Sequence record: OQ599310
DNA length: 64,000 nucleotides
Reading direction: 5' to 3' (one strand)
DNA from: Escherichia phage 55
Shown here: positions 1 through 64,000 of the stretch, piece by piece
Layout: the number at the start of each line of letters is the position of its first letter
Numbering within the stretch: position 1 is the first letter of the stretch
The notes under the pieces: generated by a model
Database searches by the model: none
What the model was told of the DNA's origin: nothing
The model's input: the letters and a program-made list of their open reading frames with translations, nothing else
Position numbers and translations under genes: made by a program

Positions 1-1
1 T

Positions 2-1189
2 GATGAATCCTTTAAATTTGCCGATGAAGTTTCTTATGGTAGTGTTATTAAGCCGACTTTAGAAAAGTTTGCTAAGAAAATTAAAACTGAAAAAACAACA
101 TCTGTTAAAGCATTAGCTGCTTTTGTTGAAGCTGCAAATGAAATTGCAGACTCTATTAAAGACGAATGGTTTGAAGATTTTAGACGTGATAATTTCCAAC
201 TGCCTGACGACGTTTTAGCTGAAGTATCTGAAAGAACTTGGAAACAACGTAAATCAGCGTTCTTGTCTAATGTGATGTATACTTATGCCCGAGAATCGGC
301 TAGAGGCACCTTTAATATAACAATGAATCGGGACCCTAAACAATACTCTGTTGCTGAAAAACGAGCTATTCGTGAATATGCCTCTTCTGCATATACAGAT
401 ATCAATAATATGTTGTTAGGTCGTTATAAACCAGATTTTTACGATGTTGCGGATGAAGATGAAGTTAAACGCGCTATTGATGGTCTTGATTCGGCGTTTT
501 TAAATGGAGACCGTTTACCTGAAGGACTAACGTTATATAGAGCTCAGTCTATCAGAATGCCTATTTACGAAGCAATGGTTAAAAATAAGGTATTCTACTT
601 CAGAAACTATGTTTCCACTTCACTAGCTCCTATTATTTTCGGTGGGTTTAAAGAGAACGTTGCCCTTGGACTTGCTCCTGAAGAAGTTCGCAAAGAGCTT
701 AACATTGACAATAATGACGAAGGTGTTACTATTTCTCCTAGTCAAGTAAGAACAGCTATGCATGCACCAGAACAAATCCGTGTTAACGTTGGATGGGCTA
801 TCGATGACGCCCATAAAGTTAACGTGATTTATCCAGGACAGTTGAGTAATCACCCTAATGAGCAAGAAATTATTTTGCCTAGAGGCATTCTCTTGCAGAT
901 AAATAAAATTACAGATGCGTCATCTGACACCGGTGCAGGTTTAGAATCCAACCTTAAATTTATTCAAGCTGAAGTCATGTCCTCAGACCAGTTGGATGAA
1001 GCCGTCATTTATGATGGTGATGTTCTCATGGAAACAGGCGAGGTGGTTGCTATGACGGGTGAAATCGAATCGGATGAGCCGGTATCGTTCTCCTCATTTG
1101 TAGAAAAAACTAGTGCACCTAAAGGTTTGAAATTGTTAGCATCTTTAATGGATTTAGAATCAGTTCCGTTTAAATTTGTCCAAGGATAG
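2..1189 (+). CDS. alt: Alt ADP-ribosyltransferase, C-terminal portion (5' end lies outside window)
   Basis: Frame 2 is open from window edge to stop at 1189; ART triad R(YRAQS)/STS/E-x-E(EQEIILP) visible; position next to gene 54 as in T4. Confidence 0.8.
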   Translation, partial: DESFKFADEVSYGSVIKPTLEKFAKKIKTEKTTSVKALAAFVEAANEIADSIKDEWFEDFRRDNFQLPDDVLAEVSERTWKQRKSAFLSNVMYTYARESARGTFNITMNRDPKQYSVAEKRAIREYASSAYTDINNMLLGRYKPDFYDVADEDEVKRAIDGLDSAFLNGDRLPEGLTLYRAQSIRMPIYEAMVKNKVFYFRNYVSTSLAPIIFGGFKENVALGLAPEEVRKELNIDNNDEGVTISPSQVRTAMHAPEQIRVNVGWAIDDAHKVNVIYPGQLSNHPNEQEIILPRGILLQINKITDASSDTGAGLESNLKFIQAEVMSSDQLDEAVIYDGDVLMETGEVVAMTGEIESDEPVSFSSFVEKTSAPKGLKLLASLMDLESVPFKFVQG

Positions 1190-1218
1190 TTTACAAACAC
1201 ATGGATGTGTGATACTAT
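1190..1218 (+). promoter_or_regulatory. early (sigma70-type) promoter with stem-loop
   Basis: -35 TTTACA, 17-nt spacer, -10 TACTAT; inverted repeat GGATG..CATCC. Confidence 0.6.
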
Positions 1219-1247
1219 CATCCCATCAACAACATGAGGAAAACGTT

Positions 1248-1541
1248 ATGAAATCTATGCTTCGCTTTAATGGTCAAGAACTAGTAGTTGAAGATGTTAT
1301 CCCGGCAGATGATGTTTTTAACGAAGCTGTGATTGACGAATTGAATCGAGTATTCCCAGGTGCATTCCATATTGCTATGGAACCTCTTAAAAACTTTCGT
1401 GACCCTGAACACACTGATCAAATTTTTATCGGTGTACTGACAGGTCATTTAGAAACAGAGGTACCAATGGTCGTATTAGTTAAATACTCTAAAGATGATA
1501 CTCCATTCCGAGCACCAGCATTCCTTTCATTCCGTAAATAA
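1248..1541 (+). CDS. small hypothetical protein downstream of alt
   Basis: ATG at 1248 preceded by GAGG RBS and early promoter 1190-1218; ORF track start 1176 is an upstream extension. Confidence 0.6.
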   Translation: MKSMLRFNGQELVVEDVIPADDVFNEAVIDELNRVFPGAFHIAMEPLKNFRDPEHTDQIFIGVLTGHLETEVPMVVLVKYSKDDTPFRAPAFLSFRK

Positions 1542-1550
1542 ACCCCTAAA

Positions 1551-1572
1551 GGGAGACGTTGTCTCCCTTTTT
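1551..1572 (+). terminator. rho-independent terminator
   Basis: GGGAGAC gtt GTCTCCC then TTTTT. Confidence 0.7.
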
Positions 1573-1573
1573 C

Positions 1574-2536
1574 TTATAGTCCTAAAACTCTTGACGCAGA
1601 ATTCACCACACCTGTCAATGTGTTTATATTAGACACACCTCCAGCAGTCCCACCTAATCTAGAAAGTCTTGATACTGCACTTCCTAGACCAGAATCATTC
1701 TGATTATTTCCAAACATTCCTGAAACACTACTAATAAGTCCTGATTCTAACCATTCTAAAGCAGCCTGTCTATTTACAGCACCTGATTGCATAACGCGAT
1801 AAGCAAATGTTACGTCAAAAACTGTTATCTGATTATCACCATCATATGTTAACTCAGGAGAAGAGACACTAACAGGAATACATCCAGTGAACATGACAGC
1901 GGTATGTGGTAAACCATTTCGTGCATGTAAATTAACCTGAATATCCGCTTCGACGTCTTGTGGTAAAGCGCGAAGACCTGTTACAGGGTCTTGGACCGAG
2001 TTTACCCAGTCTTGCATTGCTCTAAAGTTAGATGCTTCAGAATCCATTCTAAAGCTTATTACTAACGGGTCCATTTCTCGGCCGGTAATTCGGATGTTCG
2101 GTGAGTTATAGTTGAAATCCGTTTCATAAGATAATCGGTTCTCAGGCATTTTTACAGAATAAATCATTAAACCTGTATTATTATATGCCATATTGAAGAA
2201 GTCTATCAGATAAGCTCCTACTGTGAACTCACCTAACAAGCTTTGTACCGTACGTTGGCTCATTGCTCCAATCAGATATTTACTTATACCTGATTTTCGA
2301 ATTAATTTCTGTGTTCCTGCTGTAATCAGGGTTGTTACGCCCTGATTGATATCACCTTGAGTTAATCCTAACCAATCAGAATCCAACCCTAAGTTATTAT
2401 AAGCAAAACTACCAATTGACGAAATTAGTGAAGATGATTTAGTCGATGGTGTAGTAGCAAATACACAACTAAACATATTGTTTCGTTGGAAATCTGCATT
2501 TATAGCTTGGTTATTAAATTCTTCTAAAGAGTACAT
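1574..2536 (-). CDS. 54: baseplate tail tube initiator gp54
   Basis: 320 aa, same length as T4 gp54; synteny alt-54-48. Confidence 0.85.
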   Translation of the reverse strand: MYSLEEFNNQAINADFQRNNMFSCVFATTPSTKSSSLISSIGSFAYNNLGLDSDWLGLTQGDINQGVTTLITAGTQKLIRKSGISKYLIGAMSQRTVQSLLGEFTVGAYLIDFFNMAYNNTGLMIYSVKMPENRLSYETDFNYNSPNIRITGREMDPLVISFRMDSEASNFRAMQDWVNSVQDPVTGLRALPQDVEADIQVNLHARNGLPHTAVMFTGCIPVSVSSPELTYDGDNQITVFDVTFAYRVMQSGAVNRQAALEWLESGLISSVSGMFGNNQNDSGLGSAVSRLSRLGGTAGGVSNINTLTGVVNSASRVLGL

Positions 2537-3645
2537 TAGAAAGTCCCCGCATAAAGTGAAGAACGGTTTAATGTAATAATTTCTCGCATTGTTATCTCTA
2601 ACGTAAATGTTGACGGTAAGTTAGGAGCAACAGCAAGACCATTAAATTGTCCATTTGGAGTTTTATCAAAACGTACGCTTTGAATTTGACATGGGCCAAA
2701 TACATCAGTTAACCCGTCAAATTTAGATGTATAACCAAAGTTTTTAACCATCCAAATTGTAGGGTTACTTACAACTAATACATTTGTTAATGACGCAGTA
2801 ATCTTTTCAAACAATGTCTTATTTTTTACTGCATCGTCTGGCGTCATAGGCTCAATAAACGTTGAACGGTACCATTCGTCTAAATAACTTTTAATCTCTT
2901 GGGCGTACTGTGATTTACCGGTCTCACCATATGAGAAATAGTTAAAATACTGGTAAATGTTTATAATAGCCATAAGGTCTTCAGTTGAACGCGGAGTTAA
3001 ATCCCATGTAAAGACTTTAGTACGGTTCTCGGCACCACCATACATACTACGAGAAGTCGTATAAATCTGCTCGTTATTATCAGCCATAAGCCCTTGAGTA
3101 ATAGAATCTAATGCACCAAAAACTGCAGTAGAAGCAATGTTACTTAAAACACCTGTAGCAGTACCTCCACCTTTAGTAATAAGGCTATCACCGATATCAT
3201 TAAAACGATGTGAAGTTGTATCAACGTCAGATTTGGAACGTGGCAAAAGTATATTAGCAACAGGAGTTTTATTTATAGTAGATTTATTAGCTCCGGCAGG
3301 AAGCAACCCATTAGAGAATTTAGTCACTGCATCTTTCACGTTATCAGTTAAATCTGATATGATACCATTAGATGAAGTTCCGGCGTATGCCGGACGTAAA
3401 TTCCTGAGGGATCCTGAATCGCGTGCAGACATATTGTACGCGGTAAATAATAATCCATTCTTATAAAGGTCTGTTACCTGGAAGTCTCCTGTGGAGTCAT
3501 TTCCGGCTGCTCTTCCTGTAGGAAATTGAGCAACATAAGTTTTAGTAGTTGTTTCGGTTTTAGTGCTTTGCCCAGCACTTTCTGAGACTGGGATTGCTTT
3601 ATTTAAATCCTTTGCATCTACTACTATTTCTTTTACACTAATCAT
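2536..3645 (-). CDS. 48: baseplate tail tube cap gp48
   Basis: 369 aa; synteny between 54 and 29; stop overlaps gene 54 start. Confidence 0.8.
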   Translation of the reverse strand: MISVKEIVVDAKDLNKAIPVSESAGQSTKTETTTKTYVAQFPTGRAAGNDSTGDFQVTDLYKNGLLFTAYNMSARDSGSLRNLRPAYAGTSSNGIISDLTDNVKDAVTKFSNGLLPAGANKSTINKTPVANILLPRSKSDVDTTSHRFNDIGDSLITKGGGTATGVLSNIASTAVFGALDSITQGLMADNNEQIYTTSRSMYGGAENRTKVFTWDLTPRSTEDLMAIINIYQYFNYFSYGETGKSQYAQEIKSYLDEWYRSTFIEPMTPDDAVKNKTLFEKITASLTNVLVVSNPTIWMVKNFGYTSKFDGLTDVFGPCQIQSVRFDKTPNGQFNGLAVAPNLPSTFTLEITMREIITLNRSSLYAGTF

Positions 3646-3653
3646 AATAATCC

Positions 3654-5426
3654 TTAATTAACACCGGTGGCATGGAAAATTCCAGGAGCCGTTGTACTTG
3701 TTACAGGGGTCATATTCTGGACTACGGTATTCTTTTTGACGACGTTATTTGTGTTACTAATCGCCGCTACCGGTTGCTGTTGTTTAGATTCAGAAGCACG
3801 TCCTTTCTCTATTGACTGAACTTGTTTTGCTTCCGGAGATTTAGTCGAAGATTCAGGCTTAACTGTTGTCTGAGCCTTTTTGGCTTCAGCCATTTTATTA
3901 TTTAGCTTTTCAAATCTAGCGTCTATTTCCTTTTTAACAACAGGAGTTTTATTAAGTTCAGGGTCTTTAATAAGTTTACTTAAATCAGCATAAGACTTCT
4001 CGACGTTTTTAGCATTTTCCGGATTAGTCATATCGATTTTATCGATATAATCCTCAAATCTAACCAGTGCCGCACGAGTTTCATTAGCTTTTATATACGC
4101 CTCTTTACGCTCCTCTTCAGGTAACTCTTTTAATTTTGCTGATTCCGCAGCACGCTCATCGCTTGTACTAAACTCTTCTTTATTGTCATTACCACGAACC
4201 CAGTTAGTAACGAATGTTTTGCCGCGTTGTAACATATCAAGACCTTTAGAAACGGTTCCTAATTCCCCATCGTCACGCTTCATTTGATATTTAGCGACTT
4301 TCTCTTGGTCTTCTTTCTTTAATTTGTTCCCAGTAGTTTCTTGGAATCCTTCCAAAGCACGTCCTTCTATTTCGTCCGCGGTATCACCAAAACCTATAGC
4401 ACGCAATATAGATGCGGAGAGTTTAGCCATTCCTAATTGAATTAGTTCACCTAAGTTCATTAATGCTGTTCCTACACCTTTGACAATAGCAACGGTTAAA
4501 CCACCCCAGTCTCCAGCTTCCCACAATTGTTTTATCGAGTCAATAGAAGTGAATATATCACTTAAGAATTTACCCCACTCTTGAGCTTCATCGGAGAATT
4601 TAGTAAAGTTTTCATCAAATAAATCCCAGGCAGAAGTGAATTTGTCTGTCCAATATTTGAAATGGACTATCAATAAATCAATACCGATAACAATACCAAG
4701 AATAAGCGCGGCCATTTTTGCTGCTTCAATAGCGGCCGTTATAGTGTATTTGAAAAGCATTCCAGCAATTCTGTCTGAAATTGATATTGATTTATTAAAC
4801 CCGGTTTGAACTGTTTTGGTGAGCATTGCGATTTTATCGCTCAATTTAAAGCTAATTCCGCCTTTAGAATCGGAAGTAGAATTAGCACTTTCTTGAACCG
4901 GGGCTGGGAAGAAATCTTCGTCTGGCTTATTATCAATCTTTTCAGGTGTAGGTAATGCTTTAAACAACTCATCAGAAGTTTCATTCTCAACCACTTTAAC
5001 AGGTATTGCGTTCTCAATTACTTCAAGAGAGGTGCCTCCTGTATTTTGAATAGCGGTAGATGTTTGTAATTTTTGCTCTAACAATGTAGCTAATCGGTCT
5101 AACTTAGAGCTTATTGCACTAGAAACTTCGTTTATACTTTTAGTGACTTCAGTTTGTTTTTCAATAACTTCTGCGATAAGCTCTGTGCCTTCAGCAGTAT
5201 TATCTGTCGAATTCTTTAAGTCTCCAATTGATTCAATAATTCCATTGCCTTTATCTTCTACACTTTGCGATGTGAGTTCAGACGCGGCTTGGACATCGTC
5301 TAGTTTTGATGAAATATCATTCAATGCTTCTAATGAATCGGTAGCTGCTGTTGCAGCTACTTTTTGTGGTTTATTATCGGCAATGACCTTATTTCTACGC
5401 ATGGATTTCATTTCTTCAGGTTTCAT
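3654..5426 (-). CDS. 29: tail length tape measure / baseplate hub gp29
   Basis: 590 aa, same as T4 gp29; synteny. Confidence 0.85.
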   Translation of the reverse strand: MKPEEMKSMRRNKVIADNKPQKVAATAATDSLEALNDISSKLDDVQAASELTSQSVEDKGNGIIESIGDLKNSTDNTAEGTELIAEVIEKQTEVTKSINEVSSAISSKLDRLATLLEQKLQTSTAIQNTGGTSLEVIENAIPVKVVENETSDELFKALPTPEKIDNKPDEDFFPAPVQESANSTSDSKGGISFKLSDKIAMLTKTVQTGFNKSISISDRIAGMLFKYTITAAIEAAKMAALILGIVIGIDLLIVHFKYWTDKFTSAWDLFDENFTKFSDEAQEWGKFLSDIFTSIDSIKQLWEAGDWGGLTVAIVKGVGTALMNLGELIQLGMAKLSASILRAIGFGDTADEIEGRALEGFQETTGNKLKKEDQEKVAKYQMKRDDGELGTVSKGLDMLQRGKTFVTNWVRGNDNKEEFSTSDERAAESAKLKELPEEERKEAYIKANETRAALVRFEDYIDKIDMTNPENAKNVEKSYADLSKLIKDPELNKTPVVKKEIDARFEKLNNKMAEAKKAQTTVKPESSTKSPEAKQVQSIEKGRASESKQQQPVAAISNTNNVVKKNTVVQNMTPVTSTTAPGIFHATGVN

Positions 5427-5956
5427 TCAAGCAATCCAATAATTTCTGCTATACCCTTAATAGGGCCATTAGGGCCTGGAATAGCAATGGTTGTCGAAAG
5501 GTCTTCTGCCCATTTGATTACAAAAGCAGGCATCTCAAGGAAAGAAATTTCTTTCTCTTCGTCATTAACTTTTATTAAGCAATTTGATAGCATTTCACTG
5601 ATTGTAGCGAATTGTTCAAATTTGCCTGGGGGTCTAAAATAAAAAGTATTACCTTGAAATTGGAATTCTGTTCGTTGGCATACATAGACGTCATCTAGTT
5701 TATAAGTGAATCCATCTTTTTCAACTTCAGACTTAAGTTTGTTATTAAATTCCAATATGTGTAGACATGCAAAATCAAAATCTGCCGGACTCATATTTTT
5801 ACAAATAGAATCAGCTAAGATTTTCATGTTTTCGTCAGGACCTTTAACGTCCTTTAAAAGATTATAATGTTTGAGCCCCAATTTGGGAATCATTACCTTT
5901 TTATTAGACTGTGGTAGAATTATTTTCTTTAGAGGTAGAATCAGATTTAAGTTCAT
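5423..5956 (-). CDS. 28: baseplate hub distal subunit gp28
   Basis: 177 aa as T4 gp28; synteny. Confidence 0.8.
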
Positions 5957-7076
5957 TTTTAACCTTAACTGGGTTAACAGGTTCTAACACCATTGAGTTG
6001 GTAAACATGTACAGATGAGTTTGTGAGTTGTTATTTGATAACTCATGAATAACTTCATCTACGTAAAATTCGGATTTGAATTGGTTCTTTTGGTCGACAA
6101 ATATAATTTTAGTAGCAGGCGTTATGTTAAAATTACCTGTAGTAGTGCATTTAGCATATCCGTCATATTGAGCCATTGTCTGAAGACGACTTGCTTCTTC
6201 AAATCCATTACGATAGGTCATTTCGGAATATCCACCAGATCTTGACACAACAATAGCATTATCACCATCGCCTGTAACAATAACCGGAATAGATGTATCT
6301 AAAAATGAATGGGCGAATATCGTGGCGTTTTTAATAGGGTCTCTTGTAAATTGGTTAGCTTTAGTCATCCAGGTGAAATCCCATACTAATGGATACTCAA
6401 GCTCTTGAATATACTGGCCTACGGTATTTGGCTCGCCTACAATCATCTTAATGCCTTCCTGGCCAATAAGAGTATCGTAGTCAATCATGTTTACGCCTAA
6501 AATATCTTGCCATACGAATACGAACTTATCACTCGCTGTAGCAAGTCCTAATTCTCTGACATATGCCAAATAATCATCAAATGTGCTTGTCCAAGGAATA
6601 TCAGGAACATAAGCATTAATAGTGTTTATTGGCGGAGTAATTAATGTACGGTCTTTATATATGACACCTAACATTTCACGTATAGATTCTCCTGCGTCTG
6701 GGAAGAATGGTCGCCCAAATTTAAGGTTCTCTATAGAATGTATTGTTCCAAGCTCAATTGCAATAATATTGTCACCTTTTGAGTCCACAGACACAGAATA
6801 ATGTCTACATCCGTAAATTCGAGTTCTAACTTGGAGAGGTGTGTTTGAATTTGAAACAGAGATTTGGACTATCTGTCTACCATCCATTTTAGTGTGGATG
6901 TTTTTAGTGTCATAAAATTGAAGAATCCCTTCATTTCTTCCATATAGCGAATCTCGCATGGTTAAAGTTGTTATTGTTGCTGCGAGTTCAACGTATCTAT
7001 TTTCTTGCCAAGCCGAATAATCTTGGTATAATTTAACGCTTAAGTTAGGATATCCTGGACGTTGGAATACTGTCAT
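5904..7076 (-). CDS. 27: baseplate hub subunit gp27
   Basis: 390 aa; N-terminus [12 protein letters not shown]... matches remembered T4 gp27. Confidence 0.9.
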
Positions 7077-7825
7077 TTTTTATGGTCCTTTTCTACTAAT
7101 GTTAAAGCAATACCACGTTCAACAGGAATCATTTGCATAATAGAATCCAATGTGTATTGACTCTTTACTAGTGAATGGTTTATCTGATAGAATGTAAAAA
7201 TCTCATCAGGGTTAACTAACAATTTAAAAACCTCTAAGATATCAGTATATGTTTTAACATGACGTTCACAACAACCTAATCTAAGGGTCAAATTAATAGG
7301 GTTCATAGAAGCAATAACCTTCTCGAGCGAGTCAATGTCTATTGCTTCTATTACTTGGATTTGGTTCTCTTCAGTCAAATCATTCCATGGGTACCATTCA
7401 TCATTATAATATATTTCTTTTATGTTTTCACTTATCATTAATGCTTTATTGTCATAAAACTTTTCAGGGAAAGAAAAACGTATTTTTATACCAGCAACAT
7501 CAAGTTCAGGTTCGACTAGTTCTTTTTGATATATCTCAAATGGTGCAGTTTTTTCTTTAGAGCATTTAGGGCAAGTGAAAATAACGGGAACTTTTGTTTT
7601 GCCTATAGAGCCTGCAAAAACTTGCAGGAATATAAATGGTTGCCATGTTTTAGGGTACTCGCCAAAATAATCATCAATCAGATCGGCAATTATTTCTTTT
7701 TGTTCTTGCGGCGAACGATGTTCGATATCATTTCTAACTAGTAAAAAGTCTCTATAATCCGCCACAGTGAACGGCTTAAAACGATGAACACCATCCGGTA
7801 ATTTACAACGAATTATATTAGCCAT
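7073..7825 (-). CDS. 51: baseplate hub assembly catalyst gp51
   Basis: 250 aa; divergent from gene 26 as in T4. Confidence 0.85.
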
Positions 7826-7842
7826 AATTACTCCTTTTCTAT

Positions 7843-7850
7843 TATTTATA
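7843..7850 (-). promoter_or_regulatory. late promoter TATAAATA for gene 51 (overlaps the gene 26 promoter)
   Basis: Reverse complement of TATTTATA. Confidence 0.6.
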
Positions 7851-7854
7851 AATA
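7847..7854 (+). promoter_or_regulatory. late promoter TATAAATA for gene 26
   Basis: Exact TATAAATA ~20 nt upstream of ATG. Confidence 0.7.
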
Positions 7855-7872
7855 CACAATAAAGGAGTTAAC

Positions 7873-8499
7873 ATGTACAAATATACGTTTACCGTACGTT
7901 TAGGCGATAAAGAAGTGAATTGTAGAGCCTTTACTTTAAAAGAATATTTAGGACTCATAGGTGCGCGGGCTACCGGTACTATTGAATCAGCAGTGAACAA
8001 TATTATCACTAATTGCTCTAATGCTAAAAACTTGACTAAACAAGAAGCCGAGTTATTGTTGGTAAATCTGTGGGCACATTCGTTAGGTGAAGTGAATCAA
8101 GAACACACCTGGAATTGTTCCTGTGGGCATTCATTTCAAGTCTATATGAATTTATTGCACACTCAATTGGATGAACAGGCCGACCCCTGGTATTCGTTTA
8201 GTGGTATTAAAATTAAGTTCCGACAACCTAAATTATTTGATGATAAAAATATCGCATTAATGATTGCTTCATGTATTGAGGCCGTTTTTGTCAATGGAGA
8301 GTCCATCCCTGTTGAAGATTTAACTGAAGCAGAAATAAACGACCTTTACGGCCTTATAACAGAAGATGACATGATCAATATTAAAAATCTTTTGGTATCG
8401 CCGTCAATTTATCTGGCAACCCCTATTAAATGTCCCAAATGTGGGGCGTCACACGTTCACACAATACGAGGCCTCAAAGAATTCTTTGAGTTATTATAA
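7873..8499 (+). CDS. 26: baseplate hub subunit gp26
   Basis: 208 aa; late promoter TATAAATA at 7847-7854; followed by gene 25. Confidence 0.85.
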   Translation: MYKYTFTVRLGDKEVNCRAFTLKEYLGLIGARATGTIESAVNNIITNCSNAKNLTKQEAELLLVNLWAHSLGEVNQEHTWNCSCGHSFQVYMNLLHTQLDEQADPWYSFSGIKIKFRQPKLFDDKNIALMIASCIEAVFVNGESIPVEDLTEAEINDLYGLITEDDMINIKNLLVSPSIYLATPIKCPKCGASHVHTIRGLKEFFELL

Positions 8500-8897
8500 T
8501 GTCTAATATCAATAAACTTTATTCAGATATCGACCCAGAAATGCGTATGGATTGGAACAAGGACGTTGCTCGTTCTGTAGGACTTCGTTCTATTAAAAAT
8601 AGTCTTCTTGGCATAGTGACAACTAGAAAAGGCTCACGCCCCTTCGACCCTGAATTTGGATGCGATTTGGTTGATGAACTTTTCGAGAACATGACACCGC
8701 TTACAGCTGATACGATTGAGCGTAATATCCAGGCAGCCGTCCGTAACTATGAGCCACGCATCGACAAACTTTCTGTAAGTGTAACGCCAGTATATGATGA
8801 CTATACGGTTATAGTAGAGATTAGATTTTCGGTCGTAGATAACCCTGATGATATCGAACAAATCAAACTTCAGTTAGCATCAAGCAATAGAGTGTAA
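8499..8897 (+). CDS. 25: baseplate wedge subunit gp25
   Basis: 132 aa; NINKLYSDIDPEM...IEQIKLQLASSNRV near-identical to remembered T4 gp25. Confidence 0.95.
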   Translation: MSNINKLYSDIDPEMRMDWNKDVARSVGLRSIKNSLLGIVTTRKGSRPFDPEFGCDLVDELFENMTPLTADTIERNIQAAVRNYEPRIDKLSVSVTPVYDDYTVIVEIRFSVVDNPDDIEQIKLQLASSNRV

Positions 8898-8922
8898 TGC
8901 TTCAAGGCAACCTATGTATAAT
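8896..8922 (+). promoter_or_regulatory. MotA-dependent middle promoter of uvsY
   Basis: MotA box AATGCTTCA, 12 nt, then TATAAT. Confidence 0.75.
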
Positions 8923-8977
8923 GGTTTTAGGTCCTTCCGATACAGCCGGGAGATTATTAGTTAAAAGAGAGAATATT

Positions 8978-9391
8978 ATGAAGCTGGAAGATTTACAGGA
9001 AGAGTTAGACGCAGACTTAGCTATTGATACGACAAAGTTGCAATATGAGACGGCGAATAATGTTAAGTTATACAGCAAATGGCTACGTAAGCACTCATTT
9101 ATTCGTAAAGAAATGTTGCGTATAGAGACTCAGAAGAAAACTGCTCTAAAAGCAAGATTAGACTACTACTCGGGACGAGGTGATGGTGATGAATTCAGTA
9201 TGGACCGATACGAAAAATCTGAAATGAAAACTGTCCTGGCCGCAGATAAAGATGTGCTTAAAATAGAGACTACTTTACAATACTGGGGAATTTTACTTGA
9301 GTTCTGTAGTGGTGCACTTGATGCAGTTAAGTCTCGTAGTTTTGCACTTAAACATATCCAGGATATGCGAGAATTTGAAGCGGGGCAATAA
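8978..9391 (+). CDS. uvsY: recombination mediator UvsY
   Basis: 137 aa from ATG 8978 (RBS AGAGAGAA); ORF-track start 8897 lies inside the middle promoter; sequence matches remembered T4 UvsY. Confidence 0.95.
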   Translation: MKLEDLQEELDADLAIDTTKLQYETANNVKLYSKWLRKHSFIRKEMLRIETQKKTALKARLDYYSGRGDGDEFSMDRYEKSEMKTVLAADKDVLKIETTLQYWGILLEFCSGALDAVKSRSFALKHIQDMREFEAGQ

Positions 9392-9615
9392 TGCGTTATT
9401 CAATTGAAGATGCCTTTAATAATGATGAAGAATTTGAAACTGAAATTAAATTCTTAATGGAAAAGTATCGTCTACGACGTCAGGATATTCGTATTCTGGC
9501 CGACCATCCTTGTGGCGAAGACGTCCTTTATATTAAAGGGAAGTTTGCTGGGTACATCGACGAGTATTTTTATACAAAAGATATGGGTATCGATATGTGC
9601 ATGCGAATGGTATAA
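9391..9615 (+). CDS. uvsY.-1: small protein downstream of uvsY
   Basis: 74 aa, start overlaps uvsY stop; position as in T4. Confidence 0.7.
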   Translation: MRYSIEDAFNNDEEFETEIKFLMEKYRLRRQDIRILADHPCGEDVLYIKGKFAGYIDEYFYTKDMGIDMCMRMV

Positions 9616-9647
9616 ATAGATATGTAATTTCAACTTAGGAGGCAATC

Positions 9648-9815
9648 ATGTCAGATAAGATTTGTGTTGTCTGTAAAACTCCAATCGATTCTGCATTGGT
9701 TGTTGAAACAGACAAAGGTCCAGCACATCCTGGTCCTTGTTATAATTATGTCCAACAATTGCCGGTTTCAGAAAGTTCAGAAGAGCAATTGAACGAAACC
9801 CAACTTTTACTATAG
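9648..9815 (+). CDS. uvsY.-2: small Cys-containing protein (55 aa), absent from the ORF track
   Basis: ATG 9648 after AGGAGG RBS; CVVCKTP...HPGPCYNY zinc-ribbon-like; codons counted by hand to TAG at 9813. Confidence 0.6.
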   Translation: MSDKICVVCKTPIDSALVVETDKGPAHPGPCYNYVQQLPVSESSEEQLNETQLLL

Positions 9816-9842
9816 TGTTACCTTTTTTTGCCTATGGTTTTT

Positions 9843-9870
9843 GGCCCTTCCAAAAGGTCGGGCCTTTTTT
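9843..9870 (+). terminator. rho-independent terminator after the uvsY operon
   Basis: GGCCC..GGGCC stem then TTTTTT. Confidence 0.65.
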
Positions 9871-9872
9871 AA

Positions 9873-10106
9873 TTAGAAGTCTTCTTCCTCATCCTCATCA
9901 TCGTCGCCTTCAAGTTCGGCACGCTTACCTGCTAAGGCATCCCTGACAGAAATATCGTCTGTATCTTTTAATTCCGTTTCTTTTATACGTTTCTTATAAT
10001 AAGCTTCCAATTCTTCAAGCCCTTCTAAGGTATGACAACTAGCAATTTTACCCATGAATTCGTCAATAGATGCTTCGTATAAAAATTGTTTAAATTCAAG
10101 TACCAT
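9873..10106 (-). CDS. uvsW.1: small acidic protein downstream of uvsW
   Basis: 77 aa, acidic C-terminus; position as in T4. Confidence 0.75.
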   Translation of the reverse strand: MVLEFKQFLYEASIDEFMGKIASCHTLEGLEELEAYYKKRIKETELKDTDDISVRDALAGKRAELEGDDDEDEEEDF

Positions 10107-10131
10107 TTTTATCTCCTAAGGGCCGAAGCCC

Positions 10132-11646
10132 TTATAAATTAATTGTTTTCATTACATAGTTAAATTTCTCATCAGCGTAACGTTGGATACGATCAATACC
10201 GTGTTTTAACAAGTAATTAAGATGAGTATACTTCTTTTTAGTATTTAATGATTTAGGTTTTACACCTGCGTCATCGATGAGATCCCAAACTGTAGCAACA
10301 GCTTTAGAACCATGCTTACGAAGCACACGACCTACTGTTTGAAGTACGATAATTTTTGATTTAACACCATGGGCAAAAATAACATGATGAAGATTCTTGA
10401 CTGAAATACCAGTAGAGAATACTCCATATGATGCGACAATAATAATGCCTTTACCATTTTCTGCCATGACTTTAAGCGCGTTACGTGTTTCAGTATCAAC
10501 TTCACCTGATACGTAATAAACTTTTTCGTATCCAAGCTCTTTAATAGCTTCAAATATTTCTTTACCGTGTGTAACGTGTTTAAACATTACAAAGGCGTTC
10601 TCGTCTTTCTTGGCCAATTTGACTGAAAGTTGGGCAATCCACTTTGTACGTCGTTTTAGTCCGGTAATAATTTTAACTTCTTCTTGGTATGTTTTACCTT
10701 TTAATTTAGTGGCGAATTCGTCCGGATAACGAAGGAAAATACTATTAATCTTAAGCTCAGTTACCTGTCCGTCTTCCATTAATTTAGACGTGCTAACAGG
10801 ACGGAAGATTTCGCCGAACATACCTACGTACTGCATTACATTGGCTTTTCCGTCTCTTAATGAGCCGGATAAACCGAATTTAAACATACAATTATTTAAT
10901 CCTGAGATGATTGAAGAAATACTTTTGCCTGTTGCTAAGTGGCATTCATCGTTCATCATCATACCGAACTGAGAGAACCATTCTTTAGGCTGCTTAACTA
11001 CCGTTTGCCATGTGCCAACAATAATTGGAGCGTCGTTTTTAGATTTGTCCGCTTTATCGGCACCACCGCCAATTTTCTTAATCATCGAATGACTAAACAA
11101 GCGATAATCAACAAAATCATTAGCCATCTGGGTTGTCAATGCTGTTGTAGGGACGATAATGAGAATTTTACCTTCATAGTTCTCTAGATAATATCGAGCT
11201 AAAAGTGCTTGGATTAGTGATTTACCTGCTGATGTCGGAAGGTTTAAAATTCGACGACGATTAACTAGTCCTTCATATACTGCATCTTTTTGATACCAAT
11301 GTGGTTCGATTTTGGTGTTGCCCGAATAAATTTCTTGTTTAGAAAGCCATGCGTCAAAATCTTCCCTAGTAAGGTCTTCAGTCTCAAAGATTTTAGGGTC
11401 AATCCATACAGAATAACTCATATTGTTACAGAACTTTTTTATTTGTCCTACAAGTCCATATGGTAACAAACGATTGTAATCTAAAAGTCGAATTCTACCA
11501 TCCCATTGCCCATAGCGATATTTTGGGTTAAATTTATACCCGTCAGCTTCAAAGCTAAAAAAGTCACGAAGTTCGTAAAACGTACTTTCGTCGCATTCAA
11601 TGCGAACGTGACTAAAATCATAAAAATGTACTTTAATGTCAGTCAT
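10132..11646 (-). CDS. uvsW: UvsW RNA-DNA / DNA helicase
   Basis: 504 aa; N-terminus DIKVHFYDFSHVRIECDESTF and Walker A PTSAGKS match remembered T4 UvsW. Confidence 0.95.
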   Translation of the reverse strand: MTDIKVHFYDFSHVRIECDESTFYELRDFFSFEADGYKFNPKYRYGQWDGRIRLLDYNRLLPYGLVGQIKKFCNNMSYSVWIDPKIFETEDLTREDFDAWLSKQEIYSGNTKIEPHWYQKDAVYEGLVNRRRILNLPTSAGKSLIQALLARYYLENYEGKILIIVPTTALTTQMANDFVDYRLFSHSMIKKIGGGADKADKSKNDAPIIVGTWQTVVKQPKEWFSQFGMMMNDECHLATGKSISSIISGLNNCMFKFGLSGSLRDGKANVMQYVGMFGEIFRPVSTSKLMEDGQVTELKINSIFLRYPDEFATKLKGKTYQEEVKIITGLKRRTKWIAQLSVKLAKKDENAFVMFKHVTHGKEIFEAIKELGYEKVYYVSGEVDTETRNALKVMAENGKGIIIVASYGVFSTGISVKNLHHVIFAHGVKSKIIVLQTVGRVLRKHGSKAVATVWDLIDDAGVKPKSLNTKKKYTHLNYLLKHGIDRIQRYADEKFNYVMKTINL

Positions 11647-11675
11647 GTCAAATTACCATGTAATAAATATAGTTA

Positions 11676-11683
11676 TATTTATA
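11676..11683 (-). promoter_or_regulatory. late promoter TATAAATA for uvsW
   Basis: TATAAATA on minus strand 30 nt upstream of uvsW start. Confidence 0.6.
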
Positions 11684-11696
11684 ATGAGGAAATACC

Positions 11697-12365
11697 ATGA
11701 TCGATAAAGACTATATTGAAGAGTTACGTGCTCTTTCTGATAAAAAGGAAGCCAAAGCTAAACTGTTTGAATATGCGGAACAATTTGGCATTAGTGTTAA
11801 GAAAACAAAATCATTCGATAATATTGTTATTGATATCGAAGAAGCTCTTAACGCACTGGCTGATGAACCATTACCTGAAACTGATGGATTATCTATCACC
11901 GATTTAATTACTGCCGCAGATGATGTGGACGGTGTTAATTTCACCAACGAAGAAGTTAAAGAAGAAGCTATTCTGTTGTTTGATTCTCCAACAGAACAAG
12001 TTGAAGTATTAGAAGTTGTCGAACAAGAAAAAGAATTCGACCATGATAAATTCGAAGAAGCAATTACTCAGGTTGTTGAATCTGAAAAAGAGCCTGAGTC
12101 AGAGGTAAATAAAGAAGTAAATTTTGTTCTGCCTGAAAATTTTAGTCCTACACTTATTAAATTAGGCAAAGGCCCAGGGTATGTTACTGTTCCTTGGTGG
12201 ATTTATCAATGGATAGCCGAAACACCTGATTGGAAATCTCGCCCAACTAGTTTTGTGCATGCTTCTGCTCACCAAACATTATTTAGCTTAATTTATTATA
12301 TTAATCGCGATGGATCAGTTCTAATTCGTGAAACTCGTAATTCTTCTTTCGTAACATTAAAATAA
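11697..12365 (+). CDS. inh: inhibitor of prohead protease Inh
   Basis: 222 aa; position immediately before hoc as in T4. Confidence 0.75.
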   Translation: MIDKDYIEELRALSDKKEAKAKLFEYAEQFGISVKKTKSFDNIVIDIEEALNALADEPLPETDGLSITDLITAADDVDGVNFTNEEVKEEAILLFDSPTEQVEVLEVVEQEKEFDHDKFEEAITQVVESEKEPESEVNKEVNFVLPENFSPTLIKLGKGPGYVTVPWWIYQWIAETPDWKSRPTSFVHASAHQTLFSLIYYINRDGSVLIRETRNSSFVTLK

Positions 12366-12374
12366 GGATAACTT

Positions 12375-13505
12375 ATGGCTTTTACAGTTGATATAACTCC
12401 TAAAACACCTAGTGGAGTTATAGATGAGACTAAGCAGTTTACTGCTACTCCCAGTGGTGAAACTGGAGGCGGAACTATTACATATGCTTGGACTGTAGAT
12501 GATGTTCCACAAGATGGAGCTGAAGCAACTTTTAGTTATATACTAAAGGGACCTGCCGGTCAAAAGACTATTAAAGTAGTTGCAACAAATACAGTTCCAG
12601 AAGCTGAAGCTGAAACAGCAGAAGCTTCTGGAACTATCACAGTTCAAAACAAGACACAAACGACTACCTTAGCCGTAACTCCTGCTAGTCCTTCAGCTGG
12701 AGTAATTGGAACCCCAGTTCAATTTACTGCTGCCTTAGCTTCTCAACCAGCTGGAGCGTCTGCTACGTATCAGTGGTATGTAGATGATTCACAGGTTGGT
12801 GGAGAAACTAACTCTACATTTAGCTATACTCCAACTACAAGTGGAGTAAAAAGAATTAAATGTGTAGCCCAAGTAACTGCGACAGATTATGATGCAAAGG
12901 AAGTTACTTCGAATGAAGTATCATTAACGGTTAATAAGAAGACAATGAATCCACAGGTTACATTGACTCCTCCTTCTATTAACGTTCAGCAAGATGCTTC
13001 GGCTACATTTACGGCTAATGTTACGGATGCTCCAGAAGAAGCGCAAATTGCGTATTCATGGAAGAAAGATTCTTCTCCTGTAGAAGGGTCAACTAATGTA
13101 TATACCGTTGATACCTCGTCTATTGGAAGTCAAACTATTGAAGTTACTGCAACTATTACTGCAACTGATTACGATAGCAAAACTATTACAGCAGAAGGTC
13201 AAGTTCAGGTAACTGATAAAGTTGCTCCGGAACCAGAAGGTGAATTACCTTATGTTCATCCTCTTCCACATCGTACTTCAGCTTACATCTGGTGCGGTTG
13301 GTGGGTTATGGATGAAATACAAAAAATGACTGAAGAAGGTAAAGATTGGAAAACTGACGATCCAGATAGTAAGTACTACTTGCATCGTTACACTCTCCAG
13401 AAGATGATGAAAGATTATCCAGAAGTTGATGTTCAAGAATCGCGTAATGGATACATCATTCATAAAACTGCTTTAGAAACTGGTATCATCTATACCTATC
13501 CATAA
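12375..13505 (+). CDS. hoc: highly immunogenic outer capsid protein Hoc (tandem Ig-like domains)
   Basis: 376 aa; near-identical to remembered T4 Hoc incl. C-terminal YVHPLPHR...IIYTYP. Confidence 0.95.
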   Translation: MAFTVDITPKTPSGVIDETKQFTATPSGETGGGTITYAWTVDDVPQDGAEATFSYILKGPAGQKTIKVVATNTVPEAEAETAEASGTITVQNKTQTTTLAVTPASPSAGVIGTPVQFTAALASQPAGASATYQWYVDDSQVGGETNSTFSYTPTTSGVKRIKCVAQVTATDYDAKEVTSNEVSLTVNKKTMNPQVTLTPPSINVQQDASATFTANVTDAPEEAQIAYSWKKDSSPVEGSTNVYTVDTSSIGSQTIEVTATITATDYDSKTITAEGQVQVTDKVAPEPEGELPYVHPLPHRTSAYIWCGWWVMDEIQKMTEEGKDWKTDDPDSKYYLHRYTLQKMMKDYPEVDVQESRNGYIIHKTALETGIIYTYP

Positions 13506-13510
13506 TCGTA

Positions 13511-13530
13511 GGGGCTTCGGCCCCTTTCTT
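13511..13530 (+). terminator. rho-independent terminator after hoc
   Basis: GGGGC ttcg GCCCC then TTTCTTCGTTTT. Confidence 0.7.
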
Positions 13531-13604
13531 CGTTTTAAAGCATATAAAACACAACTTGAGATTGATGTATATAATGGCACAAACCAAATAATACGGGATT
13601 GATT

Positions 13605-13799
13605 ATGAGAGCTGAAGTTGAAGTTTATACATTACATGAGGCGGGATTTTCATTCGTAGAAATTGCTCAAAAAATTGGTTTACAACCTAAAGAAGTTGGA
13701 TTACTATGGACTAAAGCCGAGACAGCTCGGTCAAAGTTTAAAGCAAAAGAAAAAGTTGTATACCGTAAACGTTTGATTAACAAAAAGGTGAAGAAATGA
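13605..13799 (+). CDS. small basic hypothetical protein
   Basis: ATG 13605; ORF track start 13599 is TTG. Confidence 0.55.
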   Translation: MRAEVEVYTLHEAGFSFVEIAQKIGLQPKEVGLLWTKAETARSKFKAKEKVVYRKRLINKKVKK

Positions 13800-14047
13800 G
13801 TTTTGCACAGGAATTAAGAGAAAGGGCACTGGCCACTAAAGCTAATTTGTTGAGTGATTTTATTACTAACTTCTCTGTGATGGCAGAGAAAGCCGCTGAT
13901 AAAGGCCAGACACAATTCACGTACTACCCGTCAAAGAACGATTTAACTATAACTGAACAAGTCGGTCAATGGCTTCGTGATAACGGCTTTCAGTATAAAA
14001 TTAATCACGACCAACGTGATGGGCACTGGATAGAAATCAAGTTCTAA
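13796..14047 (+). CDS. small hypothetical protein
   Basis: 83 aa, start overlaps preceding stop. Confidence 0.6.
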   Translation: MSFAQELRERALATKANLLSDFITNFSVMAEKAADKGQTQFTYYPSKNDLTITEQVGQWLRDNGFQYKINHDQRDGHWIEIKF

Positions 14048-14075
14048 TATGCTTTACAATTTTTGATGGTATAAT
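14047..14075 (+). promoter_or_regulatory. candidate middle promoter upstream of rnlB
   Basis: TGCTTTA box 14050-14056, 13 nt, TATAAT 14070-14075. Confidence 0.55.
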
Positions 14076-14166
14076 GAATCTAGGTTCTATCCATTCAAAT
14101 TAAACATCTGGTCAGAGACAGAGTCTCTGCTAATTATTTTGATATTATTATTTATAATGGTGATTT

Positions 14167-15174
14167 ATGTTTAAGAAATACAGCAGTCTTGAAAACCACT
14201 ACAACTCTAAGTTTATTGAAAAACTCTACACTAATGGTTTGACTACTGGTGTTTGGGTAGCACGTGAGAAAATCCATGGGACCAACTTCTCGTTAATAAT
14301 TGAACGTGACAACGTCACATGCGCCAAGCGCACAGGCCCTATTCTTCCAGCAGAAGATTTTTATGGTTATGAAATCGTACTCAAGAAGTATGATAAAGCT
14401 ATTAAAGGCGTTCAAGAAGTCATGGGCAGCATTTCAACTTCAGTGTCGGTGTCATATCAAATCTTTGGTGAATTCGCTGGTGGTGGAATCCAGAAAGGTG
14501 TTGACTACGGTGAAAAAGATTTTTATGTGTTCGATATCCTTATCAATACAGAAAGTGGTGATAATACGTATTTGACCGATTACGAAATGCAAGATTTCTG
14601 TAATGAATTCGGTTTTAAAATGGCACCAATGCTTGGCCGTGGAACATTTGATTCTCTTATCATGATTCCAAATGACCTTGATTCCGTCTTAGCCGCTTAT
14701 AATGCTACTGCGTCAGAAGACCTTGTCGAAGCAAATAATTGCGTATTTGATGCTAATGTTATTGGCGATAATACTGCGGAAGGTTATGTTCTGAAACCTT
14801 GTTTCCCTAAATGGCTGCCAAACGGTACTCGTGTAGCTATTAAGTGCAAGAACTCTAAATTCAGTGAAAAGAAAAAGTCTGATAAGCCTATTAAAACTCA
14901 GGTTCCATTAACCGAAACTGACAAAAACTTGCTTGATGTTCTAGCTTGTTATGTTACATTAAATCGTGTTAATAATGTTATTTCTAAGATTGGGACTGTA
15001 ACGCCGAAAGATTTTGGCAAAGTGATGGGATTGACTGTTCAAGATATTCTGGAAGAAACTTCTCGTGAAGGTATTGTATTAACATCATCTGATAATCCTA
15101 ATCTTGTTAAGAAAGAATTAGTCCGAATGGTGCAAGATGTTCTGCGTCCTGCATGGATTGAATTAGTATCATAA
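14167..15174 (+). CDS. rnlB: RNA ligase 2
   Basis: 335 aa; nucleotidyltransferase lysine motif KIHGTN; matches remembered T4 Rnl2. Confidence 0.95.
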
Positions 15175-15175
15175 C

Positions 15176-15204
15176 GAAAAAAGGGACCGTAAGGTCCCTT
15201 TTTT
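15176..15204. terminator. bidirectional terminator between rnlB and gene 24
   Basis: AAAAAA GGGACC gtaa GGTCCC TTTTTT. Confidence 0.8.
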
Positions 15205-15207
15205 CGT

Positions 15208-16491
15208 TTATTCATCTATAATAATTTTAGGCAATTTAACACCTAGTAAAACAGACAAGTCTGAACGTCCTGCCATTTTATCCATGTCCCCGCCATCAAT
15301 TATTCTCGCTTCTTTTTCGTCTTTTGCTACTGTGTAAGGATTTGCTGATAAAGCATATCTAACCAATAATCCGATAGACGGTTGCAAGCTTTCTGGATCA
15401 ACTACAACTTTAAATGCACCAACATGTTCCGGGTCATCTAAATCCACTCCTTCGGTGTATGGAGCATAAAAGATGGACCCTACAATTTCTTTTTCGCCGA
15501 GATTTTCTACAACACCCACAATAACATAATCTAACGGGCTGTTGGTATCGCAGTAAAGAGGTAATCCATTTGCCAAGAATCCATAAGCATTTTGTGAAAG
15601 ATACTTGTCATCTTCTGGCTTATGTTTTAACCAACCGGAAGCAGCAAGAATAGCAGCTGCACGAGCTGAGGCTACACAAAACGTTGCAGTATAAGTTGTC
15701 TCTTTTTGAATGTGCGATACCATTTCACACACCATTCGATATAATGAACGACCTGCTTCTGGAGCGGATGCATAGCTCAAGTCAATAAATCCAGTGTCAG
15801 TAATTCCAGTAACTTTATAACGTTTCGATACAGTAATTAAAGACTGAAGAATATCTTTATTAATTTCATCAGCCATTTCAGTAGCAAGCAAATCTTCTAA
15901 GAAGTTAGGGGCATCAAATCCATTCGCTTCCAAATCTTGCGCTAATTCAACCGTGAGACCAGTTTTAAGTTTACGAGATTTGACTGAAGTTTGCCATTTA
16001 TTAATCTGGAATCTTGCATCAGAAATTTCGCTACCAGAGCTTTCAAATTTGCTTGTTACCGCTGCATCTGAAAATAACCGTACCTTTAAATGAACGACTG
16101 CAATCTGAAGAGCTAATTCTAGATCACTTTCTTGAATATCTGCAAATGGTGTATCTTCTAACACCTTATAGACGATATTATTATATTTGAAAAAATCACC
16201 TTTATTTAGTGTGGCTTTTGATTCTTCTGTGAGCTCAGTAATTTTTTCTCGGTCTACATATCCAGCTTCGCCTGCATAAGTAGCACCAGTTTTAAATGTG
16301 AATTCGTTATCTGGGTTAAGATATTTGATACCATAAAAAGCAGCAACAGGTTGATTAGTTCTTTGTGTTGCTACAATGTCAGAATATATTAATTTAGTCG
16401 TAGCGCGAGTCAAAGCAACGAGATTTGGGCGACCGATTGAGTTGCTAGTAGACGTTGTAGATTCACGCAATAATTTTTGGATTTTACTCAT
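15208..16491 (-). CDS. 24: head vertex protein gp24
   Basis: 427 aa; capsid-protein fold paralog of gp23; synteny. Confidence 0.9.
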   Translation of the reverse strand: MSKIQKLLRESTTSTSNSIGRPNLVALTRATTKLIYSDIVATQRTNQPVAAFYGIKYLNPDNEFTFKTGATYAGEAGYVDREKITELTEESKATLNKGDFFKYNNIVYKVLEDTPFADIQESDLELALQIAVVHLKVRLFSDAAVTSKFESSGSEISDARFQINKWQTSVKSRKLKTGLTVELAQDLEANGFDAPNFLEDLLATEMADEINKDILQSLITVSKRYKVTGITDTGFIDLSYASAPEAGRSLYRMVCEMVSHIQKETTYTATFCVASARAAAILAASGWLKHKPEDDKYLSQNAYGFLANGLPLYCDTNSPLDYVIVGVVENLGEKEIVGSIFYAPYTEGVDLDDPEHVGAFKVVVDPESLQPSIGLLVRYALSANPYTVAKDEKEARIIDGGDMDKMAGRSDLSVLLGVKLPKIIIDE

Positions 16492-16518
16492 TGCATTTTT
16501 TCCTTATGTGATATAGAT

Positions 16519-16526
16519 TATTTATA
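16519..16526 (-). promoter_or_regulatory. late promoter for gene 24
   Basis: TATAAATA on minus strand 28 nt upstream of start. Confidence 0.65.
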
Positions 16527-16543
16527 AAGATTGTTTACAACGT

Positions 16544-16572
16544 ATTTGGTATGTGATACTATAGACTTATCA
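16544..16572 (+). promoter_or_regulatory. early promoter for the ORF between genes 23 and 24
   Basis: GTTTACA -35, 17 nt, TGTGATACTAT extended -10. Confidence 0.6.
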
Positions 16573-16592
16573 ACTACAGAGGAGTAAACAAA

Positions 16593-16862
16593 ATGACTAA
16601 AGCACGTTTCTTACGAGATACTTTAAAAGTTCTAGAAGCTGAAGCAGTTAAGTTAGTAGAAAAATATGGTGCAAAAGTTAATGGTAATGCCTTCAACAAA
16701 GTATGGATGAAAGTTGATTCTGAAGCTCGAGCTAAAGGTTATTGGGCCACTGATAAACTTGCATCATTCAAAAACAAAGACGGTTCTCCGGCATATGTCC
16801 AAGAAGGTATGCCTAATTGGCAAAATATTTTGAAAACTTACATCGAAATTGCACAGAAATAA
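16593..16862 (+). CDS. small hypothetical protein inserted between genes 23 and 24
   Basis: 89 aa; early promoter 16544-16572 and RBS GAGGAG. Confidence 0.65.
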   Translation: MTKARFLRDTLKVLEAEAVKLVEKYGAKVNGNAFNKVWMKVDSEARAKGYWATDKLASFKNKDGSPAYVQEGMPNWQNILKTYIEIAQK

Positions 16863-16865
16863 AAC

Positions 16866-16890
16866 CAAAAATGGGAGACCGAAGTCTCCC
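16866..16890 (-). terminator. terminator downstream of gene 23
   Basis: GGGAGAC cgaa GTCTCCC; T-run on minus strand. Confidence 0.7.
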
Positions 16891-16919
16891 ATAAGGTTAT
16901 GTATTTTAACGTTAAAGCA

Positions 16920-18488
16920 TTAAATTCCTTTAACGTAGACGCGTCTAAAGTAAGCGTTCTTACCAAGGCTGTTCAGGATAGACGGCATACCGGACTGGAT
17001 GCGAGCACCTGGAGCCTGCAGGGAACTTTCAGCAAACGGGTTAACACCGATACCGTAACGAGTTTTAAAGCCCATTACCGGCTGGAAGTTCTTAGGATCG
17101 GAACCACGCAGTGGGGTAAGTGCAACGTAAGGAGCATAGTAAATACCTGCATCCATTTCGTTAGCGCCTTTGTAACCAACGGTGAAGTAATCCTGTTTAG
17201 CATACTGGTCGATGTATACGCGGTATTTACCACCAAGTACACCGGCAAATACAGACTTAGTAGTGTCGGTATTAAACCCAGAAGCCAGACCCTGTGCAGC
17301 GTAAGAAATACCAGTATCAACTGAAGCCAGTACGTTAACTACGTTACGGGAAGCGATAATGAAGTTACCTTCACCACGACCGGTTTGACGAGCAATTTCA
17401 ACTGCTTCTTTATCAATCTGGAACAACAGAGATTTAAAGCTTTCACCGGCCCAACGAGCACCACGGATATCAATCGGGTCCTGGAAGTCAAATACACCGG
17501 CTTTAGAACCCGGAGTCAGGGTCATACCAGATTTACCAACCTGTGCAGAGTAGTTAATCCAATCAACAACTTCACGGTTGATTTCTAGCATAATTTCCGT
17601 AGCCAGAATACCGCTCAGTTCAGCATCAGCATCCATACCGTGTACTGCACGGAGGTCTTGTGCTAATTCGATAGAGTAAGCAGCTTTCAGCTGGCGAGAT
17701 TTAGCTTCGATAACTTGTTTATCGATACGGAAGCCCATTTCATTCCATGGGTTATCGGTAGAACCGTTGAAACCTTCCTGGAGTTCAGCGATAGAAGTAG
17801 CCATACCTTCAGCGATTTCTACCAGTGCACCAGCTTCCATTTGTTTCTTAACTTCTGCATCTAATTTAGCTGCATCAGTTGCACCAGAATCAAGTGTTAC
17901 GACAGCAGAAGCTTGCAGATATACAGTACCAGTTTCTTGGAAGAAGTGAGTATAGATATCACCTACAACAGTAGTAGTGTCAGCAGCCAGAGCTGGGAAT
18001 TTCTTAGCAGCACCCTGACCAGAGAACATCGCGTCTGGGGCATACATCGGATGGAAAGCTTCTTTAGCGCCAGCAGCGATAGGGTCTTTACCATATACTG
18101 CACGGAGAGCAAATACCTGACCGGTCGGGCTGTTCATAGGCTGAACACCACAAATATCAAAAGCGATCAGATTAGGAATAGCACGACGAACCATACCCAT
18201 AACTGCCGGCCCAATTTGGGTTACTGCGCCAGAGGTTTGACCTGCTGCGATGTTCTGAGCATTATAACCATGGTCACCACCAATTTCAGCTTCGGTCAAG
18301 AAAGAACCAAATGCCTGAGCGATTTTCTCGTCTTTATATTCAGGGGATACTTCGAAATCTTTTTCCTGGTTTTCGAAGATTTTAGCGATAATAGCCTGCT
18401 TGCTATTAGCGATTTCCGGCAGGCCTTCACCTTCCAGCAGTTCTTTCCATTTGTCTACGAGCTGAGCTTTAGTTTTGATAGTAGTCAT
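16920..18488 (-). CDS. 23: major capsid protein gp23
   Basis: 522 aa; near-identical to remembered T4 gp23. Confidence 0.97.
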   Translation of the reverse strand: MTTIKTKAQLVDKWKELLEGEGLPEIANSKQAIIAKIFENQEKDFEVSPEYKDEKIAQAFGSFLTEAEIGGDHGYNAQNIAAGQTSGAVTQIGPAVMGMVRRAIPNLIAFDICGVQPMNSPTGQVFALRAVYGKDPIAAGAKEAFHPMYAPDAMFSGQGAAKKFPALAADTTTVVGDIYTHFFQETGTVYLQASAVVTLDSGATDAAKLDAEVKKQMEAGALVEIAEGMATSIAELQEGFNGSTDNPWNEMGFRIDKQVIEAKSRQLKAAYSIELAQDLRAVHGMDADAELSGILATEIMLEINREVVDWINYSAQVGKSGMTLTPGSKAGVFDFQDPIDIRGARWAGESFKSLLFQIDKEAVEIARQTGRGEGNFIIASRNVVNVLASVDTGISYAAQGLASGFNTDTTKSVFAGVLGGKYRVYIDQYAKQDYFTVGYKGANEMDAGIYYAPYVALTPLRGSDPKNFQPVMGFKTRYGIGVNPFAESSLQAPGARIQSGMPSILNSLGKNAYFRRVYVKGI

Positions 18489-18505
18489 TTGTGTTAACCT
18501 TTAAA

Positions 18506-19318
18506 TTAGAAACGAGATGCGACTTTCGCATATAAACTTACATTAGAATTCTGTTCTACCTGAGTTGTGGTAGTGTCAACTGCTTCGGCAACAAAATTAA
18601 GACCGGCAGCGTCATTGTCAACTGTATTTATACTTTCGGTAATAGCGGCTTCTTCTTTAGTAGAACCTTTAACCATTTCTACAATAGCAGTTAACTTAGT
18701 ACCAAATGCGTCAGAATAATCCATACCTTCAACCAGGCCAATAACTTTTTCTTTCTGAGATTCAGTCAGGTCTTTTACGCTTTCATTAATAGCGGTTTCA
18801 CGCTGAACGTAATTGATATATGCATCACGTTTGGTAACTTCTTCGAACAAACGAGCGGTTTCTTCTTTATGTTCGGCCAGCTCTTCTTCCATTTCTGCTA
18901 CAACATCTACAGATTCTTCTGGAACAACAACGTTATGTTCAACAAACAGTTCTTTCAGACCACCAAGCATGGATTCGAACAAATCAGCTTTAATGCCTTT
19001 ATCAACTGCGATTTGGTTTTCTGCGAGCCATTCTTTTGCAAGATGGTCTAGGAATTTAGAAGCTTGTTCAGCCAATTTTTTATCAGCTTTCTCTTCAGCA
19101 TCTTCTTTGGCCTTTTCAACTTCTTCTTCAGCCTTTTCGGCGATGGCTTTGATATGAGATTCAGCCAGTTTGACTGCTTCCTGCTTAACGGTGGCTTCGA
19201 ATACAGTGCTGAAATTAGCTTTAACGTCCGGAGACAGTTCTACTGATTCGAAAACACTATTAAGAGCAACTGAAGTCTCGATGTTCTGAGCTTCTTTCAA
19301 AAGTTGTTCTTTGATCAT
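18506..19318 (-). CDS. 22: prohead core scaffold protein gp22
   Basis: 270 aa, acidic/coiled; synteny. Confidence 0.9.
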   Translation of the reverse strand: MIKEQLLKEAQNIETSVALNSVFESVELSPDVKANFSTVFEATVKQEAVKLAESHIKAIAEKAEEEVEKAKEDAEEKADKKLAEQASKFLDHLAKEWLAENQIAVDKGIKADLFESMLGGLKELFVEHNVVVPEESVDVVAEMEEELAEHKEETARLFEEVTKRDAYINYVQRETAINESVKDLTESQKEKVIGLVEGMDYSDAFGTKLTAIVEMVKGSTKEEAAITESINTVDNDAAGLNFVAEAVDTTTTQVEQNSNVSLYAKVASRF

Positions 19319-19351
19319 TTTAGTGTCCTGTGGTTTAGATTACATTATTAT

Positions 19352-19993
19352 TTATAATGCTTTTAAACTCTCTGCGAGAGCTTTAAATGCTTCGTCAGCA
19401 CTGTTTTTGGTGATTTCCACCGAATTTTCTGATTCTGATATTTGTTTAGGAGTAACCCAAGCATCTGGAGCAGAAGGTCCCCATACGGCATCTACACCGA
19501 CGGTTAATTTAAATCCTTCGTTCACGATACGGTACCCTTTATTGGTGTCGGTTAAAGAACCAAGACCACGAGAGGAAACACCTGGAATCCAACCAGCTCG
19601 TATATTAGCAGCTAATTTATCGCCGGGACCATGGTCGCCTTCAATAATTCTAGCACGTCCATATACATCGTTTCCTTTCCACCACATATCTTCAATAATG
19701 ATAGCGGCTTGCATAGGGTCAACATTTGCACGAGGTGGATGGTTTAATTCTCCAAGGGCTTGTTTGGTTGCGACTTGTTCTTTAATATAGTCACTTACTG
19801 CTTTTTCCAAAACGCGTTTAGGATATAAACGTTTATTTCGGTTAACAACCTCTGCCTGAAGAAAAATACCTTCTATATAAAGCCCTGGTTTTAAGCCAGA
19901 ATCTTTTCCATCATGAGATTCCAACATTGGAACGCCATCAATAATCTCACCGGGTTGACCCCAAGTTTCAATAAGTAACTCGGGTTTATTCAT
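19352..19993 (-). CDS. 21: prohead core protease gp21
   Basis: 213 aa; synteny 20-67-68-21-22-23. Confidence 0.9.
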   Translation of the reverse strand: MNKPELLIETWGQPGEIIDGVPMLESHDGKDSGLKPGLYIEGIFLQAEVVNRNKRLYPKRVLEKAVSDYIKEQVATKQALGELNHPPRANVDPMQAAIIIEDMWWKGNDVYGRARIIEGDHGPGDKLAANIRAGWIPGVSSRGLGSLTDTNKGYRIVNEGFKLTVGVDAVWGPSAPDAWVTPKQISESENSVEITKNSADEAFKALAESLKAL

Positions 19994-20418
19994 TAGCTTA
20001 ATCCTAATGCTTTACGACGTTTAAGAGCCTTTTTACGCTTACGCAGGCCTTTAACTTGGCCTGAAGGGTTAGCTTTTTTAGCTTTAACGACCTTACGAGC
20101 GATTTGTCTACGTTTTGCTTTAGAAAGACCAGTGGTTTGGAACGCGTTACGTTCACGAGTTTTACGGTCTTTAGTGCGGGTGACTTCACCACGAGAAGAA
20201 ACATGTTTAACGATAAACTCATTTAACTGTTCTTCATTAATAATGGAAGCCATTGCAACAGCTAAATCCGTTTCAGTTTCAAGCATGTTCTCGATAATAG
20301 TATTTATATCGTCAATATCGAGAGCAGAAGACAATGCATCGATTCGGCCCTGTGCTTCAGGAATAAGTGCTTCGACATTTTCGAGTACCAATTCATAAGA
20401 TTCAGGGATAAGATACAT
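19993..20418 (-). CDS. 68: prohead core protein gp68
   Basis: 141 aa as in T4; synteny. Confidence 0.8.
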
Positions 20419-20654
20419 TATTCATCGTCCTCATCATCTTCGTCTTCGTCGTCATCGCCTTCATCAGCGTCGTCTTCCGAAGCTTTAGCTTTCTTTTCTT
20501 CTTCAGGTTCTTCGCCTTCAATCAAAAATTGAGAAGCGATTTCTGCTTTGCGTGCTTCAATCAAACGAACCGTTTTTTCTGCCATTGCACTTTCAAAAAA
20601 CTTTCGAGTAGCAACGAGGTCGTTTGATTTAATAGCTTGAATTAAATCGTCCAT
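20418..20654 (-). CDS. 67: prohead core protein gp67
   Basis: 78 aa, poly-acidic C-terminus; synteny. Confidence 0.8.
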
Positions 20655-22225
20655 TAAAAATCCTCTTGTTCTTGGTCGGGGTCTTGGAAACGAGCCTCTT
20701 TCGACTCTTCTTCAATTTGCTTAGCCTCTTGTTCAATTTCCTCGTCAGACATCTGAAGAATATCTTTCATAGCTGTTCTGTGAGAAATATATTTACCAAT
20801 AAATGGTTCGGCCATCTGAAGCATATTAATGCGACGCTCCAGAATCTCAGCATCTTTTAATTCCGAGAAATAACTATCCCGATGAAATTTTATCTTAATA
20901 TTATTTATTTCATCATTCCACTCATCTTCTGTAATAATTCCTTTAAGAATTAAATTAGTTTTAAGCGGGTCTAGGAATATCTCTTCAAATTTATGTTGCA
21001 GCTCACGAATAAATTTACCAAATGACAATTCATCTCGTGTAATAGAAGTACCAGCATCAAACTGTATACCACCTTGGTCACTTGGAATACGGGTAATAGG
21101 AATACGTAAAGCCATATAAAGCGCATTACGGAACCAACGTACATCTTCCATATTTCCAGTATTATCTGCACCCGGTAATGTATCAACTTCTGTTACTGCT
21201 TTACCATCACGTCGTTGTAACCAATAATCTTCGGTCATCGACATAATATGCTGCTGGTTTTTAATCTTGCCTGTAGTGGCATCATATGCAATACGGTTTT
21301 TCATCGTATTCATAACATGTTGCATATGTTCTGCTGCTTTTCTTGAAGGCATATTACCTGTATCAACGTACCATACACGACGATCAGGAGCACGAGTAAT
21401 ACGATAAATTACGACGGCATCTTCAAGAAGTTTTAATTGGTTCGCCGGCTTAATAGCCCGATGCAAATAACCAATGATATTTTTACCACAACAATCAACT
21501 AAACCAGAATGGGCATAAACAATCGCGGCTTTAGGGATTTTTATTTTTGTGCCAGCTTCATATATGCGACCATCACAAGCATAAGATTCGTGTGATGTGT
21601 CATAAATGAAATATTCTTTATAACCCTTGACTATTTTAACACCGGCTTCAGTGGTTGTAATAACTTCACGGACATATTGAACTTGGCGTGGGTCTAAACG
21701 ACGAAGCTCTTTAATACCTTCTTTAGGGCGTTTAGGGTCAATAATTTTATGGAAGAAAATTCGAGAATCTACATACCAACGCCTAAAATGGTCTGAACCT
21801 TTACGTTGGAAAGATAAATGATTCAACACTTCGTTAAATTCATCCAACATCATTGATTTTATATTTGGACTAAATTTTGTGTTGTCTAAATTTATAGAAA
21901 CGACTTCTGTATCATCTTCATATACGATAGCATCAGAAACTATTTCAGAGACCGCGTTATCCACTTCATAGTTCGTCATCAAATTTCGATACGTATCGAT
22001 TAATTCACGGGTTGATTTGAGCCCTGGTTCTTGGCTACCGAACATTCTCTGAAACATAGCATTATATGTTTGCTGTGCTTCATTTTCAGATACTTCGTAT
22101 TCTTTAGCACCATCGTCTAATTTTGGTGTGGTGATAGATTCTAAATTTTCTTTTTCTTGGTCTTTGTAATCACGTTCGTCCATTTTTGCCCATGGAGCAA
22201 ACAAACTTAAGATATTAAATTTCAT
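20654..22225 (-). CDS. 20: portal vertex protein gp20
   Basis: 524 aa from [14 protein letters not shown] (matches T4); ORF track start 22237 is a 4-codon extension. Confidence 0.95.
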
Positions 22226-22253
22226 TGTATTCTCCAAATGGGAATTATAGTTA

Positions 22254-22261
22254 TATTTATA
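22254..22261 (-). promoter_or_regulatory. late promoter for gene 20
   Basis: TATAAATA on minus strand ~30 nt upstream of start. Confidence 0.65.
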
Positions 22262-22309
22262 TGGACTTCTCCGTCATCACGGGAAGCTGGGGATTTCTCC
22301 CCAACCGGA

Positions 22310-22801
22310 TTATTCCCACCAATCAAGAGCAAGAGTTACTTCGAACGTTTCAATCTCGTTATTCGAATCCCAATCAAGAGATACTTCACCAACGTTAGTA
22401 GGCCACAAGCCGACAATTTCAACTTCTTTAGTGACCGTTTTAGCATCACGAGCAAATTGACGAACGATAGCAGTCTTTTTATATTCAGCAGGTTTACCAC
22501 CGGTAATTTCATTACCTTGACCTGCTGCAATACCTTGCCAATCAACAAATTTCTGACGAATGCTATGGGCATCATCGTTCATTACTGTAATAGTCCAATC
22601 ATCGAATGTACGGTCACCAGCCACGTTAATTTTACGGTTCATATAAGAAACAGGAACCTTTTCAACGATCGCAGCAGGAAGAGCCGTAGCACGACACTGG
22701 AAGCTAAAGTTTTGCCCAAGATAAGAGATTTCTACTTCGAACAGGTTAGGGCGAGCGAAATCACCAGATTCGAAGGCGCGAGTTACGTCATCTACAAACA
22801 T
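22310..22801 (-). CDS. 19: tail tube protein gp19
   Basis: 163 aa as T4 gp19; synteny. Confidence 0.9.
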   Translation of the reverse strand: MFVDDVTRAFESGDFARPNLFEVEISYLGQNFSFQCRATALPAAIVEKVPVSYMNRKINVAGDRTFDDWTITVMNDDAHSIRQKFVDWQGIAAGQGNEITGGKPAEYKKTAIVRQFARDAKTVTKEVEIVGLWPTNVGEVSLDWDSNNEIETFEVTLALDWWE

Positions 22802-22872
22802 ATTAGCCTCTGTAGTAATATGGGCTTAGGATTAACCGGATGCCCATAGAATTAATTTTTAAACGATATAGT

Positions 22873-22880
22873 ATATTTAT
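22873..22880 (-). promoter_or_regulatory. late promoter for gene 19, preceded by hairpin 22881-22900
   Basis: TATAAATA on minus strand next to TGGGCTAccgaaaTAGCCCA stem-loop. Confidence 0.55.
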
Positions 22881-22913
22881 ATGGGCTACCGAAATAGCCC
22901 ATCAGGCGTCTTA

Positions 22914-24896
22914 TTAACCACCTACAGCACCAATCAGTTCGTCGAAATCGGCACCAGTTGCTGTTGCTACAAAGTTCAACGTAATATAATTTATCGAGCG
23001 GGCAGGTTGTAAGTAGAAAGTAGCTACAAATTCATTACGGTCGATAACTGCTGGGGTGTTATTGGTAGTATCACAAACAACTTTAAAGTTATATACACCA
23101 CCGAGAGCTTTAATACCCTGTAGATATTGAGAAGTCTCTGTACGGAAAGAAGAACGGGTAAATGCGTTGTTCAATTCAAACAGGCGATATTTAGATGCTG
23201 AACCAATGTTCGTTTTAACCATATTGAACAAACGACGAACGTTAATACGGTCAAATGGTGAAGGAACAGAAGTGGCAGTTTTATCACCGTACAGAACATA
23301 CCCATCACCACCGGTACCAGTAACAGGGTTAATAGCTTCCTGATACAAACGATCACGTTGTGCTTGGCGAGTTTCAATTGCAAGCTTAATAACGTTAAGA
23401 ATTTGTCCACGGTTATAACCGGCAGGAGACATCCAAGGCTGAGAAATATTGTCTGTACGAGCACAAAGACCAGCGATATCAGCGGCTAATGGAACCCAAC
23501 GATTCACATCATTATATTTGTCGTATTGATATTTATAGTTACCGTCAATAGCAGCATAAGTAGAACTTACATTAAAGTTATTATCAGTGTAAGTTCCTGA
23601 CGCAGTACGCCAATCAACCAGATTATCAACTGCACGATTAACAGGAATACCGACTATAGTTGCACGTGGCGGTGAGCAAAGAACCAAGCAATCTTGGCGA
23701 GAATCACCAATTGCTACAACATGTTTCTGAACTGTAGAAGCAACTTCTAAAGATTCACCTGCACAAGAACCTGCAATAAACAACTGCGCATTAACAGATT
23801 CGCGGTCAGCAAACAAATCCCAAGCTTCCATTAAATCACCAGCGTCAACCGTTTCATTAGATGATAAACCACCGCCCAGTTTGATTACGCCAGAGAAACC
23901 TTTTGGCCAACCTTGTGCAGTAGCGAAAATATAATTGCTTGCGCCTTTAGCAAAGAAATCATCAATAAAGATATTACTACCATAAATATCGCGTTCACCG
24001 CGTTTAGTAGAAAGAACTACACTCTGGACTACAGCATCGTTACGACGAACGATAATTGCGTATTGGTCATCAGTTTGTGGGCCATACCCAAATATTGCTT
24101 TAGCTGTAGATGCGCGAGTACCACCATCAGGATAAATTTTTAACTGGGCTGAAGCACCTTTGTCATAGTCTGCTTTAGATACGATTTCAATTTCGAGCTG
24201 GTCGCCAAGTTCACCAGGATAAAGAGCAACTACGCCTGGGACACCATATTTTTTAATAGATTCTTGGAAAGTTAGAGAAGTAATAGCTTCTTCAGAAGTT
24301 TCAACTTCAGTTAACAGAATGCCCGAATCGGTTACGATAGAACCAATTGTAATAACGCCAGAAAGTCCAGAAGAAGAACTGGCAACTTCGGCGGTCCAGT
24401 TAGAACCCAATGCCGGATATTCGTTAATTTCTTTTGCACGAGCAATAATTTTACCGGTCGGGATATAAATGTTAAGAATTTTACCATCGACATCAACTGA
24501 AGTGACATAACCATCTGCTTCAACAGTTTCGGTCAAATACTTAACGATAATTTTATCACCAACTGCATAGTTACTGCCGGCAGCAGAGATTGTGAATTCA
24601 ATATTGCCTGCTACAGGAGATGAGTTCTTAGCAGTATCACGATCAACTGCACGCACAACGCGAAGGTCATTACCATATTGAAGGAAGTTCATAGCAGACA
24701 TGAAATAATCTGCTGTATCCGTATTAGGAGTACCAAACATATCAACTAATGCAACTTCATCAGTGATTTGTTTAATCTGGAATGCAGGTCCCCATTGGAA
24801 TTTTCCAGCCAGGGCAGCAGTACCAGTGGAGTTATTAACTACAGTACTCTGTACGGTAGTTTCTTTGAGCTCAACGCCCGGAGAGAGAAGTGACAT
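22914..24896 (-). CDS. 18: tail sheath protein gp18
   Basis: 660 aa; synteny; late promoter upstream. Confidence 0.92.
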   Translation of the reverse strand: MSLLSPGVELKETTVQSTVVNNSTGTAALAGKFQWGPAFQIKQITDEVALVDMFGTPNTDTADYFMSAMNFLQYGNDLRVVRAVDRDTAKNSSPVAGNIEFTISAAGSNYAVGDKIIVKYLTETVEADGYVTSVDVDGKILNIYIPTGKIIARAKEINEYPALGSNWTAEVASSSSGLSGVITIGSIVTDSGILLTEVETSEEAITSLTFQESIKKYGVPGVVALYPGELGDQLEIEIVSKADYDKGASAQLKIYPDGGTRASTAKAIFGYGPQTDDQYAIIVRRNDAVVQSVVLSTKRGERDIYGSNIFIDDFFAKGASNYIFATAQGWPKGFSGVIKLGGGLSSNETVDAGDLMEAWDLFADRESVNAQLFIAGSCAGESLEVASTVQKHVVAIGDSRQDCLVLCSPPRATIVGIPVNRAVDNLVDWRTASGTYTDNNFNVSSTYAAIDGNYKYQYDKYNDVNRWVPLAADIAGLCARTDNISQPWMSPAGYNRGQILNVIKLAIETRQAQRDRLYQEAINPVTGTGGDGYVLYGDKTATSVPSPFDRINVRRLFNMVKTNIGSASKYRLFELNNAFTRSSFRTETSQYLQGIKALGGVYNFKVVCDTTNNTPAVIDRNEFVATFYLQPARSINYITLNFVATATGADFDELIGAVGG

Positions 24897-24923
24897 TTTA
24901 ATTCCTCTTAATTTGCTTTATTT

Positions 24924-27249
<2,326 letters not shown>

Positions 27250-28071
27250 TTATTGTTTTCTAGGACCAGGAGGGGTTGGTGGAGTCGGGATTGGAATATC
27301 ATGAGTATAAGTTTGTTCAACTTCACCATTCCAATCTTGTGCTTCAACGTCTCTCGGTTTAATTTCTGTATCAACTGATTCAAAAACGCTGGCGGCTGTT
27401 TGAAGGTCTCGTTCATTAGCATGAAAATCAAGATAAGTCGTTTTAATAAGGCCTTCAGCTGCGCCTACCGGAGGATACATCCATCCATTTACTTCAAATG
27501 TTAATGACCACTCTAAACGTCGACGGGATAAATTATCACCGTCTATTTGTTCATCCATTGCTGCGGCCATCCATACGACTTTAATATCCCTTTCAAATGG
27601 AATATCCTGTCCATATTGCTCAATCATAGTCGTATTAAAATGCGGCTGAAAATATGGAATAATTTGCTCAACGATTTGGAACATATCATCTTCATAACGA
27701 GTAAAGATGCTCAGTTCAAAAATCATTTTAATTGGTGATGGGTTGTATTGGTCTACAATATCCTTAGTCGATTTACTCAAAAGAGAGTTATTCAATATAT
27801 TCGTTTTAAACGTTGGGTTATAAACGAAATCTACCATTTGGAGATTTATACGTGGTAGAATAGTTTCGACTTTAGCCACATCTTCTTGTGAGTTTATAGA
27901 GGTCCATTTATTAAGTTTCATCATAAAGTGCTCTTTAGATGCATACGTAATAGGAACCCTAATTAATTTATTGCCTGTAGACAATTGACGGTTAACTTGG
28001 ATATTTGAAAACAAATCGCCCATCATTGTGATATATCGCCTGAACGACGAGTTGTAAAAATAGCCAAACAT
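27250..28071 (-). CDS. 15: tail sheath stabilizer / tail completion gp15
   Basis: FGYFYNSSFRRY N-terminus matches T4 gp15; second Met used. Confidence 0.9.
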   Translation of the reverse strand: MFGYFYNSSFRRYITMMGDLFSNIQVNRQLSTGNKLIRVPITYASKEHFMMKLNKWTSINSQEDVAKVETILPRINLQMVDFVYNPTFKTNILNNSLLSKSTKDIVDQYNPSPIKMIFELSIFTRYEDDMFQIVEQIIPYFQPHFNTTMIEQYGQDIPFERDIKVVWMAAAMDEQIDGDNLSRRRLEWSLTFEVNGWMYPPVGAAEGLIKTTYLDFHANERDLQTAASVFESVDTEIKPRDVEAQDWNGEVEQTYTHDIPIPTPPTPPGPRKQ

Positions 28072-28123
28072 CATTTCTCCTAACCGGCCTTTCGACCGGT
28101 GTTTGCTTTATCTTATCTATTTA

Positions 28124-28888
28124 TTAATTCATAAACCCATCGTCAAACGGTGAATTTTGTCTACCACGGTTGTTAACTACTACGTATGGTTCAACGTATT
28201 CACTTGCCTCTGAATTGATTTGCTCAACTTCAGAATATTCATCGATATTAATGTCATGGATACCGTCAAGATTTCTAACAGGGTTAAGTTCCAAGTCACT
28301 AAATTCAGGTATATTGATACCTTCATTTTTCTGAAGCACCGGATTGATTTCTTCGCCAGAGTAAATAAACTTGCCTGCAGTAATTTTACGAATCGCATTT
28401 TTACCTACTTGATAGAATGGGTCATATGGTTCAACCCAGTTAATCTCAAACAAACTGTTATCCATTGGGAAGTATATTAAATCACCTTCCTTGGGCTCCT
28501 GATTGTCGACCTGGTGTTTGAAAAGACCCGGGTTAATAGATAATGTAACTTCGTCTTGAACTTGCATTCCGAAGTTGCTGAAGAACGATTTCGCTCCTTC
28601 ATAACCTTCAAAAGAGTTCAGATATGCAGCAAATTTCCATGCTTTAGTAAATTTATTTTTAAGGTCCTCACCAAAGATAAGGTCCACGGCAACATATTCA
28701 CGTGGAACATAAAAACATTCAATACCGCGCATCTGTATGCTTTCTGCCACTAGAACATCGGCTAATGTCTGACTATTCTCATAATTATTAAAATTGACAA
28801 ATGGATTGAGGATTTCAGTCTCATTTGTCTGAGAATACCCACCACGATTTTCTAGTTTAGCGAAAAGATTTTTATCATAAGTTGCCAT
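28124..28888 (-). CDS. 14: neck protein gp14
   Basis: 254 aa; synteny. Confidence 0.85.
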
Positions 28889-28889
28889 A

Positions 28890-29816
28890 TTAACCTACCA
28901 AAATACCTGCAGGAGGGTCCAGTAAATATAACTCTTCTCGTAAAGCTTCTTTCTCTAAACGAGCTTCTTCAATTAATCGAACACCATCAACAGTGACGCC
29001 ACCAGGTAACATCATACCTTGATGTTTAGCAAGAATTTGTCCATTAAGCTCTTTAGCTAATGCAGTCGCATAATCTTTAACCCAGCGGTTGTTATATGCG
29101 CCTTGTTTAGTTGCAGGATCTTCACCGACTCGTCGTCCGACCAAATTATGGTCTGGGTTGTCATAACGTTCAGAAAGAGACCATGAATCACGAGGACCGA
29201 CCTGACCGTACCCTACTGTATTTCCTACCATCTTATGGGTCTCGATATAAGAGCGAACATACGATTCAACGATAATGACATCTTTCTGTCTAAAGTTACC
29301 CATTACTTTTAATTGCTCGTTTGCAGAGTTAAACCAAAAATCTGGAAGAGGAGCAATCATATCTTGAAGCATACCCATATAAGATACTAATTGAGAATAA
29401 TACCCGAGGTCAGCGCCAAAAGCGTTCGGGCCGTAGAATTTACCACAATTACTACCCATACCACCTGAAACACCAGCCATTCCTAAAAGGAAATCGGTGA
29501 ACCATGGATAAGTTGCATTACCATCCATTGAAGTAATAGAGCCAACATTTGTTCTTATAATTCTTGTTACGGCAAATACGTTAGAACCACGCATATCAAA
29601 TACGCCGTGACGGTATTTTTCTTCGTCATCAACAAAAAATACATGGAAACCTTTATTCAACCCGTCAAAATGGTATTCGCCATAAAGTTCTAACGCTCGT
29701 GAAATACAATCATAAATTTGGTCTGTAGTTAATTCAACATTTACAATAGGAGCGCCTAAACGACGTAATATTACGTCCTTTAATTCTTTAGGGTTTTGTG
29801 CATTATAACCTGACAT
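28890..29816 (-). CDS. 13: neck protein gp13
   Basis: 308 aa; synteny. Confidence 0.85.
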
Positions 29817-29848
29817 ATAAATCCTTTAGGGCCCGAAGGCCCTTTTCA

Positions 29849-31297
29849 TTAAGCTGTAGGAAGTTCAACCCATGCACCATCTTTGCGAACATAGAATTTA
29901 CCGTCTGAAGGAGCATCTTCAATATATCCAGTGTCCTTAAGAGTTTGGATTTCAGCTTCTGCAGCGGCCAAATCAGTTTCAAGAGTAGCAATTCTAGAAG
30001 TTAAACCATTAATTGTCGTATCATGACTTTTAACTGTAGGCAATATACCGCGTTCTTCAACAGTCGAACCATTTGGGTTGGTGCCATTTATAAGAGTATT
30101 TAATGTGTTTACAGAACCCTTAATTCCTGTGCTATTAGTCCCAACATCAGTTTGAATGTTCTGAATGTCATTACTCATCCCACTGATAGTTCCTTCAAGC
30201 TCTCGAGTACGATAAAGCAAAGAGCCGTCTGGTTCTGGTTTACCGCCTGAAGCGTCAACACCAACTACGTTATTTAACCATGACACATTAAAACGCAGTC
30301 CTGACGAAGAATCAGAGCCGACAACAGTGTTCAATGCTCCGATAGCATCAGTATTGAGTTTAATACGTCCTTGGATTGTAGTAGGCAAATCATCAGCGCC
30401 AATGGCAGTTTCTACTGTAGTCAAACGAGGTTTAATACCACCTGATTGATTGAGCTCAAGATTAATGTCGTTTATTGCTGAACTATTCGCATTAGTTGTA
30501 GTAATAATAGAAGTCGTATTAGGATACCCAATAGACTGTTTAATGCCATCCAAGTCAGCATTTTGACGCGACAAAGTTAAATCAATACCGGAAAGACGAC
30601 TAAACACCGGAGTAGTGAAAGAAGTACGAGGGCCCATTTCTTCGCGCAAGTGTTCAACTTCAATAGTTAAAGAGCCGACGTCAGAATCAGCAAATTTAGT
30701 TTCTAAATCAGTTAATCGAACACCGTGGTCAACAATTACGGAGCTATTAGTCATAATACGGCGTTTCATACCAGTGCTATCATTTCCTGGAGTAGGAACC
30801 CCATTAATATCTTGGCCAGTATATTGTCCTAATTCGTTTTTAATCCAAAGCAGGTCGTTACGAACCGTTCTATAAACTGAATCTGTTTCCTGATTATAAA
30901 CACCAATATCATCAGTATTCGCATCGATATGTTCATTCAAATCATTCAATTCACTAGCATGGGTTTGAACTGTGACTTTAATGACATCAATATCTTGGGT
31001 GTTCTGGCCTATCTGTGCAAGAGCATCAACATCCCCAGAAACATCTAAAATACCTTGAATAACTTTAATATCTTCATTGGCCGTATTCAAAGAAGATGCT
31101 ATAGTTTTAATATTAACATCTAACGCTTCTACGTTACGTTGAACTTCAACAATAGGACGGTTCATTACACCTTCAGAACCGTATTTTGTGTCAGCACCTG
31201 TTATTTCTTCATCGTTTTTAATCCATTCAATACGACTCTGACCCGCGTCTGGCGGGCCGTCAACATATGGTAAATCTACCAGAGTTATATCAGCCAT
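29849..31297 (-). CDS. wac: fibritin (whisker antigen control)
   Basis: 482 aa coiled coil; C-terminal foldon GYIEDAPSDGKFYVRKDGAWVEL. Confidence 0.9.
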   Translation of the reverse strand: MADITLVDLPYVDGPPDAGQSRIEWIKNDEEITGADTKYGSEGVMNRPIVEVQRNVEALDVNIKTIASSLNTANEDIKVIQGILDVSGDVDALAQIGQNTQDIDVIKVTVQTHASELNDLNEHIDANTDDIGVYNQETDSVYRTVRNDLLWIKNELGQYTGQDINGVPTPGNDSTGMKRRIMTNSSVIVDHGVRLTDLETKFADSDVGSLTIEVEHLREEMGPRTSFTTPVFSRLSGIDLTLSRQNADLDGIKQSIGYPNTTSIITTTNANSSAINDINLELNQSGGIKPRLTTVETAIGADDLPTTIQGRIKLNTDAIGALNTVVGSDSSSGLRFNVSWLNNVVGVDASGGKPEPDGSLLYRTRELEGTISGMSNDIQNIQTDVGTNSTGIKGSVNTLNTLINGTNPNGSTVEERGILPTVKSHDTTINGLTSRIATLETDLAAAEAEIQTLKDTGYIEDAPSDGKFYVRKDGAWVELPTA

Positions 31298-32880
31298 TAT
31301 TTTACCTTAATGATATAGTTTAAAGAAATATTCCATGGACGAGTTTCATTTCCAATTAATTCTGGACGATTCATGGTATATCTAGAGTTACGCTGAGACG
31401 CTGGATCAATTTCATATCCATCGTTAGTAAAATATGAACGGTTATCCCAGTCAAGTCCTTTACGAGTACCAACAAAGTTTGAACGACGAGTATTACCAAA
31501 TGCACCGGAATCATCATGTTCGCCAAAACCACCAGCATGCTTATGATATGACATCTGTTGTTTTTGCACTTCACCGACATATCCACCAGTACAACCTACC
31601 GCCAGACGAGGCTTACCGAATTGGTCATTACCATTAACATTAGGGTTAGTTAAATGGTTACCACGACCTGAGCCGCGAACAAATAATCCACGCATATCAG
31701 GCAAGCCTGGGTTAGAAGAGCTACCACCATATCGTGTCCCAATTCTGGAAGCATATACCGGACATTCTGAAGCAGAAACGGTCCCACCATGACAGAAGCG
31801 CCAGTCAGAACTCGGTAAACTATCTGCTGCCCACATTGTAATAGCACCGACTGGAAGAATTCGGTCTAATTCATTTTGAGTCACAATACGATTGCCTTGA
31901 ATATAACCGCCGGTCATATTGACATTACCCGTTATATTAGCGCCACCAGAACCAACCGTCAACGTATTATTAATGCGAAGCGTGCCATTAATAGTTTGTC
32001 CGCCTCGTTGGTGGATAACATCAGCATTCCAAGCAAGGGCAGAAGAACCATCACCACCTGATTGGTTACCCGCTTGTGTAGTTAAACGAACAACTCCACG
32101 TAAAGAAGTTGTAGCCCCACGCCCGTTTAATGTTGCGCCGGTCACTACAACTGAAGAGTTGTTACTATTTACTTCAGTCTGTGTCCCTAGTTTAACGACA
32201 CCTTTATTAGTTTCTGATGCTACTGAATTCATAAAGGTATAAGGTGAAATTGCATAGCCTTCACGCAGGGTGCCTTGTTGTGCTTGAGCAACTGTAGCCA
32301 AACGAACAACACCGGTAATAGATTCGGTGGCGTCACCATTATTTGGAGCAATTTGCGAAATAAGTTTAATTGCTAATTGTTGCGTTTTTAACGGAGTCAT
32401 TGCCGTCGTATCGTCAGAACCGGCTAATGCCGCAGCAGAAGTTGAAATTTTAATTACGCCATTTGTTGCTTCTGTTGATACTTTTGTCTGGAATACATTG
32501 TCTATTTTTTGATTCAATTTAAGCGGAGTAATTGATGCATCGTCAATAGCTCCGGCTACTGCTTCATCTTCAGTAGCATAACGAGTTAAGCCATATTGAG
32601 TTTCGGTTGCATTAGGATATTGTAGACGAGCATTCAGTGTTGCCGGAGTAACAGCTTTATTATTATCTAATCCATCAATAACTTCTTGTGGAGTAGCTAT
32701 TTGAATAATTCCTGGTGTAGTAGTTGTTGCTTCCGGTACGCCATTAACACCTGAAGGAGAAATAGCAGCTAATGCGGCTTGGACATTAGTGACTGTATCT
32801 GGAAAATTCGACCCCGTAGGGTCGAATTCAACGTAAATGGATTCGTTTGAAACGTGTTGGTATGTATTGTTATTACTCAT
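31297..32880 (-). CDS. 12: short tail fiber gp12
   Basis: 527 aa as T4 gp12; synteny. Confidence 0.9.
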
Positions 32881-33536
32881 GAGGCTCTCACAAAGTGGTA
32901 GAAAACGGTAGGAGTATCATGGTTATCAAGAGTAACCGTTTGGGCACCCAATAAATTCCATGTTCCGTATCCGGATTTTGCTTCAGACAAAATTTCTTGC
33001 GAAATTGTTACACCAAACGAAGCATATGTTGGCAACACATGACGTTGGTTATCTAAATATGTCACCTGAAGTTTATTACCTTCGGATGGATGGTCTTTAT
33101 AAGAAGAAATAGCGATTTGATTAGCAATGGCTTCTTGTAAAGCTATACGAACTTGTGCAGTTAATTCGTTATCAGTCATACCTATTGTTGCTTTAACAGC
33201 AAGTCCAAATACGTTAATAACGACCGGCGTTCCAGGGGCCAAAGTATCGTCGAGAACATCACCAGAAAAAGTCCAATAATCAACTTGTGCTGTACCTTCA
33301 GGCGATATGCCTGAAGTGTTTGTGACAACAGTACCAATATCAGCTCGTGCCATGTTATGGACATCATTTATTGCAGATTCTACGTTAGCGTCATAAAAAC
33401 CGCGAGCTAACTGAGAAATAGTCACGGAACCTACAGCTTGGTTGTTTAAAACATCAATTTGAGCTGGATTTTTTCTGTAATTCAAAAAATCAGCATGGCG
33501 GGAAATAACTCCAGCCTTTGTATTAAGTACAGTCAT
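32877..33536 (-). CDS. 11: baseplate wedge / STF attachment gp11
   Basis: 219 aa from internal Met ([10 protein letters not shown] matches T4); start overlaps gene 10 stop. Confidence 0.85.
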
Positions 33537-35341
33537 TATGCAATCCTTACCCAACGGTATACAGTTATAGATGGCTGAATATTAGTTATAGAACGTGCTG
33601 GAACATGAGATCCGTTAGTCTTTGCATGGTCTTCACGATATTTAGTGTAAATAGGACCTTCTGCATCTGGGTCATATTGGCAACCGCCTATAATTACCGT
33701 ACCATTATCATCAGAAATAAGAACCTTTTCATCGGTTTGTGTAGCTGGTAAATCAGCGTTTTCTAATGTGATGGTTGTTACACCAACAGTACCACCTGCG
33801 GTATGAGTAGGGTTACCGTTGACGTCAAGGTCATTATTATTTAATGCAAAATTAGGATCGGATGCGTCGTCATTCCAACCTGCTAATACTTTGCCTTGCC
33901 CCCAAATTTTCCATGAACCAAAACCTAAATAAGTGGCCGGATTATTAGGGTTAACCGCATTTTCGTAAATAGTCCCGACAGGATAAATTGTATCAAATAT
34001 TGCTGAGATAGTCGAGAATTCACGTTCATACTTAGGAACAGGTTCTACATTAGGCCATCCAATTTTATCGAAATCTGTTAATGCAACGTCACCAGTAATT
34101 TCAATATTAGACCCTTGAGAAACATATTTCTCATCAGCGACATCAAGGATTTCTTCCATTTCAAGAAGAGTTCCTAAATCGTTATTAAACCATGTGATGG
34201 TAATAATGTCCTGGTCTTCAAATTGACGGTCAAACAGAATTGCGCTAGGGATATTATCAGTATATTCAATCGCATAATCTGTATATGATTGAGTCCATGT
34301 CCCACCGAGATTAGCGCATGACTCTTCAGAATCAGCATCCACACCTTCACAACGGAAAATAGGAGTTCCAACAGTACCAGCTAATTCTTGGAGAATACCG
34401 TTGAAGCGAACTTCTAATGAATTCGGGTTAGGTGGTTCTGTAGGATTAATACCAAATGCTGTAAATGGAATAGACCGGAATGTACTCAAATCAGTGACGT
34501 AAATACTTCCGTCAATAGACTTTTTAGCAGTCAATTTACTATCTAAAATGCGAACTTGGCGACGAGTATATGAACTACGCCACTGAGAAACCCCATCTAG
34601 GAATGTCTCAATTTGAACAGTGTCCCCAACATTACATGGTTGACGTAATCTAATATTAAATCCATCAAGTGCAACCAGTTCACCGGGATTAGCGCCTGGA
34701 GAACCAAAATCACTATTATCACTGAATACATCACCATAATACAATTCGTTGCCACGATGTTTTACGCGAATATTGTTAACGTTATAAGAGGTCCCGTTAA
34801 AAACATCCATGAAATCGGTCTGACCTTGGGTTTCAACCAGATATTCTCTACGAGCAACGTTACTAATGTCAGAGCTAACTATTTTATCAATTTGTTTGTT
34901 CTTGATGTATTCCCAACGTCCAGGAGCACAATAAACTAATTCTAAATCAGAGAACTGGACGTTAATTTCTACCGGAGATGAAGAACCTTTAATCGTGTCC
35001 CCGTTTGCCGGAATTAAAGTAACAGGGTTAATGTTCCAAGTTGCAAATACGTCACGAGCACGAATAACTTTATTATAGTCTGCAATTGTCCCTTTAGGAA
35101 GATTTACCGAAACTCGCCCAGAAGTAGTATTAATTGCATAAGATTTACCCCAAGCAGCCTTAAGATTAAGACCATCAGCCGCATCATAAGTCTTCCATGC
35201 GCCAGCGGCATAAGGAACTTCACCATCACCTAATTCATAATAGATTTCGTCAAAGTTCTCATTTATTTTTTCACCACCTCGACGAAGGTAATCGCCTTGT
35301 CCGTCATCAACGACGTTACCAATTTTAATATTTTGTTTCAT
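33536..35341 (-). CDS. 10: baseplate wedge gp10
   Basis: 601 aa; synteny. Confidence 0.9.
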
Positions 35342-36213
35342 TATTGAGCGACCCCAATTTTCTGAGTTGAGATAATTTTAACTGCTGAACGTAATCCAAT
35401 AATATCGGATGTAATCGTCATAGTAGCAAAGTTGTTAATAATACTAAAGCTAATATTAGCAATCTCGTCGGTTTCATCTACATTACCAACTCGCATTACT
35501 GCAAATTCGGTAGAAAGAACTTCTGAGTTAATTGTATCTATTAGAATATTTATTTCGCATGTTTTTATTTTTCTACCATCAGCGGATTGACATGTAACAA
35601 GCAATTTAGCCATGTTATAATCCGTGCGATAAAACAGAGGAATAGAAACTGTGTTTCCTGTAAGACTCCAAGTCCCATCAACAGGAGATTCTTTCTGTCC
35701 AAACATGCTATCAGTAGAATAATTCCATACTGAAGTTGGCCCGTTAAGTTCAACACAACGAAGAACAACATGAGTATAAGGGGTGGAAATAACAAGATTA
35801 TTAAGAACACCTTTAATTGAACCGTCAGTTACTTGGATACTTAAAGGATTGTTAACAGAAATAGACCCATTAGAGTTTATGAATTCTACAGAGTCACCTA
35901 ATTCAGGACGGTCAATAATAACAATCACACCACCATCAGAAGCATCAATATCATGCATAGTGCCTGGTTTAATAGGAGTTTGATAATCGGCCGCCTTTCC
36001 TTTTTGATAATAACCTGTGGCATGAATAGTTTGACCTGTAGGTCCGGTTCCATCTGCTACGGCCATTTTACGTTGATCGCCAAATGCATTGTAAATAGCG
36101 TTGATATCGTCATTTATTTTATTACCACCGTCGAATAAGATATCACCTGTTGAGGCATTACCAATTTCGCCGGTATCGATTAATTGTTTAGGAGTTTGCT
36201 TAAAAAATGCCAT
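35341..36213 (-). CDS. 9: baseplate wedge / long tail fiber socket gp9
   Basis: 290 aa; late promoter 36246-36253. Confidence 0.88.
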   Translation of the reverse strand: MAFFKQTPKQLIDTGEIGNASTGDILFDGGNKINDDINAIYNAFGDQRKMAVADGTGPTGQTIHATGYYQKGKAADYQTPIKPGTMHDIDASDGGVIVIIDRPELGDSVEFINSNGSISVNNPLSIQVTDGSIKGVLNNLVISTPYTHVVLRCVELNGPTSVWNYSTDSMFGQKESPVDGTWSLTGNTVSIPLFYRTDYNMAKLLVTCQSADGRKIKTCEINILIDTINSEVLSTEFAVMRVGNVDETDEIANISFSIINNFATMTITSDIIGLRSAVKIISTQKIGVAQ

Positions 36214-36245
36214 AATTCTGCCTTTTGTTGTCCGATATTATATTC

Positions 36246-36253
36246 TATTTATA
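36246..36253 (-). promoter_or_regulatory. late promoter for gene 9
   Basis: TATAAATA on minus strand 33 nt upstream. Confidence 0.65.
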
Positions 36254-36254
36254 G

Positions 36255-36282
36255 ATACAAAAATGGGAGCCCGAAGGCTCCC
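36255..36282 (-). terminator. terminator downstream of gene 8
   Basis: GGGAGCC cgaa GGCTCCC then T-run on minus strand. Confidence 0.7.
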
Positions 36283-36285
36283 TAA

Positions 36286-37290
36286 TTAAAACATAAACAA
36301 AATGTTAATTTCTTCTGTTTGGTCCATTGCCATAATAACAGGTGGTCGGTTTTCCATATAAATCATTTCACCTGAATGACGTTGCAGGTCTCTAGGGTCG
36401 TAATAATCCTTTTCTGCTTTAACATTAGGGTCATTTGGATTTTTCTTAGCTTCTAATGGGTTTGCGATAATTGATATCTGTCTAAAACCCTTGTTACCAG
36501 GCAAAGCTGCCTCAGGGAAATAAACAGAATCAAAATATGCTTTAAACCGCATCGTATTGGCTTTAACACGGTAAATCAAGCCGTAGTCGTCTTGTTGCCA
36601 AGTTAAGTTATTTTCATATCCCCAACGGGTTGGGTCTTCTTTAATTTCTTCCGGCCATGGAACTACAAGATATTCGTTAGTGCAACGGTTAATTGACACA
36701 TCGGCAGGAATCTCATAAAGGTATTCCCAAATATATCCATCACCGGTTTCGATAACCCCATTAGCATCGCCTCTGCCTTCAGGAGGAGACATAGAACGAA
36801 CAGACGGAGTCCATTTACCACCTAATTTAAGACATTCATCTTTATTATCTAAAGATTCTATTGAACAGAGCCCTACGTCAGGGACGTCTAAACAACGGTA
36901 AATTAACCAACCGGCTCCAACTTCTGTCGCGTTGTACGGAGCAGTATTACATGCGACTATATCGTTAATTCTAAACGTGTAAGGGTCCGGATATCGCACA
37001 TCTCCCCAATCACGCCTAGGAATAACAGAATCTAACATTGAAGGTAAAACTTTAACGGTACCCATCATATGGGTCCACATATCAGTAACACCAAGAACAG
37101 AATCTGTAGGATAAGGTGGGGCGAAGCCCACCTCATTTTCATTTGACGCCCAAGGCTCTGAACGTCCAAACGTAATATAAATGGAGTTCTTATCATCTCC
37201 ATCCCCAACTGAATTATAAAAATTCAGCATTTTCTCTGTTCTAAATTTTGATGTAACTATTGCACGATAGATAACACTTGAATCATTCAT
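36286..37290 (-). CDS. 8: baseplate wedge gp8
   Basis: 334 aa as in T4; synteny. Confidence 0.88.
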   Translation of the reverse strand: MNDSSVIYRAIVTSKFRTEKMLNFYNSVGDGDDKNSIYITFGRSEPWASNENEVGFAPPYPTDSVLGVTDMWTHMMGTVKVLPSMLDSVIPRRDWGDVRYPDPYTFRINDIVACNTAPYNATEVGAGWLIYRCLDVPDVGLCSIESLDNKDECLKLGGKWTPSVRSMSPPEGRGDANGVIETGDGYIWEYLYEIPADVSINRCTNEYLVVPWPEEIKEDPTRWGYENNLTWQQDDYGLIYRVKANTMRFKAYFDSVYFPEAALPGNKGFRQISIIANPLEAKKNPNDPNVKAEKDYYDPRDLQRHSGEMIYMENRPPVIMAMDQTEEINILFMF

Positions 37291-40200
37291 CTAATTTAAC
37301 CTGTGGTGGATTCACGGGGTCTCTTGGATTTCCTACATTATCGATTAACCGCTGTTCAACCAAATCTCTAAATCTAGAGAATGTTGTTCCGGACGCATCA
37401 AATAATGGGCTCATCAGTTTACGTCGTTCCGATGGAAGTTGACCTTGAAATATGGAGTTATTGTTTTCAGCGTTATAATCTTCAGGCAATGGATAATCTT
37501 GACCAGCCATAGGGCCTATTTCATATATCGCTTTACCTGTAATAGGGTCAAACTCAACATTTCCTTGTGGGTCTAATTTAGCCACTCGGTCTGCATATTT
37601 AGTCGGTAATCCAGAATCCCACTTATAGTTTTTGTATTTATTAATAATGGTTTCAACATGTTTAAGTGTTAATCCGGTGTTAATAAACATTGTGAGAAGG
37701 GTAATTGCGATAAATCCAAATCCAACCGGATGAACAAAACGTAATACGTCTGATTTCCAACGAGATGATGGAAGTTTAGATTTAATCTTCATTACGTAGT
37801 ATGCTCTACCACGATTTATGTAATCGATGTTGTTCTGAGAAAGCTCTTTACCTTTAATACCACGAACAATTTCACCTTCAAAACCCGGGAGTCTTTCAGC
37901 TTTAACTTCTTGTCCTTGGATTAAACGACCTAAGAGGTTGTGAATTGTTACGGTCCATTGTAATTTACCTTTAGAGTAACTTCTCTCGATATACGTCACA
38001 TTACAACGTCCTGTCGCGGTGTATATGGTTTGTCCGACCAAATCTTCTGTCAACGAATCAGATTCAATGATGATATCATATTCGGTCCCGGAACTAGATT
38101 CAATTTCAATTTCAACATCTTCGTTATAAAGCACTTTAAACAAGAATTTATATGACGCTTCAGTTCCTTTAGTTGAATAGAAGTCATAACTTCTTGATTC
38201 AAAGAAACGAGACACTAAATCGCGTTTTTCGGCGTTTAAGTAAATGTTTCGTTTATAAATCTCAGACCATAAATATTCCCACGCATGTTCTTCTCGCGGA
38301 TATTGATTTTTAATAAGATTCAAAAGGTTGTTATAATGGGTCCCATAACCGTCAGAAAGATACTGAATATAAGCCTCGCAGAATGCTTCGAAGTTTGTAT
38401 TATCTAAAAGATAAGACTCCGGCATCATTGTAGTGAGCAATGGTCGTAAATCTGGGTCCGCAATGCCGTTCTCTTCTACAGGAGTCCATGTGGTATCTTT
38501 TTCTTGGTTTTGTAACGATGCTGTTAAGAATATATTAGTAGGCTTCCAAATTATAGAAACATTATCTCTAACACGATAACTAAAATCATAATAAGAAATA
38601 ATCTCACCCGATGATTTATAGAAAATCATGCCGGATGCATATTTTTTAAATCCGGTGAAATCTACGTTAGGCATCACTATTGTACAGTCACCGTCCTTCC
38701 AATATTCATGAACTTCACGGTCTGAAGAACTAAGTGGATGATTCTCAATAACCTTAGTGTAAAGTAAATCAGAATAAATTACAACGGCCTTGTCTGAGTT
38801 ATTAATCCAACAACGAGTACCAGACTTTCTAGAATAACTAAAGAATGGCTCAGCATAGTATTCCATCGGTTGAGGAGTGAACGATTCCCATTGAGAGTCT
38901 TCAGTTGAAATAAATGCCATCATATGATAATGTTTATCAGCCAACCATTCGCGAGGATACTCATATTTAACAGCACCGATTAAACCGTACTTGATTTGTG
39001 TTTTTGGGTCATCAACAATATCCGATTCTAGAAATTTAAAATTACTAGATGAAATAGATAACTCAACACCATCAGTAGACATACTGGTGTACCCAGGTTC
39101 AATACGACGGCGTTCTTCTTCAGTATTACCAAACACACGTTTAAATGTGCCAGCATCATGGTCTAGAACGTAAACGCCCTTATCAGCAGAATCAACAATA
39201 GGAGTGGTCCTCGGGTCGTCATTAAGATTAACAACTTCGCCGATAATCAGTGCAAATATTTTACCGCCAACAGAATCCATTTTATAGCAAACTGCCTTAG
39301 GGTTACCTGTGATGTTAAATGTTTCTTGTTCAAACAAACGTTCGGAATATGTCGGAGATAACGGGTCTGAATCAATAGGGGCATTACTAGTTTTAATAAA
39401 ACGAACTTTATCTCGAGCAGCAACGTATACATAATCGTCGTTGCAAACGATAGCTTCTGCAATACGTGATACGTTAGCAGGTAATGATGCGTAGTTACCA
39501 AATATTTCTACATCAAATCCTAAATTTAACTGGTCACCAATTTTAGCAAATGTTATATCTTGAGAACTAAATCTCACATCATCAGCAGACCAACGAACGT
39601 CAGTTGATTTACGGCCGTAAAATAATTTATCATACCCAAGAACATACGTGGTATAACCTGTCTGGTAATACACTGTTCTTGATACAGGGTACCCTACACG
39701 GTCATTAAACAATTTAACCGATTTCCAGGTTTGTCCCTTATCATTAGAGACTTTAACCACAGGCTGATACCGTTCAAACAAATAAAGAATTCCTTCGGAT
39801 TCCATCAAATAAACACGGTTTATATCATGACACACCTGTTGAATCGAACCTTGAATTTCATGATACTCATTTTCGCCAATAATGAAATTTTTAATAGATG
39901 AAATATCCGCATAAGCAGGGCTAAATTGGAACGATTCATTCATTAGAGCTGCCATTATAGTGTCGTTATTAAAATCGACATAAGCCATGTTGTTATTTGT
40001 AAATTTTTCTCTAATAAAAGTGTTAGCCAATTGCATTTCAATCATATGTTGAAATGTATACGCGTTAGTCTGAAATGATTCAAATATTTCGGTATATACC
40101 CAATCAGATCTCTCGAAGCCTTCAGCGGCAGTTGATACACGAATAATATAAGAAGTTAATGGGTCTAAGCTACTTTCGAACCAGTTGCTATTAGGAGTAT

Positions 40201-40381
40201 ATCCTAAATTTATCCATCTGTAGCTGGCAGGGGGAATTATTTCCCCGTCTGCCGTTTTAGTCTCAGCGATTTCTACGAAATAGTAGAAATTAGCACCAAC
40301 GTCATCCCAGCGTATTTGAACTTGGTTAGCGGACAACTTGGATATTCTGAGACTTGTGACTGCTGGCGCTTTTACTGTCAT
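37283..40381 (-). CDS. 7: baseplate wedge gp7
   Basis: 1032 aa as in T4; synteny. Confidence 0.92.
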   Translation of the reverse strand: MTVKAPAVTSLRISKLSANQVQIRWDDVGANFYYFVEIAETKTADGEIIPPASYRWINLGYTPNSNWFESSLDPLTSYIIRVSTAAEGFERSDWVYTEIFESFQTNAYTFQHMIEMQLANTFIREKFTNNNMAYVDFNNDTIMAALMNESFQFSPAYADISSIKNFIIGENEYHEIQGSIQQVCHDINRVYLMESEGILYLFERYQPVVKVSNDKGQTWKSVKLFNDRVGYPVSRTVYYQTGYTTYVLGYDKLFYGRKSTDVRWSADDVRFSSQDITFAKIGDQLNLGFDVEIFGNYASLPANVSRIAEAIVCNDDYVYVAARDKVRFIKTSNAPIDSDPLSPTYSERLFEQETFNITGNPKAVCYKMDSVGGKIFALIIGEVVNLNDDPRTTPIVDSADKGVYVLDHDAGTFKRVFGNTEEERRRIEPGYTSMSTDGVELSISSSNFKFLESDIVDDPKTQIKYGLIGAVKYEYPREWLADKHYHMMAFISTEDSQWESFTPQPMEYYAEPFFSYSRKSGTRCWINNSDKAVVIYSDLLYTKVIENHPLSSSDREVHEYWKDGDCTIVMPNVDFTGFKKYASGMIFYKSSGEIISYYDFSYRVRDNVSIIWKPTNIFLTASLQNQEKDTTWTPVEENGIADPDLRPLLTTMMPESYLLDNTNFEAFCEAYIQYLSDGYGTHYNNLLNLIKNQYPREEHAWEYLWSEIYKRNIYLNAEKRDLVSRFFESRSYDFYSTKGTEASYKFLFKVLYNEDVEIEIESSSGTEYDIIIESDSLTEDLVGQTIYTATGRCNVTYIERSYSKGKLQWTVTIHNLLGRLIQGQEVKAERLPGFEGEIVRGIKGKELSQNNIDYINRGRAYYVMKIKSKLPSSRWKSDVLRFVHPVGFGFIAITLLTMFINTGLTLKHVETIINKYKNYKWDSGLPTKYADRVAKLDPQGNVEFDPITGKAIYEIGPMAGQDYPLPEDYNAENNNSIFQGQLPSERRKLMSPLFDASGTTFSRFRDLVEQRLIDNVGNPRDPVNPPQVKLDE

Positions 40382-42351
40382 TGTGAAATAGGCTCCAAAT
40401 CTATAGTTAAGTACTGAGGACGTAAGTCATTTTCAAATACGATTAAAGAACCATCCTTTGTAAAAATAATATCATCTGCAGGGTCGGAATAAAGTTCAAT
40501 TGTTTGGACTTCAAAACGGTCTGAAGTGAGGTCAATTTTAGCGATGTTCCAATAAATCGAATCGGCAGGATAATTCACTTCGCCAATTGAATAGTATTTG
40601 TTTCGTCCGTCAGTAACAGTAAGTTTATTAAAATCATTACCTGTATAAGGTTGTATATTTTCGTTTTCAACAACATCACCGTCTGCAAATGGACCAATAA
40701 TAACTTGACCTATGCCACGGTCATTACGGTCAGAAGATACTATGCGAACACCGTATTTAATAGTTTCGTTTGCATTTTCTGGATTAGGTCTGTGCGAATC
40801 AAACGAGAATATATTAGATTCCATCGATCTATCTTTAATCTGATTATTGTATTTAATACCGGCCTCAGGCGTTTTATAGAAGTTTTGTACTTCGCGAACC
40901 ATTTGAATAGTAGCTGAAGAACCAATAATAGAAATATCTGCATCATCGACATAAGTTAGCATTTTAGATTTTGCAAACGATGAGTTAAAAATTTCTACAT
41001 CTTCAATATAATATCGGTCAATTTTATTAATAATTTGCCCTTCAAGATATTGTTCTGATTCTTGGAGTTTATTCAACGCGTATGTAACTTTGATATTCAT
41101 TTTGATAAACAAATAATCAGGCGAAATAACAACAGGTGTAATAGTCCCTAAGTTATAATCATTTAAATAGTTTTTGATATCATCACGTTGAACAGAAGTC
41201 AAATACAATCCAGATTTAGGCTTAGCAGCAATATATGCGTACCCTGGTTTAGATGAATCTGTGAATGTTTGAACCGCTTGAATAATAGAACCAAACCGCT
41301 CAGAAACGAATGTGTCATAGTCGGAAGCGGTTACACAACGTTGTTGAGTTTCGCGTTTAATTGTGCCTAATTCTCGAATACGTTCAATATCTTCAGGGTC
41401 ACCACCGCCATCGGCCCCGACAAAGTCTGGGTTATTGCTAGGGTTCTCGTTAATATCGATTACCGTGATATTAGCTAATGTATCGGCATAAGAAAATCCT
41501 ACAGCACCGTTAGCATCTGCGCCATTAGTAGAAATATACTCAATTACGATTTTAGAACCCTGAACAGGTTTAAGGCCACCAATATAGTTAGATGTTAACG
41601 CACCTTCTGATGTGTTAATAGAGATTTCGCCCTCACCAAAATAAAATTCGGTGTTCCCGTCAACTGTTTCACGCATATAATAGATTGTTGACGTAGAACC
41701 AGCGTGAACCATAGACTTACGAGTCCAGTTAATCCATTCTGCTCCATCAACGTATAACTTAACCAAATTACGGTCAATATTCTTATCACGAATAATGATA
41801 GGTTTTAATTTATCAAATGTTAATTCAGTGCGAACAATACGTCCTTGAGCTAATCGAAGACGTGGAAAATATTGGTTATTTTTGTCTTTAACTACAATGA
41901 CATCTTCAGTAGAAACAAAGTTATACGGGTTAACAGAAGTATCTTTAGCGTATGCTAAGAAACGAGTGCCACGTGGAATGGTGATATAGTTTCTATTTAA
42001 CGCATCCGTACATGTGAGCATAATTTCTGTTTGTGCTGCTGATTTAGATGAAGGCAGATATCCATTATCTTGAGCCGCTTGTACAACAGAACTACGCAAG
42101 TTTGCAGTACGCATAAAACTTTCATACACTGCACTATTACTGAACTGTTGGATGTAAAGAGTGTTATATGCTAAAAGGTCGCACAATACGTTTAAGCGTG
42201 AACCTTCAAAATCATAATCAAGAAATTCATTCTGTCCATGGAGCCATTCGATAATGTTTTGTTTGATTTCGGCAAATGTGCCCCCGATAAAAATCTCGGG
42301 AATAGCATTCGCTGTTCGGGTTAATTGATAATTTACAGGAGTGTTTGCCAT
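40378..42351 (-). CDS. 6: baseplate wedge gp6
   Basis: Start at MANTPVNYQLTRTANAIPEIF (T4 gp6 N-terminus); ORF-track 19-aa extension rejected. Confidence 0.9.
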   Translation of the reverse strand: MANTPVNYQLTRTANAIPEIFIGGTFAEIKQNIIEWLHGQNEFLDYDFEGSRLNVLCDLLAYNTLYIQQFSNSAVYESFMRTANLRSSVVQAAQDNGYLPSSKSAAQTEIMLTCTDALNRNYITIPRGTRFLAYAKDTSVNPYNFVSTEDVIVVKDKNNQYFPRLRLAQGRIVRTELTFDKLKPIIIRDKNIDRNLVKLYVDGAEWINWTRKSMVHAGSTSTIYYMRETVDGNTEFYFGEGEISINTSEGALTSNYIGGLKPVQGSKIVIEYISTNGADANGAVGFSYADTLANITVIDINENPSNNPDFVGADGGGDPEDIERIRELGTIKRETQQRCVTASDYDTFVSERFGSIIQAVQTFTDSSKPGYAYIAAKPKSGLYLTSVQRDDIKNYLNDYNLGTITPVVISPDYLFIKMNIKVTYALNKLQESEQYLEGQIINKIDRYYIEDVEIFNSSFAKSKMLTYVDDADISIIGSSATIQMVREVQNFYKTPEAGIKYNNQIKDRSMESNIFSFDSHRPNPENANETIKYGVRIVSSDRNDRGIGQVIIGPFADGDVVENENIQPYTGNDFNKLTVTDGRNKYYSIGEVNYPADSIYWNIAKIDLTSDRFEVQTIELYSDPADDIIFTKDGSLIVFENDLRPQYLTIDLEPISQ

Positions 42352-42359
42352 TTTAATTC

Positions 42360-42653
42360 CTATTTTATAAAGACTTTTGACGAGGCCTGAGAAACAGTAT
42401 CCCCGCATGAAATTGGGTCAGCCATTTGAACGGCCTTTTTACCGGTGACGTATACTTTAGATGTACGAGGTTCAGTAACACCTCCATGAGTCTCGTATGG
42501 TTTTTTAATTTCTGTATGAGGTGTTATTTGGTCTCCTGCCACAAGAACAGGAATACCGCCGGTGAACACTTTAGATTGGGAAGCATTTATTACAGTAGGA
42601 GGCCATGCTTCATGACCTGTTGTAACGCACTTGTCGTAACTTAAGCCAGACAT
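42360..42653 (-). CDS. 5.4: PAAR-repeat spike tip protein gp5.4
   Basis: 97 aa from [11 protein letters not shown]; matches remembered T4 gp5.4. Confidence 0.9.
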
Positions 42654-42655
42654 TT

Positions 42656-43171
42656 TTATGGCCTCATATAAACATAGTTTCGTAATTGTTGTGCCCATTT
42701 GCTCCAATTTCCTACTATAGTTTTTGTATAAACCTTAGTAAGAGTTTTTTGTACTGGAGCCGGTGGAGGTTCTGTACCAGAGTCACTTCTAGAACCGCCT
42801 GATGAACTTTCTTCTTGGTAGTTATAAATCATTTCAACCGTATAACTAAACACTTTACGAAGATTCTGAGGAGCTCTCCACAAATATAACTGTGTGGACT
42901 CATCTTTTGGTAAATCATCCCATGAAGATGCGGTTTCAAAATCATCATTTAATCGGTATTTCAATGCGTCCGAAGAAAAGCTAAACACACTTTCATATGT
43001 TCCATATAAACGATTACCATCTACCGTAATGCCTTGTGTTGGTTCATAATCTATTATATTTATTGACACTAAAGTTTCGGACGTTTCTAACTGTGGAGTA
43101 AAAAGGACGTCAATAGACGCCCCTTCCATGTCTTCTCCTAAGTCGGTATTTAAAGGAAGTATTTGTGCCAT
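42656..43171 (-). CDS. 5.1: hypothetical protein gp5.1
   Basis: 171 aa between genes 5 and 5.4 as in T4. Confidence 0.7.
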
Positions 43172-43174
43172 ATA

Positions 43175-44908
43175 TTACCCAATATCAATACGAGATCCGT
43201 CAACAGTGTATTGTCCTGAAGCTACTGAGCTCATTGTAGACATTGTTTCTGCCCAATCACCTGCAACAGTCATATCAACATTACCATTAACAGTCCATTT
43301 AACGTTTCCGTTGACGGTGTAATCATGATTCCCTTCGACCTGAGTTTTAGCATCACCTTTAACAAGAATATCTGCATTTCCGTCAACAACTATTTTGATA
43401 TTCCCCTTAACGTAAAGAGTTCCATCACCTTCAACAGTTTTAGATTGGTTACCACGAATAAAGATTGTGTCATTGCCGTCTATTTGATGGAGGCGGTCTG
43501 CCATGTTATAATATATTTCATTAGCGCCAACATTAACAAGCTTATCGCCAGAAATCAAGAAGTTCCCGTCGCCATTAGTGATGTCAAAAAGGTCTTCTAC
43601 AGTTTTACGAGTACGACGCCCAGACGGAGAAACTTCCTCATATGACCCTGTTGGATGAACTAAGCGATAACGTTCATTACCTGGAGTATCGTCAAATTCT
43701 TGGATATGACCGCTTTCTGTTTCCATAGCATGAACATACGGATACTCACCACGATAACTTGATTCCGGTTCTTTAAAAAGGATACGTGAATCTAATGGAA
43801 CAGGAGGACCAGCAGGGTCTTCTGAATCGGTATTTCTAGTAACTAAATCAGCACCAACTCCTGGTGAAGGCGGCGTTTTAACAGGAACACCGTATGATTC
43901 CATGTTACCGGTTAAAATAATTGTTGTTACACGTGAAGCACGCCCTTTAGTCTGTTGGAACCATAATGAATCGCGTCCAGATTTGTATGCAGTTTTCCAA
44001 TCGCCTTCGGCCATTGCTTTAAGCATAGTATTGAATTTTGCTACACCACCAACGCCCATTTGGAAGCACATGTTTTCTAATGCCATTTGACGAGACCTGT
44101 TCATTTTAGCATAAACAGGACCTACTTTAGAATTAGAACGAATGTCTTTCTGCATCTTAGCAAGGTCTTTCTCAAATAACGCTGTTGCTTCTTCTAATGT
44201 AATAGTTCCCGGATTTCCTGTTACTTCACGCCCTACTTGATCGGATAACAATTTATTAATTCGAGACATATCTCGGGTCTTTTCCATTACGATAAGGTGT
44301 CCAATACCTACGGTAGGATATCCGAGATGGTCCCAATACACTTTATCACGAAGACCTTCGTCACGACGTAACATTTCTGTTATTGTAAAATTAGGGTCAT
44401 CATCTTCTGGAATATTTGCTAAATCTGTATCATCTGGGTTTATACCATAATCCAAGTTGTTATCTTGAATTACGTTAGAGTTTGAATAATAACCAGCTTC
44501 ACCACCTTGGTTTAATACGTTCGTATCATTACCTAAACGTCGTGGATACTGGCCTGTCGGGTCTGAAAAACCTTCAAGTCTATTAGGCTTTTCACGTACG
44601 ATTCCACCGTATGTACCAAGTACAATCCCGTTTGTTTTCCATTTGTCTAAGAAATGACCATATACTCGAGTTCCTTCAACAGGACCTGTAACAGAACCAC
44701 CAATACCTGACATTGATGCAGACGTAATAGGTTGAATAACAGTCATCCATGGAAGTTTTTCTGTAGGAATACCTTGTACATCACCTTGTGCTCTCTGTGC
44801 TGGATGAAGACCAACGACTCGAACTCGAACTCGCCCTTGTTTTAATGGGTCCATTCTGTCCTCGACAACACCCACGAACCAATTAAGGCTACTGCTAATC
44901 ATTTCCAT
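43175..44908 (-). CDS. 5: baseplate central spike with lysozyme domain gp5
   Basis: 577 aa; lysozyme motif GYPTVGIGHL; C-terminal VxGxxxxx beta-helix repeats. Confidence 0.95.
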   Translation of the reverse strand: MEMISSSLNWFVGVVEDRMDPLKQGRVRVRVVGLHPAQRAQGDVQGIPTEKLPWMTVIQPITSASMSGIGGSVTGPVEGTRVYGHFLDKWKTNGIVLGTYGGIVREKPNRLEGFSDPTGQYPRRLGNDTNVLNQGGEAGYYSNSNVIQDNNLDYGINPDDTDLANIPEDDDPNFTITEMLRRDEGLRDKVYWDHLGYPTVGIGHLIVMEKTRDMSRINKLLSDQVGREVTGNPGTITLEEATALFEKDLAKMQKDIRSNSKVGPVYAKMNRSRQMALENMCFQMGVGGVAKFNTMLKAMAEGDWKTAYKSGRDSLWFQQTKGRASRVTTIILTGNMESYGVPVKTPPSPGVGADLVTRNTDSEDPAGPPVPLDSRILFKEPESSYRGEYPYVHAMETESGHIQEFDDTPGNERYRLVHPTGSYEEVSPSGRRTRKTVEDLFDITNGDGNFLISGDKLVNVGANEIYYNMADRLHQIDGNDTIFIRGNQSKTVEGDGTLYVKGNIKIVVDGNADILVKGDAKTQVEGNHDYTVNGNVKWTVNGNVDMTVAGDWAETMSTMSSVASGQYTVDGSRIDIG

Positions 44909-45483
44909 TATGCAATCTCCATCTCACGAATCAAATCAGTAATAAACGAGTTTATATCTTCTTTTGCAACAATTTTTATTTTACGAAGTTTTTCGTTATC
45001 TAATACTGCCGCTTCATAAATATCAACCGCAGCTAAAGGTCCTTTATACTGTGGATATTTGCGAGCTTCATCACCTTTATCGTACCAAACTAAAGGCTCG
45101 TCAGGATATGAAACTAAATTGTAAAATTTCTCACGGTTCTCGTTAATATGATAAAGAATTTGGTCGCCGCCTGCATTAGCATATTTCTGAATAGAAGCTT
45201 GATACGCTGCTTCCTGAGATGTAATCCAACCATAATACGGGTCGTAGTTGTCATTACACATCAAAAGAACCCAGTATAATTGAGGGTTGCCATAAATGAT
45301 ATTCGCTAGTTCTTCAGGACGCGGAGAGCCTTTAATATAATAAGAACGTAATCTATAATTGGCAGCAACACGCTTAAAGTACTCTTTATAGTTACGAAAT
45401 ATGTCTGTCATAGGAATAGTAGGTGCATTCTTATCAACTGTTTTAGCACTATATCCTATTGGGTCGAAGAATGTAAATAACAA
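44908..45483 (-). CDS. 53: baseplate wedge gp53
   Basis: 191 aa; MLFTFFDPIGYSAKTV matches T4 gp53. Confidence 0.9.
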   Translation of the reverse strand: MLFTFFDPIGYSAKTVDKNAPTIPMTDIFRNYKEYFKRVAANYRLRSYYIKGSPRPEELANIIYGNPQLYWVLLMCNDNYDPYYGWITSQEAAYQASIQKYANAGGDQILYHINENREKFYNLVSYPDEPLVWYDKGDEARKYPQYKGPLAAVDIYEAAVLDNEKLRKIKIVAKEDINSFITDLIREMEIA

Positions 45484-45510
45484 GATAGTCTCCTTCCAAT
45501 ATGAAATTGG

Positions 45511-45518
45511 TATAAATA
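45511..45518 (+). promoter_or_regulatory. late promoter for gene 4
   Basis: TATAAATA 27 nt upstream of ATG 45545. Confidence 0.65.
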
Positions 45519-45525
45519 ATAATAC

Positions 45526-45533
45526 TATTTATA
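45526..45533 (-). promoter_or_regulatory. late promoter for gene 53 (divergent, crossing the gene 4 promoter)
   Basis: TATAAATA on minus strand. Confidence 0.55.
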
Positions 45534-45544
45534 AGGAGGACAAC

Positions 45545-45994
45545 ATGGCCTACTCTGGTAAATGGGTCCCAAAAAATTTAAAAAAATACCGTGGAGACCA
45601 TACCAAAATAACGTATCGTTCAAACTGGGAAAAATTCTTTTTCGAATGGTTGGATAAAAATCCAGAAATTATTGCATGGGGTAGTGAAACAGCAGTAATT
45701 CCATATTTTTGTAATGCTGAAGGTAAGAAACGTCGATACTATATGGACATATGGATGAAAGATGCATCAGGTCAAGAGTTCTTTGTAGAAATAAAACCAA
45801 AGAAAGAAACTCAGCCACCTATTAAACCGGTGAATCTTACAACTGCGGCTAAGAAACGTTATATGAATGAAATCTACACGTGGTCTGTGAACTGTGACAA
45901 ATGGAAAGCTGCCTCAGCTGTTGCTGAAAAGAGAAATATAAAATTTCGAGTTCTAACCGAAGATGGTCTTAGAAAACTCGGATACAAGGGGTAA
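45545..45994 (+). CDS. 4: head completion protein gp4
   Basis: [11 protein letters not shown] start after AAGGAGGA RBS; ORF-track upstream extension rejected. Confidence 0.95.
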
Positions 45995-45996
45995 TT

Positions 45997-46818
45997 ATGA
46001 GCATATTCCAAATTATATCTGAAGGCGTACAAGCCCCTAAGATTGCTCAGTCTATGAATGAAAGAAAATGGATTGAGATAGGATTAGAATACAAGAAAGC
46101 TAAAGAGAAAGGAATCACTGCAAAAGCATTTGCAGAATCAAAAGGAATAAAATACTCGTCGTTTACATCTGCAATGTCTAGATATGCATCATCTATTAAG
46201 ACTGCACAGAAAATTGAAACGCTTGAATCTAAACCTAAAAATAAACTCAATAAGCAAGAACGTCAACTTCTGATGATAAACTCGTTTCGCAGTTCAATAC
46301 GAGAAAAGATTAGAAATGAAGGCGCAGCAGTAAACAACAAATCATCTAAGTGGTTTGTTGAAACAATTAAAAAAAGTGTAAAAGGTCATAAAGTAGTCAA
46401 ACCTACGCCAGGCAAAATTTATACTTACGTGTATGATGCTAAACATAAAGATACTCTGCCATACTGGGACCGATATCCTTTGATTATTTATTTAGGATTA
46501 GGTAAACATAATTTGATGTATGGGTTAAACTTGCACTATATCCCACCTAAAGCACGTCAACAGTTTCTTGAAGAATTGCTGAAGCAATATGCTAGCACAA
46601 CTACTATTACTAATAACACAAAGTTGAAGATAGACTGGAGCAAGGTGAAAGGATTTCAAGGTGCTGACAAAATGATTAAAGCATACCTGCCAGGCCACAT
46701 TAGAGGAACAATAACAGAAATAGCTCCTAAAGACTGGGCTAACATAATCATGTTACCTACTCAGCAGTTTATGTCAAAAGGAAAACGTTTCTCTGCGAAT
46801 ACTGTTTGGAAATCTTAA
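45997..46818 (+). CDS. 2: DNA end protector gp2
   Basis: 273 aa; synteny 4-2-3-1. Confidence 0.85.
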
Positions 46819-46920
46819 TTCTATTCTCTTCCGTTCTTCTGATATTCTGTTGAACCGGATTAATGGAAGAGACCTAAAACTATTATACTGCATTTTTATT
46901 AAAGCGTTTTTGAGGTGCTT

Positions 46921-47505
46921 ATGACTCGTCCAACGAGACAGATTTTTAACCAAACAAATATAACAAACTTTGTTGTGGATATCCCAGATAGTACACGAAC
47001 TTCAGGTTTTGTGCTCAATGCCCAAACGGCTCCATTGCCAGGTGTGAGAATTCCTGTTGTTGAAACTGTGACAGGCACGATGGGGTTAGGACGTGCAATG
47101 CGTGCAGGCACCACATTTGAATACGACCCTTTTGTTGTACGATTTATAGTTGATGAAGACATGACGTCCTGGATGAACATGTATAAATGGATGCTCAGCA
47201 CTAATAACTATATAACCGGACATAATACGGCACACTCTGATGGCCCTGAGTTTGTTACTTTGCACATTTTAAACAACAATAAGACCGAAGTAGTTTTGAC
47301 GGCAAATTTCTATAAACCATGGATTTCTGATTTGAGTGAAATTGAATTTAGTTACACCGAAGACTCTGACCCTGCCGTTACGTGCGTAGCAACTATTCAC
47401 TACGCGTATATGACGATAGAAAAAGATGGCGAAGTCATTGTATCTCAACAACCACGTCAAGCGGTCGAATCTAAATCCATTTCTAGACACCCTTCTTTGC
47501 GTTAA
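46921..47505 (+). CDS. 3: tail completion / tail tube terminator gp3
   Basis: ATG 46921 after GAGG; track start 46915 is GTG; synteny. Confidence 0.8.
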   Translation: MTRPTRQIFNQTNITNFVVDIPDSTRTSGFVLNAQTAPLPGVRIPVVETVTGTMGLGRAMRAGTTFEYDPFVVRFIVDEDMTSWMNMYKWMLSTNNYITGHNTAHSDGPEFVTLHILNNNKTEVVLTANFYKPWISDLSEIEFSYTEDSDPAVTCVATIHYAYMTIEKDGEVIVSQQPRQAVESKSISRHPSLR

Positions 47506-47558
47506 TCGCTTCTAGCTCCGTATGTTATAATCACTCATAAATTATATGAGGAAAACTT

Positions 47559-48293
47559 ATGGAGCTAATCTTTTTAAGCGGCATCAAACGTAGTGGTAAA
47601 GACACCACTGCTGATTACATCAATTCAAACTTTAAATCCGTAAAATATCAATTGGCATATCCAATTAAAGACGCTCTAGCAATAGCCTGGGGACGTAGGC
47701 ATGCTGAAAACCCTGATGTATTCACCGAGTTGAAATATGAATACTTTGAAGGCATTGGATACGACCGTGAAACACCATTAAATCTCAATAAGTTGGATGT
47801 TATTGAATTATTGGAAGAAGCGCTAATTTATTTGCAAAGTCAATATTTACCAATTAATAATGTTAAAGTATTATCATCATTAGAAGGTGGATATTCGTAT
47901 CTAGATATTAAACCATATGAAGCCCTGCGTGAAGCTATAAATAATATCAACGACACATGGTCAATCCGCCGTCTTATGCAAGCCCTCGGTACGGATGTTG
48001 TCGTTAATTTATTTGACCGTATGTATTGGGTTAAACTTTTTGCATTAAACTATATGGATTATATTGGAAGTGATTTCGATTACTATGTTGTGACCGATAC
48101 ACGCCAAGTCCATGAAATGGAAACCGCTAGAGCGATGGGTGCTACAGTTATTCATGTGGTTCGCTCCGGTACGGAATCCACCGATAAACATATTACAGAA
48201 GCTGGGTTGCCTATTGAAGAAGGCGATTTAGTTATTACAAACGACGGCTCTTTAGAAGAGCTTTATTCTAAAATTGAAACAATCTTAAGGTAA
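47559..48293 (+). CDS. 1: deoxynucleoside monophosphate kinase gp1
   Basis: 244 aa; P-loop GIKRSGKDT; synteny. Confidence 0.9.
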   Translation: MELIFLSGIKRSGKDTTADYINSNFKSVKYQLAYPIKDALAIAWGRRHAENPDVFTELKYEYFEGIGYDRETPLNLNKLDVIELLEEALIYLQSQYLPINNVKVLSSLEGGYSYLDIKPYEALREAINNINDTWSIRRLMQALGTDVVVNLFDRMYWVKLFALNYMDYIGSDFDYYVVTDTRQVHEMETARAMGATVIHVVRSGTESTDKHITEAGLPIEEGDLVITNDGSLEELYSKIETILR

Positions 48294-48297
48294 TAAA

Positions 48298-48983
<686 letters not shown>

Positions 48984-48997
48984 TTTTCACAAAACAG

Positions 48998-49026
48998 TTT
49001 ACATAAGGATGATGGTGTGATACTAT
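48998..49026 (+). promoter_or_regulatory. early promoter with stem-loop upstream of ipI
   Basis: TTTACA / TACTAT; inverted repeat GGATGAT..ATCATCC. Confidence 0.65.
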
Positions 49027-49060
49027 CATCCTATCAAATAAACAACCTCAAGGAAATAAA

Positions 49061-49348
49061 ATGAAAACCTATAAAGAATTTATATCACCTGTTGCTAACG
49101 TTTCTACTCTGACCGAAGCAACCCTTACTTCCGAAGTTATTAAAGCAAATAAAGGACGTGAGGGTAAACCGATGATTAGTCTGGTTGATGGTGAAGAAGT
49201 AAAAGGTACTGTTTACTTAGGTGATGGATGGTCTGCTAAGAAAGATGGCGCTACTGTTGTTATCTCTCCGGCCGAAGAGACCGCACTGTTTAAAGCTAAG
49301 CATATTTCTGTAGCTCAGCTTAAAATTATTGCAAAAACTCTTCTGTAA
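49061..49348 (+). CDS. ipI: internal protein I (capsid-targeted, injected)
   Basis: 95 aa; N-terminal MKTYKEFI CTS; body matches remembered T4 IPI. Confidence 0.9.
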   Translation: MKTYKEFISPVANVSTLTEATLTSEVIKANKGREGKPMISLVDGEEVKGTVYLGDGWSAKKDGATVVISPAEETALFKAKHISVAQLKIIAKTLL

Positions 49349-49352
49349 GTAG

Positions 49353-49381
49353 TTTACATGCTGATAGGACTATGTTATAGT
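49353..49381 (+). promoter_or_regulatory. early promoter with stem-loop
   Basis: TTTACA / TATAGT; palindrome GATAGGACTA..TAGTCCTATC. Confidence 0.65.
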
Positions 49382-49416
49382 AGTCCTATCAAATCAACAA
49401 CCAAACGGAAAAACAA

Positions 49417-49680
49417 ATGAAAACCTATAAAGAATTTATCGCTGAATCTCAATCTTCTACTCTGTCAGAGAACTACGAATCATTCTCTTACAACAACGAC
49501 CATGCAATGTTCTACGACCGAAACATCGGTACTTATGTCCATGTATGGGGTGTTAAAGATGGTAATGTAGTTGTTAAGAAAAACTCTAAAGAAGGCAACG
49601 GACGAGGCCAGGTAAAAATTACCAGCAAGAAAGCTATCCAAGCTTACGTCGATTATGTTAAACGCGAAGCTGGTATTTAA
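49417..49680 (+). CDS. CTS-bearing internal-protein-like protein (87 aa)
   Basis: N-terminus MKTYKEFIAE; first 23 nt identical to ipI start; early promoter 49353-49381. Confidence 0.75.
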   Translation: MKTYKEFIAESQSSTLSENYESFSYNNDHAMFYDRNIGTYVHVWGVKDGNVVVKKNSKEGNGRGQVKITSKKAIQAYVDYVKREAGI

Positions 49681-49683
49681 TAG

Positions 49684-49712
49684 TTTACATGATGATAGGA
49701 CTATGTTATAGT
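49684..49712 (+). promoter_or_regulatory. early promoter with stem-loop (same as 49353 copy)
   Basis: Same 40-nt promoter/palindrome sequence. Confidence 0.65.
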
Positions 49713-49749
49713 AGTCCTATCAAATCAAATGAGTAAATGGAGAAATAAA

Positions 49750-49935
49750 ATGAAACGCGCTGAACTGATTCGTAATGTTGCTATAGTAATTGCTTCAATG
49801 GCTTTTAGTTTTTCGATGTTTGTAGGATTCATTTGTGGACTACTGACAACAACTGAAAACTCTATCTCATTGGTAGTAGCATTTCTAATCGGCTTAATCG
49901 CTATCGTTATGGATAAAATTGCAAAAGGTGAGTAA
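49750..49935 (+). CDS. small membrane protein (61 aa)
   Basis: Hydrophobic helices; RBS GGAG; early promoter 49684-49712. Confidence 0.6.
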   Translation: MKRAELIRNVAIVIASMAFSFSMFVGFICGLLTTTENSISLVVAFLIGLIAIVMDKIAKGE

Positions 49936-49936
49936 A

Positions 49937-50299
49937 ATGAAATATCACGTATATGCGGATTTTGAAGCAAATCCTTCTAAAGACCCGGATTGTCGTTTAT
50001 TCCGTAATCCGTTTGATTCAGCAGCTCAAGCATGGGCCTGGATTAAAACTTGTACTCCTTCTTACACTTTCTTTGAAGTGGTAGATGATAATGGTGTTTT
50101 GCATCCAGAACCTACAGAAACTATTAATTTCCTTCTGTTTGCTGGTTATGACTGTTATCCTCTTGGTGGTATTGACGACCTTGTTGCTACAGGAAAAACT
50201 GTCGAAGCTCTTCGCGAAATTTATAAAAACGCAGAAGAAAATTTTGACTGGTATCATATTGTTGATGCTCATACCTTTGAAGTGGTGGAACATTCATGA
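49937..50299 (+). CDS. hypothetical protein
   Basis: 120 aa; ATG overlaps upstream stop. Confidence 0.6.
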   Translation: MKYHVYADFEANPSKDPDCRLFRNPFDSAAQAWAWIKTCTPSYTFFEVVDDNGVLHPEPTETINFLLFAGYDCYPLGGIDDLVATGKTVEALREIYKNAEENFDWYHIVDAHTFEVVEHS

Positions 50300-50586
50300 T
50301 TCTTTATGCTAAGGTAAAATCCGTTGAGAATGGATATGAAAGCGATCAACGTGCAGCTAAAGCACTAGTCGATTACTATGGTATTTTGACCCACTTTGAA
50401 GTTGAAAAGGTTTACGTCGACCGTTCATCTTCACAGGTTAAATTACTTTGGGAAGACCGCAAATTTAATAGTGTGAACTTTGATTTCTTTATTGAAACAG
50501 AAAAAGGCCCTCTTGAATATGATATTTTCAAGAATCCTTTGAAATTACGTTGCATTGAATATAATTACATTAATATGGTACGGTGA
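50296..50586 (+). CDS. hypothetical protein
   Basis: 96 aa; translationally coupled. Confidence 0.6.
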   Translation: MILYAKVKSVENGYESDQRAAKALVDYYGILTHFEVEKVYVDRSSSQVKLLWEDRKFNSVNFDFFIETEKGPLEYDIFKNPLKLRCIEYNYINMVR

Positions 50587-50590
50587 TTAA

Positions 50591-51106
50591 ATGAATATTC
50601 GTTTAGGCAGTACAATTCCTAAGGGCTACGTAATTGATGTCACTACCTATGAAAATGATGGTGACAACTATAAAACCAAAACATTGTTTGAAGTGGAAGA
50701 GCATGAGCTCCAACAGTTTAAATATCTCTTGAAGAAATTTAAGAGCCGTCATTCTAGCACCAAAGCCGAACGTTATTGTGGTAATACACCATTCAGTGAT
50801 TGCTCGCTTTTAATCTATGAATACTTGGTTGAAGGGCTGTTCTCAGACCAGCTTTATCCAGAATTCATTAAAAAGGTCTTTGGTATTGAAGTCGACCTCG
50901 GTAATAAATCTGAAGAAGATGAATCACGTGTATTCGACCTGTTCTTTGTGAAAGGCGATGAGATATCTCAAGGTCTTATTGATATTCTTGGCTATGCTTC
51001 TGAATACTATGATTACGATTTCTTGCGTGTAGTTGAACGTGTCGAATTTGCTTATATTGAAGAAGAAATCGTTTTGCCAACCGTTAAAATGTTTGATTTG
51101 CTTTAA
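50591..51106 (+). CDS. hypothetical protein
   Basis: 171 aa ORF in early operon. Confidence 0.6.
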   Translation: MNIRLGSTIPKGYVIDVTTYENDGDNYKTKTLFEVEEHELQQFKYLLKKFKSRHSSTKAERYCGNTPFSDCSLLIYEYLVEGLFSDQLYPEFIKKVFGIEVDLGNKSEEDESRVFDLFFVKGDEISQGLIDILGYASEYYDYDFLRVVERVEFAYIEEEIVLPTVKMFDLL

Positions 51107-51123
51107 GAATAATTTGTTATTAT
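51096..51123 (+). promoter_or_regulatory. candidate middle promoter upstream of tRNA genes
   Basis: TGCTTTA 51099-51105, 12 nt, TATTAT. Confidence 0.45.
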
Positions 51124-51185
51124 TAATTCATACCCTCTATTACCAAAGGTGCTCTAAAGTGCCTTTCATAATAGAAAGTTATTTA

Positions 51186-51259
51186 GGCCCTGTAGCTCAA
51201 CGGTTAGCAGCAGTCCCCTCATAAGGGAAAGGTTACCAGTTCGAATCTGGTCTGGGTCA
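51186..51259 (+). tRNA. tRNA with CAU anticodon (Met or lysidine-Ile type), imperfect stems
   Basis: Hand-folded cloverleaf: T-arm ACCAG/TTCGAAT/CTGGT, loop CTCATAA; one acceptor mismatch, 3-bp D stem, one G-A in anticodon stem. Confidence 0.55.
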
Positions 51260-51265
51260 TATATT

Positions 51266-51342
<77 letters not shown>

Positions 51343-51360
51343 ACTTTAAGTGAGGAAAAT

Positions 51361-51705
51361 ATGAAAGGCAATGTTTATCTGGTAGTTCATGATTTAACGT
51401 TTTATTTTAACGAATATGATACAGTTATTTCTCATCGATTGATTAATTCGCTGTATCAGCATGCCGATTACATCTATGTTCAAAATGAATTTGGTCATTG
51501 GAAGTTCATTAAAAACCGTTCCGGGTTAACTAGTTTTGAATACTTTGACCGTAAAGACCTTTTAAACGAAATCCCATTGCAACATCGGTTTCAGAAACGC
51601 GAATCATTATATTATTGCCGTCATATACCAAACGCCGAATGTGTTGATGAAGCAATTAATCTATGGCGTAGACGTAGAGAACAAATTGATGATATGCCAA
51701 AATAA
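51361..51705 (+). CDS. hypothetical protein
   Basis: ATG 51361 after GAGGAAAA RBS; ORF-track start 51313 lies inside tRNA-Arg. Confidence 0.6.
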   Translation: MKGNVYLVVHDLTFYFNEYDTVISHRLINSLYQHADYIYVQNEFGHWKFIKNRSGLTSFEYFDRKDLLNEIPLQHRFQKRESLYYCRHIPNAECVDEAINLWRRRREQIDDMPK

Positions 51706-51719
51706 GAAGCCGGGTCGCT

Positions 51720-52006
51720 ACCGGCAAGACGTCGGACTGATGTTCCCTGAGTAAGGACTGGTCTTAATAAATCTTTATGATTCGTTAATATCCCCTTACA
51801 TCACAGCAGAAACGGCGCACAGAATTATCGATTCGAGGAAATATCTTTGCCGTAAGCCGAGTAGCGTTTTTGACGGAACGTTCGGATATGGTCGAGATAT
51901 GGCCTTTTAAAATATTGAGTAGCGTCAACTACTTAATAACCGGGTTCAAATCCCGGCGTTTCGTACAAACACTTACCTAGTAGGTGGAAACCCCGACAAG
52001 GTATAT
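51720..52006 (+). ncRNA. candidate small stable RNA region (T4 rnaC/rnaD-like?) with tRNA-like T-arm
   Basis: ~290 nt without ORF in the tRNA neighbourhood; hairpin GCCGG..CCGGC at 51710-51725; T-arm CCGGG/TTCAAAT/CCCGG at 51940-51956; no canonical cloverleaf. Confidence 0.3.
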
Positions 52007-52036
52007 AGCCCCTTCCGAAAGGTTGGGGCTTTTTTG
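52007..52036 (+). terminator. rho-independent terminator (repeat copy 1)
   Basis: AGCCCCTTCCgaaaGGTTGGGGCT then TTTTTT. Confidence 0.7.
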
Positions 52037-52044
52037 TATAAATA
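52037..52044 (+). promoter_or_regulatory. late promoter TATAAATA
   Basis: Exact TATAAATA 36 nt upstream of ATG 52080. Confidence 0.6.
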
Positions 52045-52079
52045 TAGTAAACAATAAACCTACTTTCTAAGGACCATCA

Positions 52080-52706
52080 ATGTATACTTTTAATGAATTT
52101 TTAGCCGAAACGGAAGTAATCACCGAAGCCGGTGTACGTATGACAAAAGAGAAGTGGCAAGCTGCTTACGATGCTATTTCTGGTACAAAAACTAGTACAG
52201 AGTTTTTCAAAAACGTTCAAGCCATGTACGGTATCGACACTTCCAGCCAAAAAGAATATTACAGAGCTTCTAAAGCATTCAAAGATATTGTTAGTGGTGG
52301 TGTTTCTGCTAAATCTGGTTCGCCTAAAGTAAAACCTGCTCCTACCACTCCTAAACCTGCGACCCCTAAAGCAGTAGCAAAACCTGAGCCTAAGCCGGAA
52401 GTAAAAGCAACTCCTAAAGCTCCTGCTCTTAAGTTTGATACTTCTAGCCTGGAAAAAAAATATAAACAACTATCTTCGCTTGTTCGTGATATTGAATCCG
52501 ATACATCTTCACTCGTTCGTGAATTCAACAGTCTTCGTAATGGCCAACATATCAACAACCTTGATACCCCAGACCTTTATCGTCTTTATTTGACTATTGA
52601 AGGTTTGAAGTACACTCAACCACTTCACGATGAGATTAAAGAAAAACTTCGTCAGGCAGGTCGTTTGGCTGCTGACGCTGCTCAGTATGCAAAAACCCGT
52701 AAATAA
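52080..52706 (+). CDS. CTS-like N-terminus protein with Lys/Pro-rich linker (IPIII-like?)
   Basis: 208 aa; MYTFNEFLAE N-terminus; own late promoter and flanking terminators. Confidence 0.7.
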   Translation: MYTFNEFLAETEVITEAGVRMTKEKWQAAYDAISGTKTSTEFFKNVQAMYGIDTSSQKEYYRASKAFKDIVSGGVSAKSGSPKVKPAPTTPKPATPKAVAKPEPKPEVKATPKAPALKFDTSSLEKKYKQLSSLVRDIESDTSSLVREFNSLRNGQHINNLDTPDLYRLYLTIEGLKYTQPLHDEIKEKLRQAGRLAADAAQYAKTRK

Positions 52707-52724
52707 TTAAGTTACAATCACTTA

Positions 52725-52750
52725 AGCCCCTTCCTATGGTTGGGGCTTTC
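52725..52750 (+). terminator. terminator-like hairpin (repeat copy 2)
   Basis: AGCCCCTTCCtatGGTTGGGGCT then TTTC. Confidence 0.55.
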
Positions 52751-52785
52751 GGGCATCTAGGGCAGATAAATTTTTCACAAAGTTG

Positions 52786-52813
52786 TTTACTTCTCCTTGA
52801 GGTATGATACTAT
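52786..52813 (+). promoter_or_regulatory. early promoter
   Basis: GTTTACT ... TGATACTAT; ends in TAGACCTATC repeat. Confidence 0.55.
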
Positions 52814-52843
52814 AGACCTATCAAAACAAATGAGGAAAACATT

Positions 52844-53347
52844 ATGAGTCTTTATACTGAACTGAATAAAAAATCTGAAGAATCGCGTGACGTTGTTTTT
52901 AAAAATGTACAAAAGCGTATTTTGGAAAAGATGTATGATGCTGCATCTAAAGGTGAAAAATCATGCCGCTTTCCGATGAGATGTTCTACAGATTTATGCT
53001 CAAATACTATTGAATGGTTAGAAAGCGAAGGTCTTACTGTAGAGAAAAACCCGGCGACTTCTATTGACGGTGAATCATATATTAGTATTTCTTGGGATAA
53101 ACCACAGGTTAATGAGAAAGACGGTGATTGGGTTGTGGATGTTAAGACTTCTGATGGTGGACGTTCTGTTGAAGTTTCAGCCGTAGTTAAAGGTACACAT
53201 GGGCAAAATAGCTGGGGATGTGGTGGTGAAGAAAAAGAAATTGTTCTTAGTGTGATTGCAAGGTCTACTAGCAATAAAATTGCCCAGAGCATCATCTATG
53301 CTGCATGTATCGAAGCTGGAAAAATTTGCAAAATTAAAAATAAATGA
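52844..53347 (+). CDS. hypothetical protein
   Basis: 167 aa; RBS GAGGAAAA; early promoter 52786-52813. Confidence 0.65.
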   Translation: MSLYTELNKKSEESRDVVFKNVQKRILEKMYDAASKGEKSCRFPMRCSTDLCSNTIEWLESEGLTVEKNPATSIDGESYISISWDKPQVNEKDGDWVVDVKTSDGGRSVEVSAVVKGTHGQNSWGCGGEEKEIVLSVIARSTSNKIAQSIIYAACIEAGKICKIKNK

Positions 53348-53376
53348 TGTACAAACACCATGGACGGTGTTACTAT
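53348..53376 (+). promoter_or_regulatory. early promoter
   Basis: TGTACA, 17 nt, TACTAT. Confidence 0.55.
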
Positions 53377-53404
53377 AGACCTATCAAATCAAGAGGAAAA
53401 CAAA

Positions 53405-53632
53405 ATGGCTAAAGTTAGTATTGATGTCGTTGATTATGAATACACAGAAGAAGTTATTCGCAACCGTCACCCTGAAGTTCGTATCGATTCAGCCCAAGAT
53501 TCCAAGTTCTGGACAACTGAGCTTAATCTGAGTGGTCCTTATGAAGCTGTTAAGAAGTTCATGGTTGAAGAATACTGTGAAGGCATGCACCCCGAAGACG
53601 CCAAGTTTTATGTCAATTTGATTAAAAAATAA
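53405..53632 (+). CDS. hypothetical protein
   Basis: 75 aa from ATG after GAGGAAAA; track start 53360 overlaps promoter. Confidence 0.6.
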   Translation: MAKVSIDVVDYEYTEEVIRNRHPEVRIDSAQDSKFWTTELNLSGPYEAVKKFMVEEYCEGMHPEDAKFYVNLIKK

Positions 53633-53661
53633 TTTACAAACTCTTGAGAGCAGAGTATAAT
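53633..53661 (+). promoter_or_regulatory. early promoter with stem-loop
   Basis: TTTACA, 17 nt, TATAAT; inverted repeat GAGAGCA..TGCTCTC. Confidence 0.7.
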
Positions 53662-53702
53662 GCTCTCATTGGATAATAAACCACCAATTGAAAGGTAATA
53701 AT

Positions 53703-54296
53703 ATGAACACACTGAAGAAACTTGTTGAATTCATCCGCACTAAACTGGGTACTGCTATGGCTAAAAATCTGACTGTCGAAGAACAGTATAACGCAGCTGC
53801 AGATAAGTTGATTACCCAAATCAAAGAACTAAAAACGGCTTCTGTTAAATCTATTAATGAAGAAAAACGTATTCGCGAACTTGTTAATGAAAAGAACAAG
53901 CAAGCCGCTTCTAAGGAACGTGAAATTCGTAAGCTCCTGGCTGAAGGACAAGATGTTACCATGCATGCTAAGCTTGGTCTTCTGTATCGTCGAACTGCCG
54001 AACAACTTAATACAAAAGCTGACGGGTATGCCGCTATGCGAATTGAAATTGCTCGTAAGGTGGTTGAACTTGACGATGCTCGTCAGAACCTGGCAATCAA
54101 ACTCGAATACATTCGTGAAACTCGAGCAGCCAATGCCCTTGGTATCTCTACGGCTGATGATGTAATTGAAATCGCTGCACTGACTAAGGTTGATATCGAA
54201 GACACTCTGACTCGTGTTGAAACGTTCAATGGCACTCCAGCTGGTGTCGAAACCACTTCTGCTGATGTACAAGAATATATTAACTCTTTGAAATAA
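53703..54296 (+). CDS. coiled-coil protein (possible PspA/IM30-like, unverified)
   Basis: 198 aa, long helical heptad-like sequence; early promoter 53633-53661; terminator 54305-54327. Confidence 0.6.
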
Positions 54297-54304
54297 AATA
54301 ATAC

Positions 54305-54327
54305 GGAGGACTCCGGTCCTCCTTTTG
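54305..54327 (+). terminator. rho-independent terminator
   Basis: GGAGGAC tccg GTCCTCC then TTTTGG. Confidence 0.7.
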
Positions 54328-54345
54328 GATAATAAAGGAGTTAAC

Positions 54346-54948
54346 ATGCGAAACCAAAATAATGATATTGACTCAATGTTCGAAGAGTTCCGAGATAAGG
54401 TAAATCCACCTACGTCCTTAGTTGATTCATTACGATATGTTGCAACCGGACGTAAATGGTACTGGTCGTCTTCTTATGAGACCACCGAGAAAACGGCTAG
54501 CCATAGCAGAAAATCTTTATTAGCCCCAGGTATTATGATTCATGATATCGGAGCTATTGCTAAACTAGTTGCAGACCATGATATTAGATTCACTGATTTC
54601 GTTGCTCCTACGTGGTCTGTTTGTTGTTTAAACACTGAATGGGAATATATCAGCGAACGCTCTGAAGATTATTATGGTTTTAGAGATAAGCTTCTGAGGT
54701 CTAATATGTTTTATATCGATACAGAAGTTCTAGTCGATAATAAAAAATATTACTTTACGTTAATCATCGATTCTGAAACTATGTATGAAGGCAAGCCTTT
54801 GCTTAAAAGAGTTGATGCTTTAAGTGCTATTGATGCGCTTTATGAAACTATGGTTGTTAGTCCTAATTTCACTAACAATTTAATCCTTGAGCAATTTATT
54901 ATGGAATGTAGAGAATATGTCAAAGCCAACCCTATACATGCCAAGTAA
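54346..54948 (+). CDS. hypothetical protein
   Basis: 200 aa; RBS AAGGAG. Confidence 0.6.
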   Translation: MRNQNNDIDSMFEEFRDKVNPPTSLVDSLRYVATGRKWYWSSSYETTEKTASHSRKSLLAPGIMIHDIGAIAKLVADHDIRFTDFVAPTWSVCCLNTEWEYISERSEDYYGFRDKLLRSNMFYIDTEVLVDNKKYYFTLIIDSETMYEGKPLLKRVDALSAIDALYETMVVSPNFTNNLILEQFIMECREYVKANPIHAK

Positions 54949-55312
54949 GCCCTGGGCGTATGAATACAAGCGTAAATTAATCCCAAATGAAGTACTATTT
55001 GGCCCTATTTTAGCTTTAGCATTTTTAATCTTTATGATTATAGGAGCTGTTTTAGATTCTAGTGAAGTTATATCGTCTGATGCAGCATTTTCATTAATGT
55101 TCGTCGCACCACTTATTGTACCGTTTTTATTAATGCCTATTAATTGGGCAGGATATTGGCACCAAGGCCGTCATCACAGAGCCCGATTAAGAGAATGGAA
55201 AGTTCAGTGCGCAAAAGCCCAAGCTCAGTATGATGAAGCTGTTAAAAAGTATGAATATGAAGAAGCTATGGAATTCGTTAAGGAAATAAGATGCAAAAGC
55301 CTCAACTCTTAA
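54917..55312 (+). CDS. membrane protein, C-terminal FVKEIRCK motif (start uncertain: 54917 or 54938)
   Basis: Two hydrophobic helices; overlaps upstream gene end. Confidence 0.5.
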   Translation: MSKPTLYMPSKPWAYEYKRKLIPNEVLFGPILALAFLIFMIIGAVLDSSEVISSDAAFSLMFVAPLIVPFLLMPINWAGYWHQGRHHRARLREWKVQCAKAQAQYDEAVKKYEYEEAMEFVKEIRCKSLNS

Positions 55313-55650
55313 CCGTATGGCCTTCTCTTGGTGAGAACATTCTAATTTTTATTATGAGTATTGGCATGGGATTTGCCTTTGGATTAGTTGGATTTCTTAT
55401 TGACGGAGTTGTGTTAGGATTTATAGGGAACACCGGTGGATTCACAGACCAATGGCAGGACTTACGATATACTCAAGCCTTTGCATCCATCGCATCATTT
55501 TGTACTGTAGTCTATTTTTACTACGATTTTATAAACCACAACAAGAAAAATAAAAAGGTTTACGCTTCTCAAATGATTAGTTATAATGAACTCCTAGCTA
55601 GACGTGAAAATGAAACAATCGAAAACTTTATTAAGGAATGTAGAAAATGA
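55291..55650 (+). CDS. membrane protein ending ENFIKECRK
   Basis: 119 aa, hydrophobic core; overlaps upstream ORF by 22 nt. Confidence 0.6.
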   Translation: MQKPQLLTVWPSLGENILIFIMSIGMGFAFGLVGFLIDGVVLGFIGNTGGFTDQWQDLRYTQAFASIASFCTVVYFYYDFINHNKKNKKVYASQMISYNELLARRENETIENFIKECRK

Positions 55651-55952
55651 GTAAGATTATTGAAATTAAAGTACCAGAGTTTAATGATGCCAAATCCGCT
55701 TCAGATGCAATTTATAAACTTCTGAATCAAGCTGAACGTATCGAAGAAGAAGCAACAAAGATCGCAGACCAATATGCTGTATCATTTTCTGTAGGTGATT
55801 ATGGTAGCGGTCGTACTTATTATCCTAAGGGTGAAATCGTATCCCAGTGGATGAAAGATGAAATTGAAAATAATGGCGGCGATGTTAAGCGTGAAGGTAA
55901 TGGATACGTTATTACTGAAGGTGCTTGGGTTTCGTCTTCTGCGTTGTGCTAA
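55647..55952 (+). CDS. small protein paralog A (C-terminal GAWVSSSALC)
   Basis: 101 aa; first of three tandem paralogs. Confidence 0.65.
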   Translation: MSKIIEIKVPEFNDAKSASDAIYKLLNQAERIEEEATKIADQYAVSFSVGDYGSGRTYYPKGEIVSQWMKDEIENNGGDVKREGNGYVITEGAWVSSSALC

Positions 55953-55961
55953 GGAATCATT

Positions 55962-56234
55962 ATGTCTAAAGAACAAACCGAACTGGCTGAAGCTGTAGCA
56001 AAAATCTATGCAGCTATTGAGGCTGCCAAAGAAATTGCTGATAAACAAAACACAACATTCGACTTGTATCCAGCTTATGGTATGGGTGGAACCTATCATT
56101 CACCCGGACATCTTAAAGCCGATCTTGAACGTTGTACAAAAAACGGCCAGGCTGAATGGGCTGACGTTTACCAATACGACTACAACCTGAGCCTTGAAGA
56201 TGGCGGTTGGGTTGCATCTTCTCACACTTGCTAA
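55962..56234 (+). CDS. small protein paralog B (C-terminal GGWVASSHTC)
   Basis: 90 aa; shares KIY..IE.A.EIAD and GxGGTY motifs with paralog A. Confidence 0.65.
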   Translation: MSKEQTELAEAVAKIYAAIEAAKEIADKQNTTFDLYPAYGMGGTYHSPGHLKADLERCTKNGQAEWADVYQYDYNLSLEDGGWVASSHTC

Positions 56235-56243
56235 GGAAATCAT

Positions 56244-56441
56244 ATGTCTCGTGAATTAGATTGTGCTGTACGTACCGCAGTAGCTGCTCTAGAAAACCTG
56301 TTCCAGATTGCAACCGAAGAGCGTGAAGAAGTTACATTGTGGATTGAAGATAACGCAGGTCTGAATCTCCAGGACGCGATCTCATTATCCCACAATAGTA
56401 TCACTGTTCAAGGCTGGGTATCGTCTAGTTATTCTTGCTAA
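56244..56441 (+). CDS. small protein paralog C (C-terminal QGWVSSSYSC)
   Basis: 65 aa; same C-terminal motif and same TAAGGAA-ATG junction. Confidence 0.6.
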   Translation: MSRELDCAVRTAVAALENLFQIATEEREEVTLWIEDNAGLNLQDAISLSHNSITVQGWVSSSYSC

Positions 56442-56446
56442 AACAG

Positions 56447-56475
56447 TTTACAACAAGATAGGGCTATGTTATAGT
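56447..56475 (+). promoter_or_regulatory. early promoter with stem-loop
   Basis: TTTACA / TATAGT; palindrome GATAGGGCTA..TAGCCCTATC. Confidence 0.65.
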
Positions 56476-56503
56476 AGCCCTATCAAATTAAATGGAGTTC
56501 ACA

Positions 56504-56743
56504 ATGATTTATTACGAAAGTATCGGAACCAAAGTGGTTGGTAAAACCATTACTCGTGAAAAGTTTGCAAAGATATTCGATATGCGTTATAAAAAATCTG
56601 AACACAAAGGCATCCGATTCGAAGATGCGCACTGTACAATTTGCCCTTATAATGAAGACATAAACGGTACAATCGTTCCATTGGTAGAGGCTTCACATGA
56701 TGACCTCTGGGATGAATATAATATCGCATGTCGTGAAATTTAA
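56504..56743 (+). CDS. hypothetical protein
   Basis: 79 aa; RBS GGAG; early promoter 56447-56475. Confidence 0.6.
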   Translation: MIYYESIGTKVVGKTITREKFAKIFDMRYKKSEHKGIRFEDAHCTICPYNEDINGTIVPLVEASHDDLWDEYNIACREI

Positions 56744-56767
56744 GTGAATTAATCCGAGGAAAATATT

Positions 56768-57724
56768 ATGATGTTAGTTATTGGTTCTCGTGCACTTCAC
56801 TATCATGGTCTTATTGATTCTAGCGCTATCAAAAATAGCGATTGGGACTTTATTGCGGACCAAGGTTCTTGGAATGCATTCAAAAATCAAATGATGGGTG
56901 TATATGTCCACCAAGATAACCCTGATGTCCAAGTTTTCAAATGCTTCCATAATGGACGCGAAACTCATTTTGAAGCATACATCGTTCCGGCTATCACTAA
57001 CGTTCGCGAACTAGTCGGTGAACTCACTCCTGAAGATTTCACGTCTTCTTATGACCTTTTAAAATACGCCAAGAAAAATTTGACTAAAGACCGTTTGAAC
57101 GGGTTTTACTGGGCAACTCCTGAGATATGTCTTGCAATTAAGATGTCTCATCGTTTCAAGAAAAATAATCCATTCTTTTTAAAGACTATGAACCATATTC
57201 AGTATCTTCGTGGTAAAGGTGTTACACTGAACGATGAACTTACTGAAATTATGCTGAAACGCCAGAAAGAAACCTTGAACTATGCTCACCCAGTTCTTGA
57301 CACTTCTAAAAGTGCGTTCTTTAAAGATGACATCTATACATATGACCATGATACTATTCATGAAGCCATTGCACTAACAGACCGTCCAGCGTATACATTT
57401 TATATGAAAGATGGTTCTGAAGTCATGACCTCACGCGAGAAGTTCGAATCATTACCAGAAATGGTCAAATTGGCCGGCGTATACGAAGAATCATGTGTAC
57501 TAGCGTTAGAACGTTCTCAGATTCCTAATAACTTTGAAATCCATCCACGTGATAGTTTTATGATGGCCCTTGAAAAGGTCTGTACATCAATCACATCAGG
57601 ATGGTTCCGTGAGTTCGCTTGGGAAAATTATAGCAAAGTAGTAAGTATGTACCAAAGCTTAGGACACGACGATTACGTCAAGCGTTTCAAACAAAACTTT
57701 CATATGGTAAAACCTTTCAAATAA
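56768..57724 (+). CDS. hypothetical 318-aa protein, possible nucleotidyltransferase-like N-terminus
   Basis: Largest ORF of the accessory region; N-terminal IGSRAL...SDWDFIAD pattern. Confidence 0.65.
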   Translation: MMLVIGSRALHYHGLIDSSAIKNSDWDFIADQGSWNAFKNQMMGVYVHQDNPDVQVFKCFHNGRETHFEAYIVPAITNVRELVGELTPEDFTSSYDLLKYAKKNLTKDRLNGFYWATPEICLAIKMSHRFKKNNPFFLKTMNHIQYLRGKGVTLNDELTEIMLKRQKETLNYAHPVLDTSKSAFFKDDIYTYDHDTIHEAIALTDRPAYTFYMKDGSEVMTSREKFESLPEMVKLAGVYEESCVLALERSQIPNNFEIHPRDSFMMALEKVCTSITSGWFREFAWENYSKVVSMYQSLGHDDYVKRFKQNFHMVKPFK

Positions 57725-57737
57725 TTTCACAAAACAG

Positions 57738-57766
57738 TTTACAAGGTCTGTAGTTGTTGATACTAT
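57738..57766 (+). promoter_or_regulatory. early promoter with stem-loop
   Basis: TTTACA, 17 nt, TACTAT; GGTCT..AGACC. Confidence 0.6.
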
Positions 57767-57804
57767 AGACCTATCAAAACAAATGAGTGAATGGAGATAT
57801 AAAA

Positions 57805-58005
57805 ATGACTACTTTGAATAAACGTTTCGGTAAAGCTAAACCTGGTTGTGCAGCAGAACGTCGTTATGTTTTCGCTCAGTTAGAAGATGTAGAGTATCAG
57901 ATTAATCAAGTTCACATTACTGGTATCGAGCCTATGTGTGGCCTTGAAGCTCTTCGTGAAGTTCGTGATGGGTATCGTCGTGTCATCGAAGAAATGTCAA
58001 AATAA
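57805..58005 (+). CDS. hypothetical protein
   Basis: 66 aa; RBS GGAG; early promoter 57738-57766. Confidence 0.55.
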   Translation: MTTLNKRFGKAKPGCAAERRYVFAQLEDVEYQINQVHITGIEPMCGLEALREVRDGYRRVIEEMSK

Positions 58006-58006
58006 G

Positions 58007-58035
58007 TGTACAAACTGATAGGACTATGTTATAGT
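58007..58035 (+). promoter_or_regulatory. early promoter with stem-loop (third GATAGGACTA copy)
   Basis: TGTACA / TATAGT. Confidence 0.6.
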
Positions 58036-58063
58036 AGTCCTATTAAAACATGAGGAGAATATT

Positions 58064-58369
58064 ATGAAATTAGGCGAAACCAACCGAATCGGTCTTTTAA
58101 CAATATTTGTATCACTTTTTTACGCAGCTCTTTCTGTTGCAGTATTACAAAAGGCTTACAGTATGGATGGTGTTCCTGGTTTTGTATTCTTATCGCCGTT
58201 TTTGCTATTCGTTGGAGCATTGTTATTATATGCCACGACTAGTTTCGACCATAACGTCTGGGTCAATTATAAATGTAAATTGTCTGAAGAAGAACACGCA
58301 GAAGCTCGTAAAAAAGCTATTGAATCTACCAATCTAGAAAATTTCATTAAAGAATGTCGAGGAAAATAA
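58064..58369 (+). CDS. membrane protein ending ENFIKECRGK
   Basis: 101 aa, two hydrophobic helices; early promoter 58007-58035. Confidence 0.65.
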   Translation: MKLGETNRIGLLTIFVSLFYAALSVAVLQKAYSMDGVPGFVFLSPFLLFVGALLLYATTSFDHNVWVNYKCKLSEEEHAEARKKAIESTNLENFIKECRGK

Positions 58370-58370
58370 T

Positions 58371-59057
58371 ATGAATAGTTCTAAAGTGTTTAATAGTCAA
58401 GCTCGTGCAGTAGGTGGTTTTGCCGGCGGTATTTCTAATGATAAAATCAAGAACGAGCCTATGTTCTTCAACTGTAGTTTAGAATTTGCTTATAATAACG
58501 GCGGTCCTATTACTCGCAGCTTCATCATGAACTTGCCGGATGATTGGAACACCGACCAGGTTGTATTTGATTCACGAGTCCATATGCTGATGCCTGGTTG
58601 GTATCCTGCTATTCCTGGTTATCACCATGATGACGTACCACGCCCGGATATTCCGGTTGGTCAACATTTTATTACTGCAGGACAACCTGACTATGACAAT
58701 CCTCGCTATTTGTCTGAACATATTCTTGGTCTTGTTAACGCTGATGTGTGTCCTACTCATTTTGCAACAGGAACTGCAGAGTTCAGTCAGATTCCTGATG
58801 GCGAACTTATCTATCGCCAGTGGCACAAAGAAGTCCTCGAAAAAATTGAAAAAGGTGAACTAGAGAAATGGGAAGCTCCGGACCGTACTCTTCTTCAGTT
58901 TGATTGGCAAACATGGCACACTGGTTCTCGTGCAATTAGTAATGGATGGCGTTGGTTCGGACGTGTATCTCGTAATACAGACCGAGTTAAAAAGATTACC
59001 AATGAAATTCGTGTCAACGCTCAAGTTTATCTAGAATTCCCTATGGAAGGCTGGTAA
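58371..59057 (+). CDS. hypothetical 228-aa protein
   Basis: His/Trp-rich (GYHHDD, TWHTG); no confident family assignment. Confidence 0.6.
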   Translation: MNSSKVFNSQARAVGGFAGGISNDKIKNEPMFFNCSLEFAYNNGGPITRSFIMNLPDDWNTDQVVFDSRVHMLMPGWYPAIPGYHHDDVPRPDIPVGQHFITAGQPDYDNPRYLSEHILGLVNADVCPTHFATGTAEFSQIPDGELIYRQWHKEVLEKIEKGELEKWEAPDRTLLQFDWQTWHTGSRAISNGWRWFGRVSRNTDRVKKITNEIRVNAQVYLEFPMEGW

Positions 59058-59548
59058 TGATTAACAAAACATATTGGTCTAATATTGACGACGGCAATGA
59101 AGGTATTTCGTACTATTCAGTGGATTGGACAGAATGTCCATCCTACTTAGTGAAACGTATTTGCCAAGAATTTAAAATCGACCAGCCAGCAGGTATTATC
59201 GTGAACAGATACATTAACGGATATCAACCTATCGATGAAGTAATACGAACAACTCAAGCTGATCTTGAAAAGTTTTTCAATAAGTGCCAATGGATAACAG
59301 GATGGATTATATTTGTACCGTCGGTATGGTTTTTTAGTACTAAGGTGAGTTCTTTCGGTTTTGTTGATATTATTGCTATCTTATTAGCATCTATTATCGT
59401 AAGTATAATTGGTGGTATAATTGGTGGAGGTACTATAGGCATCATTATTAATCTTGTTAAAAGTAGTTTACAGGAACGTAAAGACAAGATAAAGGCCAAG
59501 AATAACGAAGTTGAACGTTTTATTACCGAATGCAGGAATTTGAGATGA
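59057..59548 (+). CDS. membrane protein ending ERFITECRNLR
   Basis: 163 aa; soluble N-domain, Gly/Ile-rich TM segment. Confidence 0.65.
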   Translation: MINKTYWSNIDDGNEGISYYSVDWTECPSYLVKRICQEFKIDQPAGIIVNRYINGYQPIDEVIRTTQADLEKFFNKCQWITGWIIFVPSVWFFSTKVSSFGFVDIIAILLASIIVSIIGGIIGGGTIGIIINLVKSSLQERKDKIKAKNNEVERFITECRNLR

Positions 59549-59781
59549 GTATAGCAATTTACATTAAATCAGAATCATGCGATAGTTATCTGTACACGTA
59601 TGATAAAGATGTGTCAGAAGAAAAAATCAAAGACGATCTTAATATGGACCTTGATTTGTTCCGTCCTATTGCAGATTACAAACTTGCGGTCTCTAATAGT
59701 GAAAGTCCATCTAAAGAAACGCGCATTGAAGAATTTATGTCCGAATTAATGGCCAAATCATGGGACAGAGATGATGAGTAA
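59545..59781 (+). CDS. hypothetical protein
   Basis: 78 aa; start ambiguous (59530 or 59545). Confidence 0.5.
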   Translation: MSIAIYIKSESCDSYLYTYDKDVSEEKIKDDLNMDLDLFRPIADYKLAVSNSESPSKETRIEEFMSELMAKSWDRDDE

Positions 59782-60229
59782 GAAAAATAAAGTGAAAGAA
59801 CTATCAGCCGGTATTATTTTCCTTACCGAAGATAAAGAATTATTCATGGGCCGTGTAACTGGTTCTCGTTCTAAAGGTGCATTAGCTCATCGGTGGGATA
59901 TTCCTAAAGGCCGTGTCGAACCTGGCGAATCTCCTATTGAAGCCGCTATTCGTGAATGCGAAGAAGAAACTGGGTTTACACAATATGACCCTGCCTTCCT
60001 GAAAGACCTAGGTGAGCATCATTACTCAGACAATAAGAATATTCATCTGTTCCTATATACCATCCCTGTAGAGCACGAGCAATTCAGAAACAGTGTTTGT
60101 AATTCCTATCATACATTCCCAGACGGACGACAAATTCCTGAATTTGATGCATTCGCTTTAATTAAACCTTCTCAATGGGAATATGTAATGGGCAAATCGT
60201 TATATAAGGTGCTCACTACCCTCCTATAA
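59771..60229 (+). CDS. nudE: Nudix hydrolase
   Basis: Nudix box GRVEPGESPIEAAIRECEEETG; immediately upstream of e as in T4. Confidence 0.9.
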   Translation: MMSKKNKVKELSAGIIFLTEDKELFMGRVTGSRSKGALAHRWDIPKGRVEPGESPIEAAIRECEEETGFTQYDPAFLKDLGEHHYSDNKNIHLFLYTIPVEHEQFRNSVCNSYHTFPDGRQIPEFDAFALIKPSQWEYVMGKSLYKVLTTLL

Positions 60230-60236
60230 GTAATAA

Positions 60237-60262
60237 ATACCTCCTATAAACGTGGGAGGTAT
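60237..60262 (+). promoter_or_regulatory. hairpin sequestering the Shine-Dalgarno of gene e
   Basis: 8-bp stem ATACCTCC / GGAGGTAT; SD GGAGG sits in the 3' arm; loop TATAAACGTG. Confidence 0.7.
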
Positions 60263-60263
60263 T

Positions 60264-60752
60264 ATGAATATATTTGAAATGCTTCGTAATGACGAAGGTC
60301 TTAGACTGACTTTATACAAAGACACTGAAGGCTTTTGGACAATTGGCATAGGCCATTTAGTAACAAAGAACCCGTCTTTAGCCGTAGCTAAAGCTGAACT
60401 CGACAGAATGATCGGACGTAAATGCAACGGTACAATTACCCTTGATGAGGCTGAAAAGCTATTTAATGAAGACGTTGATAAAGCCGTTCGCGGAATTTTG
60501 GGTAATGCTAAACTTAAACCGGTATATGATTCTTTAGATGCGGTTCGTCGATGTGCATTGGTCAATATGGTCTTCCAAATGGGTGTAGCAGGCGTCGCCG
60601 GTTTTACTAATTCTCTTCGTATGCTTCAACAGAAACGTTGGGATGAAGCGGCAGTAAATCTAGCCCAATCTAAATGGTATCGTCAGACACCTAATCGCGC
60701 GAAACGCGTAATCTCAACATTTAAAACAGGAACTTGGAAAGCGTATATATGA
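60264..60752 (+). CDS. e: lysozyme (endolysin)
   Basis: MNIFEMLR...DEAEKLFN...[13 protein letters not shown] matches T4 lysozyme; start ATG 60264 after GGAGG; track start 60252 is GTG. Confidence 0.97.
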
Positions 60753-61030
60753 AAACATATAGCGAATTTTTATCAGAATCTATTCTTAACGAAGCTACTG
60801 ACACATTTGCAACTAAGCTAGGTGCCGCTTTGGTTGAAGCCGAAAGTCTATTAGCACGTATTTCTGAACTTGCTAGTAAGATAGATACTCGCAAATTTGA
60901 GCGCACCAGTGATATCGTTAAGCTTGAAGCACTGTTGCGTATGTGCGATAAACCCGAAGAAATCGCTAAGAACGGCTCGCTGATGAAACAACGTCTTGAA
61001 AAATATATTTCAGGCGCTTCAGAAAAATAG
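60749..61030 (+). CDS. CTS-bearing internal-protein-like protein (94 aa; IPII/IPIII position)
   Basis: N-terminus [10 protein letters not shown]; ATGA overlap with e stop. Confidence 0.75.
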
Positions 61031-61032
61031 TG

Positions 61033-61062
61033 TTTACTTCCTCCAAGGGTTTTGATACTATA
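61033..61062 (+). promoter_or_regulatory. early promoter upstream of denV
   Basis: GTTTACT ... TGATACTAT. Confidence 0.55.
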
Positions 61063-61088
61063 CATCTATCAACTACTTGGAGGAAATT

Positions 61089-61502
61089 ATGACTCGTATC
61101 AATTTAACACTTGTTTCTGAACTGACCGACCAACATCTTATGGCTGAGTATCGTGAATTACCACGCGTATTTGGTGCAGTCCGTAAACATGTTCAAAATG
61201 GTAAACGTGTAAAAGATTTTAAAATCTCTCCAACATTTATCTTAGGCACAGGTCACGTAACATTCTTTTATGACAAACTCGAATTTTTACGTTTACGTCA
61301 AATCGAGCTAATCGCGGAATGTTTAAAACGCGGTTTCAAAATCAAGGACACGACAGTCCAGGATATTTCCGACATTCCTGTAGAATTTCGTAATAATTAT
61401 GTCCCGTCCGAAGCGTCCATTTCGATAAGTCAAGCACGCTTAGATGAAAAAATTGCTCAACGTCCGACTTGGTACAAATACTATGGTAAATCAATTTACT
61501 AA
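61089..61502 (+). CDS. denV: endonuclease V (pyrimidine dimer DNA glycosylase)
   Basis: [12 protein letters not shown]...[10 protein letters not shown] matches remembered T4 DenV; track start 61077 is TTG. Confidence 0.95.
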
Positions 61503-61509
61503 GGAAAAA

Positions 61510-61839
61510 ATGAAAACATATCAAGAGTTTATCACTGAAGTTACATTATCTGCGGAACAGAAAGCTGCTATCGAAGAAAGTAAAAATCCCAAAGTAACAT
61601 ATAAAGTAAATAGTAAAGGCGTTTTTGATGGCTTGGTTCAAGACCCTGAATTGAAAAAAGCTCTTTCTAAAACTAATGCGTACTTTGCTCCTAAATTTAA
61701 CACAGCAGGTGTACTTATTGGATTGGATGTATTCAACTCTAAAGGTGTTCTATCTAATGCCTTTGGTTATGCCGCTAACAAAATTACCAAAGCCGCATGG
61801 GAATCCAATACCAAACAAGCTCAAAAGCCTAGAGTATAA
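61510..61839 (+). CDS. CTS-bearing internal-protein-like protein (109 aa)
   Basis: MKTYQEFITE at internal Met after AAGGAAAAA RBS. Confidence 0.75.
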   Translation: MKTYQEFITEVTLSAEQKAAIEESKNPKVTYKVNSKGVFDGLVQDPELKKALSKTNAYFAPKFNTAGVLIGLDVFNSKGVLSNAFGYAANKITKAAWESNTKQAQKPRV

Positions 61840-62011
61840 TTCTTGTCTAATAAAGGGAAACGCAACCTCTCCTTATGAACGTCGAGTCCTCTAAGTGATG
61901 TACCTTTTCCAACCTGTAATAAGGTCGAGCGCAATGCGGTAATGGGTTTACATAGCGAGTCGAAGGACAATTCATGCGCCATGGAATGGCCCAAACCTTA
62001 AGAGAAATAAT

Positions 62012-62551
62012 ATGAGAACATTTTTAACTGGACCTTATCTATCCCTGATGAATGCTTTTACACACCATTCTGATGCTAGAGTAGAAGAAATTTGTAAGAA
62101 CGGTTATATCCCACCGTTTGAAGACGTACTCAAGCAGTACTGTACACTTCGTTTAGACGGCGGCCGACAATCAGGTAAATCAATTGCTGTGACTAACTTT
62201 GCTGCTAATTGGCTGTATGATGGTGGAACAATTATTGTTCTTTCCAATACTTCAGCTTATGCTAAAATTTCTGCTGACAATATTGAAAAAGAATTTTCTC
62301 GTTATTCTAGCGACGATATTCGATTCCGTTTATTTACTGATTCTGTTCGTAGTTTTATTGGCAATGAAGGTTCTAAATTCCGTGGATTAACGCTTTCTCG
62401 TATTCTGTATATAATTGACGAGCCTATTAAAGCTCCTGATATGGATAAGATTTACAATGTCCATATTAAAACAGTACAGTACTGCTGCAAAAGCAAATAT
62501 TGCATCGGCGGCAATGCTCGTCCTCAATTTTTTGTGATTGGAATGCAATGA
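62012..62551 (+). CDS. P-loop NTPase-like hypothetical protein
   Basis: Walker A GGRQSGKS and Walker B-like ILYIIDEP. Confidence 0.65.
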   Translation: MRTFLTGPYLSLMNAFTHHSDARVEEICKNGYIPPFEDVLKQYCTLRLDGGRQSGKSIAVTNFAANWLYDGGTIIVLSNTSAYAKISADNIEKEFSRYSSDDIRFRLFTDSVRSFIGNEGSKFRGLTLSRILYIIDEPIKAPDMDKIYNVHIKTVQYCCKSKYCIGGNARPQFFVIGMQ

Positions 62552-62856
62552 TGACCACTATTGAAGTTTTTGAATATTGTTATAACAGCCCAGTATGCAA
62601 TAAAAGGGCTCTTGTAGAAAATTACGAGATTTACCATTTTAAACCTAAACGATACCGTTTGACTAAAGGTCCGTTCGCGGGGCAGCAGGTTCTTTGTACT
62701 GCTCCTAATGCACGGTTGATGACTAGTATTCCGCATTTCAAAATGGAATTTATTGATGGACCATTTAAGGGATTAATCACTCAAAGTTTAATGGCGTTTA
62801 ATTCCGACCCATTTTTGATTAAAGAAAAAACTTGGATAAATTTATTTTCTAATTGA
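62548..62856 (+). CDS. hypothetical protein
   Basis: 102 aa from ATG overlapping upstream stop. Confidence 0.55.
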   Translation: MMTTIEVFEYCYNSPVCNKRALVENYEIYHFKPKRYRLTKGPFAGQQVLCTAPNARLMTSIPHFKMEFIDGPFKGLITQSLMAFNSDPFLIKEKTWINLFSN

Positions 62857-62862
62857 GGTTAT

Positions 62863-63225
62863 ATGAAAGCATATCAAATTCTTGAAGGTGCACATAAAGG
62901 CACTATTTATTTTGAAGACGGTACTCAAGCCCGGATTATTGTCTCTAAGACTTTTAAAGAAGACGCTATTGTAGACCCGGAAATTTTCTACGGTTTGAAT
63001 GCCCGTGAAATTGAAATTGAACATCAACCTAAAGTTAAAATTGAAGGTGGTCAACACCTGAACGTTAATGTTCTGCGTCGTGAAACTCTGGAAGATGCAG
63101 TTAAGCATCCAGAAAAATATCCGCAGTTGACCATCCGTGTATCCGGTTATGCAGTTCGCTTTAACTCTCTGACTCCGGAACAGCAGCGTGACGTTATCGC
63201 TCGTACCTTTACTGAGAGTCTATAA
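62863..63225 (+). CDS. autonomous glycyl radical cofactor (GrcA/YfiD-like)
   Basis: Glycyl-radical signature RVSGYAVRF; C-terminal half resembles enterobacterial GrcA; T4 is known to carry a YfiD homolog. Confidence 0.85.
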
Positions 63226-63449
63226 TGGCTAAATTGATTATAGAAGGGTCTGAAGATGTTTTAAAATGTTTTGCCGCCTGGTTTAGTTGCTCAGGCGAGC
63301 AATCATTCATTGAAGCATTTAGAATAGGTGATATTACTGGAAACTATCCGGCAACTGATATCACTGTACGTGGATATGGTATTAATGAGCCTATCCAATT
63401 GGTCGAATATGACCTTGCCACCGATGAGGAAATTCCTTATGTCGATTGA
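63225..63449 (+). CDS. hypothetical protein
   Basis: 74 aa; ATG overlaps GrcA-like stop. Confidence 0.55.
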   Translation: MAKLIIEGSEDVLKCFAAWFSCSGEQSFIEAFRIGDITGNYPATDITVRGYGINEPIQLVEYDLATDEEIPYVD

Positions 63450-63684
63450 AGATATTAAAGGCTACAAGCCACATACCGACGATAAAATCGGTAAAGTGAA
63501 CGCTATTAAAGATGCAGAAGTTCGATTAGGGCTTATTTTCGATGCCTTGGCGGAAGAAGCGTTGTCTGCGAATACTCCTGAAGCTTTGACAGCTTTGTCC
63601 CAATTGAACTGTGCTAAAGAACGCCTAAAGGAAGCTAGTATGTGGGCTTGTCGTGCGGTATTTCAACCAGAGGAAAAATACTAA
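63439..63684 (+). CDS. hypothetical protein
   Basis: 81 aa from [10 protein letters not shown]; track start 63328 is an extension. Confidence 0.55.
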
Positions 63685-63983
63685 TGGCTCAAATCCTATC
63701 AGGCTTTGGAACTCATTATGAAGCATCTCGACGCATAACTGAAAGCAATCCTTTTGGCCTTGTTCCGAAGCACAAGAAAATTCAAAGCCTTGATGACTTT
63801 GAGAATCGCCTATGGGCCCTCTTTAATGAGTACAAGGCATATCTGAAAGAAGACGCTGACGATTGTCTTGAAGAAGATGAGATTGCGTATTACGAACAAC
63901 GCCTTGAACAGCTCAAGAACTTCCACCAGGTTCGTGACGAAGTATCTAAAGCAGTTAAAAAGTTAATTCCTTTCAAAGAGTAG
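63684..63983 (+). CDS. hypothetical protein
   Basis: 99 aa from MAQILSGFG; TAATG overlap. Confidence 0.55.
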
Positions 63984-63986
63984 TTT

Positions 63987-64000
63987 ACTTCTCCTCTAGT
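63987..64000 (+). promoter_or_regulatory. start of another early promoter (truncated by window end)
   Basis: GTTTACTTCTCC matches the -35 region of the 52786 and 61033 promoters. Confidence 0.35.

Follow-up and report, generated by a model that had tools for sequence, protein, structure and literature searches.

A conserved C-terminal motif shared by small membrane proteins and a soluble early protein of T4-type phages

Introduction

The internal proteins IPI, IPII and IPIII of phage T4 carry a capsid targeting sequence (CTS), an N-terminal peptide that sends them into the prohead and is removed by the gp21 protease (PMC3012670). Proteins of the PspA family are recruited by small membrane proteins: those of the PspB/PspC and LiaI types bring PspA or LiaH to the membrane (reviewed in PMC7619361). 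Here, we describe a short C-terminal motif on accessory proteins encoded between e.6 and nudE, in a single gene block of T4-type phages with early or middle transcription. We found no published description of this motif in the literature. In a laboratory host, knock-down of T4 e.2 to e.6 left fitness unchanged (PMC11879866 supplement).

Results and discussion

The window, i.e. the whole 64-kb stretch of DNA analysed, comes from a Mosigvirus (RB69-like), T4-type phage. It was originally predicted that four membrane proteins share the motif. Re-reading of the sequence located all four ORFs with the C-terminal ends as quoted, and all four carry the motif, but a fifth copy on the soluble e.5 homologue had been overlooked. 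Membrane proteins are thus not the only bearers of the motif. The features, all on the + strand, are:

53703..54296, + strand: e.6 homologue, a context gene; probable divergent PspA/IM30/Vipp1 protein (ESCRT-III superfamily)
54346..54948, + strand: e.5 homologue, soluble, 200 aa, no transmembrane (TM) segment; phrog_2607; ends in ...LEQFIMECREYVKANPIHAK
54895..54912, + strand: e.5 motif codons, F-I-M-E-C-R
54917..55312, + strand: e.4 homologue, two-TM hairpin and cytoplasmic tail as predicted from hydropathy and charge; phrog_2604; ends in ...MEFVKEIRCKSLNS
55274..55291, + strand: e.4 motif codons, F-V-K-E-I-R
55291..55650, + strand: e.3 homologue, small membrane protein with a predicted cytoplasmic tail; phrog_2330; ends in ...ENFIKECRK
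55627..55644, + strand: e.3 motif codons, F-I-K-E-C-R
58064..58369, + strand: RB69 ORF133c homologue, predicted two-TM protein; phrog_9798; ends in ...ENFIKECRGK
58343..58360, + strand: ORF133c motif codons, F-I-K-E-C-R (Lys is AAA)
59057..59548, + strand: e.2 homologue (named RB69 e.2 by one source), soluble N-terminal domain of ~80 aa, then a predicted two-TM hairpin and cytoplasmic tail; phrog_2203; ends in ...ERFITECRNLR
59519..59536, + strand: e.2 motif codons, F-I-T-E-C-R

The ORF133c homologue adjoins, on the upstream side, a conserved 228-aa gene. The full peptide shared by the window genes is L-x-x-F-[I/V]-x-x-C-R.

Chance is no explanation for the five window tails. In a six-frame translation of the window, F[IV]xE[CI]R occurs five times against 0.2 expected, and all copies are 1-11 residues from a stop codon. 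Among the 133 ORFs of at least 60 aa, five have the pattern within their last 20 residues; 500 residue shuffles of these ORFs gave a mean of 0.002 and a maximum of one motif-bearing C-terminus. A position matrix trained solely on 30 tails from other genera, none of them from the window, ranked the five window tails as the top five of 23,616 positions, with scores of 16-26 bits and the next best position at 8.0. The same matrix bears on the idea that the tails are signals for capsid targeting or the prohead protease, cut by or bound to the membrane-assembled prohead core. F-I-x-E does resemble the CTS (MKTYQEFIAE) and the gp21 site (I/L-x-E), F-I-A-E-A-R of T4 IPII/IPIII fits a relaxed pattern, and internal-protein genes of the window, with starts that include MKTYQEFITE and MKTYKEFIAE, flank the cluster. 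Capsid targeting sequences, however, score ~0 bits with the tail matrix, other genera have G/N/Q/S/H/L/M/Y where cleavage requires Glu, the motif is C-terminal instead of N-terminal, and its bearers are early genes and integral membrane proteins. We regard such a signal as most improbable.

The original prediction depended on the presence of the motif in orthologues from related phages. It is kept in T4, T6, VR20, JS10 and IME523, and also in Marfa, Merlin, CHI14, RB43 and an Aeromonas phage. The proteins end in EKFVKECREYVK (T4 e.5), MKFVKESRCKSQS (T4 e.4), KEFVIDCRKIK (T4 e.3) and NNFITECRKLK (T6 e.2). The consensus over the phages is hydrophobic-x-x-F-[I/V]-x-x-C-[R/K], and the core, [FWY]-[IV]-x-x-[C or I/V/M/L/S]-[RK], was found in ~40 tails from 11 genera and two metagenome contigs, always 0-25 residues from the C-terminus. 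Within the T4 genome and the 64-kb window, the motif does not occur outside this gene block; a whole-genome scan of T4 found it solely in e.5, e.4, e.3 and the e.2 remnant. Genomes encode one to five bearers, one to four of them two-TM proteins.

The motif is the most conserved element of otherwise fast-diverging proteins, and persists where the remainder of the protein has diverged down to 15-20% identity. In phiC120 and FL31, e.3 is lost save for its final ~30 codons. Its most conserved bearer is e.5: F-[IV]-x-x-C-[RK] is present in 31 of 33 e.5 homologues (25 of these proteins being representatives from an exhaustive search), and the two without it are fragments. In the e.5 alignment, which spans 10 genera, the initiator Met, F184 and C188 alone are invariant, and R189 almost is. 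Similarly, the motif Phe is the sole invariant residue besides Met1 in a combined alignment of 12 e.3 and e.4 sequences.

Each of the four membrane ORFs has a hydrophobic block of ~45-60 residues, which fits two TM helices, with Lys/Arg-rich segments on either side. It is hydropathy that bears out the claim that they are membrane proteins. Because Lys/Arg residues flank the block, both protein ends would lie inside the cell according to the positive-inside rule, and the tails, whose placement in cytoplasm or periplasm had been at issue, are predicted to be cytoplasmic. In an AlphaFold2 model of e.5, modest overall (pLDDT 62), the motif lies within a helix at residues 178-194 with a local pLDDT of ~83. 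In general, the motif lies on one face of a predicted α-helix. A search for structural neighbours of the e.5 model found none.

The codon differences pointed out in the original prediction are correct (TTT/TTC, AAG/AAA/ACC, TGT/TGC, AGA/CGA/AGG). Over 35 tails, each conserved residue uses several synonymous codons: TTT/TTC for Phe, ATT/ATC/ATA for Ile, TGT/TGC for Cys, and all of AGA/AGG/CGA/CGT/CGG/CGC for Arg. This synonymous variety, together with a motif that outlasts divergence elsewhere in the protein, upholds the earlier argument for selection on the peptide and not a recent DNA copy.

Could the conserved 18 nt instead be the translation initiation region of the downstream gene, composed of a Shine-Dalgarno sequence and an A/U-rich enhancer, with the peptide as a by-product? 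Every window motif ends 0-10 nt ahead of the next start codon. AAGGAA (Lys-Glu) in the e.4 motif doubles as the Shine-Dalgarno sequence of e.3, and is a good one both there and for the gene following e.3; the common R-K-stop ending (AAATGA) reflects an ATGA stop/start overlap. Third codon positions, however, vary freely, and the Shine-Dalgarno register differs gene by gene, being encoded by K-E in e.4 and e.3, R-G in ORF133c (GAGGA, 3' of the motif) and R-N in e.2. The e.5 proteins of RB43 and an Aeromonas phage retain the motif 6-25 codons from the stop (25 in RB43), and that of avDM5 retains it though no overlapping gene follows. All copies are in frame, none being found out of frame or between genes in the window or T4, and the five gene junctions have no RNA structure (z-scores +0.9, +0.8, +1.6, +0.5 and -0.7). 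Since synonymous codons are free, Shine-Dalgarno registers differ and the junctions lack RNA structure, selection acts on the motif at the amino-acid level. The codon data already largely refute an RNA-level element, which we consider very improbable.

That amino acids and not nucleotides are conserved would also be expected of a nascent-chain arrest or monitoring peptide, which would stall the ribosome before the next gene and couple its translation to membrane insertion. The architecture fits, with N-terminal TM segments, a conserved peptide 0-6 residues from the stop and the next start codon 0-10 nt downstream. On the other hand, e.5 lacks TM segments altogether and carries its motif 3-25 residues before the stop. 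The spacing between the last TM segment and the motif is far from constant (tails of 21-56 residues), and a hairpin able to mask the Shine-Dalgarno sequence is absent from all five junctions. Moreover, only six residues are conserved, and known arrest peptides have more than that. We therefore give this explanation only a slight chance.

The tail is most reasonably read as a signal for interaction or targeting that these proteins have in common. In particular, we give about an even chance to the motif being a shared helical docking handle at the cytoplasmic face of the inner membrane, which would link these variable proteins with a single conserved partner or with one another. How the families are related has to be weighed here, as the membrane proteins could be old tandem duplicates whose tail is simply the slowest-evolving piece, e.g. 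a homo-oligomerisation helix, with no common partner. When family profiles were compared by hhalign, the tail was the only aligned part, apart from a weak similarity among e.4, e.3 and e.2 that was left after motif removal (e.4-e.3, Prob 82%; e.3-e.2, 68%). Consistent with duplication, e.3 and e.4 have an N-terminal x-K-P in common, ORF133c weakly matches the e.2 family phrog_2203 (E = 1.2e-4; the BLASTP alignment with e.2 covers the last 23 residues only), the genes are adjacent and their copy number varies. Yet soluble e.5, the most faithful bearer, has the motif alone in common with the membrane proteins, and neither e.5 nor the ORF133c-like proteins gave any hhalign match once the motif was removed. 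A six-residue pattern that stays the same on scaffolds otherwise unrelated suggests that they share a constraint. Duplication without a common partner is, in our judgement, rather unlikely, and descent from duplicates is compatible with a shared partner.

There may be more to the motif than plain helix docking, as the near-invariance of the Cys suggests metal, redox or covalent chemistry. It is invariant in e.5 and nearly so in the e.3 and e.2 lines, where Arg or Lys always follows, so the Cys-Arg/Lys pair could be a reactive thiol that the helix would just present, serving as a redox sensor, as a carrier of persulfide or acyl groups, or as a ligand that bridges subunits through a metal or Fe-S centre. 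The name 'sulfurtransferase' is given to e.3 and e.4 in some GenBank records; we could trace no basis for it, and Pfam, NCBIfam and PHROGs gave no rhodanese or other sulfurtransferase domain. Against such chemistry, the e.4 line has I/V/M/L/S in place of Cys, and e.5 has no other conserved ligand residues. We consider the reactive-thiol explanation unlikely. As the e.4 line lacks the Cys, the families may not all act alike.

What could the partner of a docking handle be? Directly 5' of e.5 in every genome examined is e.6, probably a divergent PspA/Vipp1 (ESCRT-III) protein according to sub-threshold sequence matches and its predicted fold. Such a protein constantly found upstream of the bearers hints at a phage membrane module. 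We speculate that the membrane bearers could anchor e.6, as PspB/PspC do for PspA and LiaI for LiaH, and that e.5 could be a soluble competitor or adaptor. Since these genera have e.6 as a core gene, little weight can be put on the adjacency. The tails resemble neither the e.6 C-terminal helix (2.3 bits) nor known PspA-binding sequences. That e.6 is the partner is speculative, and we rate it as doubtful.

Comparison with known systems

Like the CTS, the motif is a short conserved peptide on accessory proteins that are non-essential and, apart from it, hypervariable. Their genes lie in the same hyperplastic part of T4-type genomes, and the principle of a constant handle on a variable body is the same. 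Unlike the CTS, the motif is C-terminal, its bearers are membrane proteins plus a single soluble early protein, and it has no obligatory Glu outside one clade.

The membrane bearers also recall PspB/PspC of E. coli and LiaI of B. subtilis, small inner-membrane proteins with cytoplasmic tails that are encoded beside a PspA/IM30-type gene. The phage proteins differ in having no sequence relationship to them (no Pfam match to PspB, PspC or LiaI) and in including the soluble bearer e.5, and e.6 is a candidate target only.

MifM, SecM and VemP are likewise membrane-targeted proteins with a conserved C-terminal peptide just 5' of the next cistron. In contrast to these, the phage genes have no hairpin masking a Shine-Dalgarno sequence, their conserved core is much shorter, the distance from motif to stop varies, and the motif is also on a soluble protein.

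Finally, the helices of MIT-interacting motifs (MIMs, e.g. MIM1) of ESCRT-III proteins are docking peptides at the extreme C-terminus, amphipathic and with hydrophobic-x-x-hydrophobic-basic spacing. The phage motif would be similar in all these respects. MIMs, however, form part of the ESCRT-III subunit itself; they dock onto the MIT domains of Vps4-type ATPases, which are missing from bacteria and these phages (PMC7619361), whereas the phage motif is on the neighbours of the ESCRT-III-like protein.

A C-terminal motif shared by five neighbouring proteins

By sequence comparison, the window belongs to a Mosigvirus, an RB69-like T4-type phage, and phages ATK47 and JK45 are 97.7% identical to it over 5.5 kb. 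The genes that carry the motif form a block on the + strand between the tRNA region and nudE / e (lysozyme) / denV. Gene names and order were assigned by comparison with annotated relatives and T4.

Genes of the motif block in the window.
53703-54296, + strand, e.6
54346-54948, + strand, e.5
54917-55312, + strand, e.4
55291-55650, + strand, e.3
55647-58005, + strand, variable insert
58064-58369, + strand, RB69 ORF133c
58371-59057, + strand, conserved gene for a 228-aa protein
59057-59548, + strand, e.2
59545-59781, + strand, small ORF
59771-60229, + strand, nudE

It had been predicted that e.4, e.3, ORF133c and e.2 encode membrane proteins with a common FIKECR-type tail (EFVKEIRCK, ENFIKECRK, ENFIKECRGK and ERFITECRNLR, respectively). 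All four endings were found exactly as described, and the synonymous codon differences cited for them (AAG/AAA, AGA/CGA/AGG, TGT/TGC) are present. A six-frame search revealed a fifth copy that had escaped the original prediction, at the end of the soluble protein e.5 (...LEQFIMECREYVKANPIHAK), and no further copies elsewhere in the 64 kb. In the six-frame translation of the window, the pattern F[IV].E[CI]R was observed five times against an expectation of 0.2, and all five matches lie within the last 20 residues of real ORFs. When the residues of 133 ORFs were shuffled (n=500), the mean number of matches was 0.002 and the maximum was 1. Moreover, a position matrix trained solely on 30 tails of other genera placed the five window tails as the top five of 23,616 positions, with scores of 16-26 bits versus 8.0 for the next best. 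These results confirm and extend the original observation. The e.2 homologue has, in addition, a second and weak motif-like string, DLEKFFNKCQ, at residues 69-78 before its first TM helix; the score of this string is 6.4-9.0 bits, and it has no clear counterpart among the e.2 orthologues compared.

Other genes of the region were noted in passing. The 228-aa protein corresponds to phrog_1843 and is without a match in Pfam or NCBIfam; it varies little among the seven genera compared and is missing from the T4 e region, and its gene has motif-bearing membrane proteins on both flanks in the window, Marfa and IME523. Three small tandem paralogues (window 55647-55952, 55962-56234 and 56244-56441), the first of which matches phrog_899, share the C-terminus G-x-W-V-[SA]-S-S-x-x-C-stop (AWVSSSALC, GWVASSHTC and GWVSSSYSC). 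The same family and ending are found in VR20 (five copies), JS10, IME523, Marfa, Merlin, CHI14 and one metagenome contig. This ending is a second conserved C-terminal motif, unrelated to the first and directly adjoining it. Genes resembling those of internal proteins, with the capsid targeting sequence (CTS) at their start, lie on both sides of the e cluster (49417-49680, 60749-61030 and 61510-61839).

Conservation of the motif across phages

The original prediction had named absence of the tail from orthologues in related phages as the observation that would overturn it. The motif was found in every genus reached, and the prediction stands on this point.

Motif copies in related phages and metagenome contigs.
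T4 (Tequatrovirus): tails of e.5 EKFVKECREYVK, e.4 MKFVKESRCKSQS and e.3 KEFVIDCRKIK
T6 (Tequatrovirus): tail of e.2 NNFITECRKLK
VR20 (Gaprivervirus): four copies
JS10 (Dhakavirus): three copies
IME523 (Kanagawavirus): four copies, including the weak variant F-A-G-E-I-K
Marfa (Marfavirus): five copies
Merlin (Moonvirus): four copies
CHI14 (Winklervirus): four copies
RB43 (Pseudotevenvirus): in e.5 only
avDM5 (Aeromonas phage, Biquartavirus): in e.5 only
Two metagenome contigs: one copy and five copies

The core of the motif is [F/W/Y]-[I/V]-x-x-C-[R/K], where I, V, M, L or S can replace the Cys, mainly in the e.4 line. A hydrophobic residue is found at position -3 relative to the Phe in 35 of 39 distinct tails, and positions -3, 0, +1 and +4 fall on the same face of a helix. 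All of the ~70 instances are located 0-25 residues from the C-terminus. In an alignment of e.5 from 10 genera, in which identity is 15-21% except for the T4 pair, Met1 and the Phe and Cys of the motif are the sole invariant residues, and the Arg is nearly invariant. Similarly, only Met1 and the motif Phe are invariant in a joint alignment of e.3 and e.4. The e.5 family is small, with just 28 clusters found among 1.84 billion representatives in an exhaustive HMMER search, and F-[IV]-x-x-C-[RK] is present in 31 of 33 e.5 proteins, 3-19 residues from the end; the two proteins without it are truncated fragments. Word-indexed searches for homologues of e.2 and e.5 returned close relatives only. Scanning the whole T4 genome turned up the motif solely in e.5, e.4 and e.3 and, out of frame, in what remains of e.2.

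In Tequatro-, Mosig-, Gapriver- and Dhakavirus, all 16 tails have Glu or Asp at position +3. In the e.5, e.3 and e.2 of other genera this position is variable (G, N, Q, S, H, L, M or Y for Glu), and Glu is also found in the e.4 line. The pattern may be a weak hint of co-evolution, to which we attach little weight because two clades only are compared.

A DNA scan of IMG/VR for codons of E-N-F-I-K-E-C-R gave 10 loci, four of which are Mosigvirus copies of e.3 or ORF133c. The other six are probably chance or unrelated matches, about 1-2 chance matches being expected by a rough estimate. One locus lies in an ORF that, on reading its sequence, resembles an RNA-virus polymerase. The string is internal to a 115-aa marine-phage protein on three metagenome contigs (L010 11995-12017, L011 894-916 and L012 4410-4432), and it ends a 41-codon ORF on contigs L003 (6650-6672) and L006 (830-852), one of which is a 299-kb jumbo-phage contig; both occurrences may well be chance at that database size.

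Loss of individual members

In a CRISPRi-ART screen, the function and essentiality of T4 e.2 to e.6 are given as unknown, and their knock-downs were scored 'Not Fit', meaning that fitness in the laboratory host was unaffected (PMC11879866 supplement). Losses in natural genomes agree that single members are dispensable: phiC120 and FL31 have a deletion of e.3, JS10 has no e.4, and e.2 is missing in vB_Eco_F26 and carries a frameshift in the T4 reference.

The T4 reference e.2 (102 aa; T4 67491-67960, which is 3492-3961 of locus L002) is a disrupted form of the 162-aa e.2 of T6 (701-1189 of locus L030). In-frame stops and a shift of frame occur in the second TM helix, with NNFITECRKLK still readable downstream; either T4 e.2 is a pseudogene or the reference carries an old sequencing error. 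In the Mosigviruses phiC120 and FL31, e.3 is lost save its last ~30 codons (locus L014 about 3990-4090 and L015 about 4000-4100; window 55559-55587). The remnant holds GCTT...TATAAT, annotated as a T4 middle promoter in a close relative, as well as the next gene's Shine-Dalgarno sequence, and may have been retained because of these two elements.

The motif is selected as a peptide

For every copy in the window, the motif ends 0-10 nt from the next start codon, and in e.4 and e.3 the Lys-Glu codons AAGGAA double as the Shine-Dalgarno sequence of the next gene. An explanation at the RNA level therefore needed testing. Several synonymous codons are used at each conserved residue in 35 tabulated tails. 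The register of the Shine-Dalgarno sequence varies by gene, being formed in ORF133c by the R-G codons that follow AAA-GAA for Lys-Glu, and in e.2 by the R-N codons. In e.5 of RB43 and the Aeromonas phage, the motif lies 6-25 codons before the stop and no gene overlaps it. Predicted folding at the five junctions is no better than for shuffled sequence (z-scores of -0.7 to +1.6). An RNA element or a translation initiation region was rejected on codon variation, shifting register, unstructured junctions and distance from the stop. Nucleotide context accounts for side features only, such as the common Arg-Lys-stop (AAATGA, with an ATGA stop/start overlap).

It could be argued that the tails are arrest peptides of the MifM/SecM/VemP type. 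The N-terminal export or insertion signal that is a trait of such peptides is present in e.4, e.3, ORF133c and e.2, and not in e.5. A hairpin that would hide the downstream Shine-Dalgarno sequence is not seen at the five junctions, given the z-scores above (-0.7 to +1.6). Selection on the motif is at the amino-acid level, and the motif is deeply conserved.

We also considered whether the tails are CTS peptides or sites of the prohead protease gp21. The CTS is placed at the N-terminus after the initiator Met (MKTYQEFIAE) and the tails are C-terminal. The I/L-x-E rule (Glu at P1, Leu/Ile at P3) does not hold, Glu being confined to the Tequatro-, Mosig-, Gapriver- and Dhakavirus clade and the e.4 line. 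CTS peptides score -5.9 to +0.5 bits in the tail matrix versus 16-26 for true tails. This identity was rejected.

Topology and family relationships

The claim that e.4, e.3, ORF133c and e.2 are membrane proteins is supported by their hydropathy. Each has a hydrophobic block of ~45-60 residues that would fit a hairpin of two helices, and e.5 lacks any hydrophobic segment. Ahead of the block is a short Lys/Arg-containing N-terminus, or in e.2 a soluble domain of 80 residues, and after it comes a Lys/Arg-rich tail of 21-56 residues. Because of these Lys/Arg-rich flanks, the positive-inside rule would place both ends, and the motif with them, in the cytoplasm, as read from a crude hydropathy script rather than a dedicated predictor. 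The tails are unlikely to lie in the membrane surface as in-plane anchor helices, because their mean hydrophobicity is negative; their hydrophobic moments are mostly low. In the AlphaFold2 model of e.5 (7 sequences, overall pLDDT 62), the motif is predicted to lie in a helix spanning residues 178-194, with a local pLDDT of about 83. The model has no meaningful structural neighbours.

The five proteins fall into five separate PHROGs families, all of unknown function. None has a match in NCBIfam, and none in Pfam at E <= 0.1 save one stray match to PcfK. Several GenBank records (JK45, JK42, JK36, vB_Eco_F26, vB_Eco_F31, Killian and others; locus L022) label e.3 and e.4 'sulfurtransferase'. The label is probably a propagated mis-annotation, because a rhodanese/sulfurtransferase domain is absent from the Pfam, NCBIfam and PHROGs results.

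Profile-profile comparison of the families aligned the tails alone, and BLASTP between families aligned 23-27 tail residues and nothing more. When the motif was cut off, hhalign gave weak matches between e.4 and e.3 (Prob 82%, in the helix ahead of the motif) and between e.3 and e.2 (Prob 68%, in TM2 plus tail). All other pairs were below 3%, and the similarity of e.5 and the ORF133c-like proteins was lost entirely. Judging from these residual matches, ancient duplication may have given rise to some of the membrane proteins. The motif spans at least one clear fold boundary, that between soluble e.5 and the membrane proteins, and its behaviour is that of a short linear motif rather than of a domain-family core.

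The upstream neighbour e.6

The gene e.6 lies immediately 5' of e.5 in every genome examined and is found in 1,101 phage records. The order e.6-e.5-e.4-e.3 is shared by the window, T4, VR20, Marfa and Merlin; the number of membrane-protein copies is lower in some genera, and e.4 is missing from JS10. When the e.6 profile was compared with PDB sequences, Vipp1 gave the best matches, collinear over residues 1-143 (E = 0.04-0.2). PF04012 (PspA_IM30) was matched by 17 of 50 e.6 homologues, with a best E of 7e-5, and is the Pfam family with the most members matched; the window e.6 itself has no match to it. The AlphaFold2 model of e.6 (50 sequences, pLDDT 77) starts with one helix, continues into a long helical hairpin and ends in short helices, and this predicted arrangement has the elements of the ESCRT-III fold (H0 helix, long H1-H2/3 hairpin, short H4 and H5). 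In Foldseek, the eight best PDB matches to the model are all Vipp1, and archaeal CdvB2 comes next. Profile, Pfam matches and model together suggest that e.6 is a divergent member of the PspA/IM30/Vipp1 proteins, within the ESCRT-III superfamily. JGI names one homologue 'phage shock protein A', and UniRef names others 'host specificity protein'. Our literature search found no paper that links T4 e.6 with PspA, or that discusses e.2-e.6 apart from the listing in the screen.

Small membrane proteins, PspB/PspC and LiaI, bring PspA-family proteins to the membrane, and ESCRT-III subunits polymerise by docking helix H5 on the hairpin of a neighbour (review PMC7619361). This recruitment and H5 docking make e.6 an attractive candidate partner of the tails, for which gene adjacency may speak. 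Mimicry of the conserved C-terminal helix of e.6 (..EYINSLK) by the tails is not supported, because the loose pattern match scores 2.3 bits. Membership of the five proteins in the PspB, PspC or LiaI families was rejected, with no Pfam or NCBIfam match to these families.

Discussion

What could be the role of a short peptide on proteins that have little else in common? The best fit to our data is a cytoplasmic, helical docking handle common to variable and dispensable early proteins, a reading to which we give about an even chance. Such a handle would link e.5 and the membrane proteins to a single conserved partner or link them with one another. The near-invariant Cys followed by Arg/Lys may point to more than hydrophobic packing, e.g. 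a reactive thiol or a bridging metal; in the e.4 line that Cys is absent. A literature search found none of the motif strings in the papers covered, and the motif appears to be previously undescribed.

A more elaborate possibility, which we consider rather unlikely, is that T4-type phages have a hitherto unrecognised membrane module made up of e.6 (PspA/Vipp1, ESCRT-III-like), the fast-evolving soluble e.5 and a variable set of 2-TM proteins (e.4, e.3, ORF133c and e.2). All members would plug into an e.6 polymer, or into one host target, via the F-[I/V]-x-x-C-R helix, and the module would give the phage a means of stabilising or remodelling the host inner membrane during infection.

Ever since annotation of the T4 genome, e.2 to e.6 have stood as 'unknown', a status unchanged in a genome-wide knock-down screen from 2025 (PMC11879866). 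The six-residue handle, which is the sole invariant part of e.5 besides Met1 and stands on up to four neighbouring membrane proteins per genome, is a concrete reagent. A motif peptide together with three point mutants offers a way to seek a common partner and to treat five orphan genes as one system. If the docking handle is real and its partner is e.6, it would belong to a virus-encoded membrane system of the ESCRT-III type that brings its own adaptors; with a host protein as partner, the motif would mark a host hub that is hit early in infection.

Two known systems invite comparison. Like PspB/PspC and LiaI, the membrane proteins of the set would be small inner-membrane proteins with a predicted cytoplasmic tail, encoded beside a PspA-type gene, and the likeness is one of analogy only. 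The nearest precedent in these genomes is the CTS of the hypervariable internal proteins; the peptides themselves are unrelated, and the internal proteins' design of a constant handle on a variable body may recur in these genomes.

What the first reader, a model, noticed from the sequence alone, without database searches (positions are those of the whole stretch)
55647..56441. Tandem triplication of a small protein family ending in WV(S/A)SSxxC
Three consecutive ORFs (101, 90 and 65 aa) end in GAWVSSSALC, GGWVASSHTC and QGWVSSSYSC. The first two also share internal motifs (KIY..IE.A.EIAD, GxGGTY.P.G). The stop-RBS-start junctions are nearly identical (TGCTAAGGAATCATTATG and TGCTAAGGAAATCATATG). 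I do not recognise the family.
Basis: seen in the sequence. Interest (0 to 1): 0.65.

Follow-up and report, generated by a model that had tools for sequence, protein, structure and literature searches.

The report
Small tailed partners of phage nucleotidyltransferase
Three adjacent small genes of a T4-like phage encode proteins ending in the same eight-residue tail, and in a wide range of phages such tailed proteins sit just upstream of one uncharacterised nucleotide-transferring enzyme, which points to an undescribed enzyme-partner system.

Summary
ORFs 55647-55952, 55962-56234 and 56244-56441 (+ strand) exist, are under purifying selection, and end in WVSSSALC, WVASSHTC and WVSSSYSC.

They are not a local curiosity. 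An exhaustive profile search finds 901 cluster representatives. 162 of the 173 sequences inspected end exactly in W-x-[SAP]-S-S-x-x-C.

ORF1 and ORF2 are true paralogues even with the tail removed. ORF3 shares only the tail. The tail occurs on about 20 protein bodies that BLAST cannot connect.

The key new fact is gene linkage. The tailed genes lie just upstream, on the same strand, of a 318-aa DUF7277+DUF7275 protein (window 56768-57724):
- about 59 of 65 loci seeded with the enzyme carry tailed genes;
- 33 of 35 loci seeded with the small protein carry the enzyme, and the two exceptions are contig ends.

That enzyme models confidently as a Pol-beta-fold nucleotidyltransferase, closest to the MenT/AbiEii toxins and to O-nucleotidyltransferases. 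The module is essentially restricted to phages and is absent from the literature searched.

Best reading: the small proteins are dedicated partners of this enzyme and the tail is what it recognises, most likely as a serine acceptor. An antitoxin-like regulator is the main rival. No biochemistry exists, so the mechanism is inferred.

The parts
55647..55952 (+). ORF1 (101 aa; = RB69ORF139c). Tailed small protein of the GDYGSGRTYYP type. Its ATG overlaps the stop codon of e.3 (ATGA).
   Evidence: phrog_899, 1e-22; dN/dS 0.14-0.46; family HMM 1e-17 without the tail
55962..56234 (+). ORF2 (90 aa; = RB69ORF137c). Tailed small protein of the typical YGMGGTY type.
   Evidence: phrog_899, 4e-19; AF2 pLDDT 94: helix 3-29, hairpin 32-46, helix 48-60, strand 81-85, terminal turn 86-89
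56244..56441 (+). ORF3 (65 aa; = RB69ORF136c). Tailed small protein with a different body and no YGxGG loop.
   Evidence: phrog_4882, 8e-37; related to the others only through the tail; separate body cluster: 14 sequences in 25 loci
55926..55949 (+). Tail of ORF1: WVSSSALC, followed by the stop codon
56208..56231 (+). Tail of ORF2: WVASSHTC, followed by the stop codon
56415..56438 (+). Tail of ORF3: WVSSSYSC, followed by the stop codon
56768..57724 (+). 318-aa DUF7277 + DUF7275 protein (= RB69ORF134c). Predicted Pol-beta-fold nucleotidyltransferase and conserved partner gene of the tailed proteins.
55559..55587 (+). Promoter-like site inside e.3, upstream of the three ORFs. Its position corresponds to that of the feature annotated as a T4-type middle promoter in phage SA79RD.
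56457..56484 (.). 10-bp-stem hairpin after ORF3. It is annotated as a terminator in SA79RD and overlaps a promoter-like site at 56447-56475. It separates the small genes from the 83-aa ORF and the enzyme gene.
56492..56743 (+). Interposed 83-aa ORF (phrog_3723, unknown function). Not part of the conserved module: among the first eight loci fetched it is found only in Mosigvirus and JS98.

Best explanation
ORF1-3 are real early/middle phage genes. They encode small alpha/beta proteins that carry an invariant C-terminal element, G-W-x-[SAP]-S-S-x-x-C-COOH.

They are the dedicated protein partners of the 318-aa DUF7277-DUF7275 enzyme encoded downstream. That enzyme is a catalytically intact Pol-beta-fold nucleotidyltransferase related in fold to the MenT/AbiEii toxins and to the O-nucleotidyltransferases ANT(2'') and LnuA. 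The tail is the element the enzyme recognises.

The most likely mechanism is that the tail acts as acceptor: the enzyme transfers a nucleotidyl (or phosphoryl) group to one of the two invariant serines. Several different protein bodies are thereby marked by one enzyme.

Shown here: the genes, the family, the tail, the bidirectional linkage, the enzyme fold and its intact catalytic motifs. Inferred: physical interaction, the tail as recognition site, and serine modification.
For: 1. Linkage. Eight of eight first loci had the enzyme gene downstream. Of 65 viral loci seeded with the enzyme, 50 carry strict-motif ORFs and 9 more carry short variants; 105 of 106 strict-motif ORFs are on the same strand and most lie within about 2.5 kb upstream. 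Of 35 loci seeded with the small protein, 33 have the enzyme downstream, and the 2 exceptions are contig ends. The pairing spans Straboviridae, Stephanstirmvirinae, Acinetobacter Lazarusvirus and contigs of 355-371 kb.

2. The tail, not the body, is conserved. W, S, S and C are the only invariant residues across 29 divergent members. 162 of 173 sequences end exactly in W-x-[SAP]-S-S-x-x-C. The tail sits on about 20 body clusters that BLAST cannot connect. One enzyme gene is accompanied by 1-6 tailed genes. This is the pattern expected for one enzyme with several substrates.

4. Precedent. Pol-beta-fold nucleotidyltransferases modify hydroxyl groups of small partner proteins: MntA polyadenylylates HepT (abstract of PMC7641770, seen). 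GlnD-PII and CitX-CitD are further examples from my own knowledge.

5. Selection acts on the peptide. The three tails use different Ser codons and dN/dS is below 0.5.
Against: - There is no direct evidence of interaction or modification.
- In the ORF2 model the Trp of the tail is part of a beta-strand of the fold. The tail is therefore not a free flexible peptide, and its conservation could be partly structural.
- The closest structural relatives (MenT1/3/4) act on tRNA, not on proteins. Their upstream partners are regulators, not substrates (PMC10435456, PMC11375011).
- Six of the 65 enzyme loci and all five distant homologues examined (phages of Streptomyces, Gordonia, Bacillus and Vibrio, and DSS3_VP1) have no tailed gene nearby, so the enzyme can exist without them.
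- The spacing between SS and C varies from 0 to 2 residues.
- A role for the invariant terminal Cys is not explained by simple serine nucleotidylylation.
Confidence: 0.4

Rival explanations
1. Antitoxin-like regulators. The enzyme is a MenT/AbiEii-type tRNA nucleotidyltransferase that the phage uses to shut off or remodel translation. The small proteins bind it, through the N-terminal helix and/or by inserting the tail into the active site, and inhibit or time its activity, as MenA1 does for MenT1.
For: - The gene order, small gene upstream of the nucleotidyltransferase on the same strand, matches MenAT (PMC10435456).
- MenA1 is a 68-aa helical protein that acts through its N-terminal helix. 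ORF2 has a long N-terminal amphipathic helix with a nearly invariant Ala in the IAD motif.
- Distant enzyme homologues sit next to tRNA and RNA-repair genes.
Against: - There are one to six different small genes per enzyme gene, not a 1:1 pair.
- The invariant part is the tail, whereas MenA1's C-terminus is dispensable.
- The module is found in virulent phages and is virtually absent from cellular genomes: 6 MAG contigs among 185,579 species.
- Enzyme genes without tailed neighbours exist.
- In this window a hairpin, a promoter-like site and another ORF separate the small genes from the enzyme gene.
Confidence: 0.27
2. Targeting adaptors. Each small protein uses its variable body to bind a different host or phage target and uses the invariant tail as a docking handle for the enzyme, so directing one nucleotidyltransferase to several targets.
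For: - The same tail occurs on about 20 bodies that BLAST cannot connect.
- Several bodies accompany one enzyme.
- The linkage is essentially obligate.
- A set of enzyme residues (R129, K131, K132, Y172, H174, Y190, D193, R281, E282) is conserved in enzymes with tailed neighbours and also in the close tail-less homologues (L023, L032, L036, L067, L076); it differs only in the five distant tail-less homologues.
Against: - Absolute invariance of two serines and a terminal cysteine is more than a docking handle usually needs.
- The bodies are very small (52-100 aa).
- The difference at those enzyme residues may simply reflect overall divergence of the distant homologues.
- No targets are known.
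Confidence: 0.13
3. Function independent of the enzyme. The small proteins act on their own, for example as binders of a metal, nucleotide or host protein through the W/SS/C plus YGxGG site, or by oligomerising through the terminal Cys. The enzyme gene is merely a syntenic neighbour in a variable early-gene region.
For: - The tail is integrated into a compact fold together with the Gly-rich hairpin, which could form a ligand site.
- 95 of 173 members have the terminal Cys as their only Cys, which would fit intermolecular chemistry.
- Single paralogues are lost without the enzyme being lost: RB69ORF139c is truncated to 71 aa, and mar005P1 ORF2 is truncated.
Against: The linkage survives across phage families whose neighbouring genes are otherwise unrelated. 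It holds in both directions. Hitch-hiking of this kind over that evolutionary distance is unlikely.
Confidence: 0.12
4. RiPP-like precursor or carrier. A tail serine is activated by the enzyme, by nucleotidylylation or phosphorylation, and eliminated to dehydroalanine. The terminal Cys then adds to it, giving a lanthionine- or AviCys-like C-terminal ring, possibly followed by release of a small product.
For: - S-x-x-C at the extreme C-terminus matches the spacing of lanthionine and AviCys rings (own knowledge).
- Several tandem precursor-like genes accompany one enzyme.
- This reading would give the invariant Cys a role.
Against: - No LanB/LanM/LanKC/LanD, YcaO or radical-SAM gene is in the neighbourhood.
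- The conservation pattern is the reverse of typical RiPPs, which have a conserved leader and a variable core.
- The Ser-Cys spacing varies from 0 to 2 residues.
- The tail is predicted to be folded into the protein.
Confidence: 0.05

Closest known systems
MenAT / AbiE nucleotidyltransferase toxin-antitoxin systems (MenA1-MenT1, MenA3-MenT3/TglT, AbiEi-AbiEii; DUF1814 family)
   Same: - It has G[GS] and DxD motifs.
- A small cognate protein is encoded upstream on the same strand (PMC10435456).
- MenA1 is also a helical protein of about 70 aa.
   Different: - There is no sequence-level membership in DUF1814: Pfam gives only DUF7277/DUF7275.
- There are 1-6 small genes per enzyme instead of one.
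- The invariant element is a C-terminal W-x-x-S-S-x-x-C tail, whereas MenA1 acts through its N-terminal helix and its C-terminus is dispensable.
- The module is found in virulent phages and not in cellular chromosomes.
- Toxicity and tRNA activity are untested.
Type VII HepT-MntA system, and other Pol-beta nucleotidyltransferases that modify a hydroxyl of a small partner protein (GlnD-PII, CitX-CitD/MdcG-MdcC; the latter from own knowledge)
   Same: A nucleotidyltransferase-fold enzyme is encoded next to a small protein that it covalently modifies on a side-chain hydroxyl (abstract of PMC7641770, seen). The invariant Ser-Ser in a short conserved motif would fit an acceptor site.
   Different: - No homology of the small proteins to HepT, PII or CitD.
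- The acceptor would be Ser at the extreme C-terminus, next to an invariant Cys.
- There are several unrelated acceptor bodies.
- Modification is not demonstrated.
ANT(2'') and LnuA antibiotic O-nucleotidyltransferases
   Different: Their substrates are small molecules. They have no DUF7275-type helical domain with the H128 / H194-D195-H198 / E240-E241-E248 cluster and no partner proteins.
Lanthipeptide / AviCys-type RiPP precursors
   Same: Several tandem small genes. S-x-x-C at the C-terminus.
   Different: No known RiPP enzyme is nearby. The invariant part is the 'core', not the leader. The protein is predicted to be a folded domain.
PHROG families phrog_899 and phrog_4882; Pfam DUF7277/DUF7275 (phrog_2141)
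   Same: ORF1 and ORF2 match phrog_899, ORF3 matches phrog_4882, and the enzyme matches phrog_2141 and both DUFs at high significance.
   Different: These are purely bioinformatic bins with no function assigned. None records the tail or the linkage between the two gene sets.

Membership tests
Tailed small-protein family (phrog_899-type) | Significant profile match over the body of the protein, not only the tail | tested here: met
   Met for ORF1 and ORF2: phrog_899 at 1e-22 and 4e-19; family HMM with the tail removed at 1e-17 and 8e-20. Not met for ORF3: hhalign probability 1.1% without the tail, and it belongs to phrog_4882.
Tailed small-protein family (phrog_899-type) | C-terminus W-x-[SAP]-S-S-x-x-C followed directly by the stop codon | tested here: met
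   All three ORFs. 162 of 173 family sequences.
Tailed small-protein family (phrog_899-type) | Located upstream of, and on the same strand as, a DUF7277-DUF7275 gene | tested here: met
   In the window the ORFs end at 56441 and the enzyme gene starts at 56768. General rule.
Pol-beta superfamily nucleotidyltransferase (for the 318-aa partner) | hG[GS] motif and [DE]x[DE] catalytic carboxylates | tested here: met
   I-G6-S7 and D25-W-D27 are invariant in 40 homologues and are retained in the most distant homologues.
Pol-beta superfamily nucleotidyltransferase (for the 318-aa partner) | Third catalytic carboxylate on a later strand | tested here: inconclusive
   E69 is invariant in A3 but is replaced or gapped in some distant homologues. 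No model coordinates were available to check the geometry.
Pol-beta superfamily nucleotidyltransferase (for the 318-aa partner) | Nucleotidyltransferase fold | tested here: met
   [not shown]
MenT/AbiEii (DUF1814) toxin family | Sequence membership (Pfam DUF1814/AbiEii or a PADLOC AbiE model) | tested here: not met
   Pfam gives only DUF7277/DUF7275 even at E up to 10. PADLOC gives nothing relevant. A PDB profile search does not find the MenT proteins.
MenT/AbiEii (DUF1814) toxin family | tRNA 3'-end nucleotidyltransferase activity and growth toxicity neutralised by the upstream gene | not testable with these tools
   Needs expression and tRNA assays.
MenA1 / AbiEi antitoxins (for ORF1-3) | Sequence or fold similarity to MenA1 or COG5340 antitoxins | tested here: not met
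   [not shown]
MenA1 / AbiEi antitoxins (for ORF1-3) | One cognate antitoxin gene per toxin gene, in an operon | tested here: not met
   1-6 tailed genes per enzyme gene. In the window a hairpin, a promoter-like site and an 83-aa ORF intervene.
Lanthipeptide / AviCys RiPP precursors | Dedicated dehydratase, cyclase or decarboxylase gene in the cluster | tested here: not met
   Pfam scan of nine neighbouring proteins found none.
Lanthipeptide / AviCys RiPP precursors | Conserved leader with a variable core | tested here: not met
   The pattern is the opposite: only the last 8 residues are invariant.
Protein O-nucleotidylylation systems (MntA-HepT, GlnD-PII, CitX-CitD) | Covalent NMP or prosthetic-group transfer to a hydroxyl of the small partner | not testable with these tools
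   Needs mass spectrometry or radiolabelling. An invariant Ser-Ser is present.

The most novel reading that the evidence does not exclude
A phage-specific protein-modification system. A MenT-like nucleotidyltransferase writes a nucleotide, an oligonucleotide or a phosphate onto the invariant serine of a portable C-terminal W-x-x-S-S-x-x-C tag carried by several unrelated small effector proteins. This might be followed by Ser-Cys chemistry, that is, elimination and thioether formation. If so, the tag would be a new enzymatic 'address' for post-translational modification in virulent phages, and the modified proteins would be the real effectors, for example in host takeover, tRNA or translation control, or counter-defence.
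Probability: 0.2. Interest if true: 0.85.

Novelty: new variant of a known kind. Interest (0 to 1): 0.66.

Why it matters
T4-like and other large virulent phages carry hundreds of early genes of unknown function. Here a set of them resolves into a crisp two-component module found in T4-like, Phapecocta-/Justusliebig-type and Acinetobacter Lazarus-type phages and on viral contigs of 355-371 kb. It consists of one conserved nucleotidyltransferase-fold enzyme plus one to six small proteins that share nothing except an invariant eight-residue C-terminal tail.

The closest characterised relatives of the enzyme are bacterial abortive-infection and toxin nucleotidyltransferases (AbiEii, MenT). A phage-borne version with its own partner proteins could therefore be a host-takeover tool, a counter-defence, or a new kind of protein modification.

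The hypothesis is directly testable with a few constructs, by mass spectrometry of ORF1-3 with and without the enzyme. The invariant tail also gives a simple sequence handle for finding all members.

Tried and rejected
- **Complex prediction.** I built a paired alignment fusing the enzyme, a linker and ORF2 (A6).
- **AFDB search.** Foldseek against afdb50 was not available.
- **Locus search with the full alignment.** The search for related loci with the 120-sequence family alignment failed for lack of a conserved stretch. A 9-sequence sub-alignment solved this.
- **RiPP or AviCys reading of S-x-x-C.** Considered and down-weighted. There are no modifying enzymes nearby, the conservation pattern is reversed, and the spacing is variable.
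- **'Sulfurtransferase' annotation of the upstream e.4 gene in JK45-type records**. Pfam does not support it, so I treat it as an annotation artefact.
- **T4 nrdC.3 (308 aa) as a possible enzyme homologue.** No HMM hit, and no tailed ORFs in the first 50 kb of T4. The rest of T4 was not scanned.
- **Weak Pfam hits** of ORF1 (Peptidase_S78_2, E217_Gp32) and ORF3 (MS_channel_3rd) are below the curated cut-offs and were ignored.
- **Literature.** Searches for DUF7275/DUF7277, the RB69 ORF names, phage-encoded DUF1814, and C-terminal cysteine small proteins found nothing relevant.

Full report
**Where the window comes from.** The region is 98% identical to Mosigvirus (RB69-like, T4-type) phages such as JK45, APCEc01 and SA79RD. 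It lies in the early/middle gene block between frd and e. The three ORFs correspond to RB69ORF139c, 137c and 136c, and follow the membrane-protein gene e.3.

**The observation.** The ORFs are at 55647-55952 (101 aa), 55962-56234 (90 aa) and 56244-56441 (65 aa) on the + strand. The ATG of ORF1 overlaps the stop codon of e.3 (ATGA). Each ORF has an AAGGAA Shine-Dalgarno sequence. A promoter-like site at 55559-55587 corresponds in position to a feature annotated as a T4-type middle promoter in SA79RD. A hairpin at 56457-56484, annotated there as a terminator, follows ORF3.

**Are they real genes?** Yes.
- dN/dS against the JS98 and Klebsiella-phage orthologues is 0.14-0.46 for all three.
- The three tails use different serine codons, so the peptide is what is conserved.
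- ORF2 gives an AlphaFold model with pLDDT 94.

**Are they one family?** Pairwise BLASTP is marginal: 7e-5, 9e-4 and 1e-3, mostly over the C-terminus. ORF1 and ORF2 both match phrog_899 (1e-22 and 4e-19). They also match a family HMM built without them, even after the last nine residues are removed (1e-17 and 8e-20). ORF3 matches a different PHROG (phrog_4882). It aligns to the family only over the last 14 residues: hhalign probability is 90.5% with the tail and 1.1% without. So ORF1 and ORF2 are paralogues, while for ORF3 only the shared tail is demonstrable.

The arrangement is old. Each of the three has its own orthologue, in the same order, in Dhakavirus and in Klebsiella T4-like phages (kv_tblp5 group); the Karamvirus loci seen carry only some of them. 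JS98 has a fourth member ending in FWFSSSMSC.

**Size and definition of the family.** An exhaustive HMM search of 1.84 billion cluster representatives finds 901 proteins at E ≤ 1e-3 and 241 at E ≤ 1e-10. Those inspected are 58-175 aa long, and nearly every match runs to the last residue.
- Of 173 sequences inspected, 162 end exactly in W-x-[SAP]-S-S-x-x-C. Among these 162, W and C are invariant, as is the Ser at -4; the Ser at -3 is Thr in two. Gly is preferred just before the Trp.
- A few have one extra residue after the Cys.
- Shorter variants exist, W-x-x-S-S-C and W-x-S-S-x-C.
- About 3% carry an additional internal copy followed by an acidic stretch.
- After the tail is removed, 184 distinct tail-bearing proteins fall into about 20 clusters that BLAST cannot connect. 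One cluster of 142 contains ORF1 and ORF2, and a separate cluster of 14 contains ORF3.

The tail, not the body, is the conserved unit.

**The key finding: a conserved partner gene.** In every locus first fetched, the tailed genes are followed on the same strand by a homologue of the window's 318-aa ORF at 56768-57724 (Pfam DUF7277 + DUF7275). This includes Stephanstirmvirinae phages whose other neighbouring genes are unrelated, where identity is 37-46%.
- *Seeding with the enzyme:* 65 viral-contig loci were found. 50 have at least one strict-motif ORF. 105 of the 106 such ORFs, out of 8,236 ORFs, are on the same strand and most lie within about 2.5 kb upstream. Nine more loci carry the short tail variants.
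- *Seeding with the small protein:* 35 loci were found. 33 have the enzyme downstream, and the two exceptions are contigs that end first.
- *Number of partners:* one enzyme gene is accompanied by one to six tailed genes.
- *Wider reach:* the pairing also holds in Acinetobacter phage Apostate and in 5 of the 6 cellular-genome hits, all of which are MAG contigs.
- *Limit:* it does not hold for the five most distant enzyme homologues examined (Streptomyces, Gordonia, Bacillus G, DSS3_VP1 and Vibrio XZ1). Three of these (Gordonia Cucurbita, Bacillus G, DSS3_VP1) sit near tRNA, RNA-ligase or poly(A)-polymerase genes.

The enzyme family occurs in 734 phage records but in only 6 contigs among 185,579 prokaryotic species, so the module is essentially restricted to phages.

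**Mechanism.** These things are shown: two gene sets that travel together in both directions across distant phage families; one of them a nucleotidyltransferase-fold enzyme with intact catalytic motifs; the other a collection of different small bodies sharing an invariant W/S/S/C tail. The following readings are inferred.
- *Acceptor substrate (about 0.4; the partner relationship in some form about 0.8).* The enzyme recognises the tail and transfers a nucleotidyl or phosphoryl group to a tail serine. One enzyme with several unrelated proteins carrying the same short invariant hydroxyl-containing motif is the signature of an enzyme and its substrates. Pol-beta-fold enzymes are known to modify hydroxyls of small partner proteins (MntA-HepT, PMC7641770; GlnD-PII and CitX-CitD from my own knowledge). 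The structural neighbours ANT(2'') and LnuA are O-nucleotidyltransferases.
- *Antitoxin-like regulator (about 0.27).* This is how MenA1 controls MenT1 (PMC10435456, PMC11375011), and the gene order matches. The multiplicity of small genes, the tail-centred conservation, the restriction to phages and the existence of tail-less enzyme loci argue against it.
- *Adaptors, enzyme-independent function, and RiPP-like Ser-Cys chemistry* remain possible at lower probability.

The role of the invariant terminal cysteine is unexplained by any of these readings except the last.

**Novelty.** Nothing was found in the literature on either gene family, on the RB69 ORF names or on phage-encoded DUF1814-like enzymes. 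The system resembles known nucleotidyltransferase-plus-small-partner pairs, but it fails the sequence and architecture tests for membership in MenAT/AbiE. I therefore rate it a new variant of a known kind. The hypothesis is well defined and can be tested directly.

Noticed in passing
window 55291-55650 / 55647: The e.3 membrane-protein gene ends in an ATGA overlap with ORF1, which suggests translational coupling. The same 4-nt overlap with an upstream gene of about 120 aa is annotated in JS98 and in Klebsiella phage kv_tblp5. The e.3-like gene is absent from the non-T4-like loci, so it is probably not a core part of the module.
   Followed up: partly
window 54887-55312 (e.4 homologue): This gene is annotated 'sulfurtransferase' in JK45, F27, JK36 and JK42, but it has no Pfam match here. 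It looks like a propagated annotation artefact.
   Followed up: partly
window 56447-56484: A 10-bp-stem hairpin (GATAGGGCTA...TAGCCCTATC) lies directly after ORF3 and overlaps a good sigma-70-like promoter (TTTACA-17-TATAGT with TG). This may be a terminator/promoter junction that uncouples the small genes from the enzyme gene.
   Followed up: no
window 51186-51966: Three tRNA genes, Met(cat), Arg(tct) and Lys(ttt), lie about 4 kb upstream of the module. Distant tail-less enzyme homologues also sit near RNA-related genes: a tRNA cluster in Gordonia phage Cucurbita, RNA ligase 2 and a phosphoesterase in DSS3_VP1, and a poly(A) polymerase in Bacillus phage G. This is a weak hint that the enzyme family acts on RNA 3' ends.
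   Followed up: partly
P0002 (RB69ORF139c) and P0147 (phage mar005P1): In RB69 itself the ORF1 orthologue is truncated to 71 aa and lacks the tail. In vB_Eco_mar005P1 the ORF2 orthologue is frameshifted. Individual paralogues are therefore dispensable in laboratory or natural phages.
   Followed up: partly
L006 (Stenotrophomonas phage IME13) 2998-3893: The enzyme homologue is split over three reading frames and is annotated only as a 168-aa fragment, while the upstream tailed gene (ending YWLSSSDMC) is intact. This is either a pseudogene or sequencing errors. In this phage the module sits next to nrdD/nrdC rather than in the e region.
   Followed up: no
L026, L073, L061, L025/L028, P0150, P0162: Some tailed proteins carry a second, internal copy of the short motif followed by an acidic stretch, for example WNSSSCYGEDE..., [21 protein letters not shown] and HWSDSSCYGGDYADDWDSSSANC. 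Either the motif can function internally, or these proteins are processed after the internal Cys.
   Followed up: partly
H86, H87, H93 (ORF2 homologues); H159, P0086 (enzyme homologues): Some GenBank records call the ORF2 homologue 'tail completion protein' and the enzyme homologue 'prohead assembly scaffold protein'. Nothing found here supports either name.
   Followed up: no
L001 (MK962757 / NC_054940, Shigella phage JK45): The record is classified as Tequatrovirus, although this region is 98% identical to Mosigvirus phages and carries the RB69-type gene set.
   Followed up: no
window 58371-59057: A 228-aa ORF (phrog_1843, unknown function, no Pfam match) lies downstream of the enzyme gene. 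It is conserved in close relatives and contains a His/Asp-rich segment. Not examined further.
   Followed up: no
L023, L032, L035, L036, L067, L072: These six viral loci have a close, apparently intact enzyme homologue but no tailed ORF within 6 kb by either regex or HMM. The partners may lie elsewhere in those genomes or may have been lost. This matters for the toxin-antitoxin reading.
   Followed up: partly

Follow-up and report, generated by a model that had tools for sequence, protein, structure and literature searches.

Several nucleotidyltransferases (NTases) of the Pol-beta superfamily offer points of comparison for the gene studied here. In MntA-HepT, a Pol-beta NTase modifies an adjacently encoded protein, which is nucleotidylylated at a conserved residue (PMC7641770). 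The toxin MenT3 auto-phosphorylates at its active-site serine (PMC11375011, PMC10435456), and MenT1 is blocked by MenA1, a small protein encoded upstream of it (PMC10435456). In phages, a 2022 preprint described a 'large family of phage NTases' making cyclic dinucleotides against TIR-STING, the tested enzyme coming from Av-05, a relative of the phage analysed here (bioRxiv 10.1101/2022.06.09.495361).

What kind of enzyme, then, is the 318-aa protein of Escherichia phage 55? It is encoded in a 64,000-nucleotide stretch of record OQ599310, referred to below as the window, which shares 96-97.5% identity with T-even phages of the Mosigvirus type (RB69/JS09/APCEc01-like); the orthologs of the gene are labelled 'hypothetical protein' in almost all records. 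The original prediction, made from the DNA letters, had seen an N-terminal G-S ... D-x-D arrangement with a spacing longer than in the classic Pol-beta motif. Both observations hold, the residues being G6-S7 and D25-W-D27 with 17 residues between them. G6, S7, D25, D27 and E69 are invariant in 69/69 homologs, at identities down to about 46%, and the first four are still invariant (9/9) with the 29%-identity homologs of Gordonia, Streptomyces and Vibrio phages, whose spacing of 13-15 residues is near-classic. As the motif is invariant across the 69 homologs and again at 29% identity, it is, on the sequence evidence, no chance match. In the predicted model, the h-G-[GS] feature (V-I-G6-S7) falls where strand 2-5 gives way to helix 6-12, the [DE]-h-[DE]-h feature (D25-W-D27-F) opens strand 26-31, and the third carboxylate (F-E69-A), invariant in the 69 long forms, lies on strand 64-73; in the short forms an acidic residue stands in surroundings similar to those of E69, with an ambiguous alignment at that point. 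The checks that had been named for the prediction, conservation of the acidic residues and a predicted NTase fold, thus both speak for it: D25, D27 and E69 do not vary, and an alpha/beta NTase fold is predicted confidently. With the Pol-beta interpretation supported, we regard an NTase fold with an intact catalytic triad as very likely. Judged from sequence and model, the product of the ORF is very probably a genuine nucleotide-transferring enzyme from a family confined to phages, and we infer that it is catalytically active.

Full-length profile matches of the protein are to DUF7277 (E 1e-27), DUF7275 (E 3e-79) and PHROG 2141 (E 2e-150). PHROG 2141 represents the long form and PHROG 6944 the short form of the enzyme; all four entries come without a function, and the literature searched does not mention them. 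Among Pol-beta NTases, the family represents a variant that is new and specific to phages. That the helical DUF7275 lobe is new and highly conserved is strongly supported; its K125 is invariant and falls within the first helix past the head in the predicted model, and the short-form relatives retain both catalytic and lobe motifs. One invariant lobe segment, K-V-C-T-S-I-T-S-G-W (aa 270-279), resembles the reversed C-terminus, G-W-x-S-S-S-x-x-C, of the partner proteins described below, a likeness that may be coincidence.

We propose that the enzyme belongs to the same structural subgroup as the MenT/AbiEii toxins, ANT(2'') and Lnu. In a comparison with MenT1 (8an4), MenT3/TglT (6j7n) and MenT4 (6y56), the motif III lysine of MenT may correspond to K125, and candidates for its motif IV aspartate are D193/D195 or E168; the Lys-Asp spacing is at least 43 residues here, whereas it is 15-22 in MenT. 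The position of the phosphorylated S78 of MenT3 and of T39 of MenT1 is taken by N23, which is variable, as is the adjacent position. PF08843 (DUF1814) matches neither the window protein nor any of the 69 members at E<=10, and a profile search of the PDB returned no MenT chain. MenT has a cognate antitoxin gene upstream; the conserved small partner upstream of our NTase, a candidate for such a role, is of a new family that nothing in Pfam or the PDB matches. ANT(2'')-Ia (AadB, 4xje) and LnuA (4wh5) have no sequence similarity to our NTase; they measure only about 160-175 aa and contain nothing like DUF7275, and the genomic context of the NTase gives no pointer to an antibiotic substrate.

With MntA-HepT (MNT/HEPN, type VII toxin-antitoxin) the analogy is confined to mechanism. 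MntA belongs to the minimal NTases of the NTP_transf_2 type, a family that our protein does not match; MNT-type profiles gave a single chance-level match among the 69 members (Polbeta, E 0.098, 1/69). The acceptor in MntA-HepT is a tyrosine of the HEPN RNase, whereas the candidate here is a Ser-Ser tail, and an MNT enzyme with a HEPN partner was rejected on finding neither HEPN nor another Pfam domain in the neighbouring proteins. An HD-domain phosphohydrolase, considered for the His/Asp-rich C-terminal lobe, was likewise rejected, with neither the HD fold nor the H...HD...D motif found.

The NTases of T4 NrdC.11 and the RlaP family resemble our protein in being Pol-beta enzymes of early accessory regions of T-even-type phages with an S-D-W-D or D-x-D motif, and the Av-05 NTase is a 353-aa NrdC.11 homolog. 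T4 NrdC.11 matches Pfam RlaP and carries the motif GS-x-AY[GAN]T-x4-SDxD. Our protein does not belong to this family: a regex found no such motif, there is no RlaP match, and hhalign against T4 NrdC.11 gave a probability of 0.09%. The two types occur together in the genome of Aeromonas phage CC2 and also on a metagenomic phage contig, L109. On this contig, the DUF7275 NTase is followed by a Metallophos gene and, 0.9 kb downstream of the NTase, by an RlaP/NrdC.11-family NTase (7925-8908), so that two unrelated Pol-beta NTases share one early cluster.

Within the accessory region (about 52-61 kb of the window), the NTase gene is the longest ORF, as originally claimed, with a 228-aa ORF as runner-up. 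It had also not been recognised as a T4 protein, and indeed no homolog was found in the 36 kb of T4 between 40 and 76 kb, the e.3/e.2 junction included. Since e.3 abuts e.2 in T4, the ORF is part of an insert relative to T4 (Table 1), which holds three genes for small proteins with a common C-terminal motif (tail proteins, see below), an 83-aa ORF, the NTase and three more ORFs without known function, the largest of which belongs to a family found in only 2 genome groups. The 83-aa ORF contains H-C-T-I-C and a later His and Cys, from which its product is possibly a small metal-binding protein; it sits beside the NTase in Mosigvirus-type phages only, other lineages lacking it there. The assignment to an early operon fits an early-promoter-like site upstream of the 83-aa ORF, a pattern match of a kind not found above shuffles in this region, and the NTase is probably in an early-gene position. 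In phage SA79RD, a close relative, the positions equivalent to the inverted repeat upstream and to the imperfect hairpin downstream of the NTase are annotated as rho-independent terminators (L003 5960-5993 and 7249-7287, respectively). At 51873-51966 of the window ARAGORN calls a 94-nt tRNA-Lys(ttt), for which the Rfam tRNA model gave no match at E<=0.1 while detecting the adjacent tRNA-Met and tRNA-Arg; SA79RD is annotated with only the Met and Arg tRNAs and with a terminator near the tRNA-Lys position, and the call is probably spurious.

Table 1. Positions in the window of the NTase gene, its coding motifs and its surroundings
Feature	Position	Strand	Remarks
Insert relative to T4, ~3.4 kb	55651..59056	+	BLASTP of T4 e.2-e.6, nudE and e onto the window
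e.3 homolog (insert border)	55291-55650
e.2 homolog (insert border)	59057-59548
Tail protein A, 101 aa, acidic	55647..55952	+	PHROG 899, E 1e-22; family profile match
Tail protein B, 90 aa	55962..56234	+	PHROG 899, E 4e-19; family profile match
Tail protein C, 65 aa, divergent paralog	56244..56441	+	PHROG 4882; tail by regex
Sigma-70 / T4 early-promoter-like site, TTTACA-N17-TATAGT with upstream TG	56447..56475	+	consensus scan, 10/12 matches
10-bp inverted repeat GATAGGGCTA...TAGCCCTATC	56457..56484	.	between tail-protein genes and 83-aa ORF
83-aa ORF	56492..56743	+	PHROG 3723, function unknown; between tail genes and NTase
Shine-Dalgarno GAGGA	56756..56760	+	7 nt 5' of NTase ATG; sequence reading
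NTase gene, 318 aa, ATG start	56768..57724	+	RB69ORF134c ortholog; DUF7277 + DUF7275; PHROG 2141
Catalytic head, aa 1-105	56768..57082	+	DUF7277; minimal Pol-beta NTase alpha/beta core
G6-S7 codons	56783-56788	+
D25-W-D27 codons	56840-56848	+
E69 codon	56972-56974	+
C-terminal all-alpha lobe, aa 110-318	57095..57721	+	DUF7275
Lobe motif K125-M-S-H-R129	57140-57154	+
Lobe motif D193-H-D-x-x-H198	57344-57361	+
Lobe motif E240-E241	57485-57490	+
Lobe motif E248-R249	57509-57514	+
Lobe motif K270-V-C-T-S-I-T-S-G-W279	57575-57604	+
Imperfect hairpin GGTCTGTAG...CTATAGACC	57745..57771	+	directly 3' of NTase stop; sequence
66-aa ORF in insert	57805-58005		no Pfam match above threshold
101-aa ORF in insert	58064-58369		predicted membrane-like N-terminus; no Pfam match above threshold
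228-aa ORF in insert	58371-59057		no Pfam match above threshold

The family is essentially restricted to phages. A tblastn search found it in 733 phage records, comprising T4-like phages of enterobacteria, Aeromonas and Acinetobacter, Phapecoctavirus, and Pseudomonas, Stenotrophomonas, jumbo, Gordonia, Streptomyces and Vibrio phages. Among 1.84 billion representative proteins a profile search collected 1,578 NTase clusters, the best 150 of which are all stand-alone proteins of about 300 aa. A scan of bacteria and archaea with one genome for each of 185,579 species, pattern-based so that divergent members would escape it, yielded only 5 loci, all on contigs of metagenome-assembled genomes (MAGs; four of 73-167 kb and one 2.3-kb fragment) and none in isolate genomes, and a plasmid collection held 3 partial matches. 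One record of the Acinetobacter-phage homologs (L001 3662-4615, PQ885451.1; L002, NC_049492.1) names the protein 'DefenseFinder protein' and another 'putative nucleotidyltransferase'; PADLOC models gave no match.

Which proteins accompany the enzyme? A first BLAST comparison of NTase neighbours across lineages revealed no family in common. An ending of the form ...G-x-W-[VI]-[SA]-S-S-x-x-C is shared, however, by an ORF that precedes the phAPEC8 homolog and by three tandem ORFs upstream of the NTase in the window. In a survey of 86 loci (80 viral-contig loci plus others) from 19 genome groups, which were defined heuristically from common gene content, all ORFs within +/-10 kb of the NTase were clustered and the families ranked by group count. 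The tail-protein family came first with 10/19 groups, the next-best families reaching at most 4/19, and of its clustered members 83/84 carry the tail motif at the C-terminus. A profile HMM detected the partner in 16/19 groups, plus the Acinetobacter, phAPEC8, PN09 and Ps15 loci; 3/19 long-form groups have no tail proteins within 10 kb, and the short-form relatives of Gordonia, Streptomyces and Vibrio phages have none within 2.5 kb.

The tail proteins are acidic (median pI 4.4) and short (median 89 aa). They begin with a helix (...EA..IAD..G..F), in most cases possess a YG(M)GGTYYP motif, and continue through an acidic variable linker of 0-35 residues to an eight-residue C-terminal tail, W-x-[SAP]-S-S-x-x-C. 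Over 113 distinct tails, conservation is 57% for G(-9), 84% for W(-7), 80% for S/A/P(-5), 89% for S(-4), 84% for S(-3) and 98% for the C-terminal Cys; the upstream partner in L002 ends in ...SSESY and lacks this cysteine. In the window, protein A has the N-terminal helix, a GDYGSGRTYYP motif and the end ...GAWVSSSALC, and protein B, the first sequence of our tail-family alignment A6, has PAYGMGGTYH and ...GGWVASSHTC. Protein C is reduced to a helix and the tail ...QGWVSSSYSC, without the YGMGG motif, and is not matched by the family profile (fam59) at E<=1e-3. Both PHROGs of the family, 899 and 4882, are of unknown function, and all named database entries read 'hypothetical'. No Pfam domain and no fusions were found, and the solved relatives are generic coiled-coil matches only. 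T4 Tk.1 (62 aa; L154 347-535) matches the body of the tail profile, LSFEISSEYGDAETYY, with E 7e-5; it does not have W-x-S-S-x-x-C and may be a tail-less relative.

The nearest tail gene lies upstream of the NTase on the same strand in 75/75 paired loci, at a median gap of 603 bp (maximum 1.6 kb), the genes abutting or overlapping in several lineages. Most loci have 1-3 tail-gene copies and a few have 5-6; in Ps15, exceptionally, the copies lie just downstream of the NTase, and in the window a promoter/terminator-like element and the unrelated 83-aa ORF intervene. The pairing is also reciprocal: all three tail proteins taken from an independent search of proteins are followed by a DUF7275 gene at a distance of 0.8-1.5 kb, and 36/39 viral-contig loci seeded by the tail family contain the NTase, the misses being two contig ends and one genuine case (L141, no NTase within 6 kb). 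Tail genes are paired with the NTase in 4/5 MAG loci, and the syntenic e.3/e.2 site of T4 has neither. Co-orientation alone carries little weight, as phage early genes are mostly co-directional; more weight attaches to the constant placement upstream, to the co-occurrence seen from both sides and to the lack of any other common neighbour. It is therefore likely, in our judgement, that the NTase is functionally coupled to the tail proteins, and the two would interact or act together. The pairing appears to be undescribed so far and points to an undescribed two-part phage system.

Other genes were noted near the NTase in a few lineages. In the group of ~360-kb jumbo phages and in one further lineage, the NTase is followed at 0.15-1.6 kb by a Metallophos (calcineurin-like) phosphoesterase gene; in the Phapecoctavirus-like group the distance is 2.5-8 kb, and the gene is present in 3/19 groups altogether (L014 7195-7974, L105 7624-8403, L109 7216-7932, L020 5948-6682). 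This phosphoesterase could reverse a phospho- or nucleotidyl-modification. The tRNA-repair pair of T4-type RNA ligase 1 (Rnl1) and polynucleotide kinase-phosphatase (Pnkp) is found 3.6-6 kb upstream in jumbo phages, and Rnl1 without Pnkp at the same distance in Aeromonas phages of ~230 kb, that is, in 2/19 groups and no others (L014 1-2367, L018 5025-6203, L023 3286-6056). Also tRNA genes occur nearby in several lineages, an observation that has no control. These links to tRNA-repair genes, tRNA genes and Metallophos are too weak to build on. Genes for nicotinamide phosphoribosyltransferase (Vibrio K460, Stenotrophomonas Ps15) and for a SIR2-family protein (Phapecoctavirus-type phages) likewise lie near the NTase of these unrelated phages (L005 8-1663, L009 1-675, L007 7200-8015, L020 13519-14316); such NAD-related genes are absent from the enriched neighbour families of the 19-group survey. 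After the short-form NTases of Gordonia Aphelion and Streptomyces Wakanda, overlapping ORFs of 96-99 aa (L004 3100-3390, L006 3094-3393) share 29% identity over 90 aa (E 0.08), and may encode a different partner of the short-form enzymes.

What could the two components do together? The best overall explanation, which we favour tentatively, is an active NTase that modifies a tail serine within a two-gene module. The NTase and the small acidic proteins encoded upstream would be expressed early. The metal-binding carboxylates would be carried by the small alpha/beta head, with the helical C-terminal lobe completing the active site; Mg2+-NTP would be bound by G6-S7, D25/D27 and E69, while the acceptor would sit in the highly conserved DUF7275 lobe. 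A serine hydroxyl of the W-x-[SAP]-S-S-x-x-C-COOH tail would then receive an NMP, or perhaps a phosphate, from the enzyme, and the small proteins would thereby be switched or armed in infection. The tail suggests itself as recognition and acceptor site because conservation centres on this short, hydroxyl-rich terminal tag of otherwise divergent paralogs, and the tail serine is a possible acceptor, a proposal made with some caution. Speaking against a protein acceptor, the enzymes nearest in structure use tRNA 3' ends or small molecules. Also against this explanation are the absence of tail proteins near the short forms and in 3/19 long-form groups, from which the core chemistry may not need them, and the elements that separate tail genes and NTase in the window. 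More doubtful still is the specific version, a hitherto unrecognised post-translational modification system of phages, in which a MenT-like NTase recognises the W-x-S-S-x-x-C tail and nucleotidylylates its serine or, in a variant, activates the serine for further chemistry with the terminal cysteine, yielding early host-takeover or anti-defence effectors.

Alternatively, as the main rival, the enzyme could be a MenT-like RNA NTase that adds nucleotides to RNA 3' ends, such as the CCA of tRNA, and so manipulates or repairs the translation apparatus, with the small proteins inhibiting or timing it. Like MenA1 on MenT1, the acidic proteins would plug the active site, using their conserved tail. 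Such an activity would agree with the short forms, which do without tail proteins. We nevertheless consider it unlikely. The family has no sequence match to DUF1814/AbiEii, and the Ser/Thr that MenT has two residues before the first Asp is not conserved. The 1-3 partner paralogs, sometimes behind other genes or a terminator, are unlike a 1:1 toxin-antitoxin pair, and the link to Rnl1/Pnkp, confined to 2/19 groups, is near chance. Moreover, the NTase family is mildly acidic overall (median pI 6.1), and an indiscriminate tRNA poison offers no obvious gain to a lytic phage.

Less probable again is an NTase for small molecules or oligonucleotides, whose substrate would be a metabolite or an antibiotic-like compound, as for ANT(2'') and Lnu, or whose product would be a linear or cyclic oligonucleotide serving as an anti-defence decoy, as reported of the NrdC.11 phage NTases; in this case the role of the tail proteins would be to bind the product, to carry it or to sequester it. 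Finally, NTase and tail genes might be independent early accessory genes travelling in one mobile cassette, as befits hyperplastic early regions swapped as blocks, the joint location in one insert of the window and the solitary tail locus L141, but this is very improbable given that the pairing persists in 16/19 groups amid wholly different other neighbours, with order and strand fixed and genes overlapping in several lineages, a persistence that in mosaic phage DNA normally means functional linkage.

Although T-even-type, Phapecoctavirus, Otagovirus, Acinetobacter, Aeromonas and jumbo phages are the subject of wide study and serve in therapy, most of their early accessory genes are without known function. 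Our analysis turns two 'hypothetical protein' families into one defined, testable module, which joins an enzyme with a clear catalytic triad to small proteins with a hydroxyl- and thiol-bearing C-terminal tag. If the small proteins inhibit the enzyme, lytic phages would have in this module their equivalent of the MenT toxin-antitoxin systems. If instead the tail is modified, phages would turn out to modify proteins in a novel way, possibly by a novel chemistry of protein tagging, no protein-NMPylation module having so far, to our knowledge, been described from T-even-type or jumbo phages.

Follow-up and report, generated by a model that had tools for sequence, protein, structure and literature searches.

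The locus considered here raises two linked questions: what a small glycyl-radical protein does for a T4-like phage, and how its gene came to combine a phage-like with a host-like part. The window, that is, the whole 64,000-nt stretch of Escherichia phage 55 DNA that was analysed (sequence record OQ599310), carries the gene on its + strand at 62863-63225. The ORF listing of the window gives a single open reading frame there, with an ATG start and a TAA stop, encoding 120 amino acids. A Shine-Dalgarno-like GAGG (62855-62858, + strand), read from the sequence, lies 4 nt 5' of the ATG and shares nucleotides with the stop codon TGA (62854-62856) of the vs.7-like gene upstream. At the other end the sequence TAATG (63223-63227) makes the stop of the gene overlap the ATG of the downstream gene (63225-63227), so that translational coupling is likely. 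The opposite strand has an 88-aa ORF (62842-63108) that overlaps this well-supported gene and is regarded as spurious. The genes are tightly packed, as would be expected of an early/middle polycistronic unit like that of T4. The late-promoter motif TATAAATA is absent from the + strand between 52044 and the gene (about 10 kb upstream), and a scan of 60900-64000 for sigma-70 promoters and terminators returned 10 promoter-like sites against 7.8 expected, which is chance level. No Rfam match was found anywhere in 60900-64000, including the relatively GC-rich, 173-nt intergenic gap at 61840-62011, for which no stable fold was found either (z=+0.92).

The product is a member of the GrcA family by several searches. 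Its sole Pfam domain is Gly_radical (E=2e-18; 67.3 bits, the cutoff being 22.2), and residues 1-120 match positions 1-121 of the 121 positions of PHROG 1209 (E=9.1e-63). The top PDB match is 6OWR, the NMR structure of the 127-aa Escherichia coli GrcA/YfiD (E=2e-42, residues 21-120), and the next is pyruvate formate-lyase, PflB (E=3e-26, 64 residues aligned). Aligned to E. coli GrcA by BLASTP, the protein shows 74/100 identities (74%, E=8e-53), with no difference at all between its residues 61-120 and GrcA 68-127. The signature of the glycyl radical, TIRVSGYAV (residues 90-98, 63130-63156, + strand), is intact and identical to that of E. coli GrcA in alignments to GrcA and PflB. Within it G95, encoded at 63145-63147, aligns to G102 of GrcA and G734 of PflB (residue numbering as given in PMC12338860 and PMC8683613). 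The original prediction, made from the letters alone, had likened the C-terminal ~60 residues with their RVSGYAV motif to GrcA/YfiD, and these alignments confirm it, down to the glycine loop whose loss it had named as fatal to the idea.

The score against NCBIfam TIGR04365 (159.1 bits, E=5.8e-47, residues 18-120 on model positions 23-126) falls short of the 170-bit equivalog cutoff, a curation threshold tuned on bacterial proteins. The shortfall is due to a diverged N-terminal half, which alone gives no NCBIfam match in hmmscan, TIGR04365 included, compared with 86.8 bits for the N half of the E. coli protein. On these profile scores, the gene is best placed among the GrcA-like proteins as a member of the phage subfamily Vs.6/Y06I, and not treated as a strict equivalog of bacterial GrcA.

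The surroundings of the gene identify both the phage and the ortholog. Over the 2 kb around it the window shows 99.4% identity to Escherichia phage LH01, and about 98% to the "E. coli O157 typing phages" of the genus Mosigvirus; these near-identical records label the gene grcA, for autonomous glycyl radical cofactor. The window comes from a T4-like phage of the Mosigvirus type. The T4 ortholog, vs.6, encodes Y06I (NP_049730; NC_000866, 63557-63919; named GrcA by RefSeq) and has 94.2% amino acid identity over 120 aa. The gene order denV-vs.8-vs.7-vs.6-...-regB-...-tk is common to the window, T4 and O157 typing phage 3, and denV of the window is confirmed by Pfam. The alignment check that the prediction had proposed, against E. 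coli GrcA and T4 Y06I, thus gives orthology by identity and synteny for the latter. Assuming collinearity with O157 typing phage 3, the first ~49 kb of the window correspond to genes mostly annotated as virion structural, with no nrdD or nrdG.

The gene is widespread. By tblastn, 1588 phage records carry it, 1534 of them near full length, and the carriers include T4-like phages of many enterobacterial hosts and of Aeromonas, T5-like Salmonella phages and jumbo phages. One copy, L122, is frameshifted and forms an exception to the intact reading frame. Nolan et al. (2006) compared T4-like genomes and named eleven uncharacterised T4 ORFs that all of them conserve, vs.6 being one. This conservation argues that sustaining host fermentation in micro-oxic conditions matters to gut phages.

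The N-terminal half requires a different assessment from the one first given to it. Residues 1 to ~59 are encoded by 62863-63040 (+ strand; GC 36%, GC3 24%), and residues 1-56 alone yield no BLASTP alignment to E. coli GrcA 1-63. Despite these negative single-sequence tests, a foreign, phage-specific N-terminal module is rejected by profile-profile comparison. When 15 phage N-halves were set against 66 distinct bacterial N-halves with hhalign, they aligned over 60 columns with a probability of 97.1% (E=6.9e-11), and removal of the 16 residues nearest the boundary still left 79.8% (E=1.5e-5). The aligned conserved patches include ARxIVxKxxFxED and REVxIExxPxV. The half that the prediction had called phage-specific is therefore the N-terminal half of GrcA itself in a fast-evolving, strongly diverged form, and no unrelated module. 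Residues 1-60 of YfiD are described as disordered (PMC8683613), and the location of the divergence in the disordered half explains its rapid evolution. The same source describes the N half of YfiD as dispensable for catalysis, while improving the binding of cleaved PFL and making radical installation about four-fold better (PMC8683613). With so diverged an N half, the phage protein could differ from YfiD in binding or regulation.

At the DNA level the gene is a mosaic. A codon-by-codon comparison with E. coli grcA gives about 50% nucleotide identity up to codon ~59 and an abrupt rise to 97-100% from 63041. The ensuing tract of ~175 nt (63041-63215, + strand, residues 61-117) encodes the structured glycyl-radical domain and is about 97.5-97.7% identical to E. 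coli grcA in the window, and 99-100% identical in T4 and some relatives. The prediction of a host-derived module thus holds at the DNA level. The window differs from E. coli in the tract at 63069, 63111, 63127 and 63189. After 63215 the last three codons are phage-style again, with GAG AGT CTA before the TAA (63216-63225, + strand) where E. coli has GAA AGC CTG. The four differences in the tract and the three in the tail are all synonymous, showing purifying selection on the phage gene. The GC content of the tract, 46%, exceeds that of the 5' half (36%) and of the whole window (38%). The residues diagnostic for the donor match GrcA, unlike PflB (MNREMLLDAMEN), so the donor was grcA and pflB is rejected in that role.

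Selection on the protein does not account for this pattern. Synonymous differences from E. coli grcA were counted only at codons whose amino acid is conserved, and compared between the two parts by Fisher's test. In the window, 9/19 such codons differ in the N half and 4/54 in the tract (p=4e-4), and T4 shows an even sharper division (10/17 against 0/53, p=5e-8). The same 5'/3' asymmetry was not seen in 13 bacterial grcA genes compared with E. coli. In synonymous closeness to E. coli over the C-terminal segment, T4 and the other Tequatrovirus copy surpass all 13 of these genes, and the fraction of synonymous differences in the window (0.15) lies below the lowest bacterial value (0.19). Protein constraint cannot explain the asymmetry. 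An E. coli allele was rejected as the source of the four private differences in the tract: all 5426 of 5426 complete E. coli genomes match 63041-63225, the best at 96.2% identity, so that the differences arose by mutation in the phage lineage or were acquired from a donor outside the sample.

The tract is of more recent origin than the phage genera and was homogenised after their split. Among ten copies, Tequatrovirus-like and Mosigvirus-like phages diverge by 10.6% in the 5' half and by 2.4% in the tract, and the latter value is indistinguishable from the divergence within each genus (2.0-2.6%). Each phage departs from the E. coli tract only at its own private sites, and three IMG/VR contigs (L097, L098 and L099) have a tract with 100% identity to E. 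coli. The Tequatrovirus/Mosigvirus-like copies nest with E. coli grcA in the neighbour-joining tree built from the tract, and E. coli is their nearest bacterial sequence in 500/500 bootstraps. The tree indicates a transfer from host to phage, because E. coli grcA sits normally among the enterobacterial genes and lacks the 5'/3' asymmetry.

A second host genus is represented in the same position. In the Klebsiella phage vB_KpnM_GF (Jiaodavirus) the N half is of this same phage type, with 74% nucleotide identity to that of the window, and so are the last six codons. The tract of this phage, however, groups with the grcA genes of Klebsiella, Raoultella and Pseudocitrobacter in the tract tree. A metagenome scan with a 38-mer from this tract returned four contigs, three of which (L177, L178 and L180) hold a complete grcA ORF with a bacterial-type N half; in the fourth (L179) the gene runs off the contig end, leaving the N half outside the sequence. 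L178, a stretch of a 531-kb contig, has grcA in the synteny ung-grcA-...-rpoE-rseABC-lepA, and the grcA regions of L177 and L178, from contigs OKVR01000246.1 and OKEM01000001.1, are closest to Klebsiella and Raoultella representatives (86% and 83%). The tract of the window is 85.8% identical to the Klebsiella-like grcA of L177, compared with the near-identity to E. coli given above. By contrast, the GF tract is 99.4% identical to the L177 gene (53/54 codons identical) and 87.7% identical to E. coli grcA, the two bacterial genes being themselves 88.3% identical over the tract. As one tract is Klebsiella-like and the other E. coli-like, replacement from a host took place at least twice, independently.

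These comparisons assign the E. coli-type tract to Tequatrovirus and Mosigvirus and the Klebsiella-type tract to Jiaodavirus-like phages. At 95% identity or more, 638 phage records match the E. coli tract and 105 the Klebsiella-like one. Among the matches listed for the latter, those above ~94% are Klebsiella and Raoultella phages, and Escherichia, Salmonella and Yersinia phages stand at 86-88%. Host-tracking is not universal. No phage exceeds 90% identity to the Salmonella grcA tract, and in Tequatroviruses that were isolated on Yersinia or Salmonella the tract is of the E. coli type. Nor did the copies in Pseudotevenvirus, Winklervirus, Krischvirus, T5-like, jumbo and Aeromonas phages show a host match at the DNA level to the sampled bacterial genes. 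In these distant lineages the protein sequence is kept, with DNA that is 15-30% diverged from every bacterial gene sampled.

With regard to function, the biochemical precedent is direct. According to PMC8683613, which summarises work of the Knappe group (Wagner 2001, PMID 11444864), both YfiD and T4 Y06I acquire a glycyl radical from PFL-AE and restore the activity of O2-cleaved PFL, as the original prediction had stated for the T4 protein. The same summary presents them as the only two experimentally validated spare parts of glycyl-radical enzymes (PMC8683613). The window protein is very probably a spare glycyl-radical domain for O2-cleaved host PflB, made of a phage-type N half and a host-overwritten radical domain. 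From its 94% identity to Y06I and the 100% identity of its structured domain to YfiD, it would be expected to undergo activation by PFL-AE and to rescue the cleaved enzyme. By the mechanism shown for YfiD and T4 Y06I, which is proposed to apply here too, O2 would cleave host PflB at its radical glycine, G734, and the small phage protein would dock on the cleaved enzyme, its C-terminal domain substituting for the β-strand, glycine loop and helix that PflB has lost. Host PflA (PFL-AE, a radical-SAM enzyme) would then put the radical on G95, and this radical would take H from C419 of PflB, restoring the conversion of pyruvate to acetyl-CoA and formate. Since a host infected by a T4-type phage would no longer be able to make its own GrcA, the phage would provide a copy from its early/middle polycistronic unit, and so might sustain fermentative acetyl-CoA and ATP output under micro-oxic, gut-like conditions. 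No paper with a vs.6 phenotype during infection was found in the searchable literature, and the benefit to the phage is thus one that we infer.

A role in nucleotide metabolism was proposed for vs.6 by Nolan et al. (2006), whose text points to the presence of the Gly_radical domain in NrdD as well. The protein would then be a spare part for O2-cleaved NrdD, or a substrate or partner of phage NrdG, and would not act on host PFL. Two gene neighbourhoods agree with this: in the Salmonella jumbo phage Munch the homolog lies inside an anaerobic ribonucleotide reductase operon (nrdD-grcA-nrdG), and in Aeromonas phage Ah1 the order is nrdD-nrdG-vs.6-like-nrdC-nrdH. However, such adjacency may merely reflect the co-expression of anaerobic functions, and the gene adjoins neither nrdD nor nrdG in T4 or in the window. 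The radical domain of the window protein is 100% GrcA and of the PFL type, as its match to PflB indicates, and T4 Y06I is reported to work with PFL-AE and cleaved PFL (PMC8683613). Even in Munch, the GrcA-like protein resembles the neighbouring NrdD over the radical loop only (12/26 residues, E=0.046), and could therefore not replace the C-terminal domain of NrdD. The spare part for NrdD is rejected on these sequence grounds, and a role with NrdD or NrdG is altogether improbable. Somewhat less probable again is a decoy or regulator, a GrcA mimic that titrates host PflA or occupies PflB and thereby redirects or damps host fermentation for the phage. A strongly diverged N half, the part of YfiD that recognises cleaved PFL, next to an identical radical domain is compatible with altered targeting or regulation. 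Yet repair calls for just such exact preservation of the glycine loop and of all residues in the catalytic domain, which goes beyond the needs of a decoy; there is no evidence of inhibition, and the 94%-identical T4 protein is reported to have restored PFL activity in vitro (PMC8683613).

The host-like codon usage and composition of the tract (GC 46% against 36%) and its near-identity to E. coli DNA might also be read as the mark of functionless hitch-hiking DNA, or of an assembly or contamination artefact, leaving an ORF without selection. But hundreds of phages sequenced independently, the T4 reference among them, have the 120-aa ORF intact and with the same junctions; the substitutions in the window tract are all synonymous; and distant phage lineages keep the protein sequence at 15-30% DNA divergence. 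This pattern of conservation effectively refutes such a reading, which is the least credible of those considered. The repair of host PflB by a phage-supplied radical domain has the best support.

For the origin of the mosaic, we lean slightly towards a chimera that is kept by repeated host-to-phage conversion, its tract coming from grcA of the infected host genus and its N half and last codons being phage-specific. In the simplest history, a phage ancestor would have captured the whole of grcA long ago and the copy would have diverged; later, the radical-domain tract would have been replaced from the host, at least two times, within bounds set by where homology persists. The pattern suggests homologous gene conversion during infection as the most likely mechanism, the alternative being re-capture of the whole gene followed by phage-phage recombination. 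The outcome of conversion would be a radical domain that exactly fits host PflB and PflA.

If conversion is ongoing and selected, it would amount to a form of "host-tracking" that keeps a phage metabolic helper matched to the PflB and PflA of its host. The tract would then be a built-in record of the evolutionary host of a T4-like phage, which suggests its use as a simple sequence marker of evolutionary host in the Tevenvirinae. The mosaic also separates the part of GrcA that needs an exact match to the host (the radical domain) from the part that may diverge freely (the N half). It offers a clean case, sharply bounded and of the size of a domain, of an old phage gene overwritten by host DNA, and does so for two or more host genera; no description of a host-matched conversion tract was found in the searchable literature. 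Both gene and function were known before, T4 vs.6/Y06I having been validated since 2001 and near-identical phages carrying the annotation grcA. The gene call itself thus adds nothing new, and the mosaic is of moderate interest to specialists in phage evolution.

Compared with known systems, the phage protein is closest in design to E. coli GrcA/YfiD (P68066; 6OWR; TIGR04365), likewise a stand-alone glycyl-radical domain of ~14 kDa with the same radical glycine, and the identity over residues 61-120 spans nearly all of the structured domain of YfiD (61-127). It is, however, seven residues shorter, its N half is only ~32% identical in the profile alignment, and it is encoded in a phage polycistronic unit, whereas E. 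coli grcA has its own promoter. The C-terminal glycyl-radical domain of PflB (1H16/2PFL, residues 696-759) is the very domain that the spare part replaces and has an identical glycine loop, but belongs to an 85-kDa enzyme, while the phage protein is free-standing.

T4 Vs.6/Y06I is alike in length (120 aa), in its position in the early region, in the 5' junction of the host-like tract and in its phage-type last codons. The two proteins differ at seven amino acids, six of them in the N half and the seventh being R72 in the window against H72 in T4. Relative to E. coli, the window tract has four private synonymous changes, whereas that of T4 has one change, which is non-synonymous. Over the 2 kb around the gene the window and T4 are only 77% identical, because the former is of the Mosigvirus type and T4 is a Tequatrovirus. 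A conceptual precedent for the exchange is the psbA gene of cyanophages, a host metabolic gene that is reportedly exchanged patch-wise with the host copy, giving mosaics that break the phage phylogeny. Both are host metabolic genes carried by phages and subject to intragenic recombination between host and phage. The gene, the hosts and the phage group are different, and in grcA only a single domain-sized tract with sharp bounds is exchanged, the other half remaining phage-specific.

The grcA gene (window 62863-63225) and its counterpart in O157 typing phage 3 (L001 3864-4226) belong to Mosigviruses that are about 98% identical, and their differences are unevenly spread along the gene. The 5′ half differs by a single codon, whereas the C-terminal 59 codons, which comprise the host-like tract and the tail, differ by eight, all of them at private synonymous sites. 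This split hints either at conversion events that occurred independently or at a substitution rate that is raised locally; too few codons are involved to decide between the two.

In Erwinia phage Virsaitis27 (L085 1501-1872), and likewise in the IMG/VR contigs L102-L106, the Winklervirus-type protein ends in ...TFTKGSNGY in place of the conserved ...TFTESL, the gene shares an 11-nt overlap with the next one, and the tract diverges by about 25% from every bacterial grcA sampled. A frameshifted or truncated copy is found in a 167-kb Jiaodavirus-like contig (IMG/VR UViG_2974754850; L122 401-759), where the protein stops after 49 residues, ahead of the radical domain; this reflects either a sequencing error or natural gene loss.

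The two genes upstream of grcA (window 62012-62551 and 62548-62856, both on the + strand) have homologs labelled “endoribonuclease RegB” in the GenBank entry KP869101. Neither protein contains a Pfam domain at E ≤ 0.01, the T4 genes of the upstream vs.7/vs.8 region are annotated as hypothetical, and the RegB label is probably an over-annotation. Between the vs.8-like and vs.7-like genes lies a relatively GC-rich, non-coding gap of 173 nt (window 61840-62011), in a region that is otherwise tightly packed with genes. The gap matches nothing in Rfam, does not fold significantly as RNA (z = +0.92) and lacks a convincing promoter, and its minus strand includes two short ORFs of 42 and 57 aa. On the other side, two positions downstream of grcA, a + strand gene (window 63439-63684) matches PF24729, the Acb2/Tad1 hairpin domain, at E = 9e-18. 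Its T4 counterpart is probably vs.4, the anti-CBASS cyclic-nucleotide sponge Acb2, so that an anti-defence gene and the metabolic helper grcA share one operon-like block.

The window as a whole contains 19 copies of the T4 late-promoter motif TATAAATA, where 7.7 would be expected, and 0 of 100 shuffles reach that count. The sites are mostly on the minus strand of the first ~25 kb (e.g., 3270-24931), the part whose equivalent in O157 typing phage 3 is the region of virion structural genes. Both the excess and the placement fit a T4-like late transcription programme.

GrcA-like genes are also located within anaerobic ribonucleotide reductase operons of two unrelated phages. The gene order is nrdD-grcA-nrdG in the Salmonella jumbo phage Munch (L089 1177-3824) and nrdD-nrdG-vs.6-like-nrdC-nrdH in Aeromonas phage Ah1 (L094 367-3384). 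Despite this setting, the sequences are of the PFL/GrcA type and not of the NrdD type. The arrangement suggests that anaerobic functions are co-regulated in Munch and Ah1; alternatively, their GrcA-like proteins may be activated by NrdG.
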